Sequence record: MF158044
DNA length: 64,000 nucleotides
Source: Shigella phage Sf18
Reading direction: 5' to 3' (one strand)
Shown: piece by piece, positions 1-64,000 of the stretch
How positions within the stretch are numbered: position 1 is the first letter of the stretch
Layout of the letters: every line of letters starts with the position of its first letter
The notes under the pieces: generated by a model
What the model was told of the DNA's origin: nothing
Seen by the model: the letters and a program-made list of their open reading frames with translations, nothing else
Databases searched by the model: none
Made by a program: the position numbers and the translations under genes

Positions 1-2
1 CA

Positions 3-860
3 ATGTTTAAAAAGATTGAAAACTTTTATGAGAAAACATTGGACGAAAGAACTGTAACTCAATTCAAAGATAAGTTTATTTACACAAGTCTATTGAAATC
101 TATCACAGATGAGTTACAATTATTAGAGGATATCAGTAATCAGTTATATACTGAAAGAAATATTCGTGTAGGTGTTGGCACACAACTTGATAACATCGGG
201 GCTTTGATTAAAGTCCCTAGACCTATTGGTGCTGATGATGACACTTACAGAGCTATCCTCTACATTCAAATTTTCTTAAGACGTTCTGACACCACACCAA
301 GCTTCTTACAAAGAGCTGTTATGACTCTTTACAACGCATCATTCAGCCAGATTTTTGAGCACATTACGCCAATGACTGGTGGAATTGTTATCCGTGTAAA
401 CACTCGTAATAACGTGTTAGATACAGCATACACACTTTCTAAGATTGCTGCAACAACTATTGGTTCAGCAGTTATCCTTAGAGATGTTACCTTAAATGGT
501 ACTGCTTGGACTCCTGTAGAGGTTGCTGATTCATCTCTGGCAATTACTGATGAGAACAATAACTGGTTTGTAACAAACACTAACAAGGGTCTTATTACGA
601 ACAACACAGGTGGCTCTCTAGAAGCAAATAAATTAGGTAGTTTTGCAGATGCAGGTGTAAGGGATGGTTATGTAAGAGTGGATAAAACTGGTGGAAGTAC
701 CAGTAAAGATTATTTAAAAGTCAGCAAAACAAACAATAGCAACGACTATTTCATTGCTGGTAAAGAAACAGTAGCAGGTGGTGATTATGGGATTATGGCA
801 GAAGTCGCCCAAATCGTCAAAGGCAGAAAAGATAAATCTCAACAAGAAGGAAGTTCATAA
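3..860 (+). CDS. tail/baseplate-associated structural protein (possibly 5'-truncated at window edge)
   Basis: 285-aa ORF opening 2 nt from window start, directly upstream of two tail-fibre genes; no catalytic motifs; call by synteny only. Confidence 0.35.
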
Positions 861-1159
861 TGTCTCTTTCATGGTCTACAGATACAGTTGATGCTGATGG
901 TAACCAGCTTAAAGTTTTACCACCTCCAGAAATTCAAGCCACTGGCCTATTAAGGGGTGAGCCTATGGGTCGTCAGTGGTTTAACTATATTATCAACTAT
1001 TTGCTTAACAAAGTAAATGGTACGGTTGGAGAGGTTCGTTCATTTGCTACGGAGCAACCTGATTTAGTTTCCAATGGTTGGGAATTAATTGACACAGTAA
1101 CAGGAACTGCACCCACTAGCACGACTAACCTTTACACATACGAATATAAAGGGAGCTAA
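860..1159 (+). CDS. hypothetical protein in tail-fibre module
   Basis: 99-aa ORF, start overlaps upstream stop (TAATG); sits between structural genes. Confidence 0.35.
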
Positions 1160-1161
1160 TA

Positions 1162-2337
1162 ATGCCAGTAGGTGAAATTCAAATTAGTGCATTGCCTCAA
1201 GCCTCGTTGCCTATTGATTTAAGTGATATCTTTCACCTTAAGCAAGGTATTGAGGATAAACGATGCACACTTGAGCAATTACTTGCTCCACACGCATCTT
1301 TAAGAAATAACCCACACGGTGTTACAAAGGTTCACGTAGAACTTGGTAATGTTGTTAACGCACTCCAATTAGTGGCTGCTAATAACTTGTCAGACGTGGT
1401 TAGTGTTGAAGAGGCTAGGCAGAACCTTAATATTCTATCAAGTGATGAAGTTAATGCTCTTATCCAGAATCACATTAATGACAAGAATAACCCTCACAAC
1501 ACTAACAAGATTCAAGTAGGTTTGTCTAATATTCAAAACTGGACATATTCAAACTCTTACTCTGAAGACGCTGATAAGTATGCTACTGCAAAAGCTGTGA
1601 ATGCTTTATATAGAGCTATCCAGAATAGCTATCCAATCGGTACTATTCATTTGTCAGTTAACCCTGCAAACCCATCTACATATTTACTTTGTGGTGGTAC
1701 TTGGGAGTTAGTTTCTAAAGGAAGGTCTCTTGTCGGTTATGACACAGATACAAGACCTGTAGAATCAGTATTTGGTTCTGCTACTGTAACACTTACACAA
1801 AATAACATTCCAAGTCACACACACTCTGTATTACTAACTGGTGGTGGACACTCCCACAATGCAACAGTAGTAATTTCTAACTTTGACTATGGGACTAAGA
1901 GCACATCAAGTTTTGATTATGGTTCTAAGGCCACAAACGACTCTGGAAGCCACGCTCATAACGTTAATGGTTCTGTAAGCAGTGCTGGTAGTCACAGCCA
2001 CAGGATTCCATTGAGGGGTTCTGACAGGGGTGGTGTGAATGCTATTACGGCAACGGCTGATGCAGGTGTTGGTAATGCGTCATATACAGACTTTGATGGG
2101 GTTCACACACATACCTTCAACGTTAATTCTTCAGTTGGTGGTAACCACTCTCACAGTGTGTATATCGGAGCACATGGACACAGTGTTGCAATTGGTTCAC
2201 ATGGACACTCAGGTACTGTGACAGTTCAATCTTCTGAGCACACTCACTCAGGTACAACTGGTGCATTTGGTGCTGGACAAGCATTTAATATTGAGCAACC
2301 TTCTTATGTTGTATATGTTTGGAAGAGAACTGCGTAA
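1162..2337 (+). CDS. tail fibre protein with His-x-His repeat tip
   Basis: Good SD (GGGAG); N-terminal NPHxxTK.QVGL repeats typical of phage fibres; C-terminal run of HxH motifs (HTHS, HSHN, HAHN, HSHR, HTHT, HSHS, HGHS, HGHS, HTHS); ends WKRTA. Confidence 0.65.
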   Translation: MPVGEIQISALPQASLPIDLSDIFHLKQGIEDKRCTLEQLLAPHASLRNNPHGVTKVHVELGNVVNALQLVAANNLSDVVSVEEARQNLNILSSDEVNALIQNHINDKNNPHNTNKIQVGLSNIQNWTYSNSYSEDADKYATAKAVNALYRAIQNSYPIGTIHLSVNPANPSTYLLCGGTWELVSKGRSLVGYDTDTRPVESVFGSATVTLTQNNIPSHTHSVLLTGGGHSHNATVVISNFDYGTKSTSSFDYGSKATNDSGSHAHNVNGSVSSAGSHSHRIPLRGSDRGGVNAITATADAGVGNASYTDFDGVHTHTFNVNSSVGGNHSHSVYIGAHGHSVAIGSHGHSGTVTVQSSEHTHSGTTGAFGAGQAFNIEQPSYVVYVWKRTA

Positions 2338-2382
2338 TTATTTTATAAGGGGCTACACAGCCCCTAGAAAGAGGATTTATAA

Positions 2383-4761
2383 ATGGCTGAATATAAGCTA
2401 AGTGAGCTAAACAGTATTGATACAGTTCGCTCAGAAGATTTACTTCACCTAAGAATTATCAAAAGGTCTGATATGCTAGGTGATGAAGACCGTAAAATGA
2501 CCTATGCAAATTTCCTTGCCTCTTTCAAACTAGAAAGATTCTTACAACTAACTGGTGGGGATATGACAGGGAATCTTGGCATCGTCAAATTAAGATACGG
2601 TGGAAAAGACTTATTAGACCCAACAGGTTCTTCTGAGGTTATTCTCGGTGACACTGCCAAGACCTTTAGAATTAATGCAAGTGCTTTAAGACTAACTGTA
2701 AATGATGCCACAAGGTCTGCAACAGTTTACCACACACTTAATAAACCATCTCCTAATGAATTAGGTATGAGAACTAACACTGAAAATGATGCAAGATATG
2801 CTATGAAAGAAACTGAAAATACTTTCTTGGCAAGACAAATCATTAATATCAACGGTGTTGGTTTAACACTTAAAAGTATCTTACCAGATGGTGGAGCATA
2901 TATTGAAGCAAGAGACTCAAATAATGCTTTGAGATTCACAGTTGGTAACTTGACTTCTGGTACTGATGTTACATTAGTTAACAGCAAAGGTGCTACGTTG
3001 ACTCTTGGTACAAACTCTGTTAGTGTTGACAAGAACTTTGAAATCAATGGTCAGGTTCAGCCTAATAACTGGAATAACCTTGATGCAAGATTCTTTACAC
3101 AGACTGCTGCTGACCAGAGATTTGCAAGACTTAATGCAAGTAATAACTTTGTTGGGGTTAACAACTTCAACGGGAAGACTTATGTTATTGCAGATAGTAA
3201 TGCACTTAACTTAAGAGCGGCTACAGAGAATGCTGCATTATTTATGCGTGGTTACAACAGTGCTGGGACAGGTGCTTGGTATGTGGGTCAACCAGATGGT
3301 ACGCAGTCTGAGATTGTTTTAGCAAACCAGATGACAAATGTTAACTTGAAAATTGCTACAGAGTTTTCATTTAACAAAGCTATCAACGTAACTGGTCAGG
3401 TAAAACCAAGTGACTTTGCAAACTTTGATACAAGATATGTTCCAAGCTCTTTAACGAACGTTCTTGCAAGAACTAATGCTGCAAACGTTTTTACTAACCC
3501 ACAAACTATTGTTACTACAGATGCTGCTTTCACATTGCAAAGTGGGACAGCTAATTCATCACTGTATATTGTTGGCGCTAATGCAGACGGCAACAGACGT
3601 TGGTATATTGGTAACGGTGAAGGCAGTAGGCCAAATTCTCTGTTCCTGTACAACTATTCAAGTGGTGGTGTACAGTTAGAAATTGCTGACACTTTCATGT
3701 TCAACAGAAGCGTATCAGTAACTGGTCAGGTTCAGCCTACAGATTGGACAAACTTCGACTCAAGATACTACACACAGTCTGCTGCAAACTCTAGATATAT
3801 GTTATCTGGTGTATCTGGAACTGGAACCGAAGTCGGTGATGCAACAGGTATTGCTTGGAATGCAAAAACAGGTTTGTACAATGTTACAAGTGCAAGTGGT
3901 GGTTCAACTCACTTAGTTTACCAAATGTACCTTGGAATTGGCGCATCCACACCTTCTGCACAGCTTAGGTTCGAATACAAAAATGGTGGAATCTACTATA
4001 GAACAGCAAGAGATAGTTTTGGCTTTGAAGAGTCTTGGGCTAAAATCTATACAGATAAGGCTAAGCCTACACCTTCTGAACTTGGTGCTTACACCAAGGC
4101 TGAAGTAGACCAACGTATTGCTTCTGCTGTAACTGATTCTACAGACCTCAAGAAAGTGTATCCAGTTGGTATTGTGACGTTCTTTGCTTCTAATGTCAAC
4201 CCAAATACAGCTTTCCCAGGCACTACTTGGACTTACTTGACAGAGGGTGCAAACAGAACCATTAGAATCGGTTCTGCAAATGGTTCCGATGTGAAAGGGC
4301 TTGGTGGTGCTGATACAGTTGCATTAAGTGTTGGTCATATCCCTGCGCACACTCACAGCTTCTCTGGAACAACCACTACCTTTGATTATGGAACTAAGTA
4401 CACAGACGCTCAAGGTGCTCACGACCATGACAGAGGTAACATGGAAATCTCTGGTGACTTTGGTTTCTTCAGAAGTGACGCAAACAGCTTTTATACAGCA
4501 AGTGGGGCGTTTGCTATCTCAGGTTCACAAGCCTCTAGAGGTTATACTGGTTCACAGTTCACTTATGGTACACCAGTTAACTTCTACGCATCAAGAACTT
4601 GGACAGGGAGAACAAGTTGGGTAGGTGCTCACGGTCACGGTGTAGGCATTGGTGCTCACAACCACACATTCAGTGGTAACACTGGTGCAACTGGTTCTGG
4701 TACAGCATTCAGTGTTCTTAACACTTACATTAAATTAATGGCTTGGGTAAGAACTGCATAA
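2383..4761 (+). CDS. long tail fibre protein
   Basis: 792 aa; GGDMTGNL motif; three internal repeats of (V/N)(T)GQV.P.D..NFD.RY; C-terminal HxH block (HTHS, HDHD, HGHG, HNHT); ends WVRTA like preceding gene. Confidence 0.7.
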   Translation: MAEYKLSELNSIDTVRSEDLLHLRIIKRSDMLGDEDRKMTYANFLASFKLERFLQLTGGDMTGNLGIVKLRYGGKDLLDPTGSSEVILGDTAKTFRINASALRLTVNDATRSATVYHTLNKPSPNELGMRTNTENDARYAMKETENTFLARQIININGVGLTLKSILPDGGAYIEARDSNNALRFTVGNLTSGTDVTLVNSKGATLTLGTNSVSVDKNFEINGQVQPNNWNNLDARFFTQTAADQRFARLNASNNFVGVNNFNGKTYVIADSNALNLRAATENAALFMRGYNSAGTGAWYVGQPDGTQSEIVLANQMTNVNLKIATEFSFNKAINVTGQVKPSDFANFDTRYVPSSLTNVLARTNAANVFTNPQTIVTTDAAFTLQSGTANSSLYIVGANADGNRRWYIGNGEGSRPNSLFLYNYSSGGVQLEIADTFMFNRSVSVTGQVQPTDWTNFDSRYYTQSAANSRYMLSGVSGTGTEVGDATGIAWNAKTGLYNVTSASGGSTHLVYQMYLGIGASTPSAQLRFEYKNGGIYYRTARDSFGFEESWAKIYTDKAKPTPSELGAYTKAEVDQRIASAVTDSTDLKKVYPVGIVTFFASNVNPNTAFPGTTWTYLTEGANRTIRIGSANGSDVKGLGGADTVALSVGHIPAHTHSFSGTTTTFDYGTKYTDAQGAHDHDRGNMEISGDFGFFRSDANSFYTASGAFAISGSQASRGYTGSQFTYGTPVNFYASRTWTGRTSWVGAHGHGVGIGAHNHTFSGNTGATGSGTAFSVLNTYIKLMAWVRTA

Positions 4762-4847
4762 TTACCTTGTTGACTAACTGTCAAGATGGTGTTAATATTT
4801 CTTAGTAGGTATTCTCACCATCTTGGCTCAAGAAGTAAGGTGATTAA

Positions 4848-5042
4848 ATGCCAACCATTCTAGCAATCCTCATGAAAAACCTTGGGGCATTCTTTTGGAA
4901 GCTTCTTTTTTCTCTTCTCAGTGAATACATGATTGAAAAAGTGTTCTTTAAGCTTGCAAGATACCTTGCGAGTAAAACAGATACACCTATTGATGATGAA
5001 TTTGTAGATACCTTGGAAAAGGCTTTTAAAGGTGAGAAATAA
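4848..5042 (+). CDS. small membrane protein
   Basis: 64 aa, hydrophobic N-terminal half, SD AAGGTG upstream. Confidence 0.35.
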   Translation: MPTILAILMKNLGAFFWKLLFSLLSEYMIEKVFFKLARYLASKTDTPIDDEFVDTLEKAFKGEK

Positions 5043-5416
5043 TGAAGTGGCTTGAAGATGCTTTTAAGAATAATATTGGTGCAATCGTTGTAGGTATTTT
5101 CAGTGTAATTGGTATGTACACTACAATGCAGGTCTCTGATGGTAAACAGGAAGTGTCTATCACAAATAAGTTACAACAGTTGGATGGTTACTCAAAAGGT
5201 AACTATTCAGCTATTCGTGACTTACAATCTGATATGAAGCTCCTACAATTAGGGATGGAGAACCAGAAAGTTCAGCTAGAGAATGTTAAGGGAGAAAACG
5301 CTAAGTTGACTAAGACCCTTGATAAGTTCTCTGACAGTGTTAACAACTTAGCACAATCTGTATCAGCTTTGCAAGCAATTACAGAACAAAATACCCAAAG
5401 CACTAAAAAGAAATAA
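5042..5416 (+). CDS. membrane-anchored coiled-coil protein
   Basis: 124 aa; N-terminal TM helix (IGAIVVGIFSVIGMY) then heptad-like polar region; ATGA overlap with upstream ORF. Confidence 0.4.
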   Translation: MKWLEDAFKNNIGAIVVGIFSVIGMYTTMQVSDGKQEVSITNKLQQLDGYSKGNYSAIRDLQSDMKLLQLGMENQKVQLENVKGENAKLTKTLDKFSDSVNNLAQSVSALQAITEQNTQSTKKK

Positions 5417-5420
5417 TTCT

Positions 5421-5448
5421 AAGGCTCCTTTTTACGGGAGCCTTTTTT
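5421..5448. terminator. bidirectional intrinsic terminator between convergent genes
   Basis: AAGGCTCC-loop-GGGAGCCTT hairpin followed by TTTTTT on + strand; lies between + strand ORF ending 5416 and - strand thyA ending 5453. Confidence 0.45.
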
Positions 5449-5452
5449 GTTT

Positions 5453-6352
5453 CTACTTACCTACTGATAAAGGTGCTTCAATCTTACCAGCATGTTTATA
5501 CCCTTTCAACCCACCTAGGAAGTCATCTGCTGTCATATGTCTCAAATCTTCAAGAGACTTTAAATCTTGATGAATTTCAAACTTAGGTGCTGGAAACTCT
5601 TCATTGCCAAGAAGCTGAAAAACCTGCGACATATGGTTCTGATAGATTTGAGTATCACCATAAGTCCCTACCAGATATCGCGGTGTATATCCCGTCAGTT
5701 TACACAACACCTCCAAGATAAAGGCATAGGAAGCAATGTTAAATGGTAACCCTAAGAACGTATCACAAGAGCGCTGATACCATTTCAAATCCACCTCATT
5801 AGTATTCGAGATGTAAATCTGAAAAAGTACATGGCAAGGTGCTAATGCCATATAGTTACTTGATATATCTGCTGCATTCCATGCGTTAACGAGCATGTAA
5901 CGGTCTGTAGGAGACTTTCTCATCTTCTCTACAAGATTACTCAACTGGTCTACAACAACTCCACCATGACCTTCGTAGGCTCTCCATTGGACTCCATAGA
6001 TTCTTCCTCCAGCGTCCTCCAGCCAATCATTCTCTGTAGCATAGGTTGTTTTCAACCAACGTTTAAAATCATCTGTCCAGATAGTCCAACGCTCTCCGTC
6101 GTTCTCTCCCCAAGTTCTGTAACGCAAATGGCCTAGTTGGTTTTCACCGTTCATAAACCATAATGCTTCACCGAGGACTTGACGCATAAATGTTTGTTTT
6201 GAGGTGATTAATGGAAATCCACTACGCATATCAAAACGGAACTCAGGTGGAGCAAAGGTCGAAATCACTGAGCCAGTTCTGGTTTTACGCAACTCACCAA
6301 CTGATAAAACATGGTTTAAAATAGCTTTGTAGCTTACATCTGCTTGTGACAT
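5453..6352 (-). CDS. thyA: thymidylate synthase
   Basis: 299 aa; conserved ThyA blocks (FPLIT.K, WNAADI, ALAPCH active-site Cys, DTFLGLPFNIASYA). Confidence 0.9.
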   Translation of the reverse strand: MSQADVSYKAILNHVLSVGELRKTRTGSVISTFAPPEFRFDMRSGFPLITSKQTFMRQVLGEALWFMNGENQLGHLRYRTWGENDGERWTIWTDDFKRWLKTTYATENDWLEDAGGRIYGVQWRAYEGHGGVVVDQLSNLVEKMRKSPTDRYMLVNAWNAADISSNYMALAPCHVLFQIYISNTNEVDLKWYQRSCDTFLGLPFNIASYAFILEVLCKLTGYTPRYLVGTYGDTQIYQNHMSQVFQLLGNEEFPAPKFEIHQDLKSLEDLRHMTADDFLGGLKGYKHAGKIEAPLSVGK

Positions 6353-6353
6353 A

Positions 6354-6899
6354 TTAGAAACGTCCTCTTACTTGTGGAACATAGGTATCAAAAACCACAG
6401 ACTCATCTTCTGAGGGTTTGGACTGTACTTTAGCAAATAATTCTGTGTCATACAAGTACTGGAAGAAACCCTCATAAGGTAGCTTGACAGTAGCCTCTTC
6501 AGTAACTTCCTTAATAACACTGTGGAAAACTACGTCAGCATACGGCAAAGCTGAGATTAAGATATTGGCTCCACCGATTACTAAAACATCTTCATCAATA
6601 GAGCTATCAATATACTTCAGGAAAGCCCCAAAAGCTTCAGGCTTAACTCTTGCTTTACAATGAGAGTCATCTTTAAAATCCAGACCATAAAAGTCAAGAG
6701 AGTTTGTCAAGACAATGTTCTCACGGTTTGGCAAAGGCTTGCTCCCAAGAGTCTTCCAAGTTTCGCTACCCATCAAGACTAACTGGTTAACAGTCTGCTT
6801 CTTAAACTCTGCCATATCTTGTTTATTACGAGGCCAAGGCATTCCAGTAGCTGTGCCAAACTCCCCGTTAATACCACTTGCAAAAATTAACTTAATCAT
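6354..6899 (-). CDS. dihydrofolate reductase
   Basis: 181 aa; DHFR-like N-terminus (IFASGINGEFG..GMPW) and GG dinucleotide-binding region (LVIGGANI); adjacent to thyA as in T4 td/frd. Confidence 0.75.
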   Translation of the reverse strand: MIKLIFASGINGEFGTATGMPWPRNKQDMAEFKKQTVNQLVLMGSETWKTLGSKPLPNRENIVLTNSLDFYGLDFKDDSHCKARVKPEAFGAFLKYIDSSIDEDVLVIGGANILISALPYADVVFHSVIKEVTEEATVKLPYEGFFQYLYDTELFAKVQSKPSEDESVVFDTYVPQVRGRF

Positions 6900-7168
6900 T
6901 TTGTAAATCCTTTGATAATGAACCAGTTCAGAACACGCTTCACAATCCTGTTTGGATGGTAAATAAGGTGGGGTTGTGGTTCATAACTTCCATAAGCCCA
7001 AAAAGATAAAATCTTTCCACATCCACAGCAACGGGTGTACTCTTCAGCGATGTTGCCAGAGACAATCTCTGAAACTTCACCTTGGAAGTTCTCACCTCCA
7101 CAATGGCAGCATTTAACTGGCTCACCATCATTCATGTAACACTGTGATACTCCGCTTAAGATTTTCAT
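6896..7168 (-). CDS. Cys-rich zinc-ribbon protein
   Basis: 90 aa with CCHCGG and CCGCGK cysteine clusters; ATGA overlap with DHFR. Confidence 0.4.
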   Translation of the reverse strand: MKILSGVSQCYMNDGEPVKCCHCGGENFQGEVSEIVSGNIAEEYTRCCGCGKILSFWAYGSYEPQPHLIYHPNRIVKRVLNWFIIKGFTK

Positions 7169-7680
7169 TTTTTGTTTACCTTAAAAGTACGTTCAAATTT
7201 TAGTATGAAATCAAGGTCATCAACTTCACTTGACAAAAAATCTTCAAAGTGTTTTGGAACAAAGTCTAAGAAACTCATAGAACCAAAGTCACCTGTCAGT
7301 TTGATAGTGCCTTGTTCATACTCAGCAGTTACTACATGACCACCTTCAGTCTGCTTAACAATCTCTACAATATCAGCTATGAAGATGTTTAGCAATGCTT
7401 TAAAACTTCTTGGATACTGTGTATCTGAGTACAGTTCAATACTTGGCTCCAGATTAACTTCAATAGAACGGCTATCCCGTAGCTCTGGAGTAAATAAGTG
7501 AGCAGGAAGAACACACAGAGAGTCAGCAGTGTCTTCATCAATGAACTCAATAGTTCCTGCATCATAGTTAGTGTCAATCAAGAATGTCTTCTCAGTATGA
7601 TTTGTGGACTTCATATGCTCAGACAACATTGATTTCAAGAACTCTGCTTCAGGCTGGCAAAGGGTAATTCCAATTTTCAT
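7165..7680 (-). CDS. hypothetical protein
   Basis: 171-aa ORF, operon-like packing, no recognisable motif. Confidence 0.4.
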   Translation of the reverse strand: MKIGITLCQPEAEFLKSMLSEHMKSTNHTEKTFLIDTNYDAGTIEFIDEDTADSLCVLPAHLFTPELRDSRSIEVNLEPSIELYSDTQYPRSFKALLNIFIADIVEIVKQTEGGHVVTAEYEQGTIKLTGDFGSMSFLDFVPKHFEDFLSSEVDDLDFILKFERTFKVNKK

Positions 7681-7681
7681 G

Positions 7682-8185
7682 TTAAACCTCTACAAAAGTA
7701 TCTTTGTCATTATCGTACTTGAAGAATTTTATACACTTTTGTGTATTCCAGTCAACCTTTTCATCATAAGCAATACCTTTTGCTACACGCTTTCCAATGG
7801 TCTGTATAATGATTTCACGGAGCTTTCCATACTCCTTCCAAGGTCTTGAGCCAATAGTTATATTATATTTGTTATAGCTATCAATTGCTTGTTCGTTATA
7901 GCGTATCTCCATAGGACTTGCAGGTTTGTACAGATGGGGTAGTAAATTCCAACCCATATGACCTTCTTCTTTGGCTAGTTCTAGTTGGTGAAGATATTCA
8001 TTCAACCGTCCATCTTCCTCAAGCCACCTGTGAAGTGTCTGCAAGCCTAAGATGTTGTTGTTAAAGTGTGATGCACGTTTCACAGAACCTAAATCACAAC
8101 GATAATCTGACTTTGGTAGTGACAGTATGCTGCCTTGCAATACACTGTACCCAAAGTATAAATTGAGTTTTAAGGGAAGAGACAT
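7682..8185 (-). CDS. hypothetical protein
   Basis: 167-aa ORF, no recognisable motif. Confidence 0.4.
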   Translation of the reverse strand: MSLPLKLNLYFGYSVLQGSILSLPKSDYRCDLGSVKRASHFNNNILGLQTLHRWLEEDGRLNEYLHQLELAKEEGHMGWNLLPHLYKPASPMEIRYNEQAIDSYNKYNITIGSRPWKEYGKLREIIIQTIGKRVAKGIAYDEKVDWNTQKCIKFFKYDNDKDTFVEV

Positions 8186-8529
8186 TTGATATCCTCATTT
8201 TTAAACACAAAAGTTGTGTAGTTGTGACCATCAACATCTAACCAGACAGCCTTAACATCAACACCATCTAGGTTCTCTGACAACTCTTTGATGAAGTGGT
8301 CTCGCACCTTTTTAGCACTTGTAGTTTCAAGTTTGATGTTAGAGATTGCAGAGCCAATTGCCATATAACCTCTTACACGGTTTGCTTCAGTATGTTTCAT
8401 ACCACCAGTTGTGTAAACCTCTTTCAAGGTCTCCAGAATTGCATTACCATAAAGCTTCTCTGCTGGAGTTGGTTTACCATAGAAGCCAATTGCAAAGTTA
8501 TCGTTAAAGATTGCATTTTCACGTTTCAT
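8170..8529 (-). CDS. hypothetical protein
   Basis: 119-aa ORF, no recognisable motif. Confidence 0.4.
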   Translation of the reverse strand: MKRENAIFNDNFAIGFYGKPTPAEKLYGNAILETLKEVYTTGGMKHTEANRVRGYMAIGSAISNIKLETTSAKKVRDHFIKELSENLDGVDVKAVWLDVDGHNYTTFVFKNEDIKCLFP

Positions 8530-8530
8530 A

Positions 8531-8830
8531 TTAATCTGCCAGCCTTAAGTTAAAGTTTACACCAAGTTTTGTACAAGCATTAAGCATGTACTCTAAAGAA
8601 ATCTTCTGAGGGTCGTTAATGATATTTGACACACGACTCTGTGAGATTTCACAAACAGTTGCTACTTGAGCCTGAGAAAGTTTTAGCTTCTCAATCTCTT
8701 TAGAGAATCTGAAAGATACAAAGTCTTTCATCTCTTCTATATCCATTGGACAGACATAACTCTCCATTTCAGCCTCTCTATCAGCCTCCCAAGAATCTTG
8801 AGGTGCATATGGGTCAAAGACTTCATTCAT
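8531..8830 (-). CDS. HTH (XRE-like) DNA-binding protein
   Basis: 99 aa; acidic N-terminus then helix-turn-helix-like segment QAQVATVCEISQSRVSNII. Confidence 0.4.
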   Translation of the reverse strand: MNEVFDPYAPQDSWEADREAEMESYVCPMDIEEMKDFVSFRFSKEIEKLKLSQAQVATVCEISQSRVSNIINDPQKISLEYMLNACTKLGVNFNLRLAD

Positions 8831-9026
8831 CTTTCTTTCTCCGTTTTCGAGAAGTGTCTATTAACGAATCAAGATTAGTTGCTCTGACGTTTTCACGAGT
8901 CCCATTAATGTAGTTATCTAAAGACTCTACAACGGTTGCAAAATCATTAGCCCAAACTCTGTAAATAACTACTCCGTCATCATCGACCACTTCACCATAG
9001 TCTGTTCTACAGATGTTCTTCTTCAT
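8823..9026 (-). CDS. hypothetical protein
   Basis: 67-aa ORF overlapping upstream stop; basic C-terminus. Confidence 0.3.
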   Translation of the reverse strand: MKKNICRTDYGEVVDDDGVVIYRVWANDFATVVESLDNYINGTRENVRATNLDSLIDTSRKRRKKDE

Positions 9027-9028
9027 GA

Positions 9029-9409
9029 TTATAAACCCATGCAGTGACGATTTTCAATAAAGTATTGAACACCTTTGAAAGACTCACGCATAAAGTTGTC
9101 TTTCACATCTTCTACAGTCTCAATACCTTTGCTATCAAGAAGGTCAACGTTCTGAGTAACCATCTCATCTGCTAATCTGTCATAGTAATCTCCCATAAAA
9201 TGGTAGTTGTAGTCAACCATCTTATCAGTCATTTCTTGAACAGTCTGAGCAGACAACGGTTTAGTCAACTCTCCAGCATTTGATGCAATTTTCTGTACAA
9301 TCTTACAAGATTCTAAAGCAACACCACTAAAGTTTGCTTCAGGCATCTTCATAGCCACTGCACTAAAACTCATACCAAGAGCAATGACACCAACAAGTAA
9401 CTTTTTCAT
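9029..9409 (-). CDS. secreted/periplasmic protein with signal peptide
   Basis: 126 aa; N-terminus MKKLLVGVIALGMSFSAVA is a classic Sec signal; strong SD TAGGAGGTAG and own promoter upstream. Confidence 0.45.
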   Translation of the reverse strand: MKKLLVGVIALGMSFSAVAMKMPEANFSGVALESCKIVQKIASNAGELTKPLSAQTVQEMTDKMVDYNYHFMGDYYDRLADEMVTQNVDLLDSKGIETVEDVKDNFMRESFKGVQYFIENRHCMGL

Positions 9410-9439
9410 AACTACCTCCTATATAAAATTTTGTATACA

Positions 9440-9478
9440 TTTGAGTATAAAAATAAGCTATAACACCTGACTTGTCAA
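9440..9478 (-). promoter_or_regulatory. sigma70-like promoter for signal-peptide gene
   Basis: On - strand TTGACA, about 17-nt spacer, AT-rich -10, about 60 nt upstream of the 9409 start. Confidence 0.35.
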
Positions 9479-9485
9479 CAGATTT

Positions 9486-9744
9486 TATAGCTTATTTGGC
9501 AGATTTTTTATAAGGCTACTGCCATCCTTCCGCACCCGACCTGACCTCGCCCAACCTTACCTGACTGAACCACACCCGACCAAACATCACTTAAAAACCC
9601 TTTTCAAAGACTCTTAAGTGATGTAATCGAATTTTTATGTAGCTCCGATTAACTACCCATACCTAACCCCACCTTGCCACACCGAACCAGACCAAACCCA
9701 GCCTCATTAAAAGACCCTTTTAAAGACCTTTTAAAAAGGAGCCT
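9486..9744. repeat. composite repeat module A (pentamer NNACC tracts plus two hairpin modules)
   Basis: Two tracts of about 10 tandem 5-bp units with ACC every 5 nt; inverted repeat CATCACTTAA-N19-TTAAGTGATG; palindromic TTTTAAAAG-rich block; paralogous to 10886-11170. Confidence 0.6.
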
Positions 9745-9758
9745 CCGAAGAGGCTACC
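9734..9758 (-). terminator. intrinsic terminator
   Basis: On - strand AGCCTC-UUCG-GAGGCT hairpin followed by T-run, immediately downstream of the 9767 gene end. Confidence 0.45.
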
Positions 9759-9766
9759 TAGTCAAC

Positions 9767-10207
9767 TTAGAAAGGTTTTCTACGTTGCTTGTTAATGTTA
9801 GCTTTCATGGCAGCTAAATGGTTTTGCTGTTCAATCAGTCGTGAACGTTCTTGATGACTAAGTGCCATAGTGTTCACATTCTCAATCGCTTGAGTGGCTT
9901 GTTTTAAAGCACGACCAATCTTACTAGACATTTTACGTTTTGCAATAGTTGCTTGATGTTTAGGTTCCACCACACGATAACCAACACCCATTGAAGTGAC
10001 CAGATAAATCTTCTCTTCTTTAAGAAGCTTCTCAATAAACTTCTCAAGTCGATTTAGGCGTGTAAGTGCGTAAGCTTTCATTTCATCTTCGTACTTAACA
10101 ATGTCACCTTGATAAGTCGGCTTCACAATACCTAAGAAGGTGTCCATCTCAGAGTGTGATACAGTATCACCGTAACTGAACTTTGCTGCTAATGCTTTTG
10201 TATTCAT
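9767..10207 (-). CDS. hypothetical protein (cassette gene 2)
   Basis: 146-aa ORF; flanked with 10210-10812 by paralogous repeat modules. Confidence 0.4.
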   Translation of the reverse strand: MNTKALAAKFSYGDTVSHSEMDTFLGIVKPTYQGDIVKYEDEMKAYALTRLNRLEKFIEKLLKEEKIYLVTSMGVGYRVVEPKHQATIAKRKMSSKIGRALKQATQAIENVNTMALSHQERSRLIEQQNHLAAMKANINKQRRKPF

Positions 10208-10209
10208 AA

Positions 10210-10815
<606 letters not shown>

Positions 10816-10885
10816 TTAGTTGATTGTTAAGTTGTTTGTAAAGAACCCTCAACAGAAGACTCTTTAGAAACTTGGTAGATTTTTA

Positions 10886-11170
10886 ACGTGGCTACTACCA
10901 TCCACCCTTACCTCACTTTACCTAACCTGACCTTACCAGACCCAACCGGACACTACCCTACCTAGCGAAACCTCATTAAAAGACCCTTTTAAAGACCTTT
11001 TAAAAAGGTGAGTCTCATTTTAATGTAGCTGAGACTAACTACCCTCACCAAACCGGACCAGACCCAACCCAGCCATACCAGACCATACCACACCCAACCG
11101 AACCGAACCTTACCGAGCATCACTTAAAAACCCTCTTAAAAGACTCTTAAGTGATGCTGGTGAGTACCCG
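10886..11170. repeat. composite repeat module B (paralogue of module A)
   Basis: Same components as 9486-9744 (NNACC pentamer tracts, CATCACTTAA inverted repeat, CCTCATTAAAAGACCCTTTTAAAGACCTTTTAAAAAGG block) but with the two hairpin blocks in swapped order. Confidence 0.6.
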
Positions 11171-11377
11171 TTGGTTTATGCTGCTCAGTATACTCACCAA
11201 ATTTTCTATGTCAACAACTTTATATTAAAAATTCTCTGACTACTGCATTTACTACAAATGATAACAGAGTAAGGGCTAAGGCTGATTTGTATGTTATGCT
11301 TAACAGTTTACTTATGAAGTAAGATAATGATAAAACAACAAAAACAAACAGGATAATTGCGCTAAACATGCTAACCT

Positions 11378-12478
11378 CTATTCATAATCTCGTATAACAA
11401 GCCCAACAGGGAACTGTAAAGACCCCTTACGAGTCATCTTCTGGAACTGAACCGTTAAAGGCTTCCCGATAAACTCTTCAGGATGTTCAGCAAGATACTT
11501 TTTCTTCTCGTGTGTAGTTTTCCATGAAACATCTACAAAGACGTTAGGAAGAGTCTCTACAACGAACTTACCATGACCACGTTTATCAGTCTTTACACCA
11601 GTTACTTTAAATTCCTGTGTGTGCATCTTCTTGTGCTTAATCAGGAAGTAAGAGCGATGACCACACTCATAGAACGAATCTGGTGAGATTGACCGATACA
11701 TTGCCCCTTCAAACTTGAGTTTAACCCAGTTGTCATGAGCATTATCAAATTCTTCCCAAGAGTTAACACGGATTGTCTGAACAGGTACAACCCTGCAAGC
11801 ATCACCGAGTTCAACGATTGGTGAATTATCAATAACTTCACGACGCTCAGGCCAAGATTTAGTCTTGTCACAGATATCATACCAGTAGAATTTAAGAAGG
11901 TGACGGTCTGGATTGTCAGCATTCTTAATCATAGATACAATATCTTCCAAGTCCCAACCATGAGCATAAATCTCCCCGTCGAAATCCTCAACATCTTTGT
12001 GCAGTTTCAGCATAAGAAGAACATCAGGAATCAACTCTACAGGAATGTTGTATACCGTGTTCTCACGAGAATATGCCGTAAAACTTTCTGAGTCAGCATC
12101 TCTTGAAATCCTGCAACGAACACCATCAAGTTTAGGTTGAGCATCGGCAGGGAATACCAGATACTTCTTGTGACTTATCTTGGAAGCATCCTGAGCAAGC
12201 TGTACACCAACCTTCTCAACATTCTCTGCTTCAGATTTTGTGTAAGCATATCCTTTACGGTCAACCTGCTTCTTGTACTTAGCAGCAACTTCAAAGAGAG
12301 CTTGCTGTTCAGCATTACGCTCATTCTTTTTACCGATGTTCTTAGGTTCTGCTGTGTACTCTTCAAACATCATCTTGCCATTTTCTTTACCATAAGTTGT
12401 GACGACTTTATCACCTACAGCAACACATGACCAGACGTTGAAAGAACCATCTTTATTTTGTTTGTACAGAATTGTCAT
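11378..12478 (-). CDS. ATP-dependent DNA ligase
   Basis: 366 aa; adenylation motif KLDGVR (KxDG) and downstream nucleotidyltransferase-like blocks. Confidence 0.8.
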   Translation of the reverse strand: MTILYKQNKDGSFNVWSCVAVGDKVVTTYGKENGKMMFEEYTAEPKNIGKKNERNAEQQALFEVAAKYKKQVDRKGYAYTKSEAENVEKVGVQLAQDASKISHKKYLVFPADAQPKLDGVRCRISRDADSESFTAYSRENTVYNIPVELIPDVLLMLKLHKDVEDFDGEIYAHGWDLEDIVSMIKNADNPDRHLLKFYWYDICDKTKSWPERREVIDNSPIVELGDACRVVPVQTIRVNSWEEFDNAHDNWVKLKFEGAMYRSISPDSFYECGHRSYFLIKHKKMHTQEFKVTGVKTDKRGHGKFVVETLPNVFVDVSWKTTHEKKKYLAEHPEEFIGKPLTVQFQKMTRKGSLQFPVGLVIRDYE

Positions 12479-12681
12479 TTACGTTTCCCACCAATTTCTA
12501 CATCAATAACTTGTGTGTCTCCACAAACATCAAACTTATGAATGATATTCTCTACAGTGTAAGTCCAACCATCAATCCTTACCCATTCACCTTCTCGTGG
12601 CACTATTGGGTTACGTTGTGCTACAGTTGTAGTTGAGTGAACAACGTCATACTTATAGATAAAATTTACCAGAACCTGCAT
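12475..12681 (-). CDS. hypothetical protein
   Basis: Start moved to internal Met (MQVLVNF) preceded by GGAGGAT SD; avoids overlap with upstream lipoprotein gene. Confidence 0.35.
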   Translation of the reverse strand: MQVLVNFIYKYDVVHSTTTVAQRNPIVPREGEWVRIDGWTYTVENIIHKFDVCGDTQVIDVEIGGKRK

Positions 12682-12682
12682 A

Positions 12683-12928
12683 TCAATATCCTCCATCAAA
12701 AACTGTGGTGTGTGACTGACTATTCTTCCCATACTTGTAAGAAGTTGTAGTCTGAGAATTTGGGCAGCGAACTACAATAACATCCCTGCTAATGGCATCA
12801 CCATTAAGCTTATAAATCTTGCAGTCTTGCATTTCTGGAGGAAGTCTGTAAGAGGCATCCTTATTCTCATAAGAAGGGTTGCACCCCACCAGTAAGACTA
12901 CTAAAGCTGGTATCAATAATTTTAACAT
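12683..12928 (-). CDS. small lipoprotein
   Basis: 81 aa; signal peptide ending in lipobox LLVGC (MLKLLIPALVVLLVGC). Confidence 0.4.
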   Translation of the reverse strand: MLKLLIPALVVLLVGCNPSYENKDASYRLPPEMQDCKIYKLNGDAISRDVIVVRCPNSQTTTSYKYGKNSQSHTTVFDGGY

Positions 12929-12938
12929 TTTAAACCTC

Positions 12939-13190
12939 TCAATAAAATAAGTCTGAAGCTTTTGAATTTACAGGATTCAAAGAACCTTCGTAATGTTCTT
13001 CATAACCCTCTTGGCAGATATTATACAGTTCTTTGAATCGGGTTTCATCAACTGGTTTAACATCTTTCTTAGCGCATAAGAAGAGATACCAATCATACCC
13101 CAAATCCCTGCACCAAGCCTCTGAGACAAAAGCTATTGATTTGTCTTCGCTCTTGAAGATTGCTAAAGCTTCTTGCTCTTTATTGCTCAC
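12939..13190 (-). CDS. hypothetical protein
   Basis: 83-aa ORF, no recognisable motif. Confidence 0.35.
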   Translation of the reverse strand: MSNKEQEALAIFKSEDKSIAFVSEAWCRDLGYDWYLFLCAKKDVKPVDETRFKELYNICQEGYEEHYEGSLNPVNSKASDLFY

Positions 13191-13323
13191 GATACTCTAC
13201 CTCTCTAAAAGTTTTATGGTAATAGATTTTGTAGTAAGCTATCTCGTTACTTTTAACATTTGTTTTAAGAAGAGTCCAGTCATAACCTTCACCAACTCTT
13301 CCCCAAATGCTATAAAGTTTCAT
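13180..13323 (-). CDS. hypothetical small protein
   Basis: Start moved to internal Met (MKLYSIW) with GGAG SD; the longer track ORF would overlap the upstream gene. Confidence 0.3.
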   Translation of the reverse strand: MKLYSIWGRVGEGYDWTLLKTNVKSNEIAYYKIYYHKTFREVEYREQ

Positions 13324-13501
13324 TAAAGATACTCCATCCAGTTTTCTGCCAAGGTTCCCCCTTGTACCATGCAGCCATTGGGTAACCCATTTCACATACA
13401 ACCTTTCCGTCTTTTATTTCAAAGAACTCATCAGATGTGAAATTTTCATTTCGAACTTTCTTGCCCTGTTTCATAGCTTCGAGAGCTTCTTCGTATGTCA
13501 T
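13310..13501 (-). CDS. DUF2829-like small protein (possible Tad2-like anti-Thoeris sponge)
   Basis: 63 aa starting MTYEEALEAMKQGKKVRN, matching from memory the N-terminal signature of DUF2829/Tad2 proteins; GGAG SD; track start is a TTG extension. Confidence 0.35.
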   Translation of the reverse strand: MTYEEALEAMKQGKKVRNENFTSDEFFEIKDGKVVCEMGYPMAAWYKGEPWQKTGWSIFNETL

Positions 13502-13707
13502 TTTTGGTGTCTCCAAAATTCGATGTCAATAAGTTCCTGTGCAATACTCTTCAGATTCCCTTTCAAGAAAACCTTTTCAGAGTTAGGTAGGCTTGCATTA
13601 TCAATGAGTCTATTCATTCTGTCAAAAAGAGTTTTCTTCCGATTCTTGATAGTCTCTTTTGAAGCACCTTGCATCATGGCAAGATGAGTTCTTCCACGGT
13701 GGCTCAT
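13498..13707 (-). CDS. hypothetical protein
   Basis: 69-aa ORF, ATGA-coupled to neighbours. Confidence 0.3.
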   Translation of the reverse strand: MSHRGRTHLAMMQGASKETIKNRKKTLFDRMNRLIDNASLPNSEKVFLKGNLKSIAQELIDIEFWRHQK

Positions 13708-13904
13708 AGACGTTCACCTTTAAGGTAACCTGTCTTATCCTTGATAATCTTACCTCCAGCAATAAAAATATCAACCTTGCGAAGATTTTCATTAGAAAGC
13801 TTGAGGTGCTTATGGCTACTGCAAATGATGATGCACATAGTCTCAATCTCACTTTGAGAATATCCAGCACATTGCAGTTGAACTTCAATTTCTGAAATAG
13901 TCAT
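13704..13904 (-). CDS. hypothetical protein
   Basis: 66-aa ORF immediately downstream of DNA polymerase. Confidence 0.3.
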   Translation of the reverse strand: MTISEIEVQLQCAGYSQSEIETMCIIICSSHKHLKLSNENLRKVDIFIAGGKIIKDKTGYLKGERL

Positions 13905-13965
13905 ACAAGTCTCCTATACAATATATAGTATAAGGTACTCTTCCATGAGCACCTTGTCAACACTA

Positions 13966-16665
13966 TTAGTGGACTTCAAGCCACGATTTACCAACTTTCC
14001 CTGCACCTGTGACCAATGTCTCTTTTCTTAGCCCAAGGTTCTTAGATGCTTGACCATAATACCAGTCAGTTACTGCTTTCACATCTGCTGTCATGCTCTC
14101 TGGACATTCCCAGCTTGTTTCATCGTGGTAAGCACAGAGTAAGCGAGCACCAATAGCTGGTTTACGACCATTCAACTTCATCAAACCTTCGTCAATCATA
14201 CGACGACATGCAAGGTTGATTGCTTCATTCTGAACTTGTGCTTCTGAACCCATCAGCAAATAGTTCAAGAGTTTGTGTGGAGACTTACACCACAGCCAAG
14301 CCCCAGCAACCTTCACAAAACCACCTTTAGAGATTGCAGCAGTTTTACCAAACACCTCTTCAAGTGCTTTCTTAGTTGCTTTGAAATCAGCTTCCAAGTT
14401 GTCTAACAGTTTCTTAATCTTCGGCAAACGCACAAAGTAAGTCTGCTTAGTCAATGCACCTTCCTGAGTAGTTGCTGCTTTAATTGTCTTGGCAAACTTC
14501 TCATCACCTGCACCGAACAACAAAGCATAGATACCATTCTTAGCTTTCTTACGTCCCTTGCTAATCTCATGAAGAAGATTCTCATCCTGAGTAGCACGAC
14601 AAGTCAAGATATCTTGCTCATCATTAAGGCTGAAGTAGATACTGTTCAGAGTGTGAGCATCAGTCCCTGAGTAAACTACGTACAAATCGTTTTCAGAGTC
14701 GTAACGCAGATACTTGTCAATCTCTGGATTCAGATACTGGTCAAAGTGTTTACAGTAGTATCTTCCATCCTCTTGACGGACAAACTCAATCTCTTCTTTA
14801 CCCTCTGTTACCGCTTTGGTGAAGTCTTTATCACCCATGAAGTTACAGAGTAGTACAAGCTGTGCAGAGTTCATATCAACAGATACTACGTTGGTTCCCT
14901 CTTCACAAATCCACACTGCCCTCATTGGCTCACCGTACACGGCAGCACCAGAAGGTACGTTTACAATACCATACTGAGTCATACGTCCAGTAGAAGTACC
15001 AAACACCATTGCACCTGCACTCAAACGACCATCTGGACGAATCTGGTTCAGCCAACCTTTCTCATCATCCTTTGAGTTCTCAATAGTCCTGCGTCGGTGC
15101 ATCAAAGTATAGTACTTCGCAATCTTCTGTCCAAGCTCACCTTCGATTGTATCATAAGAAGACTCTGTAAGCTTTGGTGAAGTCCTAATCAAGCAAGGCT
15201 CAAGCACATCTGTGTACTTCTTAACAGACCAGTTATGCTCAATGTAATAGACACCTTCATGCTCAATGTAATTCAATCCACAACGTTCAACCATCTCATC
15301 CCACTTAGGATGTTTGCGAATCATCTTTTTGTTGTCTTTGAATCTGCAAACCTTGATAGGACGACCATCAGAATCTTTTTTATAGTTCCAATCATCAGGA
15401 ATCCAACCAACGGATTTTAAGTAATCCTTCACCACAGCTACCTGAGTCATTCGTGAAACTTCAAACTCAATTGGTGTAAATGGTGCATCAATCAAACCAG
15501 TGTAGCGACTAGACTCTAACTCAAAGTGATTAACAACGTGAACGTTGTAGTACTTCACAGTTTTCACAGTCTTAACTGGCTTCCAATCTTTACACTTCTT
15601 GCCAATCTTCTCATTCAGTTCATTACAAACTGCACGAGCATCTTTCATTGCTACAAAACCTTCAGGGTACTCTTCTTTTGTGACCGTGTTAGTTGGAGTG
15701 TAGCAGTTGCGCTTCTCAACATTAAAAATCTTTGTGGTTGGCTTACCATATGGCTTGATAGGGTACTGCTTCAACTCACCTTCACGCATCTGTTCACGAT
15801 ACTTTGTCTTAGGGTACTTGGTAATCCTTTTTAAACCGTCAACGTGACCAAATGTATCTACATACTCGTTCCAAGACTTGGCAAATTCTTCACCTGTAAC
15901 TTTACCTTTTGTCTTAATAGTTGGTGGAAGGTGTGGTTCAACCTCAGCAGCCAACTCATTAGTTAACTTGTCAAGCTCTTTAACGTGGAACTGCATAAGT
16001 TCTACATCAGCTTTCCAACCGTTGATAGCTTGCTGACTCATCCAGAAAGATGTTTCTTTAGCTCGCATGTAGGTTTCATAAGTGTCAACACCACACTTCT
16101 TAAGCTTGAGGTACTCATTATCAAGAGCACGTTTAGTTTTGGCGTTAATCTTAATATCTTCTACAACACGAGTAAGAATCTCTGCATTCCAGACACCCCA
16201 CTCTTCAATCTCTGGTTTACGAACACCAACACGAGCACCCCATGCAGCCAAACCATGAGCACCTTTGTAACCTTTTGGTGTAGGTCTATCCATCCACTGT
16301 ACGCGAGATTGGATAAGTGAATCCTGAAAGAAGTCACTCCAAGGCTTGCACTTAGGATTCTCAAAGTTCCACAGGTCAGGTGCAATGTGATTAAACACCC
16401 ACCAGTCATAACCAAGACCATTGTGGATACAAAGACGTTTAGCTTTCAGTGCAAACTCAACACCTTCACGCAGACCACCTTTGATGTATTTTGTATACTT
16501 GTGACCAAGAATAGGCTCATCAGTGAACACCCACACAGCAGGTTCATCACTGTCATCTTTATAGTCTGCGAAAGCCATTACGTGTGCTTTTGTAAACTCA
16601 AGGAGCAACCCATCAGTTTCTGTATCACCAACCAAATGTAATTTTTCGAAATCTACATTGTCCAT
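13966..16665 (-). CDS. DNA polymerase, family A, with 3'-5' exonuclease domain
   Basis: 899 aa; Exo I motif DTETDG; pol motif A (VDMNSAQL), motif B (KKAKNGIYALLFGAG), motif C (YHDE). Confidence 0.9.
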   Translation of the reverse strand: MDNVDFEKLHLVGDTETDGLLLEFTKAHVMAFADYKDDSDEPAVWVFTDEPILGHKYTKYIKGGLREGVEFALKAKRLCIHNGLGYDWWVFNHIAPDLWNFENPKCKPWSDFFQDSLIQSRVQWMDRPTPKGYKGAHGLAAWGARVGVRKPEIEEWGVWNAEILTRVVEDIKINAKTKRALDNEYLKLKKCGVDTYETYMRAKETSFWMSQQAINGWKADVELMQFHVKELDKLTNELAAEVEPHLPPTIKTKGKVTGEEFAKSWNEYVDTFGHVDGLKRITKYPKTKYREQMREGELKQYPIKPYGKPTTKIFNVEKRNCYTPTNTVTKEEYPEGFVAMKDARAVCNELNEKIGKKCKDWKPVKTVKTVKYYNVHVVNHFELESSRYTGLIDAPFTPIEFEVSRMTQVAVVKDYLKSVGWIPDDWNYKKDSDGRPIKVCRFKDNKKMIRKHPKWDEMVERCGLNYIEHEGVYYIEHNWSVKKYTDVLEPCLIRTSPKLTESSYDTIEGELGQKIAKYYTLMHRRRTIENSKDDEKGWLNQIRPDGRLSAGAMVFGTSTGRMTQYGIVNVPSGAAVYGEPMRAVWICEEGTNVVSVDMNSAQLVLLCNFMGDKDFTKAVTEGKEEIEFVRQEDGRYYCKHFDQYLNPEIDKYLRYDSENDLYVVYSGTDAHTLNSIYFSLNDEQDILTCRATQDENLLHEISKGRKKAKNGIYALLFGAGDEKFAKTIKAATTQEGALTKQTYFVRLPKIKKLLDNLEADFKATKKALEEVFGKTAAISKGGFVKVAGAWLWCKSPHKLLNYLLMGSEAQVQNEAINLACRRMIDEGLMKLNGRKPAIGARLLCAYHDETSWECPESMTADVKAVTDWYYGQASKNLGLRKETLVTGAGKVGKSWLEVH

Positions 16666-16924
16666 TTTTACTCCCTCTCAAATCATTCTGGATAATACCC
16701 TACAGCAATTTTCTTCAAAAAGCAAGTTGACAAACTACTTGACAAGGTGTTAGTCTTTTCGAAGTGGGTTTTATCTTAATAGACTCCCTTTATAGATTAA
16801 CTATACAGTTTCTTTAAAAGTCTTAAAAGATTTTTAATAGCTTTTAAAAAGCTTTAAAGTTATATGTATAACATACATAAAGATAAGAGATTAAAATCTT
16901 TATAGATACTTAACAGAGGCAATC
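16666..16924. promoter_or_regulatory. divergent promoter/control region
   Basis: 259-bp AT-rich gap between divergently transcribed polymerase and + strand genes; tandem TTGACA boxes (TTGACAAACTACTTGACAAGG) and clustered CTTTTAAAAG palindromes. Confidence 0.4.
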
Positions 16925-17365
16925 ATGCAGAGGATGTACGTTCACCCAGATATCAATAACCTTGTCCAAGCTTTAGAAAGAGTTGAAGCACTTTACATCG
17001 AGGCTCAGAAGGAGTATGCTTATCAACATCGTCGAATGGTTGATGTTCAGCATGAGATAGAACTATCAAGTGGATATGACGAAGGTTTAAAGTGCTCGGT
17101 ATTTGAGCACATGAAAGAGATATCTTCAGAAAGACGTAAAGCGAAAGACACAATCTTTTTGATAGATACCTTAAAAAATAAGTTGCAAAATGGAACGGAC
17201 TTAGATAGTCTATCCCAACTGCTTCAGGATGCAGAGAATACATGGGACAGAAATTACTTCCCACGGTCTGAAAAAGGGCTTGACTTCTCTTCACAAGAAA
17301 GCTTAAGATTATCACGACTTACTATTAACAAAATGAGAGAGATTAAAGATGAAAACTGTAAATGA
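16925..17365 (+). CDS. hypothetical protein
   Basis: 146-aa ORF, first gene of rightward unit, SD AGAGG. Confidence 0.4.
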   Translation: MQRMYVHPDINNLVQALERVEALYIEAQKEYAYQHRRMVDVQHEIELSSGYDEGLKCSVFEHMKEISSERRKAKDTIFLIDTLKNKLQNGTDLDSLSQLLQDAENTWDRNYFPRSEKGLDFSSQESLRLSRLTINKMREIKDENCK

Positions 17366-18143
17366 GATTCTGGAAGAAAAAGGTATTGACGAAGCATTCA
17401 TGCTGAACACCGTTGAGACTCTTGCTATCATTATGCGTAGCAACTCACTGTCAGGAAAATTTATCCCTGAATCTCTGCGTGTTGTAAAAAACGCTGTAGA
17501 GAATGACGAAGATTTCCGTAAAGAGGTTGAATACCTGCTGTCTAATAAGACTGATGCTCTGAAGACCATCTTCATTGGTGTTGATGCCTTTGCAGCATAC
17601 ATCTTTGATGAAATGTATTCAGGTGGATACATCCAGATTACTGAGAAGGGTATTAAAGAGCTTGATAACATGAGTGATGAAGACCTTCTGAAAGCTATTT
17701 GTACGCCAGTTGCTGCGGTAATGGCATCACTAGAGAAGCGTATGAATGATAAGTCACCACGTTATGCAAAACTGGATTGGGGCTTTGATGAAGTATCTGA
17801 CAAGGCAATTCAGTATGCTGATGAGACAATGAATAAGCTGTCAGAGATTACTAATGGTCTCTCTTTAGACCCTATTCAGGTTAAAGTGACTTCAATGTTA
17901 AATGCTATCTTTAGCATCATGGGTATCCACGCTTTACTTGAAGTTTCAAAGATGTTAGAGTCTGACCCAAGCTTTGTAGAGAGCATGTCACAAGGTGCTC
18001 ATACAGCAGCACTCGGAGAAGTATTTAGTCAAACTGGTGCAGCAGTTCTTAGCACTAAGATTGCAATTAACTTCGGTGAAGAGTTTGTTCAGCAGCTAGA
18101 AGCAATGTCTGAGCGTGAACTCACTGGTTCTAAACTACAATAA
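17349..18143 (+). CDS. hypothetical protein
   Basis: 264-aa ORF, no recognisable motif. Confidence 0.4.
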   Translation: MKTVNEILEEKGIDEAFMLNTVETLAIIMRSNSLSGKFIPESLRVVKNAVENDEDFRKEVEYLLSNKTDALKTIFIGVDAFAAYIFDEMYSGGYIQITEKGIKELDNMSDEDLLKAICTPVAAVMASLEKRMNDKSPRYAKLDWGFDEVSDKAIQYADETMNKLSEITNGLSLDPIQVKVTSMLNAIFSIMGIHALLEVSKMLESDPSFVESMSQGAHTAALGEVFSQTGAAVLSTKIAINFGEEFVQQLEAMSERELTGSKLQ

Positions 18144-18159
18144 TTGTGGCATACCCTTA

Positions 18160-18184
18160 AGCCTCCTTAATTGGGGGCTTTTTA
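18160..18184 (+). terminator. intrinsic terminator
   Basis: AGCCTCC-TTAATT-GGGGGCT hairpin followed by TTTTT. Confidence 0.4.
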
Positions 18185-18200
18185 TTATGGAGTGACTTAT

Positions 18201-18941
18201 ATGAAAAGTGTTATTGCATTTACTGGAAAAGCTCGTTCTGGAAAGGATACGTCTTGCAGCATTGTAAAAAATCTATTGAATGAGGCAGGATACACTGTTA
18301 AAGTGTTTGCGTTTGCCGATAACTTAAAAGCAACTGCTGGATTTATCTTTGACTTAAACTGGCACGACCTATACGGTGATACGAAAGAAACGCCTAAAAA
18401 GTTTAGCTTAGATTTTGACAACCTTAACTCTCGTGTGGCATGGGCTTTCAATATAAACATGAAAAGCAAGGGTATACAAGATGATGCAAAACTTTGTGGG
18501 GAAATCACAGACAGGCTTATCAAAGAGTTAAAGAAAGTTGGTAAACCTACATTGCTTACAAAGCTTGGTTTGAAAAATGAATATATAATTTCCTCAAGAC
18601 AAATACAGCAGGTATGGGGTAGTGAGGTTATCCGTAAAATTCTTGGAGAGCGTTTCTGGATTACAGATTTGGCAGAACGTATTGAAAAATTCTATGGTGA
18701 TTGCGTTAAGAAAAGTCACATAGGTATTGCACTGGTATGTGATTTAAGGTTTGATATTGAAGCTGAGTTCCTTCAAAGCTATGATAGTCAGATAATTGAG
18801 ATTACAAGAAAAGATGCTATTCAGGTGGCTTCCCATAGCTCTGAACGTGGTATCTCCACTAACTTCTCTCGTGATATTATCCAGAATAATGGAACGATGG
18901 AAGAATTAGAGAGCAAACTTAAAACCATTATCAATCTGTAA
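18201..18941 (+). CDS. deoxynucleoside monophosphate kinase
   Basis: Start at internal Met (MKSVIAFTGKARSGKDT) with GGAGTGA SD; P-loop context resembles T4 gp1 dNMP kinase N-terminus. Confidence 0.6.
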   Translation: MKSVIAFTGKARSGKDTSCSIVKNLLNEAGYTVKVFAFADNLKATAGFIFDLNWHDLYGDTKETPKKFSLDFDNLNSRVAWAFNINMKSKGIQDDAKLCGEITDRLIKELKKVGKPTLLTKLGLKNEYIISSRQIQQVWGSEVIRKILGERFWITDLAERIEKFYGDCVKKSHIGIALVCDLRFDIEAEFLQSYDSQIIEITRKDAIQVASHSSERGISTNFSRDIIQNNGTMEELESKLKTIINL

Positions 18942-18944
18942 AAG

Positions 18945-19145
18945 GTGTTGAAGATGAGAGAGAATAACTTTAAAGTAATTGACCACCGTACAGTGGAACT
19001 CTCATCTCTTTCCAAAGAAGTTATGATGGAGCGACTTGAAAGGGTCGCTTCAAGAAGGAAAGAGATTGCAGAAGAAATCCATGAGCTTGATAAGATTGAA
19101 AACGGTCTTAAGGCAGAACTACAACGAAGAGGTGTGAATGGCTAA
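18945..19145 (+). CDS. hypothetical coiled-coil protein
   Basis: 66-aa charged ORF immediately upstream of primase-helicase. Confidence 0.3.
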   Translation: MLKMRENNFKVIDHRTVELSSLSKEVMMERLERVASRRKEIAEEIHELDKIENGLKAELQRRGVNG

Positions 19146-21129
19146 ACAGAGAAAACTGAAAGATGCTGGAACATTTGTAGGTCACTGTGCATGTCCACGC
19201 CCTCAATGTTTATCTTCAGATGCAGGTTCTATATATCGTCATGATGACGGTTCATATTCAATGACATGTTTCAGTTGTGGAAAAGGTTTTCCAGAGTGGG
19301 ATTTTGATAAAGGGCAGATTGTGAGTACTCATACTTCAGGTTCAGAGAATAAAAACCGTACATTTCGTGGTATGGATTTGGATGATGTGAAAGAAAACCT
19401 AGAAGCAATGGATTTAAAAGACAGGAAGATTCCTGCAAAAGTCCTTGAGCGCCTTGGTATTAAAGTTGATATTGATGATAACGGTGATATTGATGCACAT
19501 TTCTATCCAACATACAAAAAAGATGAAGATGGTAAGTTGCAACATGTAGGTTATCGTGTTCGTCACAAATATCCAGATGACTATCACAAAGAGCACTTAC
19601 GTGGGAAGTTGAAAGACTTTTCTGGTGGTGTTGGAGATATTAAAGGTGAACTGGCTATGTTCGGTTCATGGATTGCTCCAGAAGGTGGTAACCGTCTTTT
19701 CATCTGGGAAGGTGAGATGGAATGTGCTACAGCAATCTACATGACTTCTTTAGCAATTAAAGATAAGTCTAGACGTAAGAATTACTGCCACGTTTCTGTA
19801 CCATCTGGTGCTAATGTTAAGTCTATCAAAGAGAACTATCAGTATATTACTTCCTTTGATGAAATCTACCTGTGCTTTGATAATGATGAAGCAGGGGCTA
19901 AAGCAACTAAGGAAGCTGCTGGTATCTTACCTATTGAGAAAGTAAGACTGTTCCAGTATCCTGAAGGTATTAAAGACCTTAGTGAGTGGTGGACTAAGTT
20001 CTTCAAAGACAAAGATACAGTCTTAGAAGGATTTAAACAACGAATCTACAATGCACCTCGTTACTGTCCTGCTGGTATCAAGAACTTTGCAGATGGTTTC
20101 GATGCTATGAAGAATCGTGGTCAGATTCCTTTAATTCCTTTCCCAGATTCTTTCGGGGATTTGAATAAGCTGACTTATGGCGGGTATGGTTTAGGTGAGA
20201 TTACAACCCTTGCTGCACCTTCATCTGTAGGTAAATCTGCATATACTCGTGAGATGATTTACAAAGCATGGAAAGATACTGAGTACAACATCGGTGTGAT
20301 TCCTGTAGAGGATACTTACGAAGAACTTATGGAAATGCTCTGTGCAATCCATCTTAGTAAGCAGATTTCAGAGATTCCTTACGATGAGCGTAATTGGGAT
20401 GAGATTAAGGTTGCACATGCTGAGTTATCAAAAGGTCGTCGTATTCACATCGTAGACCACCAAGGGGCAATTGACCAAGATAACCTGCTGGAGTTTGTTG
20501 ACTATCTGGTTAACAGCCTTGATTGTAAGATTATCATTCTTGACCCTATTACATTGGCGCTGTCACGCTCTGATACAGATGAAGAAGAAGTTCTGTCTGA
20601 GTTACTTCGTCGCTGTAAGCGTTATCAGTATGCTCAGGTAAACGTGTGTCACGTTCGTAAGAGTGCAGGTGGTCAAAAGGCCAACTCTGAAGGTGGTGAT
20701 ATTTCTGAAGAAGATATCAAGGGTTCTGGTGCATACTTCCAGATTTCCATGAACAACATTTTGCTTATGCGTAACAAGGTTGACCCAGACCCTGTTAAAA
20801 AGAACTTGACAAAAATCAAGTTAACAAAATGTCGTCGTCATGGTAAATCAACTGGTATTGCTGGTCACACTTGGTATAATCCAGATACAGGTCGTCTTGT
20901 AAAGGCTGCTGGATGTGGTGTTGATATTGATGGTGCAGCAGAGAATATTCGTCAGCAGTTTGGTATTGGTGAGGCTGAAGACCATTACGATGACTCTATG
21001 CCACACTATGAAGATGTTGATTTTGACCGTGAATCTGGAGAGATTTACACACAAGAACAACGTGAAAGTTCCACCATTCCACCTGTGATTAACGAGGATA
21101 ATGATGACTGTCCGTTCGAAACTGATTGA
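19138..21129 (+). CDS. bifunctional DNA primase/helicase (T7 gp4-like)
   Basis: 663 aa; N-terminal Cys4 zinc finger (CACPRPQC...CFSCG), TOPRIM acidic motif (FDNDEAG), DnaB-family Walker A (APSSVGKS). Confidence 0.85.
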   Translation: MAKQRKLKDAGTFVGHCACPRPQCLSSDAGSIYRHDDGSYSMTCFSCGKGFPEWDFDKGQIVSTHTSGSENKNRTFRGMDLDDVKENLEAMDLKDRKIPAKVLERLGIKVDIDDNGDIDAHFYPTYKKDEDGKLQHVGYRVRHKYPDDYHKEHLRGKLKDFSGGVGDIKGELAMFGSWIAPEGGNRLFIWEGEMECATAIYMTSLAIKDKSRRKNYCHVSVPSGANVKSIKENYQYITSFDEIYLCFDNDEAGAKATKEAAGILPIEKVRLFQYPEGIKDLSEWWTKFFKDKDTVLEGFKQRIYNAPRYCPAGIKNFADGFDAMKNRGQIPLIPFPDSFGDLNKLTYGGYGLGEITTLAAPSSVGKSAYTREMIYKAWKDTEYNIGVIPVEDTYEELMEMLCAIHLSKQISEIPYDERNWDEIKVAHAELSKGRRIHIVDHQGAIDQDNLLEFVDYLVNSLDCKIIILDPITLALSRSDTDEEEVLSELLRRCKRYQYAQVNVCHVRKSAGGQKANSEGGDISEEDIKGSGAYFQISMNNILLMRNKVDPDPVKKNLTKIKLTKCRRHGKSTGIAGHTWYNPDTGRLVKAAGCGVDIDGAAENIRQQFGIGEAEDHYDDSMPHYEDVDFDRESGEIYTQEQRESSTIPPVINEDNDDCPFETD

Positions 21130-21382
21130 TAGTTATCTGAAGGAGGGTTTTGAACCCTTCTATTCAGAAGAAAGTAGAAAAAATTTTGTAAAAGAGTGCT
21201 TGACTAAGATAGAGCAGTTCGGTAAAGTACTCATCAACAAGGGACATGAAGTAAAGTTTGAACACTTATCAAAAGATAATGTTGAGCAGTTTGCATTAGC
21301 GATTGATGGTTTATCTACAGTTTACATCTTTACCTTGACTAATAAACATTTTGAATATGAAATATATCGGAGAGATTCATGA
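21101..21382 (+). CDS. hypothetical protein
   Basis: 93-aa ORF overlapping primase-helicase 3' end. Confidence 0.3.
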   Translation: MMTVRSKLIDSYLKEGFEPFYSEESRKNFVKECLTKIEQFGKVLINKGHEVKFEHLSKDNVEQFALAIDGLSTVYIFTLTNKHFEYEIYRRDS

Positions 21383-21516
21383 AACATTCTAAAGCATTCG
21401 AGAAAGTATTTGGCGATTCCATGAGAGCAACCACTGGTCACTCTGCTGAGTACTATGTACAGAAGCGAGTTCGTACAGGTAAGACGGCTCGTAAAGCAGC
21501 TAAGAAATCTGCTTAA
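21379..21516 (+). CDS. small basic protein (below 60-aa track cut-off)
   Basis: 45-aa ORF found by eye, ATGA-coupled to upstream ORF, SD GGAGAG; Lys/Arg-rich C-terminus. Confidence 0.25.
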   Translation: MKHSKAFEKVFGDSMRATTGHSAEYYVQKRVRTGKTARKAAKKSA

Positions 21517-21601
21517 AGTGTTTGACAAGGGAGTACGAAGTCTGTAAGATTGTACTCCTTGATAGTTGAGTTGAAAGTTAATTTGAGAAAGAGGTATTAA
21601 A

Positions 21602-22462
21602 ATGTCTAAAGTTGTTAAAATGAAAGCTCCGGTAGAGAAGTACAATGGTCAAGAACGTGAGACTCTTCGTTACCTGCTGAAAGATGTTTGGTTCTATTAC
21701 CTGAACACTATTCCACGTCCTCAAAAGGGTAAATCTGTGGATAAGCATTTTCCGGGCAAAGATTGTAACTACAGCGTTTCAATTCTGGCAAAAGATGGTA
21801 ACAAGCTCTTTAAAGAGTTCACCAAGTCTAAAAAGAGTCCTGAAGGTTGGGATAAAGTTACTACAGAGGCTGTTGATGCAGACGACTTCGAAGAGAAGTT
21901 TGGTTGTGAGCCTCCGTTTGAAGCTGACACCTATCACATCCTGAAGGTTAGCCGTTCAGCAGCATATAAAGACGGTGCTGTGTGGTCAGCAAAACAGAGT
22001 TTCCCTGTAATGCTGGTTGAAGAAATCAATGGTAAGCGTGTTGCAGTTAAGCAGCCTATGAAGAAAATCAAGGCAGCAAAATCTGATAAGCACGATGATG
22101 ATAAGACTTACGATGTAATTCATCCAGATATTGCAGTTGGTAACGGCTCATTTGGTAGTGTGATTCTGGCGACTCACTTCTACACATTTGAAGGTAACGT
22201 TCTGACCAAGCCAATTCAGGAACAATTTATCATTGATACTCTGGTTCCTTACACTGGTGGTACTGGTGGTGCTACTGAAACTGAACTGGATGAAGATGAA
22301 CTGGCAATGCTTGGTCTTGCAGGTGTTGAAGACAACGGTGAAATCACTGAAGAAGATGCAAAAGATTCTGGTGATGAAGGTAAAGGTGGTGATGACGATG
22401 ACGACGACCTGCCAAACCCAGATGATGACGACGAAGATGATTTCGAAACTGACGACGAGTAA
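21602..22462 (+). CDS. single-stranded DNA-binding protein (T7 gp2.5-like)
   Basis: 286 aa; strongly acidic C-terminal tail (DDDDDDLPNPDDDDEDDFETDDE); sits between primase-helicase and exonuclease. Confidence 0.5.
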   Translation: MSKVVKMKAPVEKYNGQERETLRYLLKDVWFYYLNTIPRPQKGKSVDKHFPGKDCNYSVSILAKDGNKLFKEFTKSKKSPEGWDKVTTEAVDADDFEEKFGCEPPFEADTYHILKVSRSAAYKDGAVWSAKQSFPVMLVEEINGKRVAVKQPMKKIKAAKSDKHDDDKTYDVIHPDIAVGNGSFGSVILATHFYTFEGNVLTKPIQEQFIIDTLVPYTGGTGGATETELDEDELAMLGLAGVEDNGEITEEDAKDSGDEGKGGDDDDDDLPNPDDDDEDDFETDDE

Positions 22463-22479
22463 TAGTCAGTAACTACTAC

Positions 22480-22510
22480 AAAGCCCTGTACAGACGTATG
22501 GGGCTTTTTC
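22480..22510 (+). terminator. possible terminator/attenuator hairpin
   Basis: AAAGCCC-loop-GGGCTTT followed by T-run, downstream of the SSB gene; loop is long so efficiency uncertain. Confidence 0.3.
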
Positions 22511-22524
22511 GTATGGAGAGTACA

Positions 22525-23565
22525 ATGGAACAATACACCTTAACAAAGCTCCCAGAGAGCGTTACACACGTCTTTATTGACTCTGATAGCATTGCTTACA
22601 AAGGTGCTTGTGTAGTTGAAAAAGCAAAGTACAAGTATGTGAATAAAATCACTGCTGAAGAATCCGATGCTTTTGATAGTGCAAAACTGGCAGCACAATG
22701 GTTGTCTGACCAAAGAGTTTTAACTGAAGAGTTAGGACTTGACTTTGATGAAGATGAATGGGAAAGACAGACTTGGAAGGAGGCTAAGAGTGAAGCTGAA
22801 GCAATTATGGCTACACAGCAAGTTCTTCAGGAGTGGTTGAAAGTCGTTGGTAAAGAACGCAAATGGATGGGTTACCTTACTGAGAAAGGTGTTCACAAAC
22901 ACAAGGATATCAAAGGTCTTGAACACCAATATCAAGGTAACAGAAAAGAAGCTGTAACACCTACACACCTAGTTGCTTGTCGTGAGTATCTTCTGTCACG
23001 ACCAGAGTTTAAGCTCCTAAAGGGGGGCTTCGAAGCAGACTCTATCGTTATTGCAAAAGCTGAGAAGATGGGTAAAAAAGCTGCTCTGATGAGTATTGAT
23101 AAAGACCTTCGTCAAGCTGAAGGAACTTACTGTATTGATATGACTTATGAGAAAGCTCCATTAATTTTCATTGCAGATAATAACGTTGGTGAGATTTGGG
23201 ATTGCCCTATCAAATCTAAACCGAAAGCTAAGAAGACAGTCGGAGTAGGTTTTAAATTCCTCTGCTATCAAGTTGTAGCAGGTGATAATGCAGACAACTA
23301 CTTCGGTTTAAAAGGTGCTGGTAAGGTTGCGGTGATGAATGCACTGGAAGGTAAAACTACCTACAAAGAGTGCTTAGACGCAATCTATGAACTTTATGCT
23401 AAGAAAGAATCTTACACTTATGAATCGTGGGATGGTCAGATTGTGACAAGAACTCCACTAGAACTGATGGAGCAACACTTCTGGATTGCTTATCAAGAAC
23501 GAAATCCTAAAGATGATTTTACGTTTAAAAAATACAATTGGGAGCCAGTTATGAATGAAGATTAA
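22525..23565 (+). CDS. 5'-3' exonuclease / flap endonuclease
   Basis: Start at Met preceded by GGAGAG; acidic cluster FIDSDSIAY near N-terminus and H3TH-like segment GDNADNYFGLKGAGKVAV. Confidence 0.55.
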   Translation: MEQYTLTKLPESVTHVFIDSDSIAYKGACVVEKAKYKYVNKITAEESDAFDSAKLAAQWLSDQRVLTEELGLDFDEDEWERQTWKEAKSEAEAIMATQQVLQEWLKVVGKERKWMGYLTEKGVHKHKDIKGLEHQYQGNRKEAVTPTHLVACREYLLSRPEFKLLKGGFEADSIVIAKAEKMGKKAALMSIDKDLRQAEGTYCIDMTYEKAPLIFIADNNVGEIWDCPIKSKPKAKKTVGVGFKFLCYQVVAGDNADNYFGLKGAGKVAVMNALEGKTTYKECLDAIYELYAKKESYTYESWDGQIVTRTPLELMEQHFWIAYQERNPKDDFTFKKYNWEPVMNED

Positions 23566-24055
23566 AGGATTTGGAAATTGCCATGTTTATGGACATTGGA
23601 TTTCACTGTGCGGGGAAATTGACCCCGCTAACTATTTTGGTTTTGTCTATTTAGTATACTGTAAGAAAACTGGACAATATTATATTGGAAAGAAACAATT
23701 TAATAACGTCACTAAGAAAAAGGTTGCTGGAAAGACCAGACGTAAAGTCGTGACAAAAGAAAGTGATTGGATGACTTACCAAACATCTTCTGAGTACATT
23801 AAGAAGGATATTGAATCTTTTGGTGAAAAAGAGTTTGACTTCTACATCATCCAGACTTACTATACGCGAGGTGGCTTAGTTTATGGCGAAGCTAACCTAC
23901 AGCATAAGTTTGACGTCATGACAAAAAGGATTGACTCTAAGCTTCGACTCTTCTACAATGCGAACATTGCAGCAATCAAGTTTCTTACAAAAGAGACTTA
24001 TGATGAAGCTGAGAAGAGAATCACTAAAATCATGAAACTTAATGAGAGAGTTTAA
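23555..24055 (+). CDS. GIY-YIG homing endonuclease (Seg-like)
   Basis: 166 aa; GIY-YIG-like motif VYLVYCKKTGQYYIGKK, conserved Arg (GKTRRK) and Glu downstream. Confidence 0.5.
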   Translation: MKIKGFGNCHVYGHWISLCGEIDPANYFGFVYLVYCKKTGQYYIGKKQFNNVTKKKVAGKTRRKVVTKESDWMTYQTSSEYIKKDIESFGEKEFDFYIIQTYYTRGGLVYGEANLQHKFDVMTKRIDSKLRLFYNANIAAIKFLTKETYDEAEKRITKIMKLNERV

Positions 24056-24056
24056 A

Positions 24057-24272
24057 ATGTTTAATAAAATCAAAAATGACCATGTTTCTAAAATCCAGAG
24101 TGGCGTAGCAGCACTGAAGGAAACTATCAGCAAAGCTAAGTCAGCTACAGAAGCTGAGATGGATGCTCTGGAATCACAAATTCAACATCTGTTAAGCAAA
24201 CGTGTTGAACTCAAAGAACGAATGGACTATATCGAGTCTCAACAAAAGTTGTTTGAAGATAAGGAGGCTTAA
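24057..24272 (+). CDS. hypothetical coiled-coil protein
   Basis: Start moved to Met after GAGAG SD (MFNKIKN); 71 aa. Confidence 0.35.
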   Translation: MFNKIKNDHVSKIQSGVAALKETISKAKSATEAEMDALESQIQHLLSKRVELKERMDYIESQQKLFEDKEA

Positions 24273-25027
24273 TGTTTAATTCCAGAGAATCCGTAAGAAA
24301 TTGGAATCTACGTTGTGGCAATAATCCAAAAGAACCATACAGCACAGAGTATTGGGAATCACTGAAAAGCCAATCTCTGTGTATGCTTGAAGAAGCTAGA
24401 GAGTTAGTCGCAGCAGTAGAAGCCAAAGACCCTGTTGAGACCCTTGATGCTCAAGCTGATTTACAGTATGTACTTGATGGTTTAATTTTCCTGACACAAC
24501 ATGACCATGATGGTGCTATCAAGGCTGTTTGTGAAAACAACAACCTCAAATACACAGATGACTATCAAGAAGCTCTACAGCGAATGTTTGATATTGAGAA
24601 ACGTACTGGTGATGAATGTTACCTGCGTCAATCAATCATCGAAGGTAAAGAGTGGTTTGCGATTATTCGCAAGTCTGATGGTAAGATTATGAAACAGTCT
24701 AATCTTCCAAAAGTTCAACTTGAAAGTTTTATTGCAGAAGTTGACGCAAAAGAATTATTTGTGGTAACATCTGACACATGCGTTATCTGCCAAGGACTGA
24801 TTGGAAGTCTTGGTAGTCTTGGCATTAAAATCTTTTCTAAAGTTGAACCAATCTCTTCAAAAGCAGATAAAGATTTCTGCCGTGAGAATGGATTATGGCT
24901 TGCGGATATTGTGTACTATGATGGTGAGAAGTTCCATGTAACCTCATATCCGAAATTGAATTATGATGCAATCAACCTCAAGCAGTGGTTGAAAGGAGTC
25001 GGTTATAATGGATTCACAGAACATTAA
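24272..25027 (+). CDS. hypothetical protein, N-terminal MazG-like nucleotide pyrophosphohydrolase fold (tentative)
   Basis: 251 aa; segment EEARELVAAVE...DLQYVLDGLIFL...NNNLKY resembles the EExxE...D helical signature of MazG-type NTP-PPases. Confidence 0.3.
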   Translation: MFNSRESVRNWNLRCGNNPKEPYSTEYWESLKSQSLCMLEEARELVAAVEAKDPVETLDAQADLQYVLDGLIFLTQHDHDGAIKAVCENNNLKYTDDYQEALQRMFDIEKRTGDECYLRQSIIEGKEWFAIIRKSDGKIMKQSNLPKVQLESFIAEVDAKELFVVTSDTCVICQGLIGSLGSLGIKIFSKVEPISSKADKDFCRENGLWLADIVYYDGEKFHVTSYPKLNYDAINLKQWLKGVGYNGFTEH

Positions 25028-25334
25028 TAAAGGTGAAGAAGTGGTGGCAAAAAGCCACTTCTCCAACTACAACCTCTCTATGACAGTGTTTATGAATGAT
25101 TCACTGTTAGACAAGTACGGAGAGAAGCCAGAAACGATTCTGGATAATGAACAAGTGTTAGCAGCAGTGTTGTATAAGTATGGCTTAAATATTGATAAAC
25201 CGTACTCTTACGAGATTTGCCAGCACAGAAATACTTTTGGTAAAGTTGTTGTAGCCCCCCTGTTCATGGGTGTAGAGCGCACAGATGACCAGTGGATTTA
25301 CTTGAAACGAAACTTGGATAGATATCATGTCTAA
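25008..25334 (+). CDS. hypothetical protein
   Basis: 108-aa ORF. Confidence 0.35.
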   Translation: MDSQNINKGEEVVAKSHFSNYNLSMTVFMNDSLLDKYGEKPETILDNEQVLAAVLYKYGLNIDKPYSYEICQHRNTFGKVVVAPLFMGVERTDDQWIYLKRNLDRYHV

Positions 25335-25662
25335 AATTAAAAAGTTAACTAAAGAAGAAATCAAAGCTGGTGAAGAACTAGGCAATGATAAGTTTGGTGA
25401 GACATTACATCATGGTGACTTTGTAATGTACACTGAAGATTGCAAAGGTCGCAGCGATATCAAATTTGGACGAGTTGTCTGCAAAGTACGTGGTAACTTT
25501 TCAATTGCAAGACTTGAAGAAGATATTAGTGAGAAACTTGACATGGCATTCGATGAAGGTAAACGTTACTGGTACATGAATACAATGTCTAAAGGTTCAC
25601 TAACAAAAGTGTCACAGAAGTTCATTGAACTCTGGGAAAGTAAAAAGATTTTTAGCATTTAA
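25327..25662 (+). CDS. hypothetical protein
   Basis: 111-aa ORF. Confidence 0.35.
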   Translation: MSKIKKLTKEEIKAGEELGNDKFGETLHHGDFVMYTEDCKGRSDIKFGRVVCKVRGNFSIARLEEDISEKLDMAFDEGKRYWYMNTMSKGSLTKVSQKFIELWESKKIFSI

Positions 25663-25670
25663 TCTCTAAG

Positions 25671-25693
25671 GGGTCTCTTCGGAGACCCTTTTT
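25671..25693 (+). terminator. intrinsic terminator
   Basis: GGGTCTC-TTCG-GAGACCC hairpin followed by TTTTT. Confidence 0.55.
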
Positions 25694-25713
25694 CACCTGT
25701 AGGATTTAATATA

Positions 25714-27948
25714 ATGATTACTACTATTCGCAAATCAGACGGTACAATCGTACCATTCGAACCAGAACGTTTAAATAAATGGGCTTCATGGGCTGACAAG
25801 AGAGGAATTATCTGGTCAGAAGTTGTAATGGAAGCTATGAAGCGTGTCTATGAAGGTTGTACAACAAAAGAAATGCACCAAGCTATGATTGACGTTTGTA
25901 TTGATAAACAAACTCAAGAGTACTCTGATATGGCTGGGAGACTACTTCTTGGCATTATCTACAAAGAAGCTTTTGGTGGATTTACAAAGGTTCCTCAGTT
26001 ACTTCCATTTGTGATGAAGATGGAGCAGATGGGGCTTTGGGAACACATGGATTACACACCTGAAGAGATTGACTACTTACAAGGTCACATCGTACATTCG
26101 AAAGATATCTCTTATGGGTATGCAGTGCTGAAGCAGTTCCGTGATAAGTATGGAATCCGTGACATTAAAAGTGGTAAGCTGTTTGAGTCTCCACAGTTTA
26201 TGTTCATGGGTATGGCTATGAAAGCCTTTGAAAGACAGCCTAAACAGCGTCGTTTAGATGATGTTATTAAGCTCTACACATATCTATCTGACCTGAAGAT
26301 TAATGCCCCTACACCGTATCTGAATGGTCTGAGAGCTACAAAATCTGGCTACGCTTCATGCTGCCTAATTAAAGCAAATGATACTGCTGAATCTCTTGGC
26401 ATTGCTACAAAAGTAGCTTATGACATGACAACTAAGCAAGCAGGTATTGGTATGCTGATGGAGACCAGAACAATTGGTGATGGAATCCGACAAAACACTA
26501 TTGAGCATATGGGAAAACTCCCTTATTATAAGCTTGTACGTGCTGCTGTAGAGGCTAATAAGCAGAAGAGTCGTGGTGGTTCAGCTAATAACTTCTTCAC
26601 TGCATTAGACCCACAGATTGAGGATTTGCTACGCTTGAAGCACCCTACAACGGTTCCTGCAAAGCGTATTAATGAAATGGATTACTCATTTGGTGCAAAT
26701 GATTACTTCTGGCAATGTGTACAGTACGATACAGATTGGTTGCTATTCTCTTACAAAGATGCACCAAGACTGTATGATATGTTCTACACAGCAAGTGCTG
26801 ATGAATTTGCTATGGCAGTAGGTCACGCAGTTCATACAGGTGTTAAACATAAACGTGTAAAGGCTCGTGAAGTTGCCAAGTTGTTTATCCAGCAACGTTA
26901 TGCTACAGGGCGTATTTACCCGTTCTTTACTAACAACGCAAACTATCATACACCTTTCAAAGAACCTTTGAAAATGTCAAACCTGTGTATGGAGATTGTC
27001 TTACCAGTTCACGGTTTTGAGGATGAAAGAGACCTGTATAGCTACACAGCCAAGAAAGAAGACGGTGAAGTTGCTCTTTGCTTCTTAGCTAGTTTGGTTG
27101 CAGGGAGAATCACAGAAGATGAATACGCTGACGTTGCTTATTATGCTCTTGCAATGGTTGACTCCGTTATTGACCTTATGGATTATCCGTATCCGTCAAT
27201 GCGTAACCATGTTCAGAAACGTCGTTCTGTTGGTATTGGTCTTACTAATGTGGCTCATTACCTTGCGAAGAACTATGTGAATTACTCATCAAGGGCTGGT
27301 AAAACTAAACTTCATGAGTTGGCTGAGATGCACTCTTACTTCTTGCATGAAGCATCTTTAAGACTCGCAAAAGAGCGTGGTGTACCAGAGTACATGCAGT
27401 TTACTAAGTACCCTGACGGTTGGGTTCCACCAAAGACTGCTAACAAGAAAATTGATGAAAAGCACGATGCAAAACTTCGTTATGATTGGGATGACCTGTC
27501 ACATCGAATTAAAGAAAATGGTGGTATTCGTAACTCTGTGTTAGAGGCTTACATGCCTAATGAGAGTTCTTCTCTGGCAACTAACACGACAAACGGCCTG
27601 TACCCTATTCGTGACTTCATCTTAACTAAGAAGTCTGCAACTGGTAACGTTCTGTTTATTGTACCTGACTATGAAGAGTTGAAGTATGTATATGAAATTG
27701 CTTGGGATATTGACACATTTGATATGATTGATTGCTATGCAATTGTTCAAAAATTCACTGGTCAAGCTATCTCTTCAGATTTCTATGTTGACTACTCGAA
27801 GTCTAAGAAGGTATCATTAGAGCAAGCTTTGAAGTACATGATTTATGCAAACCTTGTTGGTTTGAAAACTATGTACTACCTTAACAGTCGTATCGGTGTT
27901 GGTAAATCAGCACTACAAGATGCCTACTGTGAGGGTTGCGGCGTTTAG
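25714..27948 (+). CDS. nrdA: ribonucleotide reductase class Ia large subunit
   Basis: 744 aa; N-terminal ATP-cone-like region, active-site Cys blocks (NLCMEI), C-terminal redox Cys pair (CEGCGV). Confidence 0.9.
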   Translation: MITTIRKSDGTIVPFEPERLNKWASWADKRGIIWSEVVMEAMKRVYEGCTTKEMHQAMIDVCIDKQTQEYSDMAGRLLLGIIYKEAFGGFTKVPQLLPFVMKMEQMGLWEHMDYTPEEIDYLQGHIVHSKDISYGYAVLKQFRDKYGIRDIKSGKLFESPQFMFMGMAMKAFERQPKQRRLDDVIKLYTYLSDLKINAPTPYLNGLRATKSGYASCCLIKANDTAESLGIATKVAYDMTTKQAGIGMLMETRTIGDGIRQNTIEHMGKLPYYKLVRAAVEANKQKSRGGSANNFFTALDPQIEDLLRLKHPTTVPAKRINEMDYSFGANDYFWQCVQYDTDWLLFSYKDAPRLYDMFYTASADEFAMAVGHAVHTGVKHKRVKAREVAKLFIQQRYATGRIYPFFTNNANYHTPFKEPLKMSNLCMEIVLPVHGFEDERDLYSYTAKKEDGEVALCFLASLVAGRITEDEYADVAYYALAMVDSVIDLMDYPYPSMRNHVQKRRSVGIGLTNVAHYLAKNYVNYSSRAGKTKLHELAEMHSYFLHEASLRLAKERGVPEYMQFTKYPDGWVPPKTANKKIDEKHDAKLRYDWDDLSHRIKENGGIRNSVLEAYMPNESSSLATNTTNGLYPIRDFILTKKSATGNVLFIVPDYEELKYVYEIAWDIDTFDMIDCYAIVQKFTGQAISSDFYVDYSKSKKVSLEQALKYMIYANLVGLKTMYYLNSRIGVGKSALQDAYCEGCGV

Positions 27949-28003
27949 TTTGAATAACTATGAGGGTCGTAAAAGACCCTCTAAAATTAACTTGGAGAAA
28001 GGT

Positions 28004-28279
28004 ATGCTAGATTTAATTCGCAATGCGAGAATACGTAGCAAAGATAACTCACTATATTTATTTTATATTCCAAGACGGTCTTTGTATTATATTGCAGACT
28101 TAGACTTAAAAGTTAAGATGCCAGATGGTTCTTGGAAAGAACATATACGATATATTGATTGTTTTAATCCAAAGCAAACATATGCAAGACCACTTGATAT
28201 GTTCAACAAGGACAAATGGGTTGTTATGACAACAACTGAAGCCAGAAACTTTCTAGATACAGGAATCTTACCAGAATGA
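28004..28279 (+). CDS. hypothetical protein inserted between nrdA and nrdB
   Basis: Start at Met with GGAGAAAGG SD; 91 aa; position matches the nrdA-nrdB gap occupied by mobE in T4. Confidence 0.35.
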   Translation: MLDLIRNARIRSKDNSLYLFYIPRRSLYYIADLDLKVKMPDGSWKEHIRYIDCFNPKQTYARPLDMFNKDKWVVMTTTEARNFLDTGILPE

Positions 28280-29349
28280 TTAACCCACATCCAATTTTCT
28301 TAGGCGGTGAACGAAAAACTTTCGATTCACTGAATAAACACTATCCAAAAATCTTTGAACTGTATAAGCAGCAGAAAGCACAAGACTGGTCTGAAGATGA
28401 GTTCCCATTTGAACAGTCACGTTTAGACTTTGAGAGTGTCCCTCAGTCAATGTCTGGTGTAATGCTTGAGATTCTGAAATGGCAATGGGAAGCAGATACA
28501 CAGGTTGCTAAGAGTTTAGCTTTTGCCTTTGCACCATTCATCTCTGATGATATCTATGCAACTGCTATCATGAAGCAATCAGAAATTGAGAACCTTCATG
28601 CACTAACTTATTCAGAGATTGTTCGTCAGTGTATCAAGAACCCTGAAACAATCCTTGATGAGATTAACCAGAATGCTGCTGTTCAGGACAGATTGAAGAC
28701 TGTGAACAGAGCACTGGCAGAATTACTTGACGAAGGTATTAACTATCGTTTAAGCTATGTTCGTCAAGAGTTAATGGAGAAAGACCCTTTACACTTCCAC
28801 AAAGTAATCTTGAAAGGTCTCTTTGCAGTAACAGCACTTGAGGGTATTTCCTTCATGGCATCCTTTGCATGTACCTTTGCACTTGATGCACAAGATAAAT
28901 TCCAAGGGATTGCACAAGCAGTACAGAAAATTATGCTTGACGAAATCATTCACACAAAGATTGATATCGAAGCATTAAAAGAAACTTTGAAAGATGAAGA
29001 GTGGCAAGAAGCTTTCCGTCAAGTACTCCCAGAAATTAAAGTAATTCTGGATGAAGTAGTTGAAAGTGAAGAGAAATGGTCTTATTATATCTTCTCTGAA
29101 GGACGTGCTGTTGTAGGTTTGAATACAAAACTTCTTCACGAATGGGTTTACTACAACGCTGCTCCATTGTATGATATGTTTGGTATTCCAAGAGACTTTG
29201 TAGCTCCTAAAGAACCACCTTTGAAATATATGATTAAGAAGATGGAAATTGATAAAGAGCAAAACGCTAACCAAGAACAACAAAATGGTGCGTACCTTTT
29301 GAATACTGTTGTTGATGATTTAAATTCAGGATTTTTAGAGGTTCCTTAA
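28276..29349 (+). CDS. nrdB: ribonucleotide reductase class Ia small subunit
   Basis: 357 aa; ferritin-like fold with E/H di-iron ligand blocks (EIENLHALTYSEI; LDEIIHTK). Confidence 0.85.
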   Translation: MINPHPIFLGGERKTFDSLNKHYPKIFELYKQQKAQDWSEDEFPFEQSRLDFESVPQSMSGVMLEILKWQWEADTQVAKSLAFAFAPFISDDIYATAIMKQSEIENLHALTYSEIVRQCIKNPETILDEINQNAAVQDRLKTVNRALAELLDEGINYRLSYVRQELMEKDPLHFHKVILKGLFAVTALEGISFMASFACTFALDAQDKFQGIAQAVQKIMLDEIIHTKIDIEALKETLKDEEWQEAFRQVLPEIKVILDEVVESEEKWSYYIFSEGRAVVGLNTKLLHEWVYYNAAPLYDMFGIPRDFVAPKEPPLKYMIKKMEIDKEQNANQEQQNGAYLLNTVVDDLNSGFLEVP

Positions 29350-29591
29350 TGACTTATGTAATTTACTCAAAAGATGGATGCCCACAGTGTGTGACTGCTA
29401 AGAACTTTGCTCAGGCTCGTGGCTTAGACCATGTTGTAAGAATGCTTGGGAAAGATTATGAGCTAAGTGACCTGATGGATATTGCAAAGATACCTGTTCG
29501 TCAGATGCCTTTCATTATGAAGGTTGAAGACAATGAAATGAAACCTGTTGGAACACTACAGAACTTTATGGCAGAGGTGAATAATGCTTAA
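29349..29591 (+). CDS. nrdH: glutaredoxin-like protein (NrdH-type)
   Basis: 80 aa; CPQC redox motif in SKDGCPQCV; directly downstream of nrdB. Confidence 0.6.
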   Translation: MTYVIYSKDGCPQCVTAKNFAQARGLDHVVRMLGKDYELSDLMDIAKIPVRQMPFIMKVEDNEMKPVGTLQNFMAEVNNA

Positions 29592-29784
29592 ACGTTTATG
29601 GGATGGTTTTGTTGAAGATGCTCCGATGATTGCTCTGGCATTCATGGTTACTAGCCTGTTTACTGATTTAAAACAAGGTGCTCTATTTGGAGCTATGCTA
29701 GTATGGGTTATCTTTGAGATATTAGATATCAAACATGATTTGAGTGGAAAGCTTAAAAAGCTTATTGAAAAGTTTTCTAAGTAG
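29584..29784 (+). CDS. small membrane protein
   Basis: 66 aa with hydrophobic core (MIALAFMVTSLF...AMLVWVIF). Confidence 0.3.
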   Translation: MLKRLWDGFVEDAPMIALAFMVTSLFTDLKQGALFGAMLVWVIFEILDIKHDLSGKLKKLIEKFSK

Positions 29785-29795
29785 AATTAATATAA

Positions 29796-29818
29796 GGGTC
29801 TCTTCGGAGACCTTTTTT
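29796..29818 (+). terminator. intrinsic terminator
   Basis: GGTCTC-TTCG-GAGACC hairpin followed by TTTTTT; same stem as terminator at 25671. Confidence 0.55.
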
Positions 29819-29833
29819 GCATTAGGAGTCAGA

Positions 29834-31978
29834 ATGGTTAAAGTACAAATTATTAAGAAAGACGGTTCACTGGAAAACCCAAATGTAAATAAAATCGTCG
29901 AAGCAGTTACCAAGTCAGCTAATAGAGTTGGCTACAAAGAGTTACCACTAGAAGTTATCCATGCTCTTGAATCAGCCTTTATGAGACTGCTTGTCAGAGC
30001 AACTAATCAGAATGCTATGCTCATCTCTGTAGATGATGTTCACAGTATTGTGGAAGGAACTCTGGCAGAGGTAAACCATGAAATCTATGAGTCATATTCA
30101 ACCTACAGAAACTATCGTAAAGAGGTTGCACAGAATTGGGATGAACTTTACCAGAAAACTAAAGACACACTCTTCTTAGGTGACCGTGAGAATGCTAACT
30201 TTGATAGTAGCTTAATCTCTACAAAAGGTTCAATCATCCGTGGGTATCTGACAAAAGAAATCTTTAAGCAGTATCACTTGACACCAGAAGAAGCAAGTGC
30301 TATTGAAGATGGTTTCATTTATATCCATGACTTAAGAGATTTAATCTTCGGTGGTATTAACTGTTGCTTGTTTGACATTGGAAGCGTCTTGAAAGGTGGT
30401 TTTGAAATGTCCGGCATTGAATACTGCGAACCAAAGTCTGTACTTTCAGCTTTACAGGTTATTGGTGACGTTGTACTCTCAGCAACTGCACAGCAATTTG
30501 GTGGATTTACTATCCCAGAGATTGACAAGGTTCTTGTGCCATATGCTAAGAAGTCTTTTGAGTATCATCTGGAGAAAGCAAAGCAGTATAATATCACAGG
30601 GAGAGGTGGTGCATACCACTATGCTAAAGAGCAACTCCAGATTGAACTGACCCAAGGTTTCCAATCTCTGGAAATGAAGCTAAACACTGTCCCTTGCAGC
30701 CGTGGTGACTTTGCATTTACAACATTAACATTTGGTTTACTTGAACCAGATATGGCTAGTGAAGACAACCGATTGCAATTTATGATTGCGAAGACTATTC
30801 TTGATGTGAGAATGAATGGTCAAGGTAAGTCTAAGAAGCCTGTTGTATTCCCTAAACTGGTTTACATTTATGATGAGACAAGACATATGCTAGACCCTTG
30901 GCAGGGAACTCTTTATGACAAAGCTATTGAGTGCTGTTCTAAAGCTATGTACCCAGACTTCTTAAGTGTTTCTGGTCATGGTTCTGTTGCAGAAGCTTTT
31001 GAGCGTTCAGGTGCAGTCATCTCTCCAATGGGTTGCAGAGCTTTCTTATCACCATATTATGATGAAGATGGTAAAGAGTTCTACACAGGGCGAGCAAACA
31101 TTGGTGCAGTATCTCTTAATCTGCCAATGATTTACAAGTATTCTGAAGAGAATTGTTTAGACTTCTGGACAGAACTTGACAAGTATCTTGAGATGATTAG
31201 AAGCTTCCATAAAAAACGTTATGAGATGATTGCTAATATGCCAGCAAGCTCTAACCCTCTAGCATTCACACAAGGTGGTTTGTATAAAGGTCATAAGAAG
31301 CCAACTGACAAGATTGGTTGGGATACTGTGAAATCTTTTACAGCCTCTTTTGGTGTCACTGCATTGGATGAGTTAACAGTACTTGCACAAGGTAAAAGAT
31401 TACATGAGTCAGACGGTGATATTGCAAGTAAGGTTTTAAACTACCTGAATGGCAAACTGGAGCAGTTTAAACAGGAAGATGGTTTCTTGTATGCCCTCTA
31501 TGGTACACCTGCTGAGAGCCTTTGTGGTACGCAATTGAAGCAGTTTAGAAACATGTTTGGAGTTGTTAAAGGTGTATCTGATAAAGAATACTTTACAAAC
31601 AGCTTCCACATGAATGTTGGTGCAGATATTACACCATTTGAAAAGCAAGACTTAGAAGAACCTTTCTTCCATGCTTGTAATGGTGGTCATATCCAGTACG
31701 TTCGTATTGCTAATCCAGAGAATCATAAAGCTATTAGGGCTTGTGTGACAAGAGGTATGGGTAAAGGTTTCTATCAAGGTGTTAACTTTGACTTGGCAAT
31801 CTGTGAGAATTGTGGTCACCGTCCAAGTGCAGATGTTGAATTGTGTCCTAAGTGCAACTCACACGATATCTCTGTGATTAACCGTGTTTGTGGTTATCTT
31901 GGCTGGACTAAGATTAAAGGTACTTCCAGAATGAATGATGCAAAAATTGCTGAAATTCAGGATAGAAAATCTATGTAA
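29834..31978 (+). CDS. nrdD: anaerobic ribonucleoside-triphosphate reductase (class III)
   Basis: Start at Met with GGAG SD (MVKVQIIKKDG); C-terminal Cys4 cluster (CENCGH...CPKCN) and glycyl-radical motif RVCGYLG. Confidence 0.9.
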   Translation: MVKVQIIKKDGSLENPNVNKIVEAVTKSANRVGYKELPLEVIHALESAFMRLLVRATNQNAMLISVDDVHSIVEGTLAEVNHEIYESYSTYRNYRKEVAQNWDELYQKTKDTLFLGDRENANFDSSLISTKGSIIRGYLTKEIFKQYHLTPEEASAIEDGFIYIHDLRDLIFGGINCCLFDIGSVLKGGFEMSGIEYCEPKSVLSALQVIGDVVLSATAQQFGGFTIPEIDKVLVPYAKKSFEYHLEKAKQYNITGRGGAYHYAKEQLQIELTQGFQSLEMKLNTVPCSRGDFAFTTLTFGLLEPDMASEDNRLQFMIAKTILDVRMNGQGKSKKPVVFPKLVYIYDETRHMLDPWQGTLYDKAIECCSKAMYPDFLSVSGHGSVAEAFERSGAVISPMGCRAFLSPYYDEDGKEFYTGRANIGAVSLNLPMIYKYSEENCLDFWTELDKYLEMIRSFHKKRYEMIANMPASSNPLAFTQGGLYKGHKKPTDKIGWDTVKSFTASFGVTALDELTVLAQGKRLHESDGDIASKVLNYLNGKLEQFKQEDGFLYALYGTPAESLCGTQLKQFRNMFGVVKGVSDKEYFTNSFHMNVGADITPFEKQDLEEPFFHACNGGHIQYVRIANPENHKAIRACVTRGMGKGFYQGVNFDLAICENCGHRPSADVELCPKCNSHDISVINRVCGYLGWTKIKGTSRMNDAKIAEIQDRKSM

Positions 31979-32047
31979 GTAGTTGACAAGGTGGTGTAGG
32001 TCTTGATAGGCTTACATCACCTTTTTTATTGAGTATGGAATTAACGT

Positions 32048-32305
32048 ATGAGCTATGATTTTTGGCCTAAATTTTGGTTATGGTTTCTTGGGATTGCATT
32101 AGTAATTCTGATAGGTTTTGCTGTGTATGACAGTTACCACACTAAGCTTTGGATGACTGCAAACCATTGTCAGCAAACGTCACAGAGTAGAAATTACCTA
32201 TACTATATGACAGTCATATCAGGCAACACTACAATCATCGTCCCACAAATCGGGACAGAGTACCTGTATGTTTGTGATAACAACCAAACAATATGGTGGT
32301 ATTGA
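32048..32305 (+). CDS. small membrane protein
   Basis: 85 aa; N-terminal TM segment (FWLWFLGIALVILIGFAVY); weak SD. Confidence 0.3.
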   Translation: MSYDFWPKFWLWFLGIALVILIGFAVYDSYHTKLWMTANHCQQTSQSRNYLYYMTVISGNTTIIVPQIGTEYLYVCDNNQTIWWY

Positions 32306-32401
32306 TGATGATTAAGACATTCTTGTTAGTCACCTTAGTAGGCTCTGTCTTACTAGGTTTCTTGTTAGGGCTTTTATACAACACATTGAAAGGAAAGAGA
32401 A

Positions 32402-32794
32402 ATGACTAAATTAAATAAAAATCAAATGAACTGGCTTAAAGACTATGCTTTAGAGTGTGGCTCTTGTGAGAAAACTCACAGAAAATACTCAGAGTTTTAC
32501 ATAGCATGTACCCTTTTAATAACTGATTCTGTTATTGATGATGCAAAGGATGATGACATTGAACTCCCTGCGGAGTTGAGTGATAAAGTCTTAGTAGTAA
32601 CTGGAACATGGTCAGATTCATATGGTACAGAGATTGGTGACCTGTCATTCTACAGCATTGAACAAACAATGAATCCTAAGTACGTTGCTTTGATGACTCG
32701 TGCTCAGGAAGATGAACTGCTTCAGGAATTTATTAAAGAGCATTGTGAAGAGTACGTCACAAAACATGTAAGTTTTGAAGTTGAGGTGTGCTAA
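32402..32794 (+). CDS. hypothetical acidic protein
   Basis: 130 aa, SD AGGAAAGAG; stop overlaps nrdG start (TAATG). Confidence 0.4.
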   Translation: MTKLNKNQMNWLKDYALECGSCEKTHRKYSEFYIACTLLITDSVIDDAKDDDIELPAELSDKVLVVTGTWSDSYGTEIGDLSFYSIEQTMNPKYVALMTRAQEDELLQEFIKEHCEEYVTKHVSFEVEVC

Positions 32795-33279
32795 TGAACT
32801 ACATGGAAATACGAAAATTCGATACAGCAAACGGGGAAGGTGCTCGTGTCAGTCTTTTTGTAGCTGGCTGCAAGCATCACTGTGAAGGTTGTTTTAACAA
32901 GGAATCTTGGAAGTTTAATGCTGGTAAAGAGTTTACTTATGCAAACCTTTATGGCATTATGCAGATAATGAATGATGATGGAATCAGTGGTCTATCTATC
33001 CTTGGTGGAGAGCCACTTGATGATAGGAATGTTCAGACAGTAACAAATATCTGTAAGCGGATTAAAACCGTATACCCAGACAAATCTATATGGTTATGGA
33101 CAGGTTACCAGCTACATGAAAAAATTAACTTAGAAGTGATGAAATATGTTGACGTGGTAATAGATGGCAAGTATGATGCTTCTAAACCAACACACAAACC
33201 ATATCGTGGGTCTGACAATCAAATACTTTGGAGAAAAGAATATGGCTGGCAAGGCGACTGTCAATGGAGAGCAGAATAG
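32794..33279 (+). CDS. nrdG: anaerobic RNR activating protein (radical SAM)
   Basis: Start at ATG after GAGGTG SD (MNYMEIRKFD, like E. coli NrdG MNYHQY); Cys cluster CKHHCEGC. Confidence 0.85.
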   Translation: MNYMEIRKFDTANGEGARVSLFVAGCKHHCEGCFNKESWKFNAGKEFTYANLYGIMQIMNDDGISGLSILGGEPLDDRNVQTVTNICKRIKTVYPDKSIWLWTGYQLHEKINLEVMKYVDVVIDGKYDASKPTHKPYRGSDNQILWRKEYGWQGDCQWRAE

Positions 33280-33304
33280 AGCGGGTTTTCGAAGAGGTGA
33301 GATT

Positions 33305-33562
33305 ATGACCATCTCTTGCAATAGCTCACTGTTTGGAGAGTATAAGGTTAACCCTAACACTCTTGAAGATTGGCAGAAGTACACAAAGAGTCTTTTTGAT
33401 ACAACTGGATTAGACGCTTTAAAAAAGCTTGCAGAAGTTGAAGTTTTCAGAGTAAAATATAAGTCACACATGTCAAACTTCTACGCAACAAATATTGTTG
33501 AAGATGACAAAGTGGTTTCCGTAACAGAAGAAGAACTGAAGCAGTTCTGTATTAAACTTTAA
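33305..33562 (+). CDS. hypothetical protein
   Basis: Start at Met with GAGGTGA SD; an alternative start at 33242 (MAGKAT) also has a GGAG SD. Confidence 0.3.
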   Translation: MTISCNSSLFGEYKVNPNTLEDWQKYTKSLFDTTGLDALKKLAEVEVFRVKYKSHMSNFYATNIVEDDKVVSVTEEELKQFCIKL

Positions 33563-33579
33563 TAGAGAGAGATATTAAA

Positions 33580-33843
33580 ATGGGAATTTTTTCAAACATG
33601 AAAGCAGGTTTCTTAGCAGCTCTGGCAAAAGCAGCAGCTATCGTTTCAATGACTGGTAAGCAGGTTGGAGTAGACGCTTCAGCAGTTGCACAGGTTCTTG
33701 CAAGCCAGATTGAACAGCAACCTTACATCCATGTTGGACGTGGTAAAGGTGGTAAGAAGCAAGCTCATCGCCAAACTGGTGCAGCAGCAATTAAACGTGC
33801 AGCTAAAAAAGCTCGCAACCGCAACCGTAAACGTAGCAAGTAA
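33580..33843 (+). CDS. small basic protein
   Basis: 87 aa; Ala-rich N-terminus, Lys/Arg-rich C-terminus (KRAAKKARNRNRKRSK) suggests nucleic-acid binding. Confidence 0.4.
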   Translation: MGIFSNMKAGFLAALAKAAAIVSMTGKQVGVDASAVAQVLASQIEQQPYIHVGRGKGGKKQAHRQTGAAAIKRAAKKARNRNRKRSK

Positions 33844-33854
33844 GGATTATTAAA

Positions 33855-34166
33855 ATGGAAAAGATTTATAACACTCGTAAAATTCAGATTTCTATCCTGT
33901 GCCAGTTTATGGCTGATAAACACAACTCCCACTATTGTGGTACAGGTTTCCTTACTCTAGGTGGTGGCTACATTAGCTTCAAAGAAGCTGTGAAGATATA
34001 TAATGAGCACCCTGAAGATGATAAAGAGTTAAAACAACTGAAGCTTACTTATGACAAGAAGCGTAAGAAAATCATTTGTTTAAACAACCTTATCAAGCCA
34101 ACTGAAAACGTTTATGATGCAATTGGTGAAGAAGGTTTCTTAAAAGTCTTGAAAATAGCTCAGTAA
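33855..34166 (+). CDS. hypothetical protein
   Basis: 103-aa ORF with SD AAGGA. Confidence 0.4.
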   Translation: MEKIYNTRKIQISILCQFMADKHNSHYCGTGFLTLGGGYISFKEAVKIYNEHPEDDKELKQLKLTYDKKRKKIICLNNLIKPTENVYDAIGEEGFLKVLKIAQ

Positions 34167-34218
34167 ACGTATATGATTAGGGAACTGTAAAAGGTTCCCT
34201 TTTTATTTTGGAGAAATC

Positions 34219-34734
34219 ATGTACCATTCAAATCTGAAACGTGCTGCTGCAATGTCTGTTCTTCGTCTTGATTTTGATGAGCGTCAAGAGTTCATCGAGT
34301 CACATCAGTATGACCCCTCAAATTCTAATCACATGGTGCTTTGGAACCGTGGTAAGTTCCGTGATAGTGCCTTGTTCCAGTACTACCCTCATTACACTAT
34401 TGACAACCTCTATGAATACTGCGTTGTCAAGAACACTATTGCAACCCTTAATAAGCTTTGTAGATATTCTGGAAAGAAAGCTTTCACATTAGGCCACCAT
34501 AAGCCCGTGACAAAAGGTGGAGAGCACCATTGCTCTAACTGGTTTATCCAGACTCAAGAGGATAACCAGAAGCAGGGAGAGAAGCTTCCAGAAGCCCCTA
34601 AGATGACTTGGGAAGAACAGAAAGCATATCTTAAAAATAATATGCCACCAATGCTTGACAGAGAATACGCATTTCTGGCAATATCACTCTTGTTGAAGCT
34701 TGAGACAGTTTATGAGGCAACTTATCATGGCTAG
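34219..34734 (+). CDS. HNH endonuclease
   Basis: 171 aa; HNH signature GHHKPVTKGGEHHCSNWFIQTQEDNQKQ (HH...GG...N...N..K). Confidence 0.55.
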   Translation: MYHSNLKRAAAMSVLRLDFDERQEFIESHQYDPSNSNHMVLWNRGKFRDSALFQYYPHYTIDNLYEYCVVKNTIATLNKLCRYSGKKAFTLGHHKPVTKGGEHHCSNWFIQTQEDNQKQGEKLPEAPKMTWEEQKAYLKNNMPPMLDREYAFLAISLLLKLETVYEATYHG

Positions 34735-35005
34735 AGAACAATGGGATATCAAAGAGCTTATTAGCGAAGCTGGAAATGGTAGTGAGATGTATATGATACG
34801 TGGTCACGTCCCAGATGCACTTGCTATTGAGATGATAGACCACTACTCCAACGGATTCTATAAAGAGTTTGGAGAGCCAAATATTGAACGTACTTGGACA
34901 AAACCAGTACCAGACGGAACAGGAAACTGTTCAGTTATCTACCACATTGTAGACCCAAAGAAATGTAAATCAGCTATGGCTGTAACATTTGTAACTTTTG
35001 ACTGA
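34727..35005 (+). CDS. hypothetical protein
   Basis: Start moved to Met (MAREQW) with GAGGC SD. Confidence 0.3.
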   Translation: MAREQWDIKELISEAGNGSEMYMIRGHVPDALAIEMIDHYSNGFYKEFGEPNIERTWTKPVPDGTGNCSVIYHIVDPKKCKSAMAVTFVTFD

Positions 35006-35017
35006 GAGAGAGATATT

Positions 35018-35899
35018 ATGAAAACTACTATTCGAGTTCTACTTAATTCAAATTCCAAAGGTTCTCATCAAGAGACCTTCAACATTATCCAGTTCCCTTC
35101 TGGGGAGATTGGTGGTAACTTCTCAGAAGACTTAGTAGACTTTGCTGAACATGCTGCTGGTAAGATTGAAAACGTAATATTCACTGTACAAGGTTATGAC
35201 AAAGACACACTCTTTGCATTGGCTATGGCTAAAGAGGCTATTGACCGTTTGATTCCTCAGAAAGCAACCATGAAAACTGTTCTTTTTGGATTCTTACCAA
35301 ATGCTCGCTATGACCGTCACATGTTTAAAGGCGATTCAGCAGCACTTAAAGTCTTTGCAAATCTTGTAAATGCTATGGGGTTTGATGCAGTATGTGCTCT
35401 GGATACTCACAGTAATGTAGCAGAGAACTTGTTTAAGTGCTTCTACAACATCCCTCAAAAAGAGGCAGCAGTCCACTTTGCAAGTGACCCACGCATTGAT
35501 TACTTAGTGGCTCCAGATGCAGGTGCAGCTAAGAAGACTGAAGAGGCTGCTAAAGAGGTTGAGAAACCTTATATCACAATGGCAAAGGTACGAAACCTGA
35601 AAACTGGTGAAATCACTGGTATGCGAATCCTTGATGATGTAGACTTAACAGGTAAGACTGTTATGATTCTGGATGATATCTGTGATGGTGGTCGAACCTT
35701 TATCGAGGCTGCAAAGTATCTTCGTGAAGCTGGAGCAGAACGTGTAGAGCTTTATGTTACTCATGGGATTTTCTCTAAAGGTGTTGAAAATCTTCTTGAC
35801 AATGGCATCGACCATATCTACACTACAGACTCACTAGGGGATGAAAAAGACCGTGGTCTTTCCCACTTCTCACAAGTGACAGTAGCAAATATTGAATAA
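35018..35899 (+). CDS. ribose-phosphate pyrophosphokinase-like protein (Prs family; candidate ADPR-pyrophosphokinase)
   Basis: 293 aa; two PRTase-type lobes with phosphoribosyl-binding loop (VMILDDICDGGRT); directly upstream of NadV-like gene. Confidence 0.75.
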   Translation: MKTTIRVLLNSNSKGSHQETFNIIQFPSGEIGGNFSEDLVDFAEHAAGKIENVIFTVQGYDKDTLFALAMAKEAIDRLIPQKATMKTVLFGFLPNARYDRHMFKGDSAALKVFANLVNAMGFDAVCALDTHSNVAENLFKCFYNIPQKEAAVHFASDPRIDYLVAPDAGAAKKTEEAAKEVEKPYITMAKVRNLKTGEITGMRILDDVDLTGKTVMILDDICDGGRTFIEAAKYLREAGAERVELYVTHGIFSKGVENLLDNGIDHIYTTDSLGDEKDRGLSHFSQVTVANIE

Positions 35900-35943
35900 C
35901 AACTTTAGGGGCTGAAAAGCCCCACTTTGAGAGAGATAAAAAG

Positions 35944-37761
35944 ATGACTAAATCAATCTATGCAGTACCAGCAGGTCTTAATGCAGATGCTTATAAAGCG
36001 GGTCATATCTATCAGTATCCAGATGCTACACAGTATCTTATGTTGAACTTAACACCTCGTGGAGATAAATGGTTTAACTCTCCGTTAGAGATTGATGGTG
36101 TTGTAGCTTTTGGTATTCAGCGTTTTGTAAAAGACTATCTGGTAGACCACTGGAATGCAACGTTCTTTGAACGTGATAAGAAAGAAGCCATTGACGAAAT
36201 CTTGGAAATCATGAATGGTGTCCTTGGTGCAGATGCTATTGGTCGTCAACATTGGGAAGAACTTCATGACTTGGGTTACCTGCCTGTTGAAGTCTACTCT
36301 GTAGAGGAAGGTACAATTGTCCCTATGCGTGTCCCGATGATTGTCTTCAAAAACACTGTAGAAGGATTCCATTGGGTAGCTGGTTATCTTGAAGATGCTT
36401 TCTCTGCTGAAATCTGGAAGGCTTGTACGATTGCAACTATTGCACTGCATTACAAACGTATCTGTAAGCAATGGGCTGATAAGACCTGTGACAATGACTT
36501 CCATTTACCTTGGCAGTGTCATGACTTTGCAATGCGTGGTATGTCTGGCTTCACAGATGATGCGTTTAACGCAGTAGGTCACCTGACAAGTTTTAAAGGT
36601 ACTGACAGCTTCCCTGCTGTATATACAGCTAAACGTGCATATGGTCAGTTTATGAATGTAGGTGAGATTGGTAACTCTGTCCCAGCTACTGAGCACTCTG
36701 TGATGTGTGCAAACATCTCATGGAACAGTCTTAACAAAGAGGTAAGTGATTGGCATCTATCGCATTCTGACAACTTACTTGATGCAATGCGTTGGCGTGG
36801 TGAGGTAGAAACTTTCCATCGCCTTCTGACAGAAGTTTACCCAACTGGTATTGCAAGTGCCGTATCAGATACTTACAACTTCTGGCGTACTGTTACACAG
36901 ATTCTGCCAGAGCTACGTAATGTAATTCTGAATCGTGATGGTAAGTTGGTAATTCGTCCAGACTCTGGAGACCCTGTTCACATTGTTACAGGTTACAAAG
37001 CCATTGAATGGGAAACTGCTAAGTCAATGTTCTATAAGCACATGAAAGAGCTTGCACCGAACAATACACATCTGCATGACACAATCTTGAATTGTGAAAT
37101 GTCTGATATTGGCTTTGGGTTCTCTGCTTGGCTAATCTCTGAAGGTTATGAGATGGTTGTTGATAAAGAAGATTTTGAATCTGCTGATACAATCAACCTT
37201 ATTACTGCTCAGAAGACTGGACAGTTTACTGTGAAGCGTATGCTGACAGCAGAAATTGACGGAGCTATCCACACGCTGTATAACATCTTTGGTGGCACTG
37301 TTAACTCCAAAGGGTACAAAGTACTGGATGAGCACATTGGGCTAATCTACGGTGATTCTATCACTCTGGAAAGGGCTAATGATATTCTGTCACGTCTTGC
37401 TGATAAAGGTTTTGCAAGTTCTAACGTAGTGTTTGGTGTAGGTTCATACACCTATCAGTACCTGACTCGTGACACCTTTGCATTTGCTGTTAAAGCAACT
37501 CTTGCACAGATGGATGGTCAAGAAATTATGCTGGCTAAAGACCCTAAAACTGACAGCGGTCTTAAGAAGTCTGCTTTTGGTGGAGTTGTCCCTATGTGGG
37601 ATGGTGACAAGCTGGTAGCTGTAGATGGTTTTGGCTTTGCAGAGTTTGAAGGTGCAATTGACAATTGTCATAGTGCTTTGAAACTGGTATTTAGCAACTC
37701 GCAACCTTATGGTTACGTTAACCTGCGTGATGTTCGAAATACTATTGACAAGCAACTTTAA
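35944..37761 (+). CDS. nadV: nicotinamide phosphoribosyltransferase family protein (NadV/Nampt-like)
   Basis: 605 aa; Nampt-like N-terminus (AVPAGLNADAYKAGHIYQYP) and conserved core (GDSI, VFGVGSY blocks). Confidence 0.8.
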   Translation: MTKSIYAVPAGLNADAYKAGHIYQYPDATQYLMLNLTPRGDKWFNSPLEIDGVVAFGIQRFVKDYLVDHWNATFFERDKKEAIDEILEIMNGVLGADAIGRQHWEELHDLGYLPVEVYSVEEGTIVPMRVPMIVFKNTVEGFHWVAGYLEDAFSAEIWKACTIATIALHYKRICKQWADKTCDNDFHLPWQCHDFAMRGMSGFTDDAFNAVGHLTSFKGTDSFPAVYTAKRAYGQFMNVGEIGNSVPATEHSVMCANISWNSLNKEVSDWHLSHSDNLLDAMRWRGEVETFHRLLTEVYPTGIASAVSDTYNFWRTVTQILPELRNVILNRDGKLVIRPDSGDPVHIVTGYKAIEWETAKSMFYKHMKELAPNNTHLHDTILNCEMSDIGFGFSAWLISEGYEMVVDKEDFESADTINLITAQKTGQFTVKRMLTAEIDGAIHTLYNIFGGTVNSKGYKVLDEHIGLIYGDSITLERANDILSRLADKGFASSNVVFGVGSYTYQYLTRDTFAFAVKATLAQMDGQEIMLAKDPKTDSGLKKSAFGGVVPMWDGDKLVAVDGFGFAEFEGAIDNCHSALKLVFSNSQPYGYVNLRDVRNTIDKQL

Positions 37762-37775
37762 AACAGTATGATAAG

Positions 37776-37798
37776 AGGCTCCTACGGGAGCCTTTTTA
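37776..37798 (+). terminator. intrinsic terminator
   Basis: AGGCTCC-TACG-GGAGCCT hairpin followed by TTTTT. Confidence 0.55.
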
Positions 37799-37814
37799 AT
37801 TTGTGGAGAAGAGT

Positions 37815-38030
37815 ATGAGATTTAACACGGATTTATTTTATACAGATAGCACTGGATTCTTTGGGGGATATTGTGTAGCATCTTGGCAGCTATGGTTCTC
37901 AGAAGAGTACAGAGGTGATATGCAGGTTTTTGTAGAAGATTATAAGTTTCCTGCAAAACCTACTAAACGCCAGATTAGAAAGCTTCGCAGAGAGTTTCGT
38001 AAAACTTGCAAAAGGATTAACAAACTATGA
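37815..38030 (+). CDS. hypothetical protein
   Basis: Start at ATG after GGAGAAGAG SD (track begins at upstream GTG). Confidence 0.35.
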   Translation: MRFNTDLFYTDSTGFFGGYCVASWQLWFSEEYRGDMQVFVEDYKFPAKPTKRQIRKLRREFRKTCKRINKL

Positions 38031-38362
38031 AAATTAAACAGATGAATGTTAATTTAATCATTGAAGAACGTTGGGAAAACATCAAGCGCCCTGAAGATGG
38101 CCATAAGTTTATCAATGAACTGTTTCAAGCAGCACAATCAGAGTTAGCTTCTGAGATTTATACAACGGTTACTTTGAAGGTCTATATCAAAGGTCTTCCA
38201 CAGAACCATCAAGAAGCTCTTGATTTGTTTCAAGAAAGGTTTTACAATCCAAACAAAAAGATACTTGAGAATAGTTTTGCAGTATCTTCGAGTATTGTTC
38301 ATGACAGGAGTTTTGTCCTATTCAGAACTATAGGAGATAAGGTATGCAAGGTTATTGGTTAG
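38027..38362 (+). CDS. hypothetical protein
   Basis: 111-aa ORF, ATGA-coupled. Confidence 0.35.
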   Translation: MKIKQMNVNLIIEERWENIKRPEDGHKFINELFQAAQSELASEIYTTVTLKVYIKGLPQNHQEALDLFQERFYNPNKKILENSFAVSSSIVHDRSFVLFRTIGDKVCKVIG

Positions 38363-38523
38363 AAATTGTTCTTTCACTCGGTTGTATAGTTGCTATTGCA
38401 GTGTTACTATGCAAGTACTTCTCAGAGACTGAACCTTGTGATGAGTGTGAAGGTTCTGGGGTAGTTGGTATAGGGCATTGTTGCCCTTACTGTAATGGAA
38501 CTGGAAAGAAATTTAAAAAGTAA
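38344..38523 (+). CDS. small membrane protein with DnaJ-type zinc-finger motif (below track cut-off)
   Basis: 59-aa ORF found by eye; TM helix (LEIVLSLGCIVAIAVLL) then CDECEGSG...CCPYCNGTG; SD GGAGATAAGG. Confidence 0.3.
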   Translation: MQGYWLEIVLSLGCIVAIAVLLCKYFSETEPCDECEGSGVVGIGHCCPYCNGTGKKFKK

Positions 38524-38585
38524 CTTGACAGTGGCATCTATAAAATTATATAGTTTGCCACATCGACAACTAAGGAGATATTCTT

Positions 38586-40958
38586 ATGCGCATGGTAAAT
38601 GACCACGCAACGGTAATTAAAAGCTCAAGTACACTGGAAACCTCTCAGGCTCAGATTAAGATGACACCTGAAATGTTCAGTCTTCTAAGCTCAGGTGTTT
38701 ACACATATAAAGAACGTGCTGTAATTCGTGAATTGTCATGTAACGCAGTAGATGCTCACATTGATTCTGGTAACGTTGATAAACCTTTCTTGGTTCACTT
38801 ACCAACTCGTTTCGAGCCATTCTTTGAAGTTCGTGACTTTGGTACAGGGCTGACTCATGATAAAGTTATGAAACTTTACATGACCTATGGAGAATCTACA
38901 AAGAACGATTCAAACGACTACATTGGTGCTATGGGTATCGGTTCAAAGTCACCTTTTGCAATTGCTCAGTCATTCACTGTATCAAGCTATGTTGATGGTG
39001 TAGTTAACAAATACTCAGTTTACCTTGAGAATGGCATCCCTCAAGTAACTAAGTTGACTACTAACCCAACTACAGAGCCAAATGGTTTAGCTGTTCGAGT
39101 AGCGGTATCCGATAACCGTATCAACAAGTTTCATGAAGAAGCGAGCAATGTATACTCGTACTTTAAAGTTAAGCCAGAGTGTAATGTTGAGTACTATGAC
39201 ATTCTTGAAGCAATGACTTCCATTTCTCGTGAAGATGGTGTCTATGATGCAATGAAGTACAAAGAGAACTGGCGTTCAAATAGTAACAGTGTCCATTTCA
39301 ATGTAATCATGGGTAATATTGCTTATCCTGTTGAAATGGGTGAGTTGCTTGGTTCAGAGTTTACAAGCATTCTGCCTCAGTTCTTCCGTAGTGCTGTAGA
39401 CCTTGTTAACATCTACATGCCAATTGGTTCAGTGGCTATTGCTGCATCTCGTGAAGCATTGCAGATGAATGAGACCACTAAGACCAAGATTGTTGAAGCT
39501 GTGAAGAAAATCACTAAGACAATCGTAGAAGATGTGGTAAAAGAGATTGCTAACAAGCCAACTCTGATTGATGCTGCTCAAGCCTATGATACCATGAGGA
39601 AGGAGGCTCGTGAAATCTTTATTCACGTCCAAGATTCTCTGGAATGGCAAGGCCAGAACTTGAAAAAGCTTGAACAAAAACTGTTAGGTATCCGTCGTGG
39701 TCAGTTAACTGAAGCAGATGGTTCTCCATCATTCTTGAAAGATGATGCAGGTAACTTGAGGCTTGACAAAGATGGTAATCCAGTTCCTAATATTGGTAAT
39801 CTGTATGAACCTGTAGCATACTACAAGTACAGCAGTCTGGAGAACCGTATTCGAGCAACTTCAGCAACTTATTCACAAGATTCAGCAATGTTTAGTATCT
39901 TTGGTGCAATGAGTAAAGATAAGTTGAGCAACTATTTGTTCCTTATCAATGACCGTCGAAACAAGAACGGGTCTGAGAAGACAACTGGTAAAAACCAGAT
40001 TATCCGTGGAGCTTGCCGTGACCGTGAACAGGAAGACTCTAACTTCCGTCGCTACAACGGTATTGCTTTCTTGTTCAGCAGTCAGCAGCAATTCGATGAG
40101 TTTGTAGATTTGCATATGCTTGACAAGAGTCTGTTAAGTGTGCATACAATGTCATCTAAAGAGCACCACTATGAGAAACGTACTATTGTACGTGGTGTTG
40201 TAAAACTGTATAAAGCATTTATATGTCCAAATACCGACATAATTCGCTATACAGAGGTTAAAGAGAACTTTGATGAGATTGAAGAACCACAACTGTATAT
40301 CAAAGCACAGAGTGATGAAGTGATTGGTGGAATCTTCTCATGTTCACCAGAACGTGCTGCAACGTTGATGACAGAGTTAACTGGACAGTCAGTTTATGTC
40401 TTCCGTAAAGCCAACTGGAAAAAGATTCCTGAAGATTGGACAGAAGTCAATGAACAAGTATTGAAAGATTTTATTGATGCCACACATTGGATTGAGTATC
40501 ATCGTTTCTTGACTCACCAGTATATGACAAATAATCACGATATCACTGATTGTAATGTTATTTCTCGAAACTTTACGTTTGCTGATAAGCGTAAGTCCAG
40601 AGGCCACATTTACAGTAAAGATTTTAAGAAGACTATTTTCTTAGAAGGGAATGAAGAAGCTATAGAAGCAATGTTTGGACGCTTGGCATACACTGCTGCA
40701 CCAGTTGCTTACAAAGATATTACCAGCACTCTTGATACCATTCGTAGGAATATGAGAGGTTCTTGTAAGCCAAGAAAGGTTCTGGATAACGCTAAGAAGC
40801 GTCTTGAAAGCAAGTTCAAAGATTACTTTGAGAAACGCCGTAAAGAAAACTTCTTGCTTTCTAATCTGGATTGGAATAAAGTATCACCAGTCGAAGTTGG
40901 TAAGTTCTTAGGTTTTGATACTAAGAGCATTCCAGAAGACACTGTATGCTGGGATTAA
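38586..40958 (+). CDS. rIIA: rIIA-like protein
   Basis: 790 aa; N-terminal GHKL/Hsp90-like ATPase signature (RELSCNAVDAH...DFGTGL...GIGSKSPF); size and pairing with downstream gene as in rIIA/rIIB. Confidence 0.6.
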   Translation: MRMVNDHATVIKSSSTLETSQAQIKMTPEMFSLLSSGVYTYKERAVIRELSCNAVDAHIDSGNVDKPFLVHLPTRFEPFFEVRDFGTGLTHDKVMKLYMTYGESTKNDSNDYIGAMGIGSKSPFAIAQSFTVSSYVDGVVNKYSVYLENGIPQVTKLTTNPTTEPNGLAVRVAVSDNRINKFHEEASNVYSYFKVKPECNVEYYDILEAMTSISREDGVYDAMKYKENWRSNSNSVHFNVIMGNIAYPVEMGELLGSEFTSILPQFFRSAVDLVNIYMPIGSVAIAASREALQMNETTKTKIVEAVKKITKTIVEDVVKEIANKPTLIDAAQAYDTMRKEAREIFIHVQDSLEWQGQNLKKLEQKLLGIRRGQLTEADGSPSFLKDDAGNLRLDKDGNPVPNIGNLYEPVAYYKYSSLENRIRATSATYSQDSAMFSIFGAMSKDKLSNYLFLINDRRNKNGSEKTTGKNQIIRGACRDREQEDSNFRRYNGIAFLFSSQQQFDEFVDLHMLDKSLLSVHTMSSKEHHYEKRTIVRGVVKLYKAFICPNTDIIRYTEVKENFDEIEEPQLYIKAQSDEVIGGIFSCSPERAATLMTELTGQSVYVFRKANWKKIPEDWTEVNEQVLKDFIDATHWIEYHRFLTHQYMTNNHDITDCNVISRNFTFADKRKSRGHIYSKDFKKTIFLEGNEEAIEAMFGRLAYTAAPVAYKDITSTLDTIRRNMRGSCKPRKVLDNAKKRLESKFKDYFEKRRKENFLLSNLDWNKVSPVEVGKFLGFDTKSIPEDTVCWD

Positions 40959-40965
40959 AAATAGT

Positions 40966-40994
40966 TTGACAGGGGCTGAAAAGCCCCTTAGAAT
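40966..40994 (+). promoter_or_regulatory. sigma70-like promoter with hairpin in spacer
   Basis: TTGACA, 17-nt spacer GGGGCTGAAAAGCCCCT (perfect GAAA-loop hairpin), TAGAAT; 44 nt upstream of the rIIB-like start. Confidence 0.45.
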
Positions 40995-41037
40995 ACGAAC
41001 CACTAAGTAATTTTAAACAACAAAGAGAGATATTGAA

Positions 41038-42159
41038 ATGACTACTAAGACTAAAGCACAAATCGACGCAGAAATCTATGCACTGGTTAAAGAAGGTAAA
41101 CTGACCAAAACTGCAATTGCTCTGAAGTATAACACTTCAACCCGTTCAGTAGGTCGTGCTGTAGAGCGTCATGAAGCAACACTGCTGTCAGGGAAAACCA
41201 AAGCAAAACCTGCAAAGACTCTGAAAGATATTGCAAAGAATGCTAAGAAAGCTAAAGCGACCAAGAAAGTATCTAAGCAGAAACCTGTTGCAAAAGCTGT
41301 TAAAGAAGCAGTCAAAGCAGAGCCTGTAAATGCTCTGCATGAAGCAATGCAGAATAACAGCCAGATTGAATACATGATTACTGGTGATTCTGTTATCATG
41401 ACTTTCGGTGCAGAGTCTGAGATTGTTGAGTCAACTCATCCTAACTACACTGATATTGTAATGGCTGTTGTTTCAGGTGAGTACAAGAAAGCTTTTGAAC
41501 TGATGAACATTCGCAAGTCTATTGAGAACTTCACTCAAGGTGCTGTAACCATCAAAGGTGACAACCTGTATTACGGTGCTGTTCAGATGCGCTCAACTCT
41601 GGTAGACCGTATTCTGGATATGATGAAGAAAGGTGATAATGGTTTTGTTCGACTGATTGAATTCTTTGAAAAACTGATGGAAAACCCATCAAAAGATTCT
41701 GTAGAACAACTTTGGGGCTTTGTATCACACCTTGATGTTGAAATTGATGAAGAAGGTTATATCATCGGCTGGAAGAAAGTCACAACTCGTGGTGGTAAAC
41801 TGTTTGACTCTCGTACCTGCAAAGTTCCAAATGATTTGGGTAACATTGTAGAGATGCCACGTTGGATGGTTGATAATAACCGTCATGTAACCTGCTCTCA
41901 GGGTCTGCACGTTGGTGCTTGGGATTATGTAACTAGCTTCTCTGGTGACACTATCCTGAAAGTTCGTGTTCATCCTCGTGATGTTGTTTCAGTACCAACT
42001 GACTACAACGACATGAAAATGCGAGCTTCCCGCTATGAAGTTGCAGCGATTGTAAATAGTCGCCGTGAAGTCATCAAAGAGTGGGATGGTTCAGAAGCAC
42101 TCCACGTAGTTGTAGGTACTGCTGGTGAACTGATTTCTCAGCGTAAACGTGAAGTTTAA
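41038..42159 (+). CDS. rIIB: rIIB-like protein
   Basis: 373 aa; call rests on position immediately downstream of rIIA-like gene and size; no independent motif. Confidence 0.4.
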   Translation: MTTKTKAQIDAEIYALVKEGKLTKTAIALKYNTSTRSVGRAVERHEATLLSGKTKAKPAKTLKDIAKNAKKAKATKKVSKQKPVAKAVKEAVKAEPVNALHEAMQNNSQIEYMITGDSVIMTFGAESEIVESTHPNYTDIVMAVVSGEYKKAFELMNIRKSIENFTQGAVTIKGDNLYYGAVQMRSTLVDRILDMMKKGDNGFVRLIEFFEKLMENPSKDSVEQLWGFVSHLDVEIDEEGYIIGWKKVTTRGGKLFDSRTCKVPNDLGNIVEMPRWMVDNNRHVTCSQGLHVGAWDYVTSFSGDTILKVRVHPRDVVSVPTDYNDMKMRASRYEVAAIVNSRREVIKEWDGSEALHVVVGTAGELISQRKREV

Positions 42160-42176
42160 TAAGTAAATTCCTAAAG

Positions 42177-42199
42177 GGGCTGCTTCGGCAGCCTTTTTT
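42177..42199 (+). terminator. intrinsic terminator
   Basis: GGCTGC-TTCG-GCAGCC hairpin followed by TTTTTT. Confidence 0.55.
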
Positions 42200-42260
42200 A
42201 TTTGAAAAATGTGCAGGTTAGTGTATAATTGTCTGCATGTTTAACAAAATAGGAGTGCAA

Positions 42261-42809
42261 ATGAAGAAATTTGTTTTAGGTTTGTGCTTATTCTTTACAG
42301 CACATTTAGCTACAGCATCTGACTGTCCAGAGCTTACAATCAGCCAGAAAGTTAATATGTTAAAAGCATATAACTATGGCGAAGGGCAGATGGGAAAAGG
42401 TTGGGGAATCCCTTTAGCAGCTATAGCCTTACAAGAGTCACAATTAGGTGTCATGTTAGAAAATAAAAAGACTCATGATTATGGTGTTTTCCAGAATCAC
42501 TTGAAGACTGTTGTAAAGCGTAACAAGGTATCTCCAAAGGTTGCTAAGAAGAAGCTAGTAAGTGACTTCCATTACTCAGCGAAAGAGGCTCATAAAGAGC
42601 TATTATTCTGGACTAAGGTTCATGGCAACCCAGATGGAAAGTACTCTATGAAGCGTGTCCTAGCTTCTTATAATGCTGGTTACAAATACAAGATTCCAAA
42701 GGCTAGACAATACTCTCAAGATGTGTACAATAACATGAAACTGCTTGCTCAATGTGAGTTTGCAACAAACATTAAAAAGGTAAAATATGAGCGAATCAAA
42801 ACAATTTGA
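42261..42809 (+). CDS. secreted lytic transglycosylase-like protein (GH23/SLT-like)
   Basis: Start at Met after AGGAG; signal peptide MKKFVLGLCLFFTAHLATA; E-S motif (ALQESQLG), G-x-x-Q (YGVFQ) and YNAG (LASYNAGY). Confidence 0.5.
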   Translation: MKKFVLGLCLFFTAHLATASDCPELTISQKVNMLKAYNYGEGQMGKGWGIPLAAIALQESQLGVMLENKKTHDYGVFQNHLKTVVKRNKVSPKVAKKKLVSDFHYSAKEAHKELLFWTKVHGNPDGKYSMKRVLASYNAGYKYKIPKARQYSQDVYNNMKLLAQCEFATNIKKVKYERIKTI

Positions 42810-43482
42810 CATGGTTCTGTGTCATGCTTATGATATTAAGCCACTTGATTTAGATATCAGTTCTGCAAGTTGGTCAGATATTACTAAAGCTGACTTTGCA
42901 GATACAGCAAGAAATGTTGTATGTAGTTTTGAAGACTTTCATTCAACAAAGACACAGGTTCCTTGTCAGGATTTGCTAACAGGTAAAACTGTGTATGTTG
43001 GTCGTAACAGCCTTATCTTGGTTGCAAAGAACTTGGAAGAAAAACGTAAAATGGTCTTAGCAGACATTGACGGTGTTCTTACAAGCTTTAATAAGGAGCT
43101 TAATGCAACTCTGCTAACTGATGGTACTTACTCACAGTACACTGATTTGGTAGAATCTTGCAGAGCTAAACCAACATATGTTTTTAACATTCTGTGTGGT
43201 ATATCAAGAAATGCTGATATAGGATTCTTAACTGCTCGTGGTGAATCACAAAGAGTTGTCACACATCTTTTCCTGAATGAGAATGTAGACAGTGATTTCC
43301 TACTGTTTATGCGTGGATTTGGTGACAATGAGATTAGTGCAGAAAGTTTGAAAGTTCGTATGCTTCAGTCTTGCATTCTACCTTACTATGATGTAGTATG
43401 CTTTATAGAAGATACAGTGAAGAACGTGGCAAAGGTAGAAAGAATCTTACCACACATCAAAACAATGCTTGTTAAAAACTGA
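42787..43482 (+). CDS. hypothetical protein, possible HAD-family phosphatase
   Basis: 231 aa; motif VLADIDGVLT resembles HAD motif I (DxDG[TV]); otherwise unassigned. Confidence 0.3.
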   Translation: MSESKQFDMVLCHAYDIKPLDLDISSASWSDITKADFADTARNVVCSFEDFHSTKTQVPCQDLLTGKTVYVGRNSLILVAKNLEEKRKMVLADIDGVLTSFNKELNATLLTDGTYSQYTDLVESCRAKPTYVFNILCGISRNADIGFLTARGESQRVVTHLFLNENVDSDFLLFMRGFGDNEISAESLKVRMLQSCILPYYDVVCFIEDTVKNVAKVERILPHIKTMLVKN

Positions 43483-43493
43483 GAGAGTAAACC

Positions 43494-43958
43494 ATGCAAA
43501 ACATTATTACAGTAGCTATCGATGCTTCCGGTAACAAATCACAGGTAGTTCGTGAGATTATCAAGAGTAATTTCGATGGTAAAATCTTTCGTGCAGTAAA
43601 CGTGAAAGCTGATGGTAACATTCGTGAGTATCGTGCAATGTTGAATGTCACAAAACACGTTAAGGGTGTCGGTTCAACTACTGCTCATAAAGAAAATCTG
43701 ATGACTATCTATGATATGGGTATGGCTTCAGAGTTAGGTGCAAAAGGGATTGTACAATCCGGTGCTCCTTACCGTTCTTTCAATCTGGAAACTGCTCTTA
43801 TGCTTTCCTTTACAAGTGGTTCTCAAACTACCACTTACCTCTTCACAGATACTGCAACGGTTTCTGCGATTAAGGACAATACCATTAAGGCTGGCGTAGC
43901 TGCCGCTTCAAAAGCCTCAACAATGGCAGCAAATGTCCTTGCGAAAGTTCTTGGTTAA
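43494..43958 (+). CDS. hypothetical protein
   Basis: 154-aa ORF, SD GAGAG. Confidence 0.4.
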   Translation: MQNIITVAIDASGNKSQVVREIIKSNFDGKIFRAVNVKADGNIREYRAMLNVTKHVKGVGSTTAHKENLMTIYDMGMASELGAKGIVQSGAPYRSFNLETALMLSFTSGSQTTTYLFTDTATVSAIKDNTIKAGVAAASKASTMAANVLAKVLG

Positions 43959-43969
43959 AGTTATTATAG

Positions 43970-43992
43970 AGGCTCCTTCGGGAGCCTTTTTC
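43970..43992 (+). terminator. intrinsic terminator
   Basis: AGGCTCC-TTCG-GGAGCCT hairpin followed by TTTTT. Confidence 0.55.
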
Positions 43993-44010
43993 ATTTCTAG
44001 GAGAAGTTAA

Positions 44011-44358
44011 ATGACGTTTAAAGAATTTTGTCAAGCAGCTTTTGCAATCATTTTCTTAACAGGTGTTGGTGCTTGGGGAGGCTACACTTACAAGACCAGC
44101 CAAGTTAATGAAAAGGAGTTAACTAACCAGAGACTTGTGAGTGTTGCTAAAGATGCTTATCAAGAGGGTTTATCAAATCTTAGCTCCAATTACAAAAATG
44201 ATTTGAAAGATGTGCTTGCTAAAAACAAACACACCAAAGAGGTATTGAACTATGAAAAAACTAAGACAGTCTTTATTAATGATTGTGCTACTGAGCCTTA
44301 TGTCAGGGTGTTCAACGAACAAAGTGAACAGTACCTTCAAAAACTCCCAAGTAAGTGA
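44011..44358 (+). CDS. type II membrane protein, candidate i-spanin
   Basis: 115 aa; single N-terminal TM (AAFAIIFLTGVGAWGG) then polar, partly helical domain; overlapped at 3' end by a lipoprotein ORF in another frame. Confidence 0.35.
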   Translation: MTFKEFCQAAFAIIFLTGVGAWGGYTYKTSQVNEKELTNQRLVSVAKDAYQEGLSNLSSNYKNDLKDVLAKNKHTKEVLNYEKTKTVFINDCATEPYVRVFNEQSEQYLQKLPSK

Positions 44359-44518
44359 GAGTGACAAGTACACTCAAGAAGAAGCACGGTATGAGGTTAA
44401 AGGTACTAAAGGTGAAGACCTTGCAAGTGCTCTTGAGTTTTATCGTGATGGTTACTATGAATGTACTATTAAGGCAAACAATTTAATTGATATGATTTTG
44501 TTAGGGAATAAGCAGTAA
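44252..44518 (+). CDS. lipoprotein, candidate o-spanin
   Basis: 88 aa; signal peptide with lipobox LMSGC; own SD AGAGG; overlaps preceding ORF by 107 nt out of frame. Confidence 0.35.
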   Translation: MKKLRQSLLMIVLLSLMSGCSTNKVNSTFKNSQVSESDKYTQEEARYEVKGTKGEDLASALEFYRDGYYECTIKANNLIDMILLGNKQ

Positions 44519-44787
44519 TGACAGAGAAGAATGAAACATTTTTTGTGGAAGGTTATCTTCTGTTACCAAGACCAAGTAACACTTACATGAGATTTGACAT
44601 TATGCCAACGGTTATGGATGATGTAACTTGTCACATCTTTATGCAGGGTGTTTCTGCACAACTTAAACATGTTGGAAGAGATTGCAAAATACGTGTTGAC
44701 AACCATCCTGAAATCAACGAGAATCACTACACATGGTTCGGGGAAGATTCTAAAGAAATCTATGCAGTCCTTAAAACGAGGAAGTGA
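44518..44787 (+). CDS. hypothetical protein
   Basis: 89-aa ORF. Confidence 0.35.
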   Translation: MTEKNETFFVEGYLLLPRPSNTYMRFDIMPTVMDDVTCHIFMQGVSAQLKHVGRDCKIRVDNHPEINENHYTWFGEDSKEIYAVLKTRK

Positions 44788-44796
44788 GGTTTAGTG

Positions 44797-45123
44797 ATGC
44801 AACTAGATGGTAAGAATTATGTAGCCGTCTTTTCAGACGGTGAGAAAGAAATTGGTACAGCACAAGTCTGTCACAGTGGTAAAGAGTTTCTCTATGGGGT
44901 TGTTGCATTCATTGGTACTCGTGGAGATATGAAATCTTTTAAAGATTGTGTTGACAAGCTTGAAGAATCCATAGAGAATCATTGGTGTCTGATATGGCTT
45001 AATGCAGAGAATGTTAAAGAACGCTATGCAAAAGTTGGTATCCATATTGAAAGCATCGAACATGTTGACCTGTTTGAGCTAACTGAAAAGGTGATGTATG
45101 AAAGCAATTCTGGTAAGAAGTAA
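44797..45123 (+). CDS. hypothetical protein
   Basis: Start at ATG after GAGGT SD (track begins at GTG). Confidence 0.35.
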   Translation: MQLDGKNYVAVFSDGEKEIGTAQVCHSGKEFLYGVVAFIGTRGDMKSFKDCVDKLEESIENHWCLIWLNAENVKERYAKVGIHIESIEHVDLFELTEKVMYESNSGKK

Positions 45124-45334
45124 AGTTACACGTCAAGTGTTAGTAGGGGCTATATTTGTTGGACGGGATGAGGTAATACCATTCATGAACCCCTTGATTC
45201 ACTACAACTTCAAGATAGGGGATTTTAAACACTACCTGAATCCTCTGCTTACAAGATTAAGCTTAGAAGAGTTTAAGTGTAATTACTCTTATGAAGGTGA
45301 TACATACTTCCAAGAGGTAATATCAAATGGCTGA
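45098..45334 (+). CDS. hypothetical protein
   Basis: 78-aa ORF. Confidence 0.3.
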   Translation: MKAILVRSKVTRQVLVGAIFVGRDEVIPFMNPLIHYNFKIGDFKHYLNPLLTRLSLEEFKCNYSYEGDTYFQEVISNG

Positions 45335-45527
45335 TTTCTGCACTAAGTGTTCTGTTGAGATGTTTGGAAAAGACACAGGGGACTTAAAAGGCCTCTTTAC
45401 AAAAGCAGAGTTTGAAGCTGGTTCAGCAATGCCAGTAATCTGTGAAGGTTGTGGTGCTTTATGGGTAGACCATGAAGGTAACCGAGTTAAACCATCTGAA
45501 GATAACGAACGTTGGGAGCATTACTAA
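45327..45527 (+). CDS. small zinc-ribbon protein
   Basis: 66 aa with CxxC...CxxC (CTKCS...CEGCG). Confidence 0.35.
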   Translation: MADFCTKCSVEMFGKDTGDLKGLFTKAEFEAGSAMPVICEGCGALWVDHEGNRVKPSEDNERWEHY

Positions 45528-45528
45528 T

Positions 45529-46323
45529 ATGGGTATCGTAAAAATTATTAAAGGTGATATCTTTAAAGACTTTGATGGTAAGAAATTTGATATCATTGGT
45601 CACGGTTGTAACTGCATGAACTTGATGGGTGCAGGTATTGCAGCAACAATTGCTAAACGCTACCCAAAAGCTTATGAAACTGACGCTGAAGTTTATGCTA
45701 CAGTAGGTGGTGAAAATCATAACCCTAAGCATCTAATGCTTGGTAACATCTCTGTAGCACGTTTTAAGCAGGGTCGAATTGCTAACCTTTACACTCAGGT
45801 TATCACTGGCAAAGATGCACGATACAACGCCTTAGAAGCAGCTTTACAGCGTCTTAACAACTACTGTAAAGTTAATCAACTTAAGAAAGTTGGGCTTCCG
45901 ATGATTGGTGCAGGGATTGGTGGTCTTGATAGCATGGCTGTACTGTCCATTATCAACCAGACTATGAAGGATGTTGACGTTTATATGTATGTCTATGAAG
46001 ATAAGATGTACAGTCAGTTGACTAGTCCTGTTACTGGTTGGGAGAACTTCAGTGAGCCTCAATACTTTGATGGTGTTGCTGTGGTAGGCAAGGATAAAGT
46101 TACCCTCAAGGTGAAGCGTAATGGCAAGGTACACACCAGTTACCCTCCGGTTGAGAAGTACAATCGAAGTAACGCTCAAGTTACCCACCCGTTACAAGGT
46201 CACCACCACAGAGCGGTAACGTTTAGCGATGATGCAAGTGTATATATCAATGCGACTACAGAAGAGTTTGCAGAAGATTATATCACACATGAAAACGTAA
46301 ACTATGTTGAAGCACGTAACTAA
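45529..46323 (+). CDS. macro-domain protein (ADP-ribose binding/hydrolase family)
   Basis: Start at Met (MGIVKIIKGDIF); macro signatures GDIF, DIIGHGCNCMNLMGAGIAATI, VGLPMIGAGIGGL; C-terminal 120 aa unassigned. Confidence 0.55.
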   Translation: MGIVKIIKGDIFKDFDGKKFDIIGHGCNCMNLMGAGIAATIAKRYPKAYETDAEVYATVGGENHNPKHLMLGNISVARFKQGRIANLYTQVITGKDARYNALEAALQRLNNYCKVNQLKKVGLPMIGAGIGGLDSMAVLSIINQTMKDVDVYMYVYEDKMYSQLTSPVTGWENFSEPQYFDGVAVVGKDKVTLKVKRNGKVHTSYPPVEKYNRSNAQVTHPLQGHHHRAVTFSDDASVYINATTEEFAEDYITHENVNYVEARN

Positions 46324-46391
46324 TAAGTTACCCAGATAAACATAGACAAGCCCTCCAAAGTTTGAGTTTAAAATCTCAGGTAAGGGGGGCT

Positions 46392-46576
46392 TTTTCATTT
46401 TAAATTTGTGCAGGTATAGTTGCATAGAACTCTGGACAGATTTCTTTAGCTGAACTCCAAAGGGAAAATTCATTTCAAATTTGTGCAGGTTTAGACTCCA
46501 AAGGGATTTTTCATTTTCAATCTGTGCAGATGCAGTTGGACTCCAAAGGGAAAATTCATTTTCAGTTTGTGCAGGT
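46392..46576. repeat. tandem array of four ~42-bp repeats with TTTGTGCAGGT core
   Basis: Units (CTCCAAAGGG)(A/T)TTCATTT(Y)MARTYTGTGCAGRT at about 46392, 46466, 46507, 46552; followed by C-rich tract 46596-46630; related motif upstream of SLT-like gene at 42203-42230. Confidence 0.55.
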
Positions 46577-46749
46577 AGGTAGCTGTAGGAAACCAGCCCC
46601 ACCACCCCCTCTTACTCCCCTTCCTCCCAAAAGTCAAGAGAAAAATTTGTAGAGAACTCAAAAATAATTCTTGACTAGATTCCTGTTTTAGTGTATCCGC
46701 ATACGTGCGTTCTATTCACGAAGCATCGAAAATATTTTTAAAAATTTTG

Positions 46750-46778
46750 TTGACTTCATAAATCCAGTCTTATAGTAT
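46750..46778 (+). promoter_or_regulatory. type-B early promoter (first of array)
   Basis: TTGACT, spacer, TATAGTAT, then ATTTGCATCAACGGGAAACATCCC and conserved leader AACAATCCTAAACTGGAG. Confidence 0.4.
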
Positions 46779-46827
46779 TTGCATCAACGGGAAACATCCC
46801 AACAATCCTAAACTGGAGAATCTAAAA

Positions 46828-47034
46828 ATGTTATATCAACGTGAGTTAATGATTGTTGACAACAACAAAACAAATAAACGTCGTTTCTATATGCTAATTT
46901 GTGATGTTTGGCAACGTATCTCAGAAAAGGATTTTGATGAATATGTTGATACGTCAATCAGGTCTGATTGTTATTTGACAACTCACACAAGGCATTACAC
47001 AAGGCATACAGCCATTTATTACTATAACGTTTAA
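46828..47034 (+). CDS. small hypothetical protein (array gene 1)
   Basis: 68 aa; preceded by conserved leader CCTAAACTGGAGAATCTAAAAATG. Confidence 0.45.
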   Translation: MLYQRELMIVDNNKTNKRRFYMLICDVWQRISEKDFDEYVDTSIRSDCYLTTHTRHYTRHTAIYYYNV

Positions 47035-47045
47035 AAGGCTTGACA

Positions 47046-47204
47046 ATGGTTAAAGAAAACGATGTAATACAATACAAAGATTTAGACGGATACCCAAAAA
47101 TTGGTAAAGTCTTCTATCTCTATAAGTCTGCTATGGGTAATGATTGTATAGCCCTTACAAATGGCGACAAAATAACCATGAAAGATTTTATAAAAATTAA
47201 TTAA
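47046..47204 (+). CDS. small hypothetical protein (below track cut-off)
   Basis: 52-aa ORF found by eye; stop TAA fused to the type-A cassette; weak SD. Confidence 0.25.
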   Translation: MVKENDVIQYKDLDGYPKIGKVFYLYKSAMGNDCIALTNGDKITMKDFIKIN

Positions 47205-47293
47205 ATAAAGTGCTTTACATGGGGTTTAAAAGCTAGTATCTTAAGCCCCCAGATAAAGAGCTTTACCAACAATCCTAAACTGGAGAATCTAAA
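47205..47293 (+). promoter_or_regulatory. type-A cassette copy 1
   Basis: TTTACA-N17-TATCTT promoter-like hexamers embedded in 9-bp hairpin GGGGTTTAA/TTAAGCCCC, then CCCCAGATAAAGAGCTTTACCAACAATCCTAAACTGGAGAATCTAAAATG. Confidence 0.5.
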
Positions 47294-47674
47294 ATGAAAT
47301 ATCGTGCGCCTAAATTTATCAACAAAGAAAACTTTCGTAGTATCTTAGAGGAAACTATGAAAGAAAACTTCAAAGGAAAAATAATTGTTGTTCACGCTTA
47401 CAATTTTAAGTATGATGTTAATGGTAACCGTATTAACCACTACAAAGCTACTATGCTTGACGGTACATTATCCGGTGAAAAAGCTATCATAAATGCTATT
47501 GCAGGACGTGGTAAAACTGTGATACGCTGTGAAAAAAGACGCTATCAAGGCGGTAAATATGGGTATGAAGATGCAATGTACCATCTTGATAAAATGGGGT
47601 ATGATGTAGAGAAAGCTGGAGTATCTCAAACTATTGGTAGTGACGGCTACGTTACAGTTTTCAAAATTAACTAA
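47294..47674 (+). CDS. small hypothetical protein (array gene)
   Basis: 126 aa; conserved cassette leader and SD. Confidence 0.5.
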   Translation: MKYRAPKFINKENFRSILEETMKENFKGKIIVVHAYNFKYDVNGNRINHYKATMLDGTLSGEKAIINAIAGRGKTVIRCEKRRYQGGKYGYEDAMYHLDKMGYDVEKAGVSQTIGSDGYVTVFKIN

Positions 47675-47765
47675 ATAAAGTCCTTTACATGGGGTTTATA
47701 GTTAGATAAGATAAGCCCCAGATAAAGAGCTTTACCAAACAATAACCTAAACTGGAGTATCAAAA
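47675..47765 (+). promoter_or_regulatory. type-A cassette copy 2
   Basis: TTTACA-N17-TAAGAT with hairpin GGGGTTTAT/ATAAGCCCC; leader variant CCTAAACTGGAGTATCAAAAATG. Confidence 0.5.
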
Positions 47766-48023
47766 ATGGCTACTATCAAAAACATCATTGTATCTGCAAA
47801 ATCTCGTGATGACGCTCGCGCAACTGCTAAAAAACTAAATGGTAAAGTGGTTGACAACGGAAAAGAATCTGCTGTAAGATGGGGCGTAAAATGTGATAAG
47901 GAAATTACTTTAAAACGTAGTTCCTATGACCTTTTCAAAGGTGTAAAAGCAATCGGTAGAACTAACGTCTACACGAAGAAAGGTTATAAAATGCACTTAT
48001 CATTAACTGACAATTTAATCTGA
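47766..48023 (+). CDS. small hypothetical protein (array gene)
   Basis: 85 aa, basic; cassette leader. Confidence 0.5.
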   Translation: MATIKNIIVSAKSRDDARATAKKLNGKVVDNGKESAVRWGVKCDKEITLKRSSYDLFKGVKAIGRTNVYTKKGYKMHLSLTDNLI

Positions 48024-48114
48024 TAAAGTGCTTTACATGGGGTTTATAGTTAGATAATATAAGCCCCAGATAAAGAGCTTTACTAACCAATAGTCCTAAA
48101 CTGGAGAATCTAAA
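48024..48114 (+). promoter_or_regulatory. type-A cassette copy 3
   Basis: TTTACA-N17-TAATAT with hairpin; conserved leader. Confidence 0.5.
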
Positions 48115-48627
48115 ATGAATTTTGTTGAAGCTACCTTTGAAGTCCAAAAAGAAAAATTCACTATCATCTATGAAGCTGTTAATATTTGTGAAGCATCCCA
48201 TTGTGTGGAGAATTGGAAGTTTACCGATGAGCACAAAGGCGGGGTTACAATCAAACTTAAAAATCCAGAGCGTAACGGGTACAAATATGCAATTCCACAG
48301 CATTACAGCCTTTCACAATTGATGAGTGATTATGCTAAACAAGGCCGCGAAAATCCATCTATAGAGGCTTACAAGAGCTTACAAGATGAATTACAAAGAG
48401 ATTTAGAGGCTAACAGCTACGTGCTATTTGCAAAGGTAGAAGATAAAGAAGGTAATACAGTATTAAATAGCTTTTCTCTTGCTTATGGCTTCGATTGGTG
48501 CTATCTTGACGGGGAAGATTTAGATTCACGATTAGAAGAGGAAGTGTCGAACTCCGATGGAGAATCTGAAGTAATGGAACGTTTAGAAGCCTTGAAAGAT
48601 TCTGTTATGAATATCTTTAATATCTAA
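48115..48627 (+). CDS. hypothetical acidic protein (array gene)
   Basis: 170 aa; cassette leader; acidic C-terminal third. Confidence 0.5.
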   Translation: MNFVEATFEVQKEKFTIIYEAVNICEASHCVENWKFTDEHKGGVTIKLKNPERNGYKYAIPQHYSLSQLMSDYAKQGRENPSIEAYKSLQDELQRDLEANSYVLFAKVEDKEGNTVLNSFSLAYGFDWCYLDGEDLDSRLEEEVSNSDGESEVMERLEALKDSVMNIFNI

Positions 48628-48711
48628 AAGTGCTTTACATGGGGTTATCAAGTTGATAAGATAGCCCCAGATAAAGAGCTTTACAAACAATCCTAAACTG
48701 GAGAATCTAAA
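48628..48711 (+). promoter_or_regulatory. type-A cassette copy 4
   Basis: Hairpin variant GGGGTTATC/GATAGCCCC (compensatory change keeps pairing); TTTACA-N17-TAAGAT. Confidence 0.5.
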
Positions 48712-49008
48712 ATGTTTATTGCCGCAAACGTTAGAACTAAATTAAGCCAGCTATTAAGTAATATCCAATTCATTGAATCTATGCGCCGTACATCTGAAGC
48801 CGTAGAGTGGTATCATGGAAAGATTAACAAAAAGGAAGTAATAATTTGTGTATGGAACTTTTGTAAAGAATACAAAAAACCATTGCTTCAGGTTGATATC
48901 TATGATAACACTAATAAGTCATCGATTAAGACCACTAGAGATATGGTTGATTCATATGAAATTAGTCACACTGGTAAACTATTCCACAAAGGTAAAAACA
49001 AATGTTAA
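48712..49008 (+). CDS. small hypothetical protein (array gene)
   Basis: 98 aa; cassette leader; stop overlaps next start (ATGTTAA). Confidence 0.5.
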   Translation: MFIAANVRTKLSQLLSNIQFIESMRRTSEAVEWYHGKINKKEVIICVWNFCKEYKKPLLQVDIYDNTNKSSIKTTRDMVDSYEISHTGKLFHKGKNKC

Positions 49009-49349
49009 TCACATACGTTGCAATTTTTATCTCTATTGTGGCGCTCTATAAAGCCTTACAAGCGCACAGTATAGCTAATAAGGCACTTACAAGGGATTTA
49101 AAAATAAACCTTGTACGGGGCTTTCTAGAGCGTTTAAGCTTAGAACAATTGAAACGCTTAGAGATGAGCTTTCGATTCAAAGCAGAAACATACCGGATTG
49201 ATAACATCCTAGACGGGGATTTTAAATTAATCAGTGATTATGACATACTTCTTGAGTCAATTCAAGATATAAACCTGAAAGATTATTATATCGTGATAGC
49301 GCAAGAAATTAATAAAAAAGAGCTTGCAATGCAGAATCAAAACAAGTAA
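49002..49349 (+). CDS. small membrane protein (array gene)
   Basis: 115 aa; N-terminal TM (ITYVAIFISIVALY); last 11 codons (KKELAMQNQNK) lie inside a type-B promoter and are shared with ORF 52598-52738. Confidence 0.45.
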   Translation: MLITYVAIFISIVALYKALQAHSIANKALTRDLKINLVRGFLERLSLEQLKRLEMSFRFKAETYRIDNILDGDFKLISDYDILLESIQDINLKDYYIVIAQEINKKELAMQNQNK

Positions 49350-49352
49350 AGT
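49324..49352 (+). promoter_or_regulatory. type-B promoter overlapping gene 3' end
   Basis: TTGCAA-N17-TAAAGT; the TAA of the -10 hexamer is the stop codon of ORF 49002-49349. Confidence 0.45.
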
Positions 49353-49629
49353 ATTCATCAACGGTACTAATGACGGTCGAACTTTGAACGTAACTTTAAA
49401 ACACTATATAGACGGTGTATTAAACTTTGAAGAGTTAAGAGCAGAACAGCACCTATTAGATTGGCAAGTAGCAGGTTTACAAAAAACCGCCACAGGATAT
49501 GGAAAGAAAATTCCTACATCTTGGAAAGTTCGATACCTTGGAAAGTTACGCAGAATTTATCAAGATGTTTACAGTAATAGCGGCGTAAGTTACATTATTG
49601 TTAGTGGTAAAAAATTGTATTTAGTCTAA
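49324..49629 (+). pseudogene. ORF without canonical start or leader (possible 5'-truncated gene)
   Basis: 101-aa frame open only from TTG at 49324; no in-frame ATG and no CTAAACTGGAG leader; begins inside the type-B promoter; ends at a normal type-A cassette. Confidence 0.25.
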
Positions 49630-49718
49630 TAAATTGCTTTACATGGGGTTATCAAGTTGCTAAGATAGCCCCAGATAAAGAGATTTATCTAAAACTAACC
49701 TAAACTGGAGACTAGAAA
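49630..49718 (+). promoter_or_regulatory. type-A cassette copy 5
   Basis: Hairpin variant GGGGTTATC/GATAGCCCC; leader variant ACCTAAACTGGAGACTAGAAAATG. Confidence 0.5.
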
Positions 49719-50126
49719 ATGACTAATGTTAATCACAAAGAAGTTGCAATTTTGAAAGCACGTTTGACCATTAACCGCATCAACATTGTAACATCAGCAG
49801 CACCAGACGAAACACTACATAATATCATCGGTAAAATTCAGGGCGCAGTAGTAGACACAAAACAGCTTAAAGAATCCTTGCAAGATGTAGCAGCAGGAGC
49901 TATAATTGACGGTGCTCAATATGAGATGAAGGAAATGCTGTCAAAGTCAAAAGTAATGAATAAAGAACTTGACTTGAAAATGTTTAGATTTGCTGTTAAA
50001 GTGTGGCTATGTGTTGATTTTGATGCAAACTTTGCAATTGCTGATTTCTTTGCAACATGGTTACAGCGTAACTTACCGGTTGAAGTTTTCCGTGAAATCT
50101 GCGATGCAATTTATTCAGAAATTTGA
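49719..50126 (+). CDS. hypothetical protein (array gene)
   Basis: 135 aa; cassette leader. Confidence 0.5.
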   Translation: MTNVNHKEVAILKARLTINRINIVTSAAPDETLHNIIGKIQGAVVDTKQLKESLQDVAAGAIIDGAQYEMKEMLSKSKVMNKELDLKMFRFAVKVWLCVDFDANFAIADFFATWLQRNLPVEVFREICDAIYSEI

Positions 50127-50155
50127 TTGACACTGCAAAAGCATAGTAGTAAAGT
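50127..50155 (+). promoter_or_regulatory. type-B early promoter
   Basis: TTGACA-N17-TAAAGT starting on the base after the upstream stop codon; followed by conserved leader. Confidence 0.5.
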
Positions 50156-50198
50156 ACTCATCAGACAACGAAACAACCCTAAACTGGAGATTCAAAAG

Positions 50199-50447
50199 AT
50201 GAAAACAAAAACACAACTCAAAAGTATGATGAAAAATGGTTTTCTCGATGATGTATACAAAGAATGTAGACGGTATGGGGAAATAAAAAGTAATTTCGAT
50301 TTTGAGTACACGTATACAGTGAATTTCAAAACTAACGAACGAAAAACAGACCTTGTAACTGAGATTCAAATAGAATACAAAGATTTATTATGGACTTTTG
50401 AACTTGTAAAAGGTTTATGCACATCGGCAGGTTATAAAAACATCTAA
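50199..50447 (+). CDS. small hypothetical protein (array gene)
   Basis: Start at internal Met (MKTKTQLK) after CTGGAGATTCAAAAG; the track N-terminal extension would translate the promoter. Confidence 0.45.
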   Translation: MKTKTQLKSMMKNGFLDDVYKECRRYGEIKSNFDFEYTYTVNFKTNERKTDLVTEIQIEYKDLLWTFELVKGLCTSAGYKNI

Positions 50448-50532
50448 AAGTGCTTTACATGGGGTTTATAGTTAGATAAGATAAGCCCCAGATAAAGAGC
50501 TTTACCAACAATCCTAAACTGGAGAATCTAAA
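50448..50532 (+). promoter_or_regulatory. type-A cassette copy 6
   Basis: Consensus copy: TAAAAGTGCTTTACATGGGGTTTATAGTTAGATAAGATAAGCCCCAGATAAAGAGCTTTACCAACAATCCTAAACTGGAGAATCTAAAATG. Confidence 0.5.
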
Positions 50533-51090
50533 ATGAAATGCTTTCATGGTACTACACAAGAAAACTTTGTAAACCTTATCAATGGCGGTGATAAACCATC
50601 AGGAGCTTGGAATTGCTCTGATATGGATGGATGTTTTTACGTCTACCCTGTTAACAAGTTCTATGATGTAGAGAATCTGGATGACGAACAAATCACAGAT
50701 GAAGGTATTAGAAACGCGCTTGATAGCGCAAGCATTACAGCAGCCTATCAAATGAAGTCACAAAAGCTTGTTATCTTGGAACTGGATATTCCAGAAGATG
50801 ATTTACAAGATGACTGGAGCTGTGAGAACATGAGCGACGTAGCAAGCTTTACAGAATATTTCGATAAAGAATGGATTAAAAAGGTTTACACAACTGAATT
50901 TAATGCTATGTATGCGCCTTTCTTTGTCCCTAACCTAAACAATAGAAATTTAGGATATGTACCAGACGAACTACGCAACATTGCAGAAATAGTCCAACGT
51001 AGTGATGGGATGAGCAATGTATATTGTGATATCTTTGACACCATGCAATGCAACGTAACAGAAACGGTTATAAACGACTTAACAGCATAA
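50533..51090 (+). CDS. hypothetical protein with ADP-ribosyltransferase-like N-terminal motif (tentative)
   Basis: 185 aa; N-terminal CFHGTTQENFVNLI resembles the HG[ST]...N..I signature of H-Y-E class ART folds (PARP/Tpt1-like), followed by Tyr cluster FYVYPVNKFY; cassette leader. Confidence 0.3.
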   Translation: MKCFHGTTQENFVNLINGGDKPSGAWNCSDMDGCFYVYPVNKFYDVENLDDEQITDEGIRNALDSASITAAYQMKSQKLVILELDIPEDDLQDDWSCENMSDVASFTEYFDKEWIKKVYTTEFNAMYAPFFVPNLNNRNLGYVPDELRNIAEIVQRSDGMSNVYCDIFDTMQCNVTETVINDLTA

Positions 51091-51153
51091 ACCATAGAAT
51101 CACACCAGTTCACTAGAAAAGCCCCGCACAGGGGCTTACAAGAGGCTTAAAAC

Positions 51154-51384
51154 ATGCTTACTACAATCTATCTTATTCTATCTATCTGCAATGGTTCACA
51201 GTGTGACTTTAAAGGTTTAGAAGAGTTTACAGGTAGCGAAAATAATGCTATTGTTGCCTGTCAGATAGCAAGGCAAGACTACCCAACATCGGATGATATC
51301 CAATGTTACTATAAGTCAGAAGATGATGAAGGTATTTACTTTGATAGTGTGAATGGTGAATATGAGATTCTTATAGAAAAGTAG
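51154..51384 (+). CDS. small hypothetical protein (array gene)
   Basis: 76 aa; SD CAAGAGG; preceded by GCCCC-GCACA-GGGGC hairpin. Confidence 0.4.
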   Translation: MLTTIYLILSICNGSQCDFKGLEEFTGSENNAIVACQIARQDYPTSDDIQCYYKSEDDEGIYFDSVNGEYEILIEK

Positions 51385-51413
51385 TTGACACTGAAAACGC
51401 AAGAAAGTAAAGT
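51385..51413 (+). promoter_or_regulatory. type-B early promoter
   Basis: TTGACA-N17-TAAAGT immediately after upstream stop; then ATTCATCAACGGGAAACATCCC and leader. Confidence 0.5.
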
Positions 51414-51462
51414 ATTCATCAACGGGAAACATCCCAACAATCCTAAACTGGAGATTCAAAAA

Positions 51463-51684
51463 ATGTTGCAAGTTCTTAACGTAAAAACCATTGATTTTAA
51501 ATTCTCAAATGTTCGTCGTACCTATTTACAGCCGTTTAGTAAACCTGTTAGGATTCCCAACGATGACGCTAAAAAGTTGATTGATGAAATTCTAGCTAAT
51601 GGCGGTTATCTGGCTAGTCATAAGCAGTATAATGATGAGGATGGAAGCCTGATAAATGAGTTTACATATTATTACTACAAATAA
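51463..51684 (+). CDS. small hypothetical protein (array gene)
   Basis: Start at internal Met (MLQVLNVK) after CTGGAGATTCAAAAA. Confidence 0.45.
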   Translation: MLQVLNVKTIDFKFSNVRRTYLQPFSKPVRIPNDDAKKLIDEILANGGYLASHKQYNDEDGSLINEFTYYYYK

Positions 51685-51775
51685 CTAATAAAGTGCTTTA
51701 CATGGGGTTTATAGTTAGCTAAGATAAGCCCCAGATAAAGAGCTTTACCAACAATCCTAAACTGGAGAATCTAGA
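51685..51775 (+). promoter_or_regulatory. type-A cassette copy 7
   Basis: TTTACA-N17-TAAGAT with hairpin; leader CTGGAGAATCTAGAATG. Confidence 0.5.
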
Positions 51776-51973
51776 ATGTTATCACTGATGCAAAAACTTT
51801 CTACCTTGTGGTGTTTAAAAGGTGTAGAGTGTAACCTTAACATGGAAGGTTCAAAGATAGACCTAAAAATAGTATACAATGGAGAAATACTATTCTCACA
51901 GAATAGCAGTCATCCACACTTCAAAGATAATGCAATTATGGCCGTGAATAATCTGATGGATAGAATTTATTAA
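51776..51973 (+). CDS. small hypothetical protein (array gene)
   Basis: 65 aa; cassette leader. Confidence 0.45.
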   Translation: MLSLMQKLSTLWCLKGVECNLNMEGSKIDLKIVYNGEILFSQNSSHPHFKDNAIMAVNNLMDRIY

Positions 51974-52058
51974 AGTGCTTTACATGGGGTTTAAAAGCTA
52001 GTATCTTAAGCCCCAGAGAAAGAGCTTTACCAACAATCCTAAACTGGAGAATCTGAAA
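51974..52058 (+). promoter_or_regulatory. type-A cassette copy 8
   Basis: Hairpin variant GGGGTTTAA/TTAAGCCCC; -10-like TATCTT. Confidence 0.5.
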
Positions 52059-52400
52059 ATGGCCTATGTAACAATTATCACCGATAAAGAAAATTCGTCA
52101 TGGTCTACCCAAGTTAACGACAAAATGAAACCTATGCAGTGTCTCAAGTACTTTGAGCAATGGAACAGGGGAGAAGATGTAAGCCCCTTTCAAGTGATGC
52201 AGATTGTACATGTTGACAATGAAGGGAATAAAACTACCCTTAACACTGAATACTATGCTACACGTTTCGAAACTCGCAAATCAGCTATGCAGGAGTTAAG
52301 AGAAAAGGGATATAGTCACATTGCCGCGCTCATTTGGTCTGATTTGCTTAAAAAACAGTCATTAACCTATGTTAAGCCAGAAAAAATCTTTATAAGCTAA
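52059..52400 (+). CDS. hypothetical protein (array gene)
   Basis: 113 aa; cassette leader. Confidence 0.5.
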   Translation: MAYVTIITDKENSSWSTQVNDKMKPMQCLKYFEQWNRGEDVSPFQVMQIVHVDNEGNKTTLNTEYYATRFETRKSAMQELREKGYSHIAALIWSDLLKKQSLTYVKPEKIFIS

Positions 52401-52597
52401 TCAACAACTTATAAAAAATCTTTTGAAAAACTATTGACAATGCCCCTTGACAAGTGTAACTTTGTTCGAGGGGGTTTATCTAAAAGGGGTTAACTTAATA
52501 GATTCTTTATAGATAAGCGTAAAAAGTACTTGCAAAGGTCTAATCATATCTATATAGTATCTTCAAAAGGCAACTTCCTAAACTGGAGAATCACTAA
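52401..52597 (+). promoter_or_regulatory. intergenic control region with stacked promoter-like boxes
   Basis: TTGACAATGCCCCTTGACAAG (two -35-like boxes) and TTGCAA-spacer-TATATAGTA, then leader CCTAAACTGGAGAATCACTAAATG. Confidence 0.35.
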
Positions 52598-52738
52598 ATG
52601 TTAGATATCATTAAAAACCCTATCCTTTGCGGTATGATTGTTTCTGTTGTGTTGCCATTAGCAATGCTCATCATTGGTGAAATCTCAGATAAACTTTTTG
52701 ATAAAAAACTACTTGCAATGCAGAATCAAAACAAGTAA
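52598..52738 (+). CDS. small membrane protein (below track cut-off)
   Basis: 46-aa ORF found by eye; TM core (ILCGMIVSVVLPLAMLIIG); conserved leader; C-terminal KKLLAMQNQNK encoded by the type-B promoter sequence. Confidence 0.4.
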   Translation: MLDIIKNPILCGMIVSVVLPLAMLIIGEISDKLFDKKLLAMQNQNK

Positions 52739-52741
52739 AGT
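52713..52741 (+). promoter_or_regulatory. type-B promoter overlapping gene 3' end
   Basis: TTGCAA-N17-TAAAGT; identical over about 45 nt to 49324-49362; followed by hairpin GGGGAGG-GAGA-CCTCCCC and leader. Confidence 0.45.
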
Positions 52742-52802
52742 ATTCATCAACGGGGAGGGAGACCTCCCCACTAAACAAAATTCCTAAACTGGAGAATCTA
52801 GA

Positions 52803-53330
52803 ATGAATAAGTTTAATGCTGTTAATGCAATCCGTAGCCGTGAAGTGATGAGCAAGCCTTGTAAAGATACTTGGGAATTTACCTTAAAGAGCAAAGTTTT
52901 TGCAGTTATCACAAAAGGGGAAGATAAGCAGTTTTATGTACACCGACCAAATGTAAAAGCGGTAACAGCCAACAACTTTATGGGGGCTATTTCTCTTATT
53001 CTGAATGATTATATGGCTATAGTCGCAGAAATTCACGAAATGGCTATTAAGGCAACTAAAAACGAGTTAAACCGCTTTAAAATGGCTTATGAGCGCTCTA
53101 TTAAGTCCCATAATCTTTTTATTGCAATCCACTATACAGGCATGTATGCTATGGGAACGGGTAACCAACAATACCCACTCTATGAAGTGGAAAACATCTT
53201 TACAAGTGACTACCCAACAACTAATTTTAAAATTACGTTAGGGGAAGCATTAAATAGGGGAATTAGGCTTTACGAACAATCTTTAAAAAACTTAGAAAAT
53301 TCCCTTGACGAAATCATCACAAATCTATAA
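52803..53330 (+). CDS. hypothetical protein (array gene)
   Basis: 175 aa; cassette leader. Confidence 0.5.
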   Translation: MNKFNAVNAIRSREVMSKPCKDTWEFTLKSKVFAVITKGEDKQFYVHRPNVKAVTANNFMGAISLILNDYMAIVAEIHEMAIKATKNELNRFKMAYERSIKSHNLFIAIHYTGMYAMGTGNQQYPLYEVENIFTSDYPTTNFKITLGEALNRGIRLYEQSLKNLENSLDEIITNL

Positions 53331-53333
53331 AGT
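53305..53333 (+). promoter_or_regulatory. type-B early promoter
   Basis: TTGACG-N17-TAAAGT, with TAA as the upstream gene's stop; then CTTATCAACGGGGAGGGAATGACCTTCCCC hairpin and leader. Confidence 0.45.
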
Positions 53334-53390
53334 ACTTATCAACGGGGAGGGAATGACCTTCCCCAACAATCCTAAACTGGAGACTAGAAA

Positions 53391-53654
53391 ATGAATAATC
53401 AAGAAATCACTATCCTGTTACAAATCGGTACTGACAAAGAAGATATCCAACTTTGCAAACGTATTGAAAGTGATTGGTTCAACGGTGAAATCATCGCAGA
53501 ATCTTATGAAGTAGTCGGATTCATGAATGGTGAAATTGTAAGCCATTTCGGTTTAACTAAATCTGAAGCCGTTGCAAAGTATGACGTTTTATCTTGTGAG
53601 ATTCTTACAAAATACAATGAAAAAAGACTTGCAACTTATGCAGCAATGAATTAA
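53391..53654 (+). CDS. small hypothetical protein (array gene)
   Basis: 87 aa; leader CCTAAACTGGAGACTAGAAAATG. Confidence 0.5.
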   Translation: MNNQEITILLQIGTDKEDIQLCKRIESDWFNGEIIAESYEVVGFMNGEIVSHFGLTKSEAVAKYDVLSCEILTKYNEKRLATYAAMN

Positions 53655-53657
53655 TAT
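53629..53657 (+). promoter_or_regulatory. type-B early promoter
   Basis: TTGCAA-N17-TAATAT, with TAA as the upstream stop; then TTTCAACGGGGAGGGAGACTTCCCC hairpin and leader. Confidence 0.45.
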
Positions 53658-53719
53658 TACTTTCAACGGGGAGGGAGACTTCCCCACTAACCTAAATTCC
53701 TAAACTGGAGAATCTGAAA

Positions 53720-53971
53720 ATGGCTACTATCCACGCAACTGTTAACAATTTTGGCTTCCATGTATTAGATGTTAAATTTGATATGGTTGGAACTGGCGAT
53801 GTTTTTGGCATGGTTGATATGTGTCTAAAAGCAACTATTCAGGACTACAATCAATCTGAGTGGTTCTGGAAAGAAGTAAAACAAGAAGTCTTAAAGGATG
53901 GCAAATCCTCTTACTATTGGGGTGATTCTCTTATCACGCTTTACTATGAAGTTGACGGCTTCAATAACTAA
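53720..53971 (+). CDS. small hypothetical protein (last array gene)
   Basis: 83 aa; cassette leader. Confidence 0.5.
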   Translation: MATIHATVNNFGFHVLDVKFDMVGTGDVFGMVDMCLKATIQDYNQSEWFWKEVKQEVLKDGKSSYYWGDSLITLYYEVDGFNN

Positions 53972-54012
53972 CAAGTCGCCGCAACGGGGCAAATAGCCCC
54001 AGACACCTTTAC

Positions 54013-54035
54013 AGCCCCTTAGATGGGGCTTTTTT
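54013..54035 (+). terminator. intrinsic terminator closing the rightward unit
   Basis: AGCCCC-TTAGAT-GGGGCT hairpin followed by TTTTT; a second hairpin CGGGGC-AAATA-GCCCC sits just upstream. Confidence 0.55.
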
Positions 54036-55581
54036 ACGTCTTCCTAGAATCTTACCATTGATTCGATAGAATCTATCCCATACATTTAGAATAATAACTC
54101 TATAGCTTACTCTATATCCTCTTATCAAATCAACTTAAATATAAGCCCATAACCCGAAAGGGAAGGGCAATCCCTAAAACGCTCTATAACGCTCTATACG
54201 GGCTTATCATCTCATCTTAAGCAATCATATTAACCTGCTCTTAAAAGCCCTTTATAGAGCTTTCTAGAGCCTTAAAAGAATCTTATAAGGGTATAAGCTT
54301 TATTATCTCGTTAGTATCTTGTGAATGGTTAAACAGGGGCTTGATAATAGCTTTAAAGTATGTTATGGAGTCTTCAAAGTAACGTAAAAGAACCTTAAAA
54401 GTAACGTAAAAGTTAGCCCCCTTTACATTCTCTTAACAAAATCTTAACAAATGCTACATAGTTATGCTTGTTAGCCCCTTGTTAAATCCTTGTTAGAGGT
54501 ATGTTAAGAGCTTGTTAGCCTCTTTGAAGTCCCTGTATAAGCCCCTAGAAAGCCCTATAAAGAGCTATACAGGTAGTTGGGGTGTAGTTACTAGGGAGAA
54601 CCTTAGAAGAGGCTATATAGAGCTATACAGAGCTTTTAAGAGGGCTTTATAGAGAATCACTAAGAAGGGAAGGGAACTATAGACCAAGAGATAGTGACCA
54701 TGTTAATAGCTTGTTAAAAAGGTTTAGAACTTGTTAGCACCTTGTTAATTATCTTAACAAAATAACTCTTAAGATTTAACTATTTAGCAACTTATAAGCA
54801 ACTTGTTAGACCCTTGTTAGTAGTGTTACAGACTGGTTAAGCTCTTGTTAGTTCTGTTAAGAGGCTGTTAAGAACTTTGAAGAGATGTTAAGAGCTTGAG
54901 AGAGTTGTTAAGAGATTGTTAATGATATTTTAAGATTTTGCAAAGGGGATGTTACAGGGCTGTTTAGGGCTACCAAGCAGATATACACCCTAAGTAGATA
55001 TTTTTCAGATTCTCCAAAGACCCTAAAAAGTAACCTACCTAGTCTATTTTATAAAAATTTTATAATTCTGAATAACTATCTATACACTATCTTATATAAA
55101 ACAGGAATTAACAGGCTTATAAGATACCTTGTTAGTACCGTGTTAGACCTTGTAGGATAAGCCTAAGAGGTTGATTCTTAAGAACAACCGAATCAACTAG
55201 AAGGGAATACCTGTTTAGTGTTATATAACAGTCTATATAGAGGCTTAGTAATACCTAGTGATTCTGCTATATAGGGTACTATCGTTTACCTAGAGATTAA
55301 GATGGCTATAGGGGCTTCTAAGGGGCTAGGAAGAGGTTAGGAAGGTGATTGTATAGGGTTGATTAATGGTAGGCTTAGAAGGCTTTATAGAGGGCTATAT
55401 AGAGAGCACTATTTAGGGACTAAGAGGTTATATAGATACTATATAATACTATATAGAGATGATGCTTAGAGAGGGTGTTTAGAAGGGTATAGATATTTTA
55501 TCACATATCATGGTGACCCAAGATGAACGGAGTGAATCCCAAATTTTATAAAAATTATAAATTTCGTAAATTTTACTCAAT
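54036..55581. repeat. ORF-free repeat-dense region (candidate origin, packaging or terminus region)
   Basis: No ORF of 60 aa or more on either strand across about 1.6 kb; dense short degenerate repeats (CTTGTTAG, GTTAAGAG, TATAGAGC, TTAGAAGG, AGTAACGTAAAAG x2) and AT-rich palindromes ATTTTATAAAAAT. Confidence 0.6.
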
Positions 55582-55602
55582 AAAAAGCCCCAATTAAGGG
55601 GC
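55582..55602 (-). terminator. intrinsic terminator closing the leftward unit
   Basis: On - strand GCCCC-TTAATT-GGGGC hairpin followed by TTTTT, directly after the stop of the 55612 gene. Confidence 0.5.
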
Positions 55603-55611
55603 TGTATAGTT

Positions 55612-56283
55612 TTACATCACTTCACTAAGCATAGTTTGCAATGAAGTTTTAGAAGTCTGGAAGAAGTGTGTGAACCCATTATGACGTTCTCTTACCTGAA
55701 TCATTATCTGGTCACCCTTAATCGGGTGTGAACTAATATGGTATTCATTCATGTTCAGTACAACACCCAAACCATCTATAATGTGTCTGAGTATGTCATA
55801 TTCAACAAATTCTTCTTTACCTGTGACCTTGATACAAACACCCTTGTTAGTTCTTTTAGGGTTTATATCTTCCATAACCAGCATTTGTTGTCCACCAAGA
55901 GAAATCATAGAGAACTCTTTACGGTTCTGCTGCTTAACATACATCTCGAGTTTCTTCAAAGTATCTTCATAGAACGGGTAAGACTTCTTGACAAAGATAC
56001 CTTCAAGTGGCTCTTTACCTGTTAGATTTCTACGATAATTCATCCGATGAATAAGACGATACAGGTCACTTTTCTCATCTTTGGTAAAGTGTCTGTCTAC
56101 ATCTTTAACACTAAATGTGATATAATTACTCTCAAGTTCAAACTTTTTCATCTCTATCAAATCCTTAAAGCATTTCTTAGTAATCGCTTCCCATTCTTCG
56201 GAGTTCTTTCTCTTCCTCTTCAGATGGGGAACCATATCTGCTAAGTTCTTCCAACTCTTCTTCAGTAGGTGTCCCATAATCAC
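55612..56283 (-). CDS. hypothetical protein
   Basis: 223-aa ORF, last gene of the leftward unit. Confidence 0.4.
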   Translation of the reverse strand: MIMGHLLKKSWKNLADMVPHLKRKRKNSEEWEAITKKCFKDLIEMKKFELESNYITFSVKDVDRHFTKDEKSDLYRLIHRMNYRRNLTGKEPLEGIFVKKSYPFYEDTLKKLEMYVKQQNRKEFSMISLGGQQMLVMEDINPKRTNKGVCIKVTGKEEFVEYDILRHIIDGLGVVLNMNEYHISSHPIKGDQIMIQVRERHNGFTHFFQTSKTSLQTMLSEVM

Positions 56284-56714
56284 ATCTTAAGTTTGAAAGT
56301 GTTTTTACCATTGACCTGAATATACCCATCATTTTCAACTATCCAGTGTGCGGTTGAGAATGCACTATATGCGTTTGCTTCACCATAACCAAGGAACTTA
56401 CCATCACACATACTTTCAATATGTATTGTGCCTACTGGTTCACCTGTATCAACGGTTTCTACAATATAGAGTGTGTTTAGCTTTATGGAACTAGCCTTAG
56501 TCTCTTCTTTGAAGCGTTCAGGTAGAGACATATCAAGCCCTTCAGTTATTACAGATTGCATGTAAGCTTCTGAACACTCCCAGATAAAGCTATGAAGAAG
56601 AACCTTTGCAGCATGTCTTGAACAACCAAGGTCTTCGACGATATCTTTATACATATCATCTTTAGTACCGTTGTTAAGCAAAGCTTTACGCACTACCTCT
56701 TTAACATTCTTCAT
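56280..56714 (-). CDS. hypothetical protein
   Basis: Start moved to internal Met (MKNVKEVV) with GAGGA SD; the longer track ORF overlaps the upstream gene by 65 nt. Confidence 0.35.
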   Translation of the reverse strand: MKNVKEVVRKALLNNGTKDDMYKDIVEDLGCSRHAAKVLLHSFIWECSEAYMQSVITEGLDMSLPERFKEETKASSIKLNTLYIVETVDTGEPVGTIHIESMCDGKFLGYGEANAYSAFSTAHWIVENDGYIQVNGKNTFKLKM

Positions 56715-57003
56715 CTTTCCAATCCTCATCTCTCTCAATTTGAAACTCATCAGGTAACTCTGCAATAGCTTTCAAGTAATAAGCTTCTTGAATACTGCAA
56801 AGTTCTTCATAACCACCATTCATAAGCCAGTTGTAACCAGCAGGTACACCATTATCATCGCAGAACCCTGTGTAGAACATTGCTTTATGAATCATGTTAA
56901 GTGGCTTGTAAGCAACTTCAACGATGTAGAAAGTGTTATCTTTCCAACCACCCTTTGGAGGATGGATACCTTTAACACCTCTGGATTGTGGAGTCATAGT
57001 CAA
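56701..57003 (-). CDS. hypothetical protein
   Basis: 100-aa ORF. Confidence 0.4.
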   Translation of the reverse strand: MTMTPQSRGVKGIHPPKGGWKDNTFYIVEVAYKPLNMIHKAMFYTGFCDDNGVPAGYNWLMNGGYEELCSIQEAYYLKAIAELPDEFQIERDEDWKDEEC

Positions 57004-57443
57004 CCTTTAGAAATTTTTATATCAATGATATTCAAAAGTGCTTGTCTAGATAACTTACCAGATTTTAAGTATGGAAGCAATGGTTCTAGTGCATTATCAA
57101 TCTTAACAGACATTTCTAAGATTTCTTTTGCAATATCTTCTTGAAGGATACTGTATGTGCAAACCCCACTTACATCTTTCTCATCAAACATTGCAATCTG
57201 GATATCAAAAACTTTGTGGTCAGCATGTGCTATGCCTCTGTACAAGAAGTTTTTATCAAACGTGATAATCTCCCCGCACTTAAATGTCATTCCTTTATCA
57301 CCTTCACCAATGATGAAATCATTAGTGAGTTCTACTGAGAATGGATAACGGCCTTGTTCAATGTTTCTGACTGTACCAAATGCTACACGCTCTCTCGTTG
57401 CATAGTTTACAAGCTCTACTACTTCATACTTCTTAAGTTCCAT
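57000..57443 (-). CDS. hypothetical protein
   Basis: 147-aa ORF. Confidence 0.4.
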   Translation of the reverse strand: MELKKYEVVELVNYATRERVAFGTVRNIEQGRYPFSVELTNDFIIGEGDKGMTFKCGEIITFDKNFLYRGIAHADHKVFDIQIAMFDEKDVSGVCTYSILQEDIAKEILEMSVKIDNALEPLLPYLKSGKLSRQALLNIIDIKISKG

Positions 57444-57485
57444 TTTCGCTACCTCTAAACAGGGGCTTTTACACCCCTTGACAGA

Positions 57486-57695
57486 TTACTCTTCAGCAGA
57501 TTCTTTATCTTTCTTTGAAGAAGTCTTTTTATCTTTCTTCTTAGTCTCAGTTGCTGCAATAGCAATGTCAACAAGCTGTGCTAAGTCAGATTTAATCACT
57601 GTTACTGGTTGTTCGTTGTAGAAACCTTTCTCAAGGTACTCTTTGAACTCTTCCAGAGTGTTAAAGCCAAAAGGCTTGACAGGTGTTCTAATCAT
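57486..57695 (-). CDS. small hypothetical protein
   Basis: 69 aa; Lys-rich C-terminus (KKDKKTSSKKDK). Confidence 0.35.
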   Translation of the reverse strand: MIRTPVKPFGFNTLEEFKEYLEKGFYNEQPVTVIKSDLAQLVDIAIAATETKKKDKKTSSKKDKESAEE

Positions 57696-57765
57696 TTACC
57701 CTCCGAGATATCTTTTAAGATTTTCTGGTTAATCATTTCCGCAATAGCATAGCGGATACAAATTA

Positions 57766-58272
57766 CTAAAATTTTAGGTTGCATTCTTTACTTACCTCTT
57801 CAAACTTACTCTCAAACTCTACAATCTTCTTCTTGTAAGTCGTCATTCTCCAATATGAAAGTATGATACCAACTATTGGCAGTACAAACAAGTACCAAAT
57901 CTCAGAAATCTTCTTCTCAGCTTGGTTAAAGGTTAAATCTTGCATGTACACACTTCCAAAAGAGATGATACAAATCATAGCAAGAACTACAGAGACCATA
58001 ATTGCTAGACCTGCCCATCCTCTGGTGTTATACTCAGCATTTCTACGCTTATTTTCAAGATTGATAAGTTCATTGTAGTCTGCTGAGAAGTCTCTGTAGA
58101 AAGCTTTCAAGTACTCTCTGCTGTAACCTTCAAAGCATCCTGTGCCAAACCAATTTTCACCTCCGAAGTGTGAAATAGTTCCTGCGTCACCGTTTGCTTT
58201 CACAATCTTGAAAGATACATGGTGCTTAGATTGCTCATAAGAAATCTGGTCTCTTGAATCTTCATAAATCAT
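57766..58272 (-). CDS. membrane protein
   Basis: 168 aa; two predicted TM helices (LAIMVSVVLAMICIISFGSVY; LFVLPIVGIILSYW). Confidence 0.4.
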   Translation of the reverse strand: MIYEDSRDQISYEQSKHHVSFKIVKANGDAGTISHFGGENWFGTGCFEGYSREYLKAFYRDFSADYNELINLENKRRNAEYNTRGWAGLAIMVSVVLAMICIISFGSVYMQDLTFNQAEKKISEIWYLFVLPIVGIILSYWRMTTYKKKIVEFESKFEEVSKECNLKF

Positions 58273-58487
58273 TGTTCAATCCTCTTTAATCGTGCATTCC
58301 ACTCTCTATCAATCATTCTCTGGAATGTCTTACCTCTGGGAGTAACGTTCTTAAGTGATTCTTCAGTACATACTAAGATATCACCTCTGGCAAACTTGCC
58401 ATAACACTGTTTAGTCTTCTTAGCTCGTCTGTACTGCTCAGAAACAGAGAGCTTCCAGTATTCACCTAAAGTTGTAAACTTTTTCAT
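58269..58487 (-). CDS. small hypothetical protein
   Basis: 72-aa ORF, ATGA-coupled. Confidence 0.35.
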   Translation of the reverse strand: MKKFTTLGEYWKLSVSEQYRRAKKTKQCYGKFARGDILVCTEESLKNVTPRGKTFQRMIDREWNARLKRIEQ

Positions 58488-59299
58488 TCTTTCACCATTG
58501 CGTTGTAGAATTGCCTTTGAATCTCTTCAGCAATCTGATAAGGTGTGAAACCAGCTTTTAACATCATTCTTACTGTGTACTCAATGTCATTCTTATTAAC
58601 CACATGGTCTGTGACACTGATTGCTTCTTTTAACTCTTCCACATTCTTTTTAGCATCTTCACAAGCGCTGGTCAACATGGAGTTAAATTTCTTTTGTGGT
58701 GTAGTCCAAGCATGACTATGTGGATTTGCATCACAGAAATACTTGAAGTAATCTCTGACGTTATCTACAACCAGAGTTTGATGACCGTCCTCTTTAGTTG
58801 TGTATCGAGACTCTTGCTCAGGTAAGTCTGCAAGTCTGTGTGTAGGAGCCTCAATAGTAACATCAATCGTTCTAACCTTTGGAGTTACCTCTTTCTTCAG
58901 AGTCGGAGTTGCCTCAAAAGTTGCCTTTTCAGTTTCTTCTTCATCCCCTACCACAGTATCTTGTAAAGAAATACCCAGAAGCTTTCTGAAGCTTCCTGTG
59001 AAGGTTAAGTTTTCAATATCAGTGGTCGAATAGACTTTACCAGCCCATAAGTGTGCTTCTGGACCAAGTGATGTTGCTGGATAAATCTTGAAATGTAATG
59101 TCTTCATAGGTCGGAAGTACACAACCCCGCTATCAGACACATACGTAACAAATGCCTTAGTTCTTTGGGCTGGTGAAGCCTTTACATAAATGTAAATTGT
59201 GTCTGTCTCTTTAACTTTAACCATTTTATCTCTCCAATAAAAAAAGGGAACCACCTTTCGATAGCTCCCATCATACAAAATTCTAGATATTACTGTCAA
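58484..59299 (-). CDS. hypothetical protein
   Basis: 271-aa ORF. Confidence 0.4.
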   Translation of the reverse strand: MTVISRILYDGSYRKVVPFFYWRDKMVKVKETDTIYIYVKASPAQRTKAFVTYVSDSGVVYFRPMKTLHFKIYPATSLGPEAHLWAGKVYSTTDIENLTFTGSFRKLLGISLQDTVVGDEEETEKATFEATPTLKKEVTPKVRTIDVTIEAPTHRLADLPEQESRYTTKEDGHQTLVVDNVRDYFKYFCDANPHSHAWTTPQKKFNSMLTSACEDAKKNVEELKEAISVTDHVVNKNDIEYTVRMMLKAGFTPYQIAEEIQRQFYNAMVKE

Positions 59300-59889
59300 G
59301 TATATTTTCTAGGCAGTAATTTACTTTTTCTGCTTCGAACATCTTCAAGGATAGCTATGAAGTCATCAGAAGCACCCTTCCAAGGGCTGAAGTTTGGGAT
59401 ATGCTGACGAATAGCTTCAATAATCGTCTTCATTCCTGTGTTCTTCATCCACCAATCTGAGCTTGAAGCAGTCATAACAAAGAACTGCTCATCATCGGTT
59501 AAGATGACCTCTTTAGTGAATGGGGAAGTGTACGTAGTGATAACTGAACCACCATTCATGTAATATGTACGCTTGTGGACTTTATCAAGCATATCATGTA
59601 GGTCACCAAACAGTTTCACAACCTCTTGGTGGTTAATGTCTTTCTCAAGGTCTAAACGATACTTCAGAAGTGCTTCATCAACTTCTTTAGATGAGAACTT
59701 AAAGTACTGTACATCTTCAATGATACATGCAGAGATGTTGTTCACATCCATAGTCAATTTGACAACTTTTGCTGGTGAGTTAATGTTTGGCTGGAACGCA
59801 GCAAGCACACCCTGAACATTACCGTAGTGTTGGACTAATGCAACTTGTGGAGAATCAACTCCACCCTTTTCTTTAATGTGTACACTCAT
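59296..59889 (-). CDS. hypothetical protein
   Basis: 197-aa ORF. Confidence 0.4.
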   Translation of the reverse strand: MSVHIKEKGGVDSPQVALVQHYGNVQGVLAAFQPNINSPAKVVKLTMDVNNISACIIEDVQYFKFSSKEVDEALLKYRLDLEKDINHQEVVKLFGDLHDMLDKVHKRTYYMNGGSVITTYTSPFTKEVILTDDEQFFVMTASSSDWWMKNTGMKTIIEAIRQHIPNFSPWKGASDDFIAILEDVRSRKSKLLPRKYT

Positions 59890-59890
59890 A

Positions 59891-60241
59891 CTATAACTTC
59901 CTCACTAAATACTTTTTAAGTGGTGTCTTTGGTTTTTCAAAGACCTCAATAGAATCTATTTTGATGCCCTCACCACGCATACCTGTGGATTGGTAGATGT
60001 AGAACTCAAGCATCCCTATATTTTTAGCTGGCATATCATGCTTAACAAAGATGGTCACTGACTCTTCACTTTTAAAGATTACTGTACCATCTTTATACAC
60101 AAGCTTATCAGGTTGTTTATAGTCAAGCATATCAAACATCAGAAATAGTCTTTGCTGACATTTGTCCAGCCTTGTTGACAGGGCTTCTTGTATATCTGCA
60201 AAATTCTTATAAACAACGATGTGGAGCTTAAGCATCTGCAT
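59891..60241 (-). CDS. hypothetical protein
   Basis: Start moved to internal Met (MQMLKLH) to limit overlap with upstream ORF. Confidence 0.3.
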   Translation of the reverse strand: MQMLKLHIVVYKNFADIQEALSTRLDKCQQRLFLMFDMLDYKQPDKLVYKDGTVIFKSEESVTIFVKHDMPAKNIGMLEFYIYQSTGMRGEGIKIDSIEVFEKPKTPLKKYLVRKL

Positions 60242-60521
60242 ATTCTCTGACGAAGAAGTAGTTGATTTTGTTATCAGATACCAGAAGGTCATAGCAAGTA
60301 ATTTCGAACTTACTCTTTTCAGCATCATAGCTTGTGTATGGCTCGGAAACTTGCTTTGTTGACACTTTTGGGTTATTAGGGTTTAAAAGGCCACCATAAA
60401 GTTTCTTAATGGCCTTTGTCACCACACTCCAGATAACATCATCAGTGAGTTCTTCGTACAGGTCAAACTCAGCTTCATAGCTGAAGTCATTAATTGGAAA
60501 GATAACCTGTACTTTACTCAT
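60228..60521 (-). CDS. hypothetical protein
   Basis: 97-aa ORF. Confidence 0.35.
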   Translation of the reverse strand: MSKVQVIFPINDFSYEAEFDLYEELTDDVIWSVVTKAIKKLYGGLLNPNNPKVSTKQVSEPYTSYDAEKSKFEITCYDLLVSDNKINYFFVREYADA

Positions 60522-60522
60522 A

Positions 60523-60903
60523 TCAAACTACCTGTGTAACTTGCAACGCTTCTGTTACGGAGATATCACCGACTTTTTCTTCTTTGATGAAGGTGAAAGT
60601 TAGAAGGGTTGGTTCTGAAACCTCATCTTCCAAAGGTACACCATTCAGTTCATCAAAGATAGCCTGTGTAGTCCAATCTTCCTGACCGTCTGGGTAGTGG
60701 TAAGCATATTTGTGAAAATTCAGGTCAAACCATCCAAAAATTGGACAACCATCTGCATCATCACCACGGTATGATAGTATGCTACCTGACTCAAACTGCA
60801 ATTTCAGTCTTCCATTGTCTTGGAAAATAATTGCTTTTGCAAAATCACCAGACTCATCTAAATCGTGACCGGATGTGTCAACCAATACATCAATCTTATT
60901 CAT
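60523..60903 (-). CDS. hypothetical protein
   Basis: Start moved to internal Met (MNKIDVLV) with GAGAGAGG SD. Confidence 0.35.
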   Translation of the reverse strand: MNKIDVLVDTSGHDLDESGDFAKAIIFQDNGRLKLQFESGSILSYRGDDADGCPIFGWFDLNFHKYAYHYPDGQEDWTTQAIFDELNGVPLEDEVSEPTLLTFTFIKEEKVGDISVTEALQVTQVV

Positions 60904-61306
60904 AATAACCTCTCTCAGCTTTCTCAATTTTATCCAGAAGTTTGATACACTCATTGTTATGGTATGTAGCCTCACTCTGGTGTAACTTCTTCTTCTGCTC
61001 AAGTAGAAATTTATAGTAACCTGATAACTGCTCTCTTGTCAAGGGGTGTTCTGAAATAATATCAAGAGAACTTTCACCTAAAGGTGAGAACATACCATTG
61101 TCATCCACGTTGTACAGTTCACCAGCAAAGAAGCCTTTGTTAGCCATTGTGATAGGTGAGCGTTCAATGACCTCAACAACAAACTTTGTGAGCACCTTGT
61201 CACCCATAGTAATCAACTTGGTTCCTGCAATACGAACCTTCATACCACTTCTTGTGTACTTGAAAGTACCATTATCATTCGCCCAAAGCTTCATAGTTTT
61301 CTCCAT
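60896..61306 (-). CDS. hypothetical protein
   Basis: 136-aa ORF immediately downstream of the terminator after the endolysin. Confidence 0.4.
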   Translation of the reverse strand: MEKTMKLWANDNGTFKYTRSGMKVRIAGTKLITMGDKVLTKFVVEVIERSPITMANKGFFAGELYNVDDNGMFSPLGESSLDIISEHPLTREQLSGYYKFLLEQKKKLHQSEATYHNNECIKLLDKIEKAERGYYE

Positions 61307-61312
61307 AGAAAT

Positions 61313-61335
61313 AAAAAAGGCTCCCGAAGGAGCCT
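61313..61335 (-). terminator. intrinsic terminator after endolysin gene
   Basis: On - strand AGGCTCC-TTCG-GGAGCCT hairpin followed by TTTTTT. Confidence 0.5.
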
Positions 61336-61344
61336 CTTAATCTA

Positions 61345-61815
61345 CTATTTTGGATAAACAGCGTCAAGGTAAATCTTGGCTTCCAAACTACGTCTATTTT
61401 GTAGACCCTTGGAAGTTACTTTTTGACCATTCACTGTAATCTTGTTCCACCACTGCATAGCTTCTGCACAACCAGCTTTGTTACCAGCATTGTGACGCTT
61501 GATAAAAGTTGAATCCTGCATAGCACCGATGCCAATGTTGTAAGTCTCTACAACAAGTGCGTCAAATTCGTTCTGCGTAGTTGGAACCTTAATTGCTCTG
61601 TTTACTGCACCTACATAGTTCTCAACATCTGCAAGGAGATATTGTTCAGCTTGCTCGGCAGTAATCTTCATCCCCATCGTAACAGGTCTTCCGTTGATAC
61701 GAATTGTACCATAACCAATTGTAGGGATTCCAGCAGAGTCTTTATAGGCTTCTAAACGAAGCCCTTCAAAGAACTTAATGGCTTCTAAGCCTTTACTTGA
61801 GAGTTGCATTATCAA
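61345..61815 (-). CDS. endolysin, T4 e-type lysozyme (GH24)
   Basis: 156 aa; catalytic-region signature FEGLRLEAYKDSAGIPTIGYG and downstream blocks typical of phage lysozymes. Confidence 0.7.
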   Translation of the reverse strand: MIMQLSSKGLEAIKFFEGLRLEAYKDSAGIPTIGYGTIRINGRPVTMGMKITAEQAEQYLLADVENYVGAVNRAIKVPTTQNEFDALVVETYNIGIGAMQDSTFIKRHNAGNKAGCAEAMQWWNKITVNGQKVTSKGLQNRRSLEAKIYLDAVYPK

Positions 61816-62696
61816 CCTCCTACTGCGTTAATAACCACCTTGGCAGATTGGGATGTGATTGAGCCACCTACACCAGTTACAACACAAGAGTAAGTACCTT
61901 CATCATCAGCTTTAGAAGTCGGTGTCTTTTCATATGTTGCAGATGTTGCTGAAGGGATATCTACATCATCTTTCTTCCACTGATAACCAGTTGCACCAGT
62001 GGCTACGATGCTAAGGGTGAGTGTATCTCCCTCTGTAATCTCTTGGTTAGTAGGTTGCTGTGTAATCACAGGCAGTGCATTCACAGTTACTGTGGCAGCG
62101 TTGGAATTAACACTTGAGCCACCTTCACCAGAAACTACACAGGTGTATGCGCCAGCATCAGTAGGGACTACGCCATTCTTAGTATATGTTGCAGAGGTTG
62201 CTCCAGAGATGTTTGATGCACCTTTCTTCCACTGATAACCAGTTGCACCAGTAGCAACAACTGAAAGTGTAAGTGTTCCACCCTCGTTAACAGTTTGGTC
62301 AGTTGGCTGCTGTGTAATAACTGGAGGTGTGATTGCATCCTTCAACTTTGCATTAAGCATGGAGAAAGGTTTAACCCTTGCCAACCATTCACAATAAACT
62401 GTGTCAACATCCTTCCCATTGATGATTGCATACTGCAAGTCCATGAAGAAGTCAGCAGTCCTCATCTGAGCACCAACTGAATATAAAAGTTCTTCACTAA
62501 ATGGAACTGTGTAGTCTGGTGTGTAATTGAAGTCAGTAACTTCTGGAATATCAGACTCAGGCCACGGTGAGCTATATGTCAGAGGCAGAACGGCCTCTTG
62601 ATACTTTCTGAAGTCGTATCTTTTGCCAGCTTTAACATTCGCTACAAAGTCTTTAACGAACTCTTTAAAATCTGGATATGTCTTTGCTTTAATCAT
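61812..62696 (-). CDS. Ig-like domain protein (possible virion decoration protein)
   Basis: 294 aa; N-terminal domain paralogous to the upstream ORF; two C-terminal Ig-like repeats (PVITQQPT...YQWKK...G.Y.C.V). Confidence 0.45.
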   Translation of the reverse strand: MIKAKTYPDFKEFVKDFVANVKAGKRYDFRKYQEAVLPLTYSSPWPESDIPEVTDFNYTPDYTVPFSEELLYSVGAQMRTADFFMDLQYAIINGKDVDTVYCEWLARVKPFSMLNAKLKDAITPPVITQQPTDQTVNEGGTLTLSVVATGATGYQWKKGASNISGATSATYTKNGVVPTDAGAYTCVVSGEGGSSVNSNAATVTVNALPVITQQPTNQEITEGDTLTLSIVATGATGYQWKKDDVDIPSATSATYEKTPTSKADDEGTYSCVVTGVGGSITSQSAKVVINAVGG

Positions 62697-63061
62697 TTCT
62701 TAGCCTCTAATCTTGCATTTAGTCTAAAATAACCTTTGTGCTGCGGTGAAACATCACCTACAACAACTCCGTCAATCTTATAGCCTTTACCCATCACATA
62801 TTGAATATCCATCAAAAATGTACCAAGACCAACGATATGAAACATTGGGTAAAGAAGTTCTTCAGTATCTGGTAGAGGAATTTTAGGTGTGTATTCGGAA
62901 TATGTTTCGGTAGGGTTGATATCCTTCTCAGGCCATTTGCTATCACGCCATGTTAAGGGTGTCGGAAGTACATCATCAAGATTATACCTGTCACCTTCTT
63001 GAACACTTTGGACATAAGATTGTAGGAAGCAATAAAAGTCTTTTCCACTCTTTGCCTTCAT
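62693..63061 (-). CDS. hypothetical protein, paralogue of N-terminal domain of 61812-62696
   Basis: 122 aa; aligns by eye with the neighbour's N-terminus (KAK..DF...VQ.V..G.RY...LP..L...WPE.DI...YTP...P..EELLY...F.MD.QY). Confidence 0.4.
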   Translation of the reverse strand: MKAKSGKDFYCFLQSYVQSVQEGDRYNLDDVLPTPLTWRDSKWPEKDINPTETYSEYTPKIPLPDTEELLYPMFHIVGLGTFLMDIQYVMGKGYKIDGVVVGDVSPQHKGYFRLNARLEAKK

Positions 63062-63075
63062 TATCTATCCTTAAC

Positions 63076-63097
63076 AAATAAAAGGGGCTTTCGCCCC
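63076..63097 (-). terminator. intrinsic terminator
   Basis: On - strand GGGGC-GAAA-GCCCC hairpin followed by T-run, between 63105 gene end and 63061 gene start. Confidence 0.45.
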
Positions 63098-63104
63098 ATA
63101 AAAC

Positions 63105-63695
63105 TTAAGCCATAGTCTTAAGCATGTTTTTAAGTTTTTTGAGATTCATTGTCTCATCCAACTTAAATCCAAATCCATTGACGTACTCAATGAAATCAGA
63201 TTTCTTACTCAGAGATAACGCATAGTTCATGTCGAAGTCATTACTTGGAGTGGACTCTGGAGAGGTGTTCACATCGAAAGAAATCTCTGTGGAAGTATCT
63301 TCAGACTCTCTGAGGTTATCAATCACAACACATGTGTAGTTTGCTGGAGAGAATGATGTTGAACCAGCTACATAACTGTATTTAGCATTGTGGATAAGAT
63401 TTGAGAATACTTTGAAGAATGTTTCTGAATCATGACACACCAGTTTAAATTCACTATTAGCACCTAAAGACATAAGTGAATATGGGCTTTCACCATCAAT
63501 GTTATAATCTGGGTTCATTGACTGAACAGTAACACGCATCAAGTTATTTGCAATTGTTTTCTGTTTAAATGAATTAGGTACGTAGTGCATACCTCTTTCA
63601 CATTGATTGACCAACTCTTTAAGAAGGTCATCAGAATATGGTGAAGTGATTGATACAGACCCATCACCATTATAATTAAAACTCACGTTTAACAT
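63105..63695 (-). CDS. hypothetical protein
   Basis: 196-aa ORF. Confidence 0.4.
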   Translation of the reverse strand: MLNVSFNYNGDGSVSITSPYSDDLLKELVNQCERGMHYVPNSFKQKTIANNLMRVTVQSMNPDYNIDGESPYSLMSLGANSEFKLVCHDSETFFKVFSNLIHNAKYSYVAGSTSFSPANYTCVVIDNLRESEDTSTEISFDVNTSPESTPSNDFDMNYALSLSKKSDFIEYVNGFGFKLDETMNLKKLKNMLKTMA

Positions 63696-63922
63696 TTATC
63701 AGTTCTCCTACGATTGATAATCTTGCTGCAATAGAGAAATGAAGCAAATTCACTGGAAGAAACCATTAGAACCTGTTCACTAGATTGAGCTATTGCTCTG
63801 AAATACATACCAGTTAGTGCATCATAGTGCTTATTCTTTCCAATTGAAGTGATATACCCATGACTCTTTGCAGTTTGGTATAAATCAATAATATCTGTGA
63901 TTTCTAGTTGGGAGCTACACAT
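63689..63922 (-). CDS. hypothetical protein
   Basis: 77-aa ORF. Confidence 0.35.
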   Translation of the reverse strand: MCSSQLEITDIIDLYQTAKSHGYITSIGKNKHYDALTGMYFRAIAQSSEQVLMVSSSEFASFLYCSKIINRRRTDKC

Positions 63923-64000
63923 AAATAATCCTCTTGTCGTCTATAATTTTGAAAGTATAGGTACAAACCAATTTCAGAGGATTTGTAATAGAGTAATTCT

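What the first reader, a model, noticed from the sequence alone, without database searches (positions are those of the whole stretch)
46828..53971. Array of about 19 small early-type genes punctuated by a conserved hairpin promoter cassette (type A, 8 copies)
Eight intergenic gaps carry near-identical 85-91-bp cassettes: upstream stop codon, then GTGCTTTACA, a 9-bp-stem hairpin, CCCCAGATAAAGAGCTTTACCAACAATCCTAAACTGGAGAATCTAAA, then ATG. TTTACA and a TAAGAT/TAATAT/TATCTT hexamer are always 17 nt apart (sigma70-like geometry), with the hairpin spanning spacer and -10. The stem occurs as three variants (GGGGTTTAT/ATAAGCCCC, GGGGTTTAA/TTAAGCCCC, GGGGTTATC/GATAGCCCC) whose differences are compensatory, which argues the structure itself is selected. 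The arrangement resembles the promoter-early stem-loop (PeSL) cassettes described for T4-type phages, which are thought to mediate modular gene shuffling. The small ORFs are unassigned and are candidates for host-takeover or anti-defence functions.
Basis: partly seen in the sequence, partly recalled or inferred. Interest (0 to 1): 0.7.

Follow-up and report, generated by a model that had tools for sequence, protein, structure and literature searches.

The report
Repeated promoter-hairpin cassettes between phage genes
Eight near-identical 90-bp spacers between small early genes of a Felix O1-type phage each combine a bacterial-type promoter with a conserved RNA stem-loop. They also mark the exact points where related phages have gained, lost, duplicated or swapped genes, a T4-style "PeSL" arrangement seen here in a different phage subfamily.

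Summary
Eight + strand cassettes lie at 47206-52061, with none expected by chance and no further copy in the 64 kb. All have TTTACA-N17-TAnnnT and a 9-bp GGGG…CCCC hairpin. The window is an Ounavirinae (Felix O1-like, Mooglevirus) phage about 97% identical to Shigella phage Sf13.

The cassette occurs in 287 phage records, all of Ounavirinae genome size.

- **Hairpin:** across 67 unique hairpins the stem is kept by compensatory changes at four positions. G·T outnumbers A·C 49 to 1, so the sense strand folds.
- **New here:** the hairpin is the tip of a roughly 21-bp three-helix structure. It holds the -35 in its 5' strand and the predicted start site in its 3' strand, so it can form only in read-through RNA.
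- **Promoter reading:** supported by invariant T1/A2/T6, a spacer held at 17±1, and early RT-PCR signals for Felix O1 ORF16 and ORF20.
- **Recombination:** all ten indel, duplication and replacement events against Sf13, Sf17, Michonne and Moogle join inside cassette repeats.

It meets every sequence-level PeSL criterion. Promoter and terminator activity are untested, and it lacks a U-tract. The 19 ORFs match only PHROGs of unknown function.

Verdict: a real new member of a known kind, of moderate interest.

The parts
47206..47296 (+). Type A cassette 1, upstream of the 126-aa ORF. -35 at 47214-47219, -10 TATCTT at 47237-47242, three-helix structure 47206-47265, SD at 47282, ATG at 47294. Predicted start is the A at 47251.
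   Evidence: RNA fold -21.8 kcal/mol, z -2.5; 81.4 bits
47676..47768 (+). Type A cassette 2, upstream of the 85-aa ORF. -35 at 47684-47689, -10 TAAGAT at 47707-47712, stem arms 47691-47699 and 47711-47719, structure 47676-47734, ATG at 47766.
   Evidence: z -3.9; 89 bits
48024..48117 (+). Type A cassette 3, upstream of the 170-aa ORF. -35 at 48032-48037, -10 TAATAT at 48055-48060, structure 48024-48082, ATG at 48115.
   Evidence: (z -4.3)
48626..48714 (+). Type A cassette 4, upstream of the 98-aa ORF, of the GGGGTTATC/GATAGCCCC class. -35 at 48634-48639, -10 TAAGAT at 48657-48662, structure 48626-48683, ATG at 48712.
   Evidence: (z -4.2)
49630..49721 (+). Type A cassette 5, upstream of the 135-aa ORF. 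Its outer helix carries the compensated variant TAAATT/GATTTA. -35 at 49638-49643, -10 at 49661-49666, ATG at 49719.
50446..50535 (+). Type A cassette 6, upstream of the 185-aa ORF. -35 at 50454-50459, -10 at 50477-50482, ATG at 50533. Its 5' edge is the right breakpoint of the gene replacement relative to Sf13.
51689..51778 (+). Type A cassette 7, upstream of the 65-aa ORF. -35 at 51697-51702, -10 at 51720-51725, ATG at 51776.
51971..52061 (+). Type A cassette 8, upstream of the 113-aa ORF. -35 at 51979-51984, -10 TATCTT at 52002-52007, ATG at 52059.
46750..46830 (+). Type B cassette: TTGACT-N17-TAGTAT, then TTGCATCAACGG, a 5'-UTR hairpin GGGAAACATCCC, the shared RBS block and ATG at 46828. 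It is the first promoter of the array.
49324..49365 (+). Type B promoter TTGCAA-N17-TAAAGT-ATTCATCAACGG. Its downstream hairpin, SD and ATG (about 55 bp) are deleted in this genome relative to Sf13, Michonne and Felix O1.
50127..50201 (+). Type B promoter TTGACA-N17-TAAAGT plus the RBS block, with ATG at 50199. The left breakpoint of the replacement relative to Sf13 lies at 50163.
51385..51465 (+). Type B cassette TTGACA-N17-TAAAGT with hairpin GGGAAACATCCC and ATG at 51463.
52530..52600 (+). Promoter-like TTGCAA-N17-TATAGT plus the RBS block, with ATG at 52598.
52713..52805 (+). Type B cassette TTGCAA-N17-TAAAGT with 5'-UTR hairpin GGGGAGG/CCTCCCC and ATG at 52803.
53305..53393 (+). Type B cassette TTGACG-N17-TAAAGT with a hairpin and ATG at 53391.
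53629..53722 (+). Type B cassette TTGCAA-N17-TAATAT with a hairpin and ATG at 53720.
46828..47034 (+). ORF of 68 aa (phrog_5293, unknown function)
47046..47204 (+). ORF of 52 aa (phrog_14219). Absent from Sf17, Michonne, Silverhawkium and Felix O1.
47294..47674 (+). ORF of 126 aa (phrog_4495). Absent from Moogle and Felix O1.
47766..48023 (+). ORF of 85 aa (phrog_5089). Tandemly duplicated in Michonne; absent from Moogle and Felix O1.
48115..48627 (+). ORF of 170 aa (phrog_4190), the homologue of Felix O1 ORF16
48712..49008 (+). ORF of 98 aa (phrog_4401)
49002..49349 (+). ORF of 115 aa (phrog_4375)
49366..49629 (+). 5'-truncated remnant of the phrog_3436 gene (90 aa in relatives). It has lost its own SD and ATG.
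49719..50126 (+). ORF of 135 aa (phrog_4327), the homologue of Felix O1 ORF20
50199..50447 (+). ORF of 82 aa (phrog_23636). Sf13 and Michonne carry an unrelated 82-aa gene at this slot; Moogle, KMM4 and Felix O1 have none.
50533..51090 (+). ORF of 185 aa (phrog_3303)
51154..51384 (+). ORF of 76 aa (phrog_4640)
51463..51684 (+). ORF of 73 aa (phrog_10118). Presence varies among relatives.
51776..51973 (+). ORF of 65 aa (phrog_13570). Absent from Michonne and Moogle.
52059..52400 (+). ORF of 113 aa (phrog_4318)
52598..52738 (+). ORF of 46 aa (phrog_7482). Absent from Moogle.
52803..53330 (+). ORF of 175 aa (phrog_4725)
53391..53654 (+). ORF of 87 aa (phrog_7022)
53720..53971 (+). ORF of 83 aa (phrog_4559)
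54013..54036 (+). Canonical intrinsic terminator that closes the array (AGCCCCTTAGATGGGGCT followed by TTTTTT). It corresponds to Felix O1 t23.
   Evidence: PMC3185647 Table 2

Best explanation
The type A cassette is a dual-coded, portable expression signal of Felix O1-type phages (Ounavirinae). It is equivalent in function to the PeSL cassettes of T4-type phages.

At the DNA level it is a host sigma70 early promoter (TTTACA, 17 bp, TAnnnT, GC-rich discriminator). The predicted start is the A that follows CCCC. It drives a short unstructured leader, AGAUAAAGAGCUUUACC...CCUAAACUGGAG, and the downstream small gene.

At the RNA level, in transcripts that read through from upstream promoters, the same 58-60 nt fold into a three-helix stem-loop of about 21 bp (6 + 5 + 9-10 bp). 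It starts at the upstream stop codon. It holds the -35 in its 5' strand, the -10 in the loop and 3' arm, and the start site in its 3' strand. Self-initiated transcripts therefore lack it.

My committed reading is that this RNA structure marks the 3' boundary of upstream messages. It may act as a weak attenuator or insulator, or as a processing and 3'-protection hairpin. The helix length would also suit RNase III. I rate attenuator and processing roles about equally likely, and neither is shown.

The cassettes, and the RBS block they share with the type B promoters, are roughly 30-95-bp direct repeats spaced every 0.3-1.2 kb. Homologous recombination between them deletes, duplicates, inserts and swaps whole promoter-plus-gene modules without scars.

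Shown: the repeats, the conservation and covariation, the strand asymmetry and the breakpoints. Inferred: promoter activity, the start site, the fate of the RNA and the recombination mechanism.
For: - **Repeat reality and distribution:** establish the repeats. One search finds 287 phage records with 1489 places, all of Ounavirinae genome size and including 29 Erwinia phages.
- **Promoter, conservation:** the spacer is 17 nt in all 8 copies. Across 68 unique hairpin regions T1 and A2 are invariant and T6 is at least 90% conserved, while the -10 positions in between vary.
- **Promoter, geometry:** the shorter class loses a base after the -10, not in the spacer. The apical loop is held at 10-12 nt, which is what a 17±1 spacer requires.
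- **Promoter, expression:** in Felix O1, ORF16 and ORF20 lie directly downstream of the homologous 57-bp repeats. Both are in the 5-min class by RT-PCR, a class holding 21 of the 102 ORFs tested (PMC3185647).
- **Apical stem:** 61-67 of 67 are paired at positions 1-9, falling to 15 of 67 at position 10. Compensatory types are GC/TA at position 3, TA/AT at 7, AT/TA at 8 and AT/TA/TG/CG at 9. One search gives 0/500 shuffles reaching the observed pairing or covariation score.
- **Extended structure:** it is predicted for each of the 8 copies, with z from -2.5 to -4.3, and independently by RNAalifold. The outer helix pair is GC in 108, TA in 19 and mismatched in 10. The outermost pair is TA in 106 and AT in 4. 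Pairing collapses one step further out, to 27 of 139. On A3, 95.2% of cells are paired, against 58-59% when slid by 1, with 0/500 shuffles.
- **Sense-strand folding:** G.T cells number 49 against 1 A.C in the apical stem. The outer helix has U.G in 134 of 139.
- **Breakpoints:** there are ten events against Sf13, Sf17, Michonne and Moogle. HSP overlaps are 95-97 bp (a whole A cassette) or 27-34 bp (the RBS block). They include a tandem duplication of the 85-aa gene and a replacement bounded at 50163 and 50447 between genomes that are 97-99% identical.
- **Exchange between cassettes:** hairpin types differ at orthologous slots between phages that are 97% identical, and there are chimeric 5'/3' halves.
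Against: - No transcript 5' or 3' ends are available for any Ounavirinae phage in the searched literature.
- Each hexamer pair scores only 9 of 12. About 30 such sites are expected by chance in 8.5 kb, so the promoter call rests on conservation alone.
- TTTACA and TAAAG are mutually complementary. The conservation of either could therefore be caused by the other function.
- There is no U-tract after the structure, and the + strand terminator scan does not flag the cassettes. The phage does use a canonical terminator at 54013. Efficient termination, which is part of the PeSL definition, is therefore doubtful.
- Felix O1 ORF17 also follows an A cassette but peaked at 25 min.
- Covarying variants are inherited and spread by recombination, so independent compensatory events are fewer than the cell counts suggest. 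I estimate at least 5 stem haplotypes.
- Whole-gene indels must end in intergenic DNA, which here is almost entirely cassette. Co-location alone is therefore weak evidence. The scar-free overlaps and the chimeras are the stronger evidence.
Confidence: 0.7

Rival explanations
1. A purely RNA-level element with no promoter activity, such as an RNase III-type processing site or a 3'-end stabiliser of a polycistronic early transcript, as in T7 early mRNA. On this view the sigma70-like hexamers are by-products of the stem and loop sequence.
For: The three-helix structure of about 21 bp with internal loops has the size of RNase III substrates. The TTTACA is fully accounted for by pairing with TAAAG. 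Strong TTGACA-N17-TAAAGT type B promoters upstream could supply the transcripts. The individual hexamer scores are unremarkable.
Against: T1 and A2 of the hexamer are invariant inside an apical loop whose other positions vary. The loop is held at an unusually large 10-12 nt, matching a 17±1 spacer. When the hairpin register shifts by one, the -35/-10 distance is the thing that is preserved. Felix O1 ORF16 and ORF20 are in the earliest RT-PCR class.
Confidence: 0.1
2. An operator for a dimeric phage DNA-binding protein. The inverted repeat overlapping the spacer and -10 would be a repressor site that shuts off early transcription.
For: An inverted repeat overlapping the spacer and -10 is the classical operator geometry. 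Early promoters must be switched off later in infection.
Against: At least five different half-site sequences coexist, three of them within this one genome, and they change symmetrically so as to keep complementarity rather than sequence. Pairing is strand-asymmetric, with 49 G.T against 1 A.C, which means nothing for duplex recognition. Complementarity extends over about 60 nt, including the upstream stop codon.
Confidence: 0.05
3. A DNA-level hairpin, formed by single-stranded + strand DNA or as a cruciform, selected as a recombination or template-switching signal. The structure would exist to promote module shuffling, not to act in RNA.
For: All junctions lie in cassettes, and chimeric cassettes exist. 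G.T is also the least destabilising DNA mismatch. Arbiol 2010 mapped one mini-circle crossover to the PeSL loop.
Against: It needs second-order selection for evolvability. Many junctions lie in the unstructured RBS block, where simple homology suffices. A cruciform would carry A.C mismatches on the other strand. The element is always in the transcribed orientation and in register with the stop codon and the SD.
Confidence: 0.08
4. A selfish miniature repeat (REP- or MITE-like) that has spread through the intergenic gaps and has no regulatory role.
For: It is a multi-copy, palindromic, intergenic repeat, with about 5 copies per genome across 287 records.
Against: All copies share one orientation and lie within one 4.8-kb stretch, in exact register between a stop codon and an SD-ATG. 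There are no target duplications and no copies elsewhere in the 64 kb. The element is conserved from Escherichia phages to Erwinia phages with compensatory changes.
Confidence: 0.05

Closest known systems
PeSL (promoter-early stem-loop) cassettes of T4-type phages RB49/phi1, T4/PST and KVP40/nt-1 (Arbiol et al. 2010, PMC2839356; Comeau et al. 2014, PMC4122927)
   Same: Both have a sigma70-type early promoter with an N17 spacer; the T4/PST consensus TTTACW...TAYWAT is very close. Both have a stem-loop rich in GGGG...CCCC with G-T pairs that overlaps the spacer and -10, which is the commonest RB49/phi1 subclass. In both, the upstream stop codon sits in AT-rich sequence and an SD plus ATG sit at the 3' end. 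Both are clustered among small ORFans in a hyperplastic region, and indels and replacements between close relatives are bounded by the elements.
   Different: The host lineage differs (Ounavirinae, not T4-like), and there is no sequence similarity to T4-like phages in blastn. Here the hairpin is the tip of a longer three-helix structure of about 21 bp that includes the -35 and the start site. The sequence is far more uniform: one family across a whole subfamily. There is no U-tract, so terminator activity is doubtful. Promoter activity, terminator activity and mini-circle formation were shown experimentally for RB49/phi1 and are untested here.
The 57-bp and 39-bp direct repeats listed in the Felix O1 genome paper (Whichard et al. 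2010, PMC3185647, section 2.1)
   Same: The 57-bp repeat CTTTACATGGGGCTTAAAAGTCTGTAAAGTAAGCCCCAGATAAAGAGCTTTACCACT, found between genes 15/16 and 19/20, is the orthologous type A cassette. The 39-bp repeat TTGACACTGG...ACATCAAC is the type B promoter.
   Different: That paper reports them only as direct repeats. It notes no promoter, hairpin or recombination role, and its promoter list does not include them. Felix O1 has 3 A copies and about 10 genes in this region, against 8 copies and 19 genes here.
[quoted passage not shown] 2015, PMC4309531)
   Same: Both are multiple near-identical intergenic promoter repeats concentrated in a short presumed early region. Conservation extends beyond the hexamers, and each repeat family is clade-specific.
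   Different: The sequence differs (TTGACA-N17-TAgAAT). No stem-loop was described, and no breakpoint analysis was done.
RNase III processing hairpins between the early genes of phage T7 (established knowledge, not tested here)
   Same: Both are intergenic hairpins of about 60 nt with internal loops, lying between consecutive early genes of a co-oriented array. Both would leave a 3' hairpin on the upstream message.
   Different: T7 sites do not overlap promoters. No cleavage data exist here, no Rfam model exists, and nothing matched in Rfam.

Membership tests
PeSL cassette (Arbiol 2010 / Comeau 2014) | Sigma70-like -35 and -10 boxes with a spacing of about 17 bp | tested here: met
   TTTACA-N17-TAnnnT in 8 of 8 copies. 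The spacer is 17±1 and T1/A2/T6 are conserved across 139 unique relatives.
PeSL cassette (Arbiol 2010 / Comeau 2014) | A stable stem-loop adjacent to or overlapping the promoter, typically G-run/C-run with G-T pairs | tested here: met
   A 9-bp GGGG.../...CCCC stem with a T.G pair, overlapping the spacer and -10. Supported by covariation and by folding z-scores of -2.5 to -4.3.
PeSL cassette (Arbiol 2010 / Comeau 2014) | Upstream gene's stop codon in an AT-rich 5' part, with an SD and start codon at the 3' end | tested here: met
   The stop codon lies 0-4 nt before, or overlaps, the TAAAGT outer helix. GGAG lies 8-9 nt before the ATG in all 8 copies.
PeSL cassette (Arbiol 2010 / Comeau 2014) | Concentrated in hyperplastic regions of small genes of unknown function | tested here: met
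   All 8 copies lie within 4.8 kb among 19 ORFs that match only PHROGs of unknown function. Gene number in this region ranges from 10 to 21 among nine relatives.
PeSL cassette (Arbiol 2010 / Comeau 2014) | Indels and replacements between close relatives have their junctions in the cassettes | tested here: met
   Ten events against Sf13, Sf17, Michonne and Moogle. The overlaps equal a cassette (95-97 bp) or the shared RBS block (27-34 bp). Chimeric and swapped cassettes are also seen.
PeSL cassette (Arbiol 2010 / Comeau 2014) | Promoter activity in vivo | not testable with these tools
   The only indirect evidence is that Felix O1 ORF16 and ORF20 peak at 5 min by RT-PCR.
PeSL cassette (Arbiol 2010 / Comeau 2014) | The stem-loop acts as a transcription terminator or attenuator | tested here: inconclusive
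   No U-tract follows the structure, and the + strand terminator scan does not flag any cassette. Activity cannot be measured in silico.
PeSL cassette (Arbiol 2010 / Comeau 2014) | Formation of mini-circles by recombination between neighbouring cassettes | not testable with these tools
   This needs inverse PCR or long reads from infected cells.
Canonical intrinsic (rho-independent) terminator | A GC-rich hairpin followed immediately by a U-run | tested here: not met
   The sequence after the stem is AGAUAAAGAG, and after the full structure it is CCAACAAUCC. The array's real terminator at 54013-54036 does have T6.
RNase III processing site (T7 early type) | About two helical turns of mostly paired RNA with internal loops, cleaved by host RNase III | tested here: inconclusive
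   The length and shape fit, at 20-21 bp in three helices. Cleavage is not testable and there is no Rfam match.
Known RNA families (Rfam 15) | A match to any curated covariance model | tested here: not met
   There is no hit at the cassettes at E<=1. The only hit is a chance mir-287 match at 53434.

The most novel reading that the evidence does not exclude
The cassette is a self-insulating module in which one 60-nt sequence is read twice. As DNA it is an early promoter. As RNA it forms a two-turn hairpin, but only in transcripts that come from upstream, because the cassette's own start site lies inside the 3' strand. That hairpin would be a specific cleavage or termination signal, for example for host RNase III.

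The cell would then discriminate foreign read-through transcripts from self-initiated ones. Each ORFan would be expressed only from its own promoter. Any gene placed between two cassettes would become an autonomous, portable unit. This would be a general design principle linking gene regulation to modular evolvability across a whole phage subfamily.
Probability: 0.25. Interest if true: 0.7.

Novelty: new member of a known kind. Interest (0 to 1): 0.5.

Why it matters
PeSL cassettes have so far been described only in T4-type phages, and their role in modular shuffling rests on a few phage pairs. This element is a much cleaner instance. It is one sequence family, present in about 5 copies per genome in some 290 sequenced Ounavirinae phages that infect Escherichia, Salmonella, Shigella, Citrobacter and Erwinia. 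It has clear RNA-level covariation and scar-free cassette-to-cassette junctions between near-identical genomes.

Three practical consequences follow:

- It gives a tractable system in E. coli and Salmonella phages, which are used for typing, biocontrol and therapy. The system can test whether overlapping promoter and stem-loop signals insulate early genes and drive the turnover of accessory genes.
- It supplies precise predicted start sites and module boundaries for annotating the "hypothetical" early region.
- It explains why this region varies from 10 to 21 genes among relatives.

Tried and rejected
1. **Function of the ORFs.** Pfam gave nothing for all 19, apart from a sub-threshold Transposase_1 hit. 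PHROGs gave only families of unknown function.

2. **The 185-aa ORF as an ADP-ribosyltransferase.** I suspected an H-Y-E enzyme, because H5-G-T, Y36/Y38 and E83 are invariant in 19 homologues and a macro-domain gene lies upstream. PDB sequence search gave nothing. The AlphaFold model was poor, with pLDDT 66. Foldseek against the PDB gave no match below E=1. The idea is unsupported and was dropped.

3. **Rfam.** No family matches at the cassettes.

4. **Transcriptome or TSS data.** Literature searches for Felix O1-type phages found none. The PhageMaP Bas63 preprint gives no cassette-level information.

5. **Extra or degenerate A copies.** A covariance model with filters off found none in the window.

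6. **MAFFT register problem.** MAFFT keeps the -10 aligned and so puts the 45-nt class out of register for the inner stem pairs. The tool counts for those pairs are therefore diluted. I relied on a flank-anchored comparison instead.

7. **Homology to T4-like PeSLs.** blastn of the cassette hits only Ounavirinae-type genomes.

8. **A RegB-like target.** The T4 consensus GGAGRAYARAA (PMC3014915) can be compared with GGAGAAUCUAA here. The match is only partial and no RegB homologue was looked for. This remains speculation.

9. **One failed comparison.** In the alignment I gave wrong coordinates for Moogle, so that row is uninformative.

Full report
**What the window is.** The region 46000-54500 matches 247 phage records, all Felix O1-type myoviruses. 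The closest are Shigella phages Sf13, Sf15 and Sf17 at about 97% identity, followed by Citrobacter phages Michonne and Moogle at 85-91%. These belong to Ounavirinae, genus Mooglevirus. Sf13 is collinear with the window gene for gene. The array lies between a macro-domain gene (45472-46323, Pfam Macro) and a canonical terminator at 54013-54036. It corresponds to Felix O1 genes 14-23.

**Checking the observation.** The 21-nt core occurs 8 times on the + strand and 0 times in shuffles.
- A covariance model built from relatives and run without filters over all 64 kb finds exactly these eight copies (74-89 bits) and nothing else.
- The stop-to-ATG gaps are 84-91 bp.
- All copies carry TTTACA, a 17-nt spacer and TAAGAT, TAATAT or TATCTT.
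- Mean column identity among the eight is 83%.

The description is accurate apart from trivial variation in the GTGC block and one extra C in copy 1.

**Family-wide conservation.** A blastn search with one cassette finds 1489 places in 287 phage records. Essentially all are 84-90-kb Ounavirinae genomes from Escherichia, Salmonella, Shigella, Citrobacter and Erwinia. A pattern scan of IMG/VR, together with nine GenBank loci, gave 139 unique full elements and 67 unique hairpins.

The Felix O1 genome paper had already listed the orthologous sequence as a "57 bp direct repeat" between genes 15/16 and 19/20. It listed the companion type B promoter as a 39-bp repeat. Neither received any functional reading (PMC3185647).

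**The hairpin is selected, and on the sense strand.** I anchored the comparison on the flanks only: the 5' arm counted from TTTACA and the 3' arm counted back from AGATAAAG.
- Stem positions 1-9 are paired in 61-67 of 67 unique hairpins, and position 10 in only 15 of 67.
- Double changes keep pairing at four positions: position 3 (GC or TA), position 7 (TA or AT), position 8 (AT or TA) and position 9 (AT, TA, TG or CG).
- The tool count on a MAFFT alignment gives 94.8% paired against 90.1% in shuffles (0/500). Sliding the partners by one column gives 66-69%.
- G.T cells outnumber A.C cells 49 to 1.

That asymmetry has no meaning for duplex DNA or a symmetric protein site. It is what one expects if the + (mRNA-sense) strand folds.

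Folding each copy as RNA extends the hairpin by two further helices, CTTTA/TAAAG and TAAAGT/GCTTTA. The total is about 21 bp in three helices, with z-scores from -2.5 to -4.3. RNAalifold predicts the same architecture independently.
- The outer helix has a compensated pair: GC in 108, TA in 19 and mismatched in 10.
- Its outermost pair is TA in 106 and AT in the 4 Erwinia-type copies.
- It has a U.G in 134 of 139.
- Pairing collapses one step further out, to 27 of 139.
- On the 40-sequence alignment the full structure is 95.2% paired, against 58-59% when slid by one, with 0/500 shuffles reaching it.

The middle helix never varies, so it says nothing either way. The structure starts at or next to the upstream stop codon. 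It contains the -35 in its 5' strand and the -10 in the loop and 3' arm.

**Is it also a promoter?** Individually the hexamers score only 9 of 12, and such sites are common by chance. Four other arguments carry the case:
- T1 and A2 of the -10 are invariant and T6 is at least 90% conserved, while positions 3-5 vary. T1 and A2 sit in an apical loop whose other bases vary.
- The -35/-10 distance is 17 in nearly all copies and 18 in a few. When the hairpin register changes in the 45-nt class, the base is lost after the -10, not in the spacer.
- The apical loop is held at an oddly large 10-12 nt. That is exactly what a 9-nt arm plus a 17-nt spacer requires.
- In Felix O1, ORF16 and ORF20 are the genes just downstream of the 57-bp repeats. 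Both are in the earliest (5 min) RT-PCR class, which holds 21 of the 102 ORFs tested. ORF17, which also follows a cassette, peaked at 25 min.

The preferred start, a purine 7-8 nt after the hexamer and preceded by C, is the A after CCCC. This is inference. It places the start site inside the 3' strand of the structure, so only read-through RNA can fold.

**What the RNA structure does is not settled.** No U-tract follows it, and the scan does not call it a terminator, whereas the array ends in a textbook terminator. Its length would suit RNase III, and it could protect upstream 3' ends. Rfam has no match. I rate attenuation or insulation and processing or stabilisation about equally.

**A second cassette type and a shared RBS block.** Eight type B promoters are present (TTGACA or TTGCAA, N17, TAAAGT). 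Most are followed by TCATCAACGG and a GC hairpin in the 5' UTR. Types A and B end in the same block, CCTAAACTGGAG. AAACTGGAG occurs 15 times in 46.8-53.7 kb, once elsewhere in the window and never on the minus strand.

**Cassette-bounded rearrangements.** Gene families in this region number from 10 (Felix O1) to 21-22 (Michonne, Sf13). Nucleotide-level junctions against four close relatives are as follows:

| Event | Relative | Junction |
|---|---|---|
| Replacement of the 82-aa gene by an unrelated 82-aa gene | Sf13 (flanks 96.8% and 98.7% identical) | 50163, just after the type B -10/TCATCA, and 50447, the first base of the next A cassette |
| Tandem duplication of the 85-aa gene plus cassette | Michonne | Not measured as an overlap; also visible in its GenBank annotation |
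| Deletion of the 126-aa and 85-aa genes | Moogle | 97-bp overlap, one intact A cassette |
| Deletion of the 65-aa gene | Michonne | 95-bp overlap |
| Four further indels | Michonne and Moogle | 27-34-bp overlaps, all in the RBS block |
| 52-aa gene indel | Sf17 and Michonne | Flanked by AAAGGCTTGACA and AAAGTGCTTTACA |
| About 55-bp deletion inside a type B cassette | This genome | See |

Cassette variants also differ at orthologous slots between phages that are 97% identical. Ten elements are 5'/3' chimeras that break the outer helix pair.

One caveat applies. Viable whole-gene indels must end in intergenic DNA, which here is nearly all cassette. The scar-free overlaps, the duplication and the chimeras are therefore the informative evidence.

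**Comparison with known systems.** Arbiol et al. 2010 and Comeau et al. 2014 define PeSLs by a sigma70 early promoter plus a stem-loop. The stem-loop is often GGGG...CCCC with G-T pairs and most often lies between the boxes or overlaps the -10. The upstream stop codon sits in AT-rich sequence, an SD and ATG sit at the 3' end, and the elements lie in hyperplastic regions with indels bounded by them.

All sequence-level criteria are met here. Promoter activity, terminator activity and mini-circles could not be tested, and termination looks doubtful. The element shares no sequence with T4-like phages. In the searched library, PeSLs are discussed only for T4-type phages. A parallel exists in the 41-nt promoter repeats of PAK_P1-like phages.

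**The genes.** All 19 ORFs match PHROG families of unknown function, and none has a credible Pfam hit. My attempt to assign the 185-aa protein failed. "Unassigned" is confirmed. "Anti-defence" remains a guess.

**Verdict.** It is best filed as a new member of the PeSL kind in Ounavirinae. The added finding is that the promoter is embedded in a longer RNA structure that forms only in read-through transcripts. Interest is moderate.

Noticed in passing
window 54040-55610: About 1.57 kb has no ORF of 50 aa or more and is packed with short repeats of 10-11-bp period (CTTGTTAG, GCTCTATA/GCTATACAG, TGTTAAGAG and others). It lies between the array's terminator and the first minus-strand genes, and cumulative GC skew peaks near 56 kb. 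It may be an origin-like or iteron region.
   Followed up: partly
window 46454-46576: A 45-bp unit, ACTCCAAAGGGAAAATTCATTTTCAATTTGTGCAGGT, is repeated 2.9 times in tandem. It lies between the macro-domain gene's terminator-like hairpin (about 46350-46395) and the first promoter of the array. Sf13 annotates a minus-strand ORF over it.
   Followed up: no
window 49365: About 55 bp present in Sf13, Michonne and Felix O1 are missing here. The missing stretch holds the 5'-UTR hairpin, the SD and the ATG of the phrog_3436 gene. What remains is a promoter fused to a start-less ORF (49366-49629), so this is either a pseudogene or an assembly error.
   Followed up: partly
window 46810-53710 (and 31454): The translation-initiation block AAACTGGAG occurs 15 times in this 7-kb array, only once elsewhere in the 64 kb, and never on the minus strand. 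The whole leader, not just the promoter, is therefore array-specific. GGAGAAUCUAA partly resembles the T4 RegB cleavage consensus GGAGRAYARAA (PMC3014915).
   Followed up: partly
window 51091-51153 and 52401-52597: Two intergenic gaps carry different elements. The first has a hairpin GCCCCGCACAGGGGC followed by TTACAAGAGGCTTAAAAC-ATG, upstream of the 76-aa ORF. The second is a 197-bp gap with tandem TTGACA boxes and GGGGGTTTATCTAAAAGGGG, upstream of the 46-aa ORF.
   Followed up: no
window 50533-51090: The 185-aa protein has invariant H5-G-T, Y36/Y38 and E83 in 19 homologues, all from Ounavirinae-size contigs. That pattern is reminiscent of an H-Y-E ADP-ribosyltransferase, and a macro-domain gene lies 4 kb upstream. 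However, the model was poor (pLDDT 66) and no fold match was found.
   Followed up: yes
window 47035-47047: Directly after the 68-aa ORF's stop codon lies AAAAGGCTTGACA. It resembles the 5' end of an A cassette (AAAGTGCTTTACA) but has a consensus TTGACA. It abuts the 52-aa ORF, which is present or absent among relatives, and looks like a half-cassette left by an insertion.
   Followed up: partly
GU169904.1 (Staphylococcus phage SA1), one search hit H45: A 147-kb record labelled as a Staphylococcus phage carries six copies of this enterobacterial Ounavirinae cassette. This suggests a chimeric or contaminated database record.
   Followed up: no

What the first reader, a model, noticed from the sequence alone, without database searches (positions are those of the whole stretch)
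49310..49629. Recombination footprint: two unrelated membrane ORFs share the same last 11 codons, encoded by a promoter; one downstream ORF has lost its start
ORF 49002-49349 and ORF 52598-52738 are unrelated small membrane proteins but both end in KK(E/L)LAMQNQNK, because about 45 nt (CTTGCAATGCAGAATCAAAACAAGTAAAGTATTCATCAACGG) are identical at 49324-49362 and 52713-52751. That sequence is a type-B promoter (TTGCAA-N17-TAAAGT) whose TAA doubles as the stop codon. At 52.7 kb it is followed by the usual hairpin and leader; at 49.3 kb the leader is missing and the following frame (49324-49629) has no ATG and no ribosome-binding site. This looks like a recent cassette-mediated deletion or fusion that left a headless gene.
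Basis: seen in the sequence. Interest (0 to 1): 0.6.

Follow-up and report, generated by a model that had tools for sequence, protein, structure and literature searches.

The report
Phage gene beheaded by 51-bp deletion
In Shigella phage Sf18 a private 51-base deletion removed the ribosome-binding site and start codon of a small accessory gene, and the peptide tail shared by two neighbouring genes arises only because both read into copies of one repeated promoter cassette; this is ordinary phage genome wear, not a new system.

Summary
The window is Shigella phage Sf18 (Mooglevirus, Felix O1-like). A 42-nt block (49323-49364 = 52712-52753) is exactly duplicated. It is a repeated early-promoter cassette: A-tract, TTGCAA-N17-TAAAGT, ATTCATCAACGG. 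Two unrelated small hydrophobic ORFs run into it and stop at the TAA of the -10 box, which gives the shared tail LAMQNQNK. Relatives show the tail is a by-product: it changes with the promoter, is frameshifted, or is absent. The two cassette copies evolve in concert, differing by 0-2 nt within a genome and 3-6 nt between lineages.

ORF 49324-49629 is the homologue of a 90-aa gene (Sf13 gp50, phrog_3436). The other 38 full-length relatives listed are 90 aa, and every one read starts with ATG behind a hairpin plus the leader CCTAAACTGGAGAATCTAAAATG. Sf18 alone lacks exactly 51 nt: hairpin, leader, Shine-Dalgarno, ATG and 2⅔ codons. The junction has no microhomology and occurs in no other public sequence searched. 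GenBank annotates the remnant as Sf18_gp78, starting at the TTG of the -35 hexamer; this is most likely a longest-ORF artefact.

The deletion is recent, because the gene body is intact. It is not a cassette-by-cassette exchange, although such exchanges do occur nearby. The closest analogue is the PeSL cassettes of T4-like phages. Interest is low to moderate.

The parts
49002..49349 (+). Homologue of Sf13 gp51 (115 aa, one N-terminal hydrophobic segment, phrog_4375). Its last 9 codons lie inside the promoter cassette and its stop codon is the TAA of the -10 box.
   Evidence: The PHROG profile covers residues 1-110 only.
49311..49322 (+). A-rich tract (AATAAAAAAGAG) directly upstream of the -35 hexamer. 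It encodes the 'KK' of the tail. The second copy has GATAAAAAACTA at 52700-52711.
49323..49364 (+). Promoter block of a 'TTGCAA' type-B cassette: -35 TTGCAA 49324-49329, 17-nt spacer, -10 TAAAGT 49347-49352, conserved ATTCATCAACGG 49353-49364. It is 42/42 identical to 52712-52753. Promoter activity is inferred, not shown.
49364..49365 (+). Deletion junction. Relative to Sf13, 51 nt are missing (GGCAAGATAGAAGTCCCAACAATCCTAAACTGGAGAATCTAAAATGTATAC): the 5' hairpin, the leader, the Shine-Dalgarno GGAG, the ATG and the first 2⅔ codons. There is no microhomology at the junction.
   Evidence: The junction is absent from all public collections searched.
49366..49629 (+). Intact body (codons 4-90 plus stop) of the gp50 homologue (phrog_3436). 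It now has no ribosome-binding site and no ATG, so it is probably a null or strongly hypomorphic allele.
49324..49629 (+). The ORF as annotated in GenBank (Sf18_gp78, ATE86352.1, 101 aa, TTG start). The TTG is the first three bases of the -35 hexamer and lies 23 nt inside the upstream gene. This is most likely a longest-ORF annotation artefact.
   Evidence: The same artefact occurs at window 51385 and at Sf13 gp45.
52598..52738 (+). Homologue of Sf13 gp42 (46 aa, predicted membrane protein, phrog_7482). It reads into the second cassette copy and stops at the TAA of its -10 box.
52712..52753 (+). Second copy of the 42-nt promoter block (-35 at 52713-52718, -10 at 52736-52741).
52752..52769 (+). 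7-bp G/C hairpin (GGGGAGG-GAGA-CCTCCCC) of the intact cassette. It probably lies at the 5' end of the transcript. The corresponding hairpin is deleted at 49.3 kb.
   Evidence: -19 kcal/mol for the 60-nt leader, z = -2.6
52782..52805 (+). Conserved leader TCCTAAACTGGAGAATCTAGA with Shine-Dalgarno GGAG (52791-52794) and the ATG (52803) of the next gene (52803-53330, Sf13 gp41 homologue).

Best explanation
The window is the early 'small-gene' region of Shigella phage Sf18 (Mooglevirus, Ounavirinae). In this region nearly every gene is preceded by a roughly 100-bp regulatory cassette with four parts: an A-rich tract, a sigma-70-like promoter, a G/C stem-loop and a fixed leader (CCTAAACTGGAGA...ATG).

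Two copies of one cassette subtype (TTGCAA-N17-TAAAGT-ATTCATCAACGG) sit 3.4 kb apart. They are kept nearly identical within each genome, most simply by gene conversion.

In Moogleviruses the two unrelated upstream ORFs (the gp51 and gp42 homologues) lack an earlier stop codon. They read into the cassette in the same frame and terminate at the TAA of the -10 box. They therefore share the tail (E/L)LAMQNQNK as a by-product with no protein-level meaning.

Separately, in the Sf18 lineage only, a 51-bp non-homologous deletion removed part of the cassette upstream of the 90-aa accessory gene gp50 (phrog_3436). It started 2 nt into the 5' stem of that cassette's hairpin, just past the promoter block. 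It removed the hairpin, leader, Shine-Dalgarno sequence, ATG and first 2⅔ codons. The promoter now abuts codon 4.

The remaining ORF has no usable initiation site. It is most likely untranslated, or translated only at trace level. The phage is viable, so the gene is dispensable under the isolation conditions. The GenBank start (the TTG of the -35 hexamer) is an artefact of extending the ORF to the first possible start codon.

Shown: the repeat, the deletion, its uniqueness, the missing ribosome-binding site, the intact gene body and the co-variation of the cassettes. Inferred: promoter activity, loss of translation, gene conversion as the homogenising process, and how the deletion arose.
For: Identity of the window: the 101-aa ORF is 100% identical to Sf18_gp78 (ATE86352.1), a singleton cluster. 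The closest genome in the phage collection is Sf13, at 98.6%.

The deletion:
- BLAST and MAFFT place a single 51-nt gap at 49364|49365 relative to Sf13. The gap is 57-58 nt relative to Mordin, Moogle and CHB7 (alignments).
- All nine relatives aligned carry the leader and ATG.
- The junction 26-mer is absent from IMG/VR, JGI metagenomes and GTDB genomes. No phage record matches the junction region at 95% identity or better.

Family start: the other 38 full-length relatives listed are 90 aa, and every one read starts MY(T/A)TN or MFATN. Sf13 gp50 matches positions 1-90 of the PHROG profile.

No initiation site: candidate starts pair with the anti-Shine-Dalgarno sequence at -2.5 kcal/mol or weaker, against -6.4 at most real genes. 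The remnant contains no methionine codon.

Recent event: the remnant differs from both Sf13 and Sf17 at 4 of 264 nt, 3 of them synonymous, with no frameshift or stop.

The tail is a by-product:
- CHB7 and ESh21 stop before the -35.
- KMM2 (A5 instead of A6) and Sf17 (a 30-nt deletion) read on to 124 aa.
- The tail is AIKNQNK in Mordin, following its promoter sequence.

Concerted evolution: the two copies differ by 0, 0, 2, 1 and 0 nt within five genomes. Orthologous copies differ by 3-6 nt between the Sf13, Mordin and CHB7 lineages.

Internal control: this is the only one of 13 cassette promoters in 46.8-53.7 kb without a leader.

Annotation habit: Sf13 gp45 and window ORF 51385-51684 are likewise started at the TTG of a -35 hexamer, although a leader and ATG follow.
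Against: No expression data exist, so promoter activity and loss of translation are inferred from sequence alone.

The TTGCAA/TAAAGT pair matches the sigma-70 consensus at only 8 of 12 positions and fell below the threshold of the simple promoter scan.

Low-level initiation at TTG 49324 or TTG 49384 cannot be excluded. Termination-reinitiation after the upstream stop codon also cannot be excluded. The conserved core of the family starts only around residue 25-34, so an N-terminally truncated protein might still work.

The intact gene body is equally compatible with continued function.

The deletion rests on one deposited genome. The raw reads could not be inspected.
Confidence: 0.72

Rival explanations
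1. The gene is still expressed, at a reduced level or in altered form. One route is initiation at TTG 49384, which gives an 81-aa protein lacking the first 9 of the 90 residues. The other is termination-reinitiation by ribosomes that finish the upstream ORF at TAA 49347-49349. On this reading the deletion is a down-regulating rather than an inactivating mutation.
For: The conserved core of the family begins at about residue 25-34, and distant members have unrelated or shorter N-termini. The gene body shows no decay. TTG 49384 lies 35 nt downstream of the upstream stop codon, and TTG 49324 lies 23 nt upstream of it.
Against: Both TTGs have very weak anti-Shine-Dalgarno pairing (-2.1 and -2.5 kcal/mol) with poor spacing. 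In the structure model residues 9-31 form a confident beta-hairpin that belongs to the fold in this clade, so a truncation at residue 10 would clip it. Lack of decay is expected anyway for a recent event.
Confidence: 0.12
2. The GenBank annotation is right. TTG 49324 is a genuine start codon, and Sf18 makes a 101-aa protein with a new N-terminus (MQCRIKTSKVFING...) encoded by the promoter.
For: The frame is open from 49300, and TTG is a legal bacterial start codon. The depositors chose it.
Against: The only purine-rich stretch (AAGAG) ends 1 nt before the TTG, so the spacing is far too short, and it pairs at only -2.1 kcal/mol. The TTG lies inside the upstream gene and is also the -35 hexamer. 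A transcript made from this promoter would therefore not contain it. No other listed relative uses such a start. The same 'TTG in the -35' call is made for other genes that clearly have a leader and ATG.
Confidence: 0.04
3. One reading: the deletion arose by homologous, PeSL-type exchange between two repeated cassettes.
For: Cassette-to-cassette whole-gene indels and a gene replacement do occur in this region between relatives. The left end of the deletion (49364) lies at the 3' edge of the conserved promoter block. That is within 2 nt of where homology between the two TTGCAA cassettes ends in Sf13. Three other events place a breakpoint in the same few bases: the right end of the Sf17 deletion, the left breakpoint of the replacement at 50163, and the switch between Sf13-type and Mordin-type hairpins.
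Against: The right end lies in unique coding sequence (codon 3 of gp50), with no repeat and no microhomology. An exchange between the 49.3-kb and 52.7-kb copies would delete 3.4 kb, not 51 nt. At most the event is anchored by homology or by the hairpin on one side and is illegitimate on the other.
Confidence: 0.06
4. The 51-nt gap is a sequencing or assembly artefact of the Sf18 record, caused by the highly repeated leader and hairpin.
For: The missing piece consists of a hairpin plus a leader that recurs 15 times in 7 kb. The junction is seen in only one record.
Against: Graph mis-assembly joins sequences through shared k-mers, but the two sides of this junction share no bases, so reads spanning it must exist (inference). 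The deletion is clean and flanked by perfectly matching sequence. A sister phage, Sf17, carries a different clean deletion in the same cassette, so small real deletions do occur here.
Confidence: 0.06
5. A programmed +1 ribosomal frameshift on AAA-AAA-G (49314-49320) fuses the upstream membrane protein to the gp50 body.
For: The gp50 frame is +1 relative to the upstream ORF and is open from 49300. AAA to AAG re-pairing by tRNA-Lys is chemically possible. In KMM2 a 1-nt loss in this A-run does put the upstream ORF into that frame.
Against: There is no slow or stop codon in the A-site and no stimulatory element. The A6 run is also present in relatives, where the +1 frame is closed by the leader's TAA. 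No fusion-length relative was listed.
Confidence: 0.02

Closest known systems
PeSL (promoter-early stem-loop) cassettes of T4-like phages (Arbiol et al. 2010, PMC2839356; Comeau et al. 2014, PMC4122927)
   Same: Both are repeated intergenic cassettes of about 100 bp. Both have an AT-rich tract around the upstream stop codon, a sigma-70-like -35/-10, a G-tract/C-tract stem-loop, and a Shine-Dalgarno sequence plus start codon at the 3' end. The stem-loop lies either between -35 and -10 (type A here) or just downstream of -10 (type B here); both positions are described for PeSLs. Both are concentrated upstream of small genes of unknown function in a plastic region. Both are associated with whole-gene insertions, deletions and replacements between close relatives (here; for PeSLs).
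   Different: The phage lineage differs (Ounavirinae, not T4-like) and the cassette sequences are unrelated. Promoter and terminator activities have not been tested here. The type-B hairpin has no U-tract and was not called as a terminator. No mini-circles have been shown. The specific event in this finding, a 51-nt deletion inside one cassette-gene junction, is not the PeSL-by-PeSL exchange those papers describe.
Direct repeats annotated in Felix O1 and wV8 genomes (Whichard et al. 2010, PMC3185647; GenBank EU877232 features DR_1 to DR_9; 'repeat_region' features in Citrobacter phage Mordin)
   Same: These are the same elements. The 57-bp Felix O1 repeat CTTTACATGGGG...CCCCAGATAAAGAGCTTTACC is the type-A cassette. 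The 39-bp repeat TTGACACTGG...ATTACACATCAAC is the type-B promoter block.
   Different: Those sources list them only as direct repeats. In what I could read, they are not interpreted as promoters, as recombination substrates or as the source of shared ORF tails. The Sf18 deletion is not mentioned.
Sf13 gp50, Sf17 gp128 and Mordin gp119 (phrog_3436), the intact orthologues
   Same: Residues 4-90 are 98-99% identical to Sf13 gp50 and Sf17 gp128 (96% to Mordin gp119), at the same genomic position between the gp51 and gp49 homologues.
   Different: The orthologues have the hairpin, leader, GGAG and ATG. Sf18 does not. Sf17 instead lacks 30 nt of the promoter (spacer plus -10) in front of the same gene.

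Membership tests
PeSL-type mobile regulatory cassette | Sigma-70-like -35 and -10 hexamers with about 17-nt spacing | tested here: met
   TTGCAA-N17-TAAAGT at 49324-49352 and 52713-41. Sister copies have TTGACA-N17-TAAAGT. This is a sequence match only (8-10 of 12 positions); activity was not tested.
PeSL-type mobile regulatory cassette | [quoted passage not shown] | tested here: met
   AATAAAAAAGAG and GATAAAAAACTA lie before the -35. In CHB7 and ESh21 the upstream stop codon lies in this tract. In Sf18 it has moved into the -10 box.
PeSL-type mobile regulatory cassette | Stable G-tract/C-tract stem-loop within or next to the promoter | tested here: met
   Present at 52752-52769 (7 bp; -19 kcal/mol for the leader) and in type-A cassettes (z = -4.6). 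At 49.3 kb it has been deleted, so that copy is a truncated cassette.
PeSL-type mobile regulatory cassette | Shine-Dalgarno sequence and start codon of the downstream gene at the 3' end | tested here: met
   Met for 12 of the 13 promoter cassettes in 46.8-53.7 kb. Not met for the copy at 49324, which is the lesion under study.
PeSL-type mobile regulatory cassette | Stem-loop acts as a transcription terminator or attenuator, and the promoter is strong in vivo | not testable with these tools
   The consensus scan called no intrinsic terminator at these hairpins, which lack a U-tract. Reporter assays are needed.
PeSL-type mobile regulatory cassette | Cassettes flank gene insertions, deletions and replacements between close relatives | tested here: met
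   Whole-gene gaps bounded by cassettes versus Moogle (50179-50504, 51428-52029, 52559-52776) and CHB7 (53354-53677). An unrelated 82-aa gene occupies the gp48 slot, with breakpoints at cassette edges.
PeSL-type mobile regulatory cassette | Excised cassette-gene mini-circles | not testable with these tools
   Requires outward-facing PCR on phage or infected-cell DNA.
PeSL-type mobile regulatory cassette | Occurrence in the hyperplastic regions of T4-like myoviruses (the family as described) | tested here: not met
   The window is a Mooglevirus of the Ounavirinae. I therefore file it as 'works like a PeSL', an analogous cassette family, and not as a member of the described T4-type set.
phrog_3436 (Sf13 gp50-like 90-aa protein) | Full-length match to the 90-position profile, including the N-terminal Met-Tyr-Thr | tested here: not met
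   Sf13 gp50 matches profile positions 1-90. The window retains residues 4-90 only and has no ATG. It is a 5'-truncated allele of the family gene.
Programmed frameshift or non-canonical start gene | Conservation of the unusual start or shift site in homologues | tested here: not met
   The other 38 full-length relatives listed are 90 aa, and every one read has a canonical ATG start. The TTG-start form is a singleton.

The most novel reading that the evidence does not exclude
The promoter/5'-hairpin boundary of the Ounavirinae early cassettes may be a genuine recombination or deletion hot spot. Expression of the phrog_3436 gene has been hit twice independently in Shigella-infecting Moogleviruses. 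At least the Sf13 and Sf17 records name the Red Cedar River as their source. Sf17 lost the spacer and -10 of the gene's promoter, and Sf18 lost its hairpin, ribosome-binding site and ATG. Two independent hits would imply selection against this gene on Shigella, for example because its product is toxic or triggers a host defence. It would also make these cassettes an independently evolved PeSL-like system that both shuffles and silences accessory genes.
Probability: 0.1. Interest if true: 0.55.

Novelty: new member of a known kind. Interest (0 to 1): 0.27.

Why it matters
This matters mainly for annotation and housekeeping. Sf18_gp78 is almost certainly a beheaded allele, not a 101-aa protein. 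Several neighbouring 'TTG-start' genes in Mooglevirus records appear to be over-extended into their own promoters.

More broadly, the locus is a compact example of three things. Repeated promoter/stem-loop/leader cassettes in Felix O1-like phages behave like the PeSLs of T4-like phages: they are homogenised within genomes and flank gene gain, loss and replacement. Reading into such a cassette gives unrelated proteins identical tails with no functional meaning. Small deletions cluster at the cassette's promoter/hairpin boundary.

The finding also shows that the widespread but uncharacterised phrog_3436 gene is dispensable for plaque formation on the isolation host.

Tried and rejected
- Rfam scan of 46.5-54.5 kb: no known RNA family.
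- Exact-junction searches in IMG/VR, JGI metagenomes and GTDB genomes: no hits.
- The look-up of encoding contigs for Sf18_gp78: not on record.
- Doore et al. 2018 (PMC5874400), the presumed source paper for the Sf-series phages: not held, so the sequencing method and any comment on this locus could not be checked.
- Literature searches for promoters or stem-loops in Felix O1-like phages found only the repeat lists in the Felix O1 genome paper.
- Microhomology or direct repeats at the deletion ends: none found.
- In-frame fusion of the two ORFs: rejected, because they are in different frames.
- A -1 frameshift on A AAA AAG: rejected, because the heptamer is in the wrong frame.
Full report
**What the window is**

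The region around the finding is 98.6% identical to Shigella phage Sf13 and related Moogleviruses (Ounavirinae, Felix O1-like). The 101-aa ORF 49324-49629 is 100% identical over its full length to GenBank protein ATE86352.1, 'hypothetical protein Sf18_gp78 [Shigella phage Sf18]'. That protein is a singleton cluster from a 90,270-bp genome. The window is therefore Shigella phage Sf18, and the 'headless' frame is already annotated there as a gene starting at TTG 49324.

**Checking the observation**

- ORF 49002-49349 (115 aa) and ORF 52598-52738 (46 aa) end in NKKELAMQNQNK and DKKLLAMQNQNK.
- BLASTP finds no similarity outside these 12 residues.
- Each ORF has one strongly hydrophobic 19-residue segment. 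Sf13's depositors also call the gp42 homologue a membrane protein.
- The exact DNA identity is 42 nt, 49323-49364 = 52712-52753.
- The block contains TTGCAA (49324-29), 17 nt, TAAAGT (49347-52) and ATTCATCAACGG. TAA 49347-49 is the stop codon of the upstream ORF, and the geometry is the same at 52.7 kb.
- At 52.7 kb the block is followed by a 7-bp G/C hairpin (52752-52769) and the leader CCTAAACTGGAGAATCTAGAATG. At 49.3 kb it runs straight into TACTAATGACGG...
- The downstream frame has no ATG or GTG. Its two TTG codons (49324, 49384) pair with the anti-Shine-Dalgarno sequence at only -2.1 and -2.5 kcal/mol, and the first has zero spacing.
- Twelve of the 15 valid ATG reference starts score -6.4 kcal/mol with GGAG at 7-8 nt; the other three score -3.9 to -5.9.
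- A census of 46.8-53.7 kb finds 8 'type-A' promoters, 5 'type-B' promoters and 15 leaders. The promoter at 49324 is the only one not followed by a leader.

**What the headless ORF is**

In Sf13 the same slot holds gp50, a 273-nt (90-aa) gene. It starts at an ATG behind GGGGCAAGATAGAAGTCCC (a hairpin) and CAACAATCCTAAACTGGAGAATCTAAAATG. Alignments with Sf13, Henu11, KMM2, Sf17, Mordin, Michonne, Moogle, SUSP1, ESh21 and CHB7 all agree. Sf18 lacks one contiguous piece between ...ATCAACGG and TACTAATGACGG... It is 51 nt relative to Sf13-type genomes and 57-58 nt relative to genomes with the longer hairpin/leader type.

The missing piece is GGCAAGATAGAAGTCCCAACAATCCTAAACTGGAGAATCTAAAATGTATAC. It holds all but the first two bases of the hairpin, the leader, the Shine-Dalgarno sequence, the ATG and 2⅔ codons. 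The gap can be placed in only one way, and the flanks share no bases, so there is no microhomology.

The family is phrog_3436, and Sf13 gp50 matches its profile at positions 1-90. The homology search listed 47 relatives. The other 38 full-length ones are all 90 aa, and every one whose sequence I read starts MY(T/A)TN or MFATN. Only Sf18_gp78 has the promoter-encoded N-terminus.

The junction 26-mer is absent from IMG/VR, JGI metagenomes and one-genome-per-species GTDB contigs. No record in the phage collection matches the junction region at 95% identity or better.

The gene body is intact. It differs from both Sf13 and Sf17 at 4 of 264 nt, 3 of them synonymous. The deletion is therefore recent.

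**Can the remnant be translated?**

A transcript from the retained promoter would start a few bases after TAAAGT, near 49359 (inference from sigma-70 geometry). It would then carry no Shine-Dalgarno sequence and no 5'-terminal AUG. Its first AUG (49370) is out of frame and opens a 5-codon ORF.

TTG 49324 is the -35 hexamer itself. It lies inside the upstream gene and has only an AAGAG stretch ending 1 nt before it.

I conclude that the remnant is most likely a null or strongly hypomorphic allele. The GenBank start is most likely a longest-ORF artefact. The same habit is visible at window ORF 51385-51684 and at Sf13 gp45. Both are called from the TTG of a -35 TTGACA, although a leader and ATG (window 51463) follow.

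A reservation applies. The conserved core of the family begins around residue 25-34. Weak initiation at TTG 49384, or reinitiation after the upstream stop codon, could therefore give some functional protein. I rate this at about 0.12.

**Why two unrelated ORFs share a tail**

The 42-nt block is one subtype (TTGCAA) of the type-B cassette. Relatives show that the tail is not a protein feature:

- In CHB7 both upstream ORFs stop before the -35, and in ESh21 the gp51 homologue does.
- In Mordin the tail follows the local promoter sequence: the gp51 homologue ends ...ELAIKNQNK and the gp42-site copy carries the same ATAAAG spacer.
- In KMM2 an A5 run in place of A6 shifts the gp51 homologue into the open frame, giving 124 aa.
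- In Sf17 a 30-nt deletion also extends it to 124 aa.
- The PHROG profile for gp51 ends at residue 110 of 115.

The shared tail therefore arises because both ORFs lack an earlier stop codon and enter the cassette in the one frame (of three) that is closed by the TAA of the -10 box.

**Recombination footprint**

The two TTGCAA copies co-vary. They differ by 0, 0, 2, 1 and 0 nt within Sf18, Sf13, KMM2, Mordin and CHB7. Orthologous copies differ by 3-6 nt between the Sf13, Mordin and CHB7 lineages, and the lineage-specific spacer variants (TGCAGA, TAAAGA, AGGCAA) are present in both copies.

This is concerted evolution, most simply explained by gene conversion between copies 3.4 kb apart. In that sense 'recombination footprint' is correct.

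The cassettes are also mosaic. In the Sf13 clade the gp50 cassette combines the TTGCAA promoter with a GGGGCAAGATAGAAGYCCC hairpin. In Mordin that hairpin type sits in front of a different gene.

Cassette-bounded rearrangements are common nearby:

- Whole-gene gaps versus Moogle (50179-50504, 51428-52029, 52559-52776) and CHB7 (53354-53677).
- An 82-aa gene at 50199-50447 with no similarity to the 82-aa Sf13 gp48 in the same slot. Its nearest DNA relatives are Felixounavirus coliphages such as wV8, at about 74%.
- The left breakpoint of that replacement lies directly after TAAAGTACTCATCA.

**How the deletion arose**

It is not a cassette-by-cassette exchange. The right end is in unique coding sequence, there is no microhomology, and an exchange between the two copies would remove 3.4 kb.

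The left end (49364) does sit at the 3' edge of the conserved promoter block, 2 nt into the hairpin stem. Three other events have a breakpoint within a few bases of the same relative position. These are the right end of the Sf17 deletion (...ATGC|GGGGCAAG), the 50163 replacement breakpoint and the promoter/hairpin module switch.

The most economical reading is an illegitimate deletion favoured by the hairpin or by one-sided homology at the module boundary. This step is inference.

An assembly artefact is unlikely, because a junction without any shared k-mer cannot be produced by graph traversal. It could not be excluded without the reads (about 0.06).

**Comparison with what is known**

The cassettes match the published description of PeSLs in T4-like phages. 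That description lists an AT-rich tract with the upstream stop codon, a sigma-70-like promoter and a G/C stem-loop. The stem-loop lies between the boxes or just downstream of the -10. A Shine-Dalgarno sequence plus start codon sits at the 3' end. The elements are about 100 bp, lie upstream of ORFans in plastic regions, and are associated with insertions, deletions and replacements.

They differ in three ways. The phage lineage and the sequences are different. Promoter and terminator activities are untested. No mini-circles have been shown.

In Felix O1 and wV8 the same elements are recorded only as direct repeats, and in the Mordin record as 'repeat_region'. A full-text search for PeSL returned only four papers, none about Felix O1-like phages.

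**Function of the lost gene**

The function is unknown:

- No Pfam match.
- 1005 related clusters at E ≤ 1e-3, all small proteins, with no consistent partner domain.
- No sequence hit in the PDB.

**Verdict**

The mechanism label 'cassette-mediated' is not supported for this particular lesion. The finding is a private, recent loss of the translation-initiation region in one accessory gene of one phage isolate. It is set in a PeSL-like cassette landscape that explains the shared ORF tails.

It is useful for correcting annotation and as an example of cassette dynamics outside the T4-like phages, but it is not a new kind of system. Interest is about 0.27.

The most novel reading still open is that two independent lesions silence the same gene in Sf17 and Sf18, reflecting selection on Shigella hosts and a true hot spot at the promoter/hairpin boundary. 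I give this about 0.1.

Noticed in passing
window 50164-50447 (gene ATG 50199, 82 aa): This slot holds a gene with no detectable similarity to the 82-aa gp48 of Sf13. All close Moogleviruses lose homology at window 50163. The nearest DNA relatives are Felixounavirus coliphages (wV8 gene 23, SP22) at about 74%. The breakpoints lie right after the type-B promoter (TAAAGTACTCATCA) and around the gene's stop codon (homology resumes at 50447), just upstream of the next type-A cassette. This is a cassette-bounded gene replacement.
   Followed up: partly
window 50179-50504, 51428-52029, 52559-52776 (versus Moogle); 53354-53677 (versus CHB7): Whole genes are present in Sf18 but absent in relatives, with gap ends in leaders or hairpins of flanking cassettes. 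This is the pattern described for PeSL-mediated shuffling.
   Followed up: partly
L004 (Shigella phage Sf17) 640-650, equivalent to window 49335-49362: Sf17 carries a different clean 30-nt deletion in the same cassette (AGAATC...ATCAAC). It removes the spacer and -10 box of the promoter in front of the same gene and extends the upstream ORF to 124 aa. This is a second independent lesion affecting the expression signals of the phrog_3436 gene.
   Followed up: partly
window 51385-51684 (and L001 7249-7548, Sf13 gp45; window 50127-50447): These ORFs are listed or annotated from the TTG of a -35 TTGACA hexamer and read through the promoter and leader. A canonical GGAG plus ATG (window 51463, 50199) follows in frame. 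GenBank starts for these genes are probably about 25 codons too long.
   Followed up: partly
window 49630-49721 and seven other type-A cassettes (47213, 47683, 48031, 48633, 50453, 51696, 51978): The type-A cassette places a 9-10-bp GGGG...CCCC hairpin between TTTACA and TAAGAT. This is the commonest PeSL arrangement. The fold is very stable (-25 kcal/mol, z = -4.6). It corresponds to the 57-bp direct repeat reported for Felix O1.
   Followed up: partly
L016 (Citrobacter phage BSwM KMM2) about 440-450: An A5 run in place of A6 before the -35 shifts the gp51 homologue into the frame that is open through the promoter, giving 124 aa. This shows how labile the C-terminal tail is.
   Followed up: yes
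proteins P0194 (664 aa), P0068 (778 aa): The conserved core of the phrog_3436 family occurs at the C-terminus of a 664-aa protein that also has a 2'-5' RNA ligase (LigT-like) domain. Another long protein gave 13 matched stretches. These are possible functional hints.
   Followed up: no
proteins P0041-P0044: Several otherwise close relatives of the 90-aa gene, some of them on phage contigs of 86-88 kb, are truncated. Three of them diverge after the GGAAAGAAAATTCC region. They are either real pseudogenes or homopolymer sequencing errors.
   Followed up: no
window 21200-21240: A lone type-B-like promoter (TTGACT-N17-TAAAGTACTCATCAACAA) lies far outside the 46.8-53.7 kb cassette cluster.
   Followed up: no

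Follow-up and report, generated by a model that had tools for sequence, protein, structure and literature searches.

An open reading frame (ORF) of Shigella phage Sf18, situated at 50533-51090 on the plus strand of the 64,000-nucleotide stretch of DNA analysed here (sequence record MF158044; the window), encodes a protein that is almost certainly a homologue of the ADP-ribosyltransferase (ART) fold. The protein is a member of PHROG 3303, an unannotated phage family, referred to here as phrog_3303, that belongs to the ART superfamily by its predicted fold and by the conserved residues of motifs 1 and 2. It is likely to be an active NAD+-using enzyme, and the balance tips slightly in favour of a small, stand-alone, acidic mono-ART, expressed early and carrying a predicted H-Y-D site, that serves as a protein-targeting effector.

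The ORF is complete, begins with ATG and codes for 185 amino acids followed by a stop codon. Its product, with a pI of 4.05 and a net charge of -21, also occurs, with 100% identity, as a hypothetical protein in Shigella phage Sf13 (Mooglevirus), and the region around the gene shares 99% identity with Shigella phages Sf13 and Sf19. The source phage group is Mooglevirus (Ounavirinae, FelixO1-like). Literature searches on DUF6912 and on phage-encoded ADP-ribosyltransferase returned nothing, and a search on Mooglevirus returned nothing on the protein encoded by this ORF.

The query matches PHROG 3303, to which no function is assigned, from end to end. A Pfam search with the query matched no family, including PF12120 and DUF6912, and 41 close relatives retrieved by a word-indexed search are all without a name. 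A profile search of 1.84 billion cluster representatives has identified 387 representatives, clustered at 50% identity, with E-values of 1e-3 or below; the 150 of these that were listed are nearly all 160-220 residues long, with a few fragments, and each is matched in a single stretch. By tblastn the family is present in 375 of 50,697 phage records. They include Ounavirinae of Escherichia, Salmonella, Shigella, Citrobacter and Erwinia, 80 Pseudomonas records (Pakpunavirus where checked) and Vibrio phages of about 136 kb. Among the 40 family-positive records listed, those with annotation carry uninformative labels only. A motif scan with a narrower alignment has revealed no family member in 185,579 prokaryotic species genomes, bacterial and archaeal, represented by one genome each, and the related loci found among phages by a scan of this kind are mostly of Ounavirinae. 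The distribution of the family is thus restricted to phages. No public annotation, PHROG or Pfam entry records an ART identity for it.

The ART-like character of the N-terminus was first suggested in a preliminary description from two short peptides, both of which are present in the protein. The numbering given for the first was off by one, since CFHGTTQENFVNLI corresponds to residues 3-16 and not 4-17; the second, FYVYPVNKFY, covers residues 35-44. The final position of the pattern HG[ST]-x3-N-x3-I falls on L15, with I16 coming next. As a bare motif HG[ST] is near chance, occurring twice in the 21,818 residues of the window ORFs of at least 60 amino acids, and evidence from the family and from structure is therefore needed. 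The motif is taken as real because H5, G6, T7 and Y36 are conserved across a divergent family.

Conservation was scored over 144 representatives that are about 21-50% identical to the query. The codons of H5-G6-T7-T8 (50545-50556, plus strand) specify the candidate NAD-binding motif 1, HG[ST], which aligns to the HGT/HGS strand of Tpt1, PARP, DarT and Arr; H5 is present in 141 of the 144 sequences (98%), G6 in 137 (95%), T7 in 124 (86%) and Thr or Ser at position 8 in 137. The strand F35-Y36-V37-Y38-P39 (50635-50649, plus strand) contains the candidate motif-2 tyrosine, Y36 (50638-50640), conserved in 142/144 representatives (99%). The two strands singled out in the preliminary description thus coincide with the conserved motif-1 and motif-2 positions, H5 and Y36. 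Further downstream the family signature D93-D94-W-S96-C97-E-N99-M100 (50809-50832, plus strand) includes the candidate catalytic acid, D94 (50812-50814). D94 and S96 occur in all 144 sequences, C97 in 131, N99 in 126 and M100 in 140, and the signature D94-x-S-C-x-N-M is near-invariant down to about 20% identity. The complete near-invariant set comprises H5, G6, T7, [TS]8, W26, S29, Y36, A62, A66, D94, S96, C97, N99, M100 and A104. Acidity is likewise a property of the whole family, with a median pI of 4.27 and a median net charge of -21.

An AlphaFold2 model computed from a 128-sequence alignment (pLDDT 95.5, pTM 0.90) has the split beta-sheet ART fold, in agreement with the ART-like reading of the N-terminus. 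It supersedes a mediocre first model built from 20 close homologues (pLDDT 68), which already showed the same enrichment. The predicted ART-fold core, residues 1-123 (50533-50901, plus strand), is made up of a strand (2-8), a helix (9-16), a strand (35-39), a helix (51-73), a strand (77-85), a loop (86-104) and two further strands (105-107 and 115-123). The structurally aligned part is limited to the N-terminal 120 residues or so. It is followed by a C-terminal extension, residues 124-185 (50902-51087, plus strand), that is mostly helical, family-specific, acidic and less conserved. The structural neighbours listed are CC0527 (5.6), Arr (5.3), CARDS, the ART-like domain of CNFy, PARP15/4/1/10/16, DarT (4.3-4.6), OspC3, Scabin, pierisin, diphtheria toxin, exotoxin A, RES toxins, IcmQ, BC2332, Tne2, AcrIF11 and Tpt1. 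A search of BFVD has returned one relative, together with two weakly scoring phage proteins, one a DarT and the other Arr-like.

Sequence searches of Pfam, NCBIfam, PADLOC and PDB for family assignment gave sub-threshold matches only. In a Pfam scan of 128 members, 24 have weak matches to PARP (PF00644; best E 6e-4), all below the gathering score and with no conserved Glu, 6 match Tpt1 and 5 match DUF6912 (best E 6.9e-5). The PARP match is confined to the His strand in the three members inspected. DarT (PF14487) is matched by one member only, with an E-value of 0.01 over 21 residues and of 0.005 in PADLOC, both below threshold. In the matches inspected the N-terminal strand of the family falls on profile positions of about 49-89 in PARP, about 98-133 in Tpt1 and 1-33 in DarT, which are the NAD-binding His strands of those profiles.

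The closest likeness in motif order is to Arr (PF12120; Arr-ms and Arr-2), the rifampicin-modifying ADP-ribosyltransferase, which is also a small single-domain ART. Both have an [FY]HGT strand, a helix, a Tyr strand, a second helix and a hydrophobic strand ending in x-P, followed after five residues by D-D. The Arr-2 sequence used for comparison was verified against PDB 9iba. A single-sequence hhalign comparison places helix 57-73, strand 77-85 and 'IPEDDLQDDWS' against Arr-2 'AVWGAELAM...YIYIVEPTGPFEDDPN', with D94 on Arr-2 D91. Against a 114-sequence Arr profile, a single unconstrained local alignment pairs H5 with H22, Y36 with Y52 and D94 with D91 of Arr-2, corresponding to H19, Y49 and D84 of Arr-ms. 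This alignment is not significant (score 19.7, P 0.024, probability 2%), its score being reached by 1 of 200 column-shuffled Arr profiles; the statistics are limited by the Arr profile, which holds only sequences at least 69% identical to Arr-2 and a partial Arr-ms about 55% identical to it. The comparison, statistically weak as it is, is supportive of the residue mapping. According to PMC13246000, which cites Baysarowich 2008, H19, Y49 and D84 of Arr-ms are necessary for activity.

The third motif of the family is probably an Asp, D94. E83, within LELDIP, was considered as the catalytic Glu and dropped, being present in only 80/144 sequences, in line with the preliminary remark that no catalytic Glu could be assigned by eye. 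Of the H-Y-E class proposed in that description the H and Y have therefore stood, while no Glu is conserved and the invariant acid is D94, aligned with Asp84 of Arr. On these alignments the family fits best into the H-Y-[EDQ] clade, as an H-Y-D type whose Asp is followed by an extra invariant S-C-x-N-M; H5, Y36 and D94 are predicted to cluster in space. Nothing in known ART sites corresponds to the invariant Ser96 and Cys97, a point against the enzyme reading.

The phage protein also differs from Arr in several respects. It has a helix 23 residues longer, an invariant S-C-x-N-M following its Asp, the near-invariant residues W26 and S29, and a helical C-terminal extension of 60 residues; it is encoded by a phage and would be expressed early, and nothing suggests rifamycin as its substrate. 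A reading in which NAD+ is used without modification of a protein, by an Arr-like transferase acting on a metabolite, an antibiotic-like compound or an immune second messenger, by an NAD+ glycohydrolase or by an enzyme that makes some soluble derivative of ADP-ribose, nevertheless draws on the fact that in triad alignment and motif spacing the nearest protein is Arr, an O-ADP-ribosyltransferase of small molecules, and that Tpt1, RES and Tne2 are among the structural neighbours. The phage NAD+ salvage genes would, moreover, offset the NAD+ used. These are a Prs-like (phosphoribosyl-pyrophosphate synthetase) gene at 35018-35899 and an adjacent gene of the Nampt/NAPRTase family (Nampt-like) at 35944-37761, so that one genome encodes both a module for NAD+ salvage and the candidate ART that would consume NAD+. 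Such a reading is unlikely, as there is no significant match to Arr (PF12120) or to any NADase family, depletion of NAD+ would be harmful to the phage itself, and we know of no candidate small-molecule substrate for enterobacterial phages. It is a long shot that the family consists of Arr-like O-ADP-ribosyltransferases inactivating a small molecule (an immune second messenger, for instance, or a metabolite active against phages) or, in a variant, of new anti-defence effectors that ADP-ribosylate a specific defence protein while a nearby AdfM-like macro, NADAR or PARG protein limits collateral modification.

The acidic surface would be expected equally of a non-enzymatic protein or a DNA mimic. 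The protein might then retain the ART fold without catalysis, as a binder or sponge of NAD+ or an ADP-ribose ligand, or as an acidic mimic that obstructs a DNA- or RNA-binding protein of the host. In inactive ART folds the H, Y and acidic positions are usually lost, whereas in this family these positions of ART catalysis, along with G6 and T7, are near-invariant over sequences of about 20% identity, which makes the absence of catalysis rather doubtful.

The window also encodes a macro-domain protein (45472-46323, plus strand; Pfam Macro over residues 44-160, 32.7 bits), in which the N-terminal macro domain is followed by a C-terminal extension of about 120 amino acids without a family match. 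In the preliminary description this protein was coupled with the ART as a possible eraser to its writer, a pairing that the genomic context does not bear out. The macro gene lies 4.2 kb upstream of the ART gene, separated from it by an opposite-strand spacer and about 10 ORFs, several of which have a promoter cassette each. Between the macro domain of its product and T4 Tk.4 the identity is 40% (E 2e-19), and no T4-like genome is found among the 40 family-positive phage records listed. A 2025 preprint identifies T4 Tk.4 as AdfM, an anti-DarT2 counter-defence factor. That macro and NADAR genes act independently against DarTG is likewise established. The synteny of macro and ART genes is kept across Ounavirinae, including Erwinia phages in which the ART is only 34% identical, and this represents one lineage. 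Over 17 independent lineages, a gene for an ADP-ribose hydrolase lies within 10 kb in about three. Among the unrelated phage contexts, one has a NADAR gene 2.3 kb upstream of the family member and another a microbial PARG gene 4 kb upstream; in about 14 other contexts no ADP-ribose hydrolase is found within 8-10 kb.

The NADAR and PARG contexts, two unrelated metagenomic phage-like contigs (L002, 4892-8546, and L006, 907-8606), each encode a family member together with an HD-domain protein, the latter 38% identical between them. The presence of NADAR in one and of microbial PARG in the other may be a swap of functionally equivalent hydrolases. A conserved partner or antitoxin among the neighbours was also considered and rejected; the flanking ORFs of 12 contexts show no similarity to each other or to T4 Dmd.

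The macro protein is thus probably not a dedicated partner of the ART gene. It is better explained as an AdfM-type anti-DarT factor, and a writer-eraser pairing, though possible, is not needed to account for the data because macro and NADAR genes have their independent role against DarTG. Not every phage macro domain should be taken as the eraser of a phage writer. The corresponding proposal, in which the ORF product is a DarT-like ART acting as a writer on nucleic acid with the macro protein as its dedicated eraser or antitoxin, is decidedly improbable. A pI of 4.05 is wrong for an enzyme that binds ssDNA, the macro gene is neither adjacent nor obviously co-transcribed, and its domain is 40% identical to Tk.4/AdfM of T4, a phage without this ART family going by the 40 records listed; the majority of lineages (about 14 of 17) lack a nearby hydrolase, and there is no conserved neighbouring partner gene. 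That the protein is not an ART at all, the motif being coincidental and the structural matches a generic alpha/beta similarity, is scarcely credible.

By their defining features the known ART groups do not include the phrog_3303 family, which is not a member of Arr, DarT, Tpt1, PARP or Alt/Mod. Unlike Tpt1/KptA (PF01885), its HGT strand starts at residue 4, so that there is no N-terminal RNA-binding lobe, and the Arg-His-Arg-Arg catalytic tetrad is missing; Tpt1 is of the H-H-h clade, whereas in the phage protein positions 2 and 3 are taken by Tyr and Asp. DarT, the ssDNA thymidine ART of DarTG, is basic and the phage protein acidic, with no adjacent DarG-type macro antitoxin and no Pfam or PADLOC match above threshold. 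With T4 Alt, ModA and ModB the phage protein may share an analogous role, as a phage-encoded ART that would reprogramme the host at the start of infection. The T4 enzymes, however, are larger and of the R-S-E clade (Arg at motif 1), and Alt is packaged in the virion; the phage protein has His at motif 1 and Tyr at motif 2, and no sequence relation is detectable. AcrIF11, an anti-CRISPR ART of phages and plasmids, differs in its low structural score, the lack of sequence similarity and a different motif set.

A likeness of another kind is seen to DUF6912 (PF21853), a family to which no function is assigned. One member (P0248) just passes its gathering score of 27 bits, with 27.6 bits over the helix-strand-DxSC region, whereas the query and most other members have no match (5/128 match). 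DUF6912 is probably a sister or overlapping family.

A survey of viral NAD+/ADPr systems, with 16 viral ART families, describes a 'p0068-like' family as a frequent H-Y-[EDQ] ART of Escherichia, Shigella and Salmonella phages, encoded next to the Dmd antitoxin (Iyer et al. 2022, PMC9503650). Identity with this family was considered and, on that description, the two are probably different. Dmd homologues have been found only in T4-like phages, no Dmd-like ORF is present in the window, and the 105-residue 'YHGS' protein encoded upstream of Dmd in phage Mizar matches the phrog_3303-family profile over the His strand only. The record of Escherichia phage Mizar (L067, 2173-2490) labels this 105-residue protein 'hypothetical'; it begins with ...FKIFYHGSSS... 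and its gene ends directly before the Dmd-like gene. The Mizar pair is probably the 'p0068-family ART toxin plus Dmd' described in PMC9503650, left unannotated in the record. The phrog_3303 family appears to be a new, unannotated member family of the ART superfamily, probably distinct from the p0068-like family.

The gene was labelled an array ORF in the preliminary description, and it does form an array with other small ORFs of the same strand, many of which have a repeat cassette of roughly 89 nt upstream. At least 7 copies of the 89-nt repeat occur between 47.2 and 52.1 kb, and the one at 50447-50535 (plus strand) precedes the ORF. This copy has a sigma70-like promoter, TTTACA-17-TAAGAT (50454-50482), an imperfect inverted repeat around the -10 and a ribosome binding site, GGAG (50521-50524), 8 nt 5' of the ATG.

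The cassettes upstream of the small ORFs at 46780-53730 are of at least two classes. The first is recognised by 'AAAGTGCTTTACATGGGGTTTATAGTTAGATAAGATAAGCCCCAGATAAAGAGCTTTACC...CCTAAACTGGAGAATCTAAAATG', with the TTTACA-17-TAAGAT promoter and an imperfect GGGG..CCCC inverted repeat straddling the -10, and the second by TTGACA-17-TAAAGT followed by 'TCATCAACGGG(GAGGGAGACCTCCCC / AAACATCCC)' hairpins, which might serve as an operator, an RNA processing site or an attenuator. The block CCTAAACTGGAG, which contains the ribosome binding site, is common to the cassettes, with 13 occurrences in this region. A different unit of about 43 nt, '..CTCCAAAGGGAAAATTCATTT(C/T)AAATTTGTGCAGGT', is found in 5 copies. 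Four lie within 46373-46576 at a spacing of 41-75 nt, within the gap between the macro gene and the array, where the sole overlapping ORF is on the minus strand; the fifth is at 44177 with a 65% match. On the 3' side of the array, the region 54170-55400 is largely ORF-poor and densely packed with short direct repeats. Those of the form 'CTTGTTAG/CTTGTTAA' are phased at 11 nt and those of the 'AGCTATACAG/CCCTATAAAG' type at 10 nt. The region looks like a cluster of iterons or binding sites and might be an origin or a regulatory region. No tRNA genes are found in the whole window.

In the preferred reading, that of an early mono-ART acting on proteins, host RNA polymerase would begin to transcribe the gene as soon as infection has occurred, using the gene's own sigma70-like promoter. 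NAD+ would be held by the HGT strand and Y36, as may be expected from the chemistry of the ART family. D94, in the D-x-S-C-x-N-M loop, may activate or position the acceptor and stabilise the oxocarbenium, with transfer of a single ADP-ribose to a host target. As the net charge of -21 and the pI of 4.05 reflect an acidity seen family-wide, nucleic acid is disfavoured as the direct substrate and a basic host protein, possibly one that binds nucleic acid, would be the more plausible target.

A role in host take-over or counter-defence is suggested since family members occur in small early or accessory gene arrays, and elsewhere beside SprT-like, DUF932, ArdC-N/MPTase and GP88 genes. In long runs of small ORFs the recurrent neighbours are SprT-like, DUF932, GP88, ArdC-N/MPTase-PolyVal, RadC and CapR-homology genes, and such sets are typical of early or counter-defence regions. 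Across the contexts L004, L007, L008 and L060 (the last being Pseudomonas phage K5), SprT-like metalloprotease genes recur near family members, immediately upstream in L004 and L007, and so do DUF932, GP88 and ArdC-N/MPTase-PolyVal genes. CapR-homology domains are seen in Vibrio, Pseudomonas and other distant contexts.

Typing and therapy make wide use of FelixO1-like (Ounavirinae) and PAK_P1-like (Pakpunavirus) phages, whose early gene arrays are almost all annotated as 'hypothetical'. Unlike T4, these phages have to our knowledge no known ART. Assigning one conserved early gene to this superfamily provides a directly testable hypothesis of host take-over or counter-defence, with three candidate active-site residues named. 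If the assignment is true, the ART superfamily would gain a new H-Y-D family, and PHROG 3303, probably together with Pfam DUF6912, would acquire a function; several hundred phages probably carry a host-modifying enzyme that has gone unrecognised.
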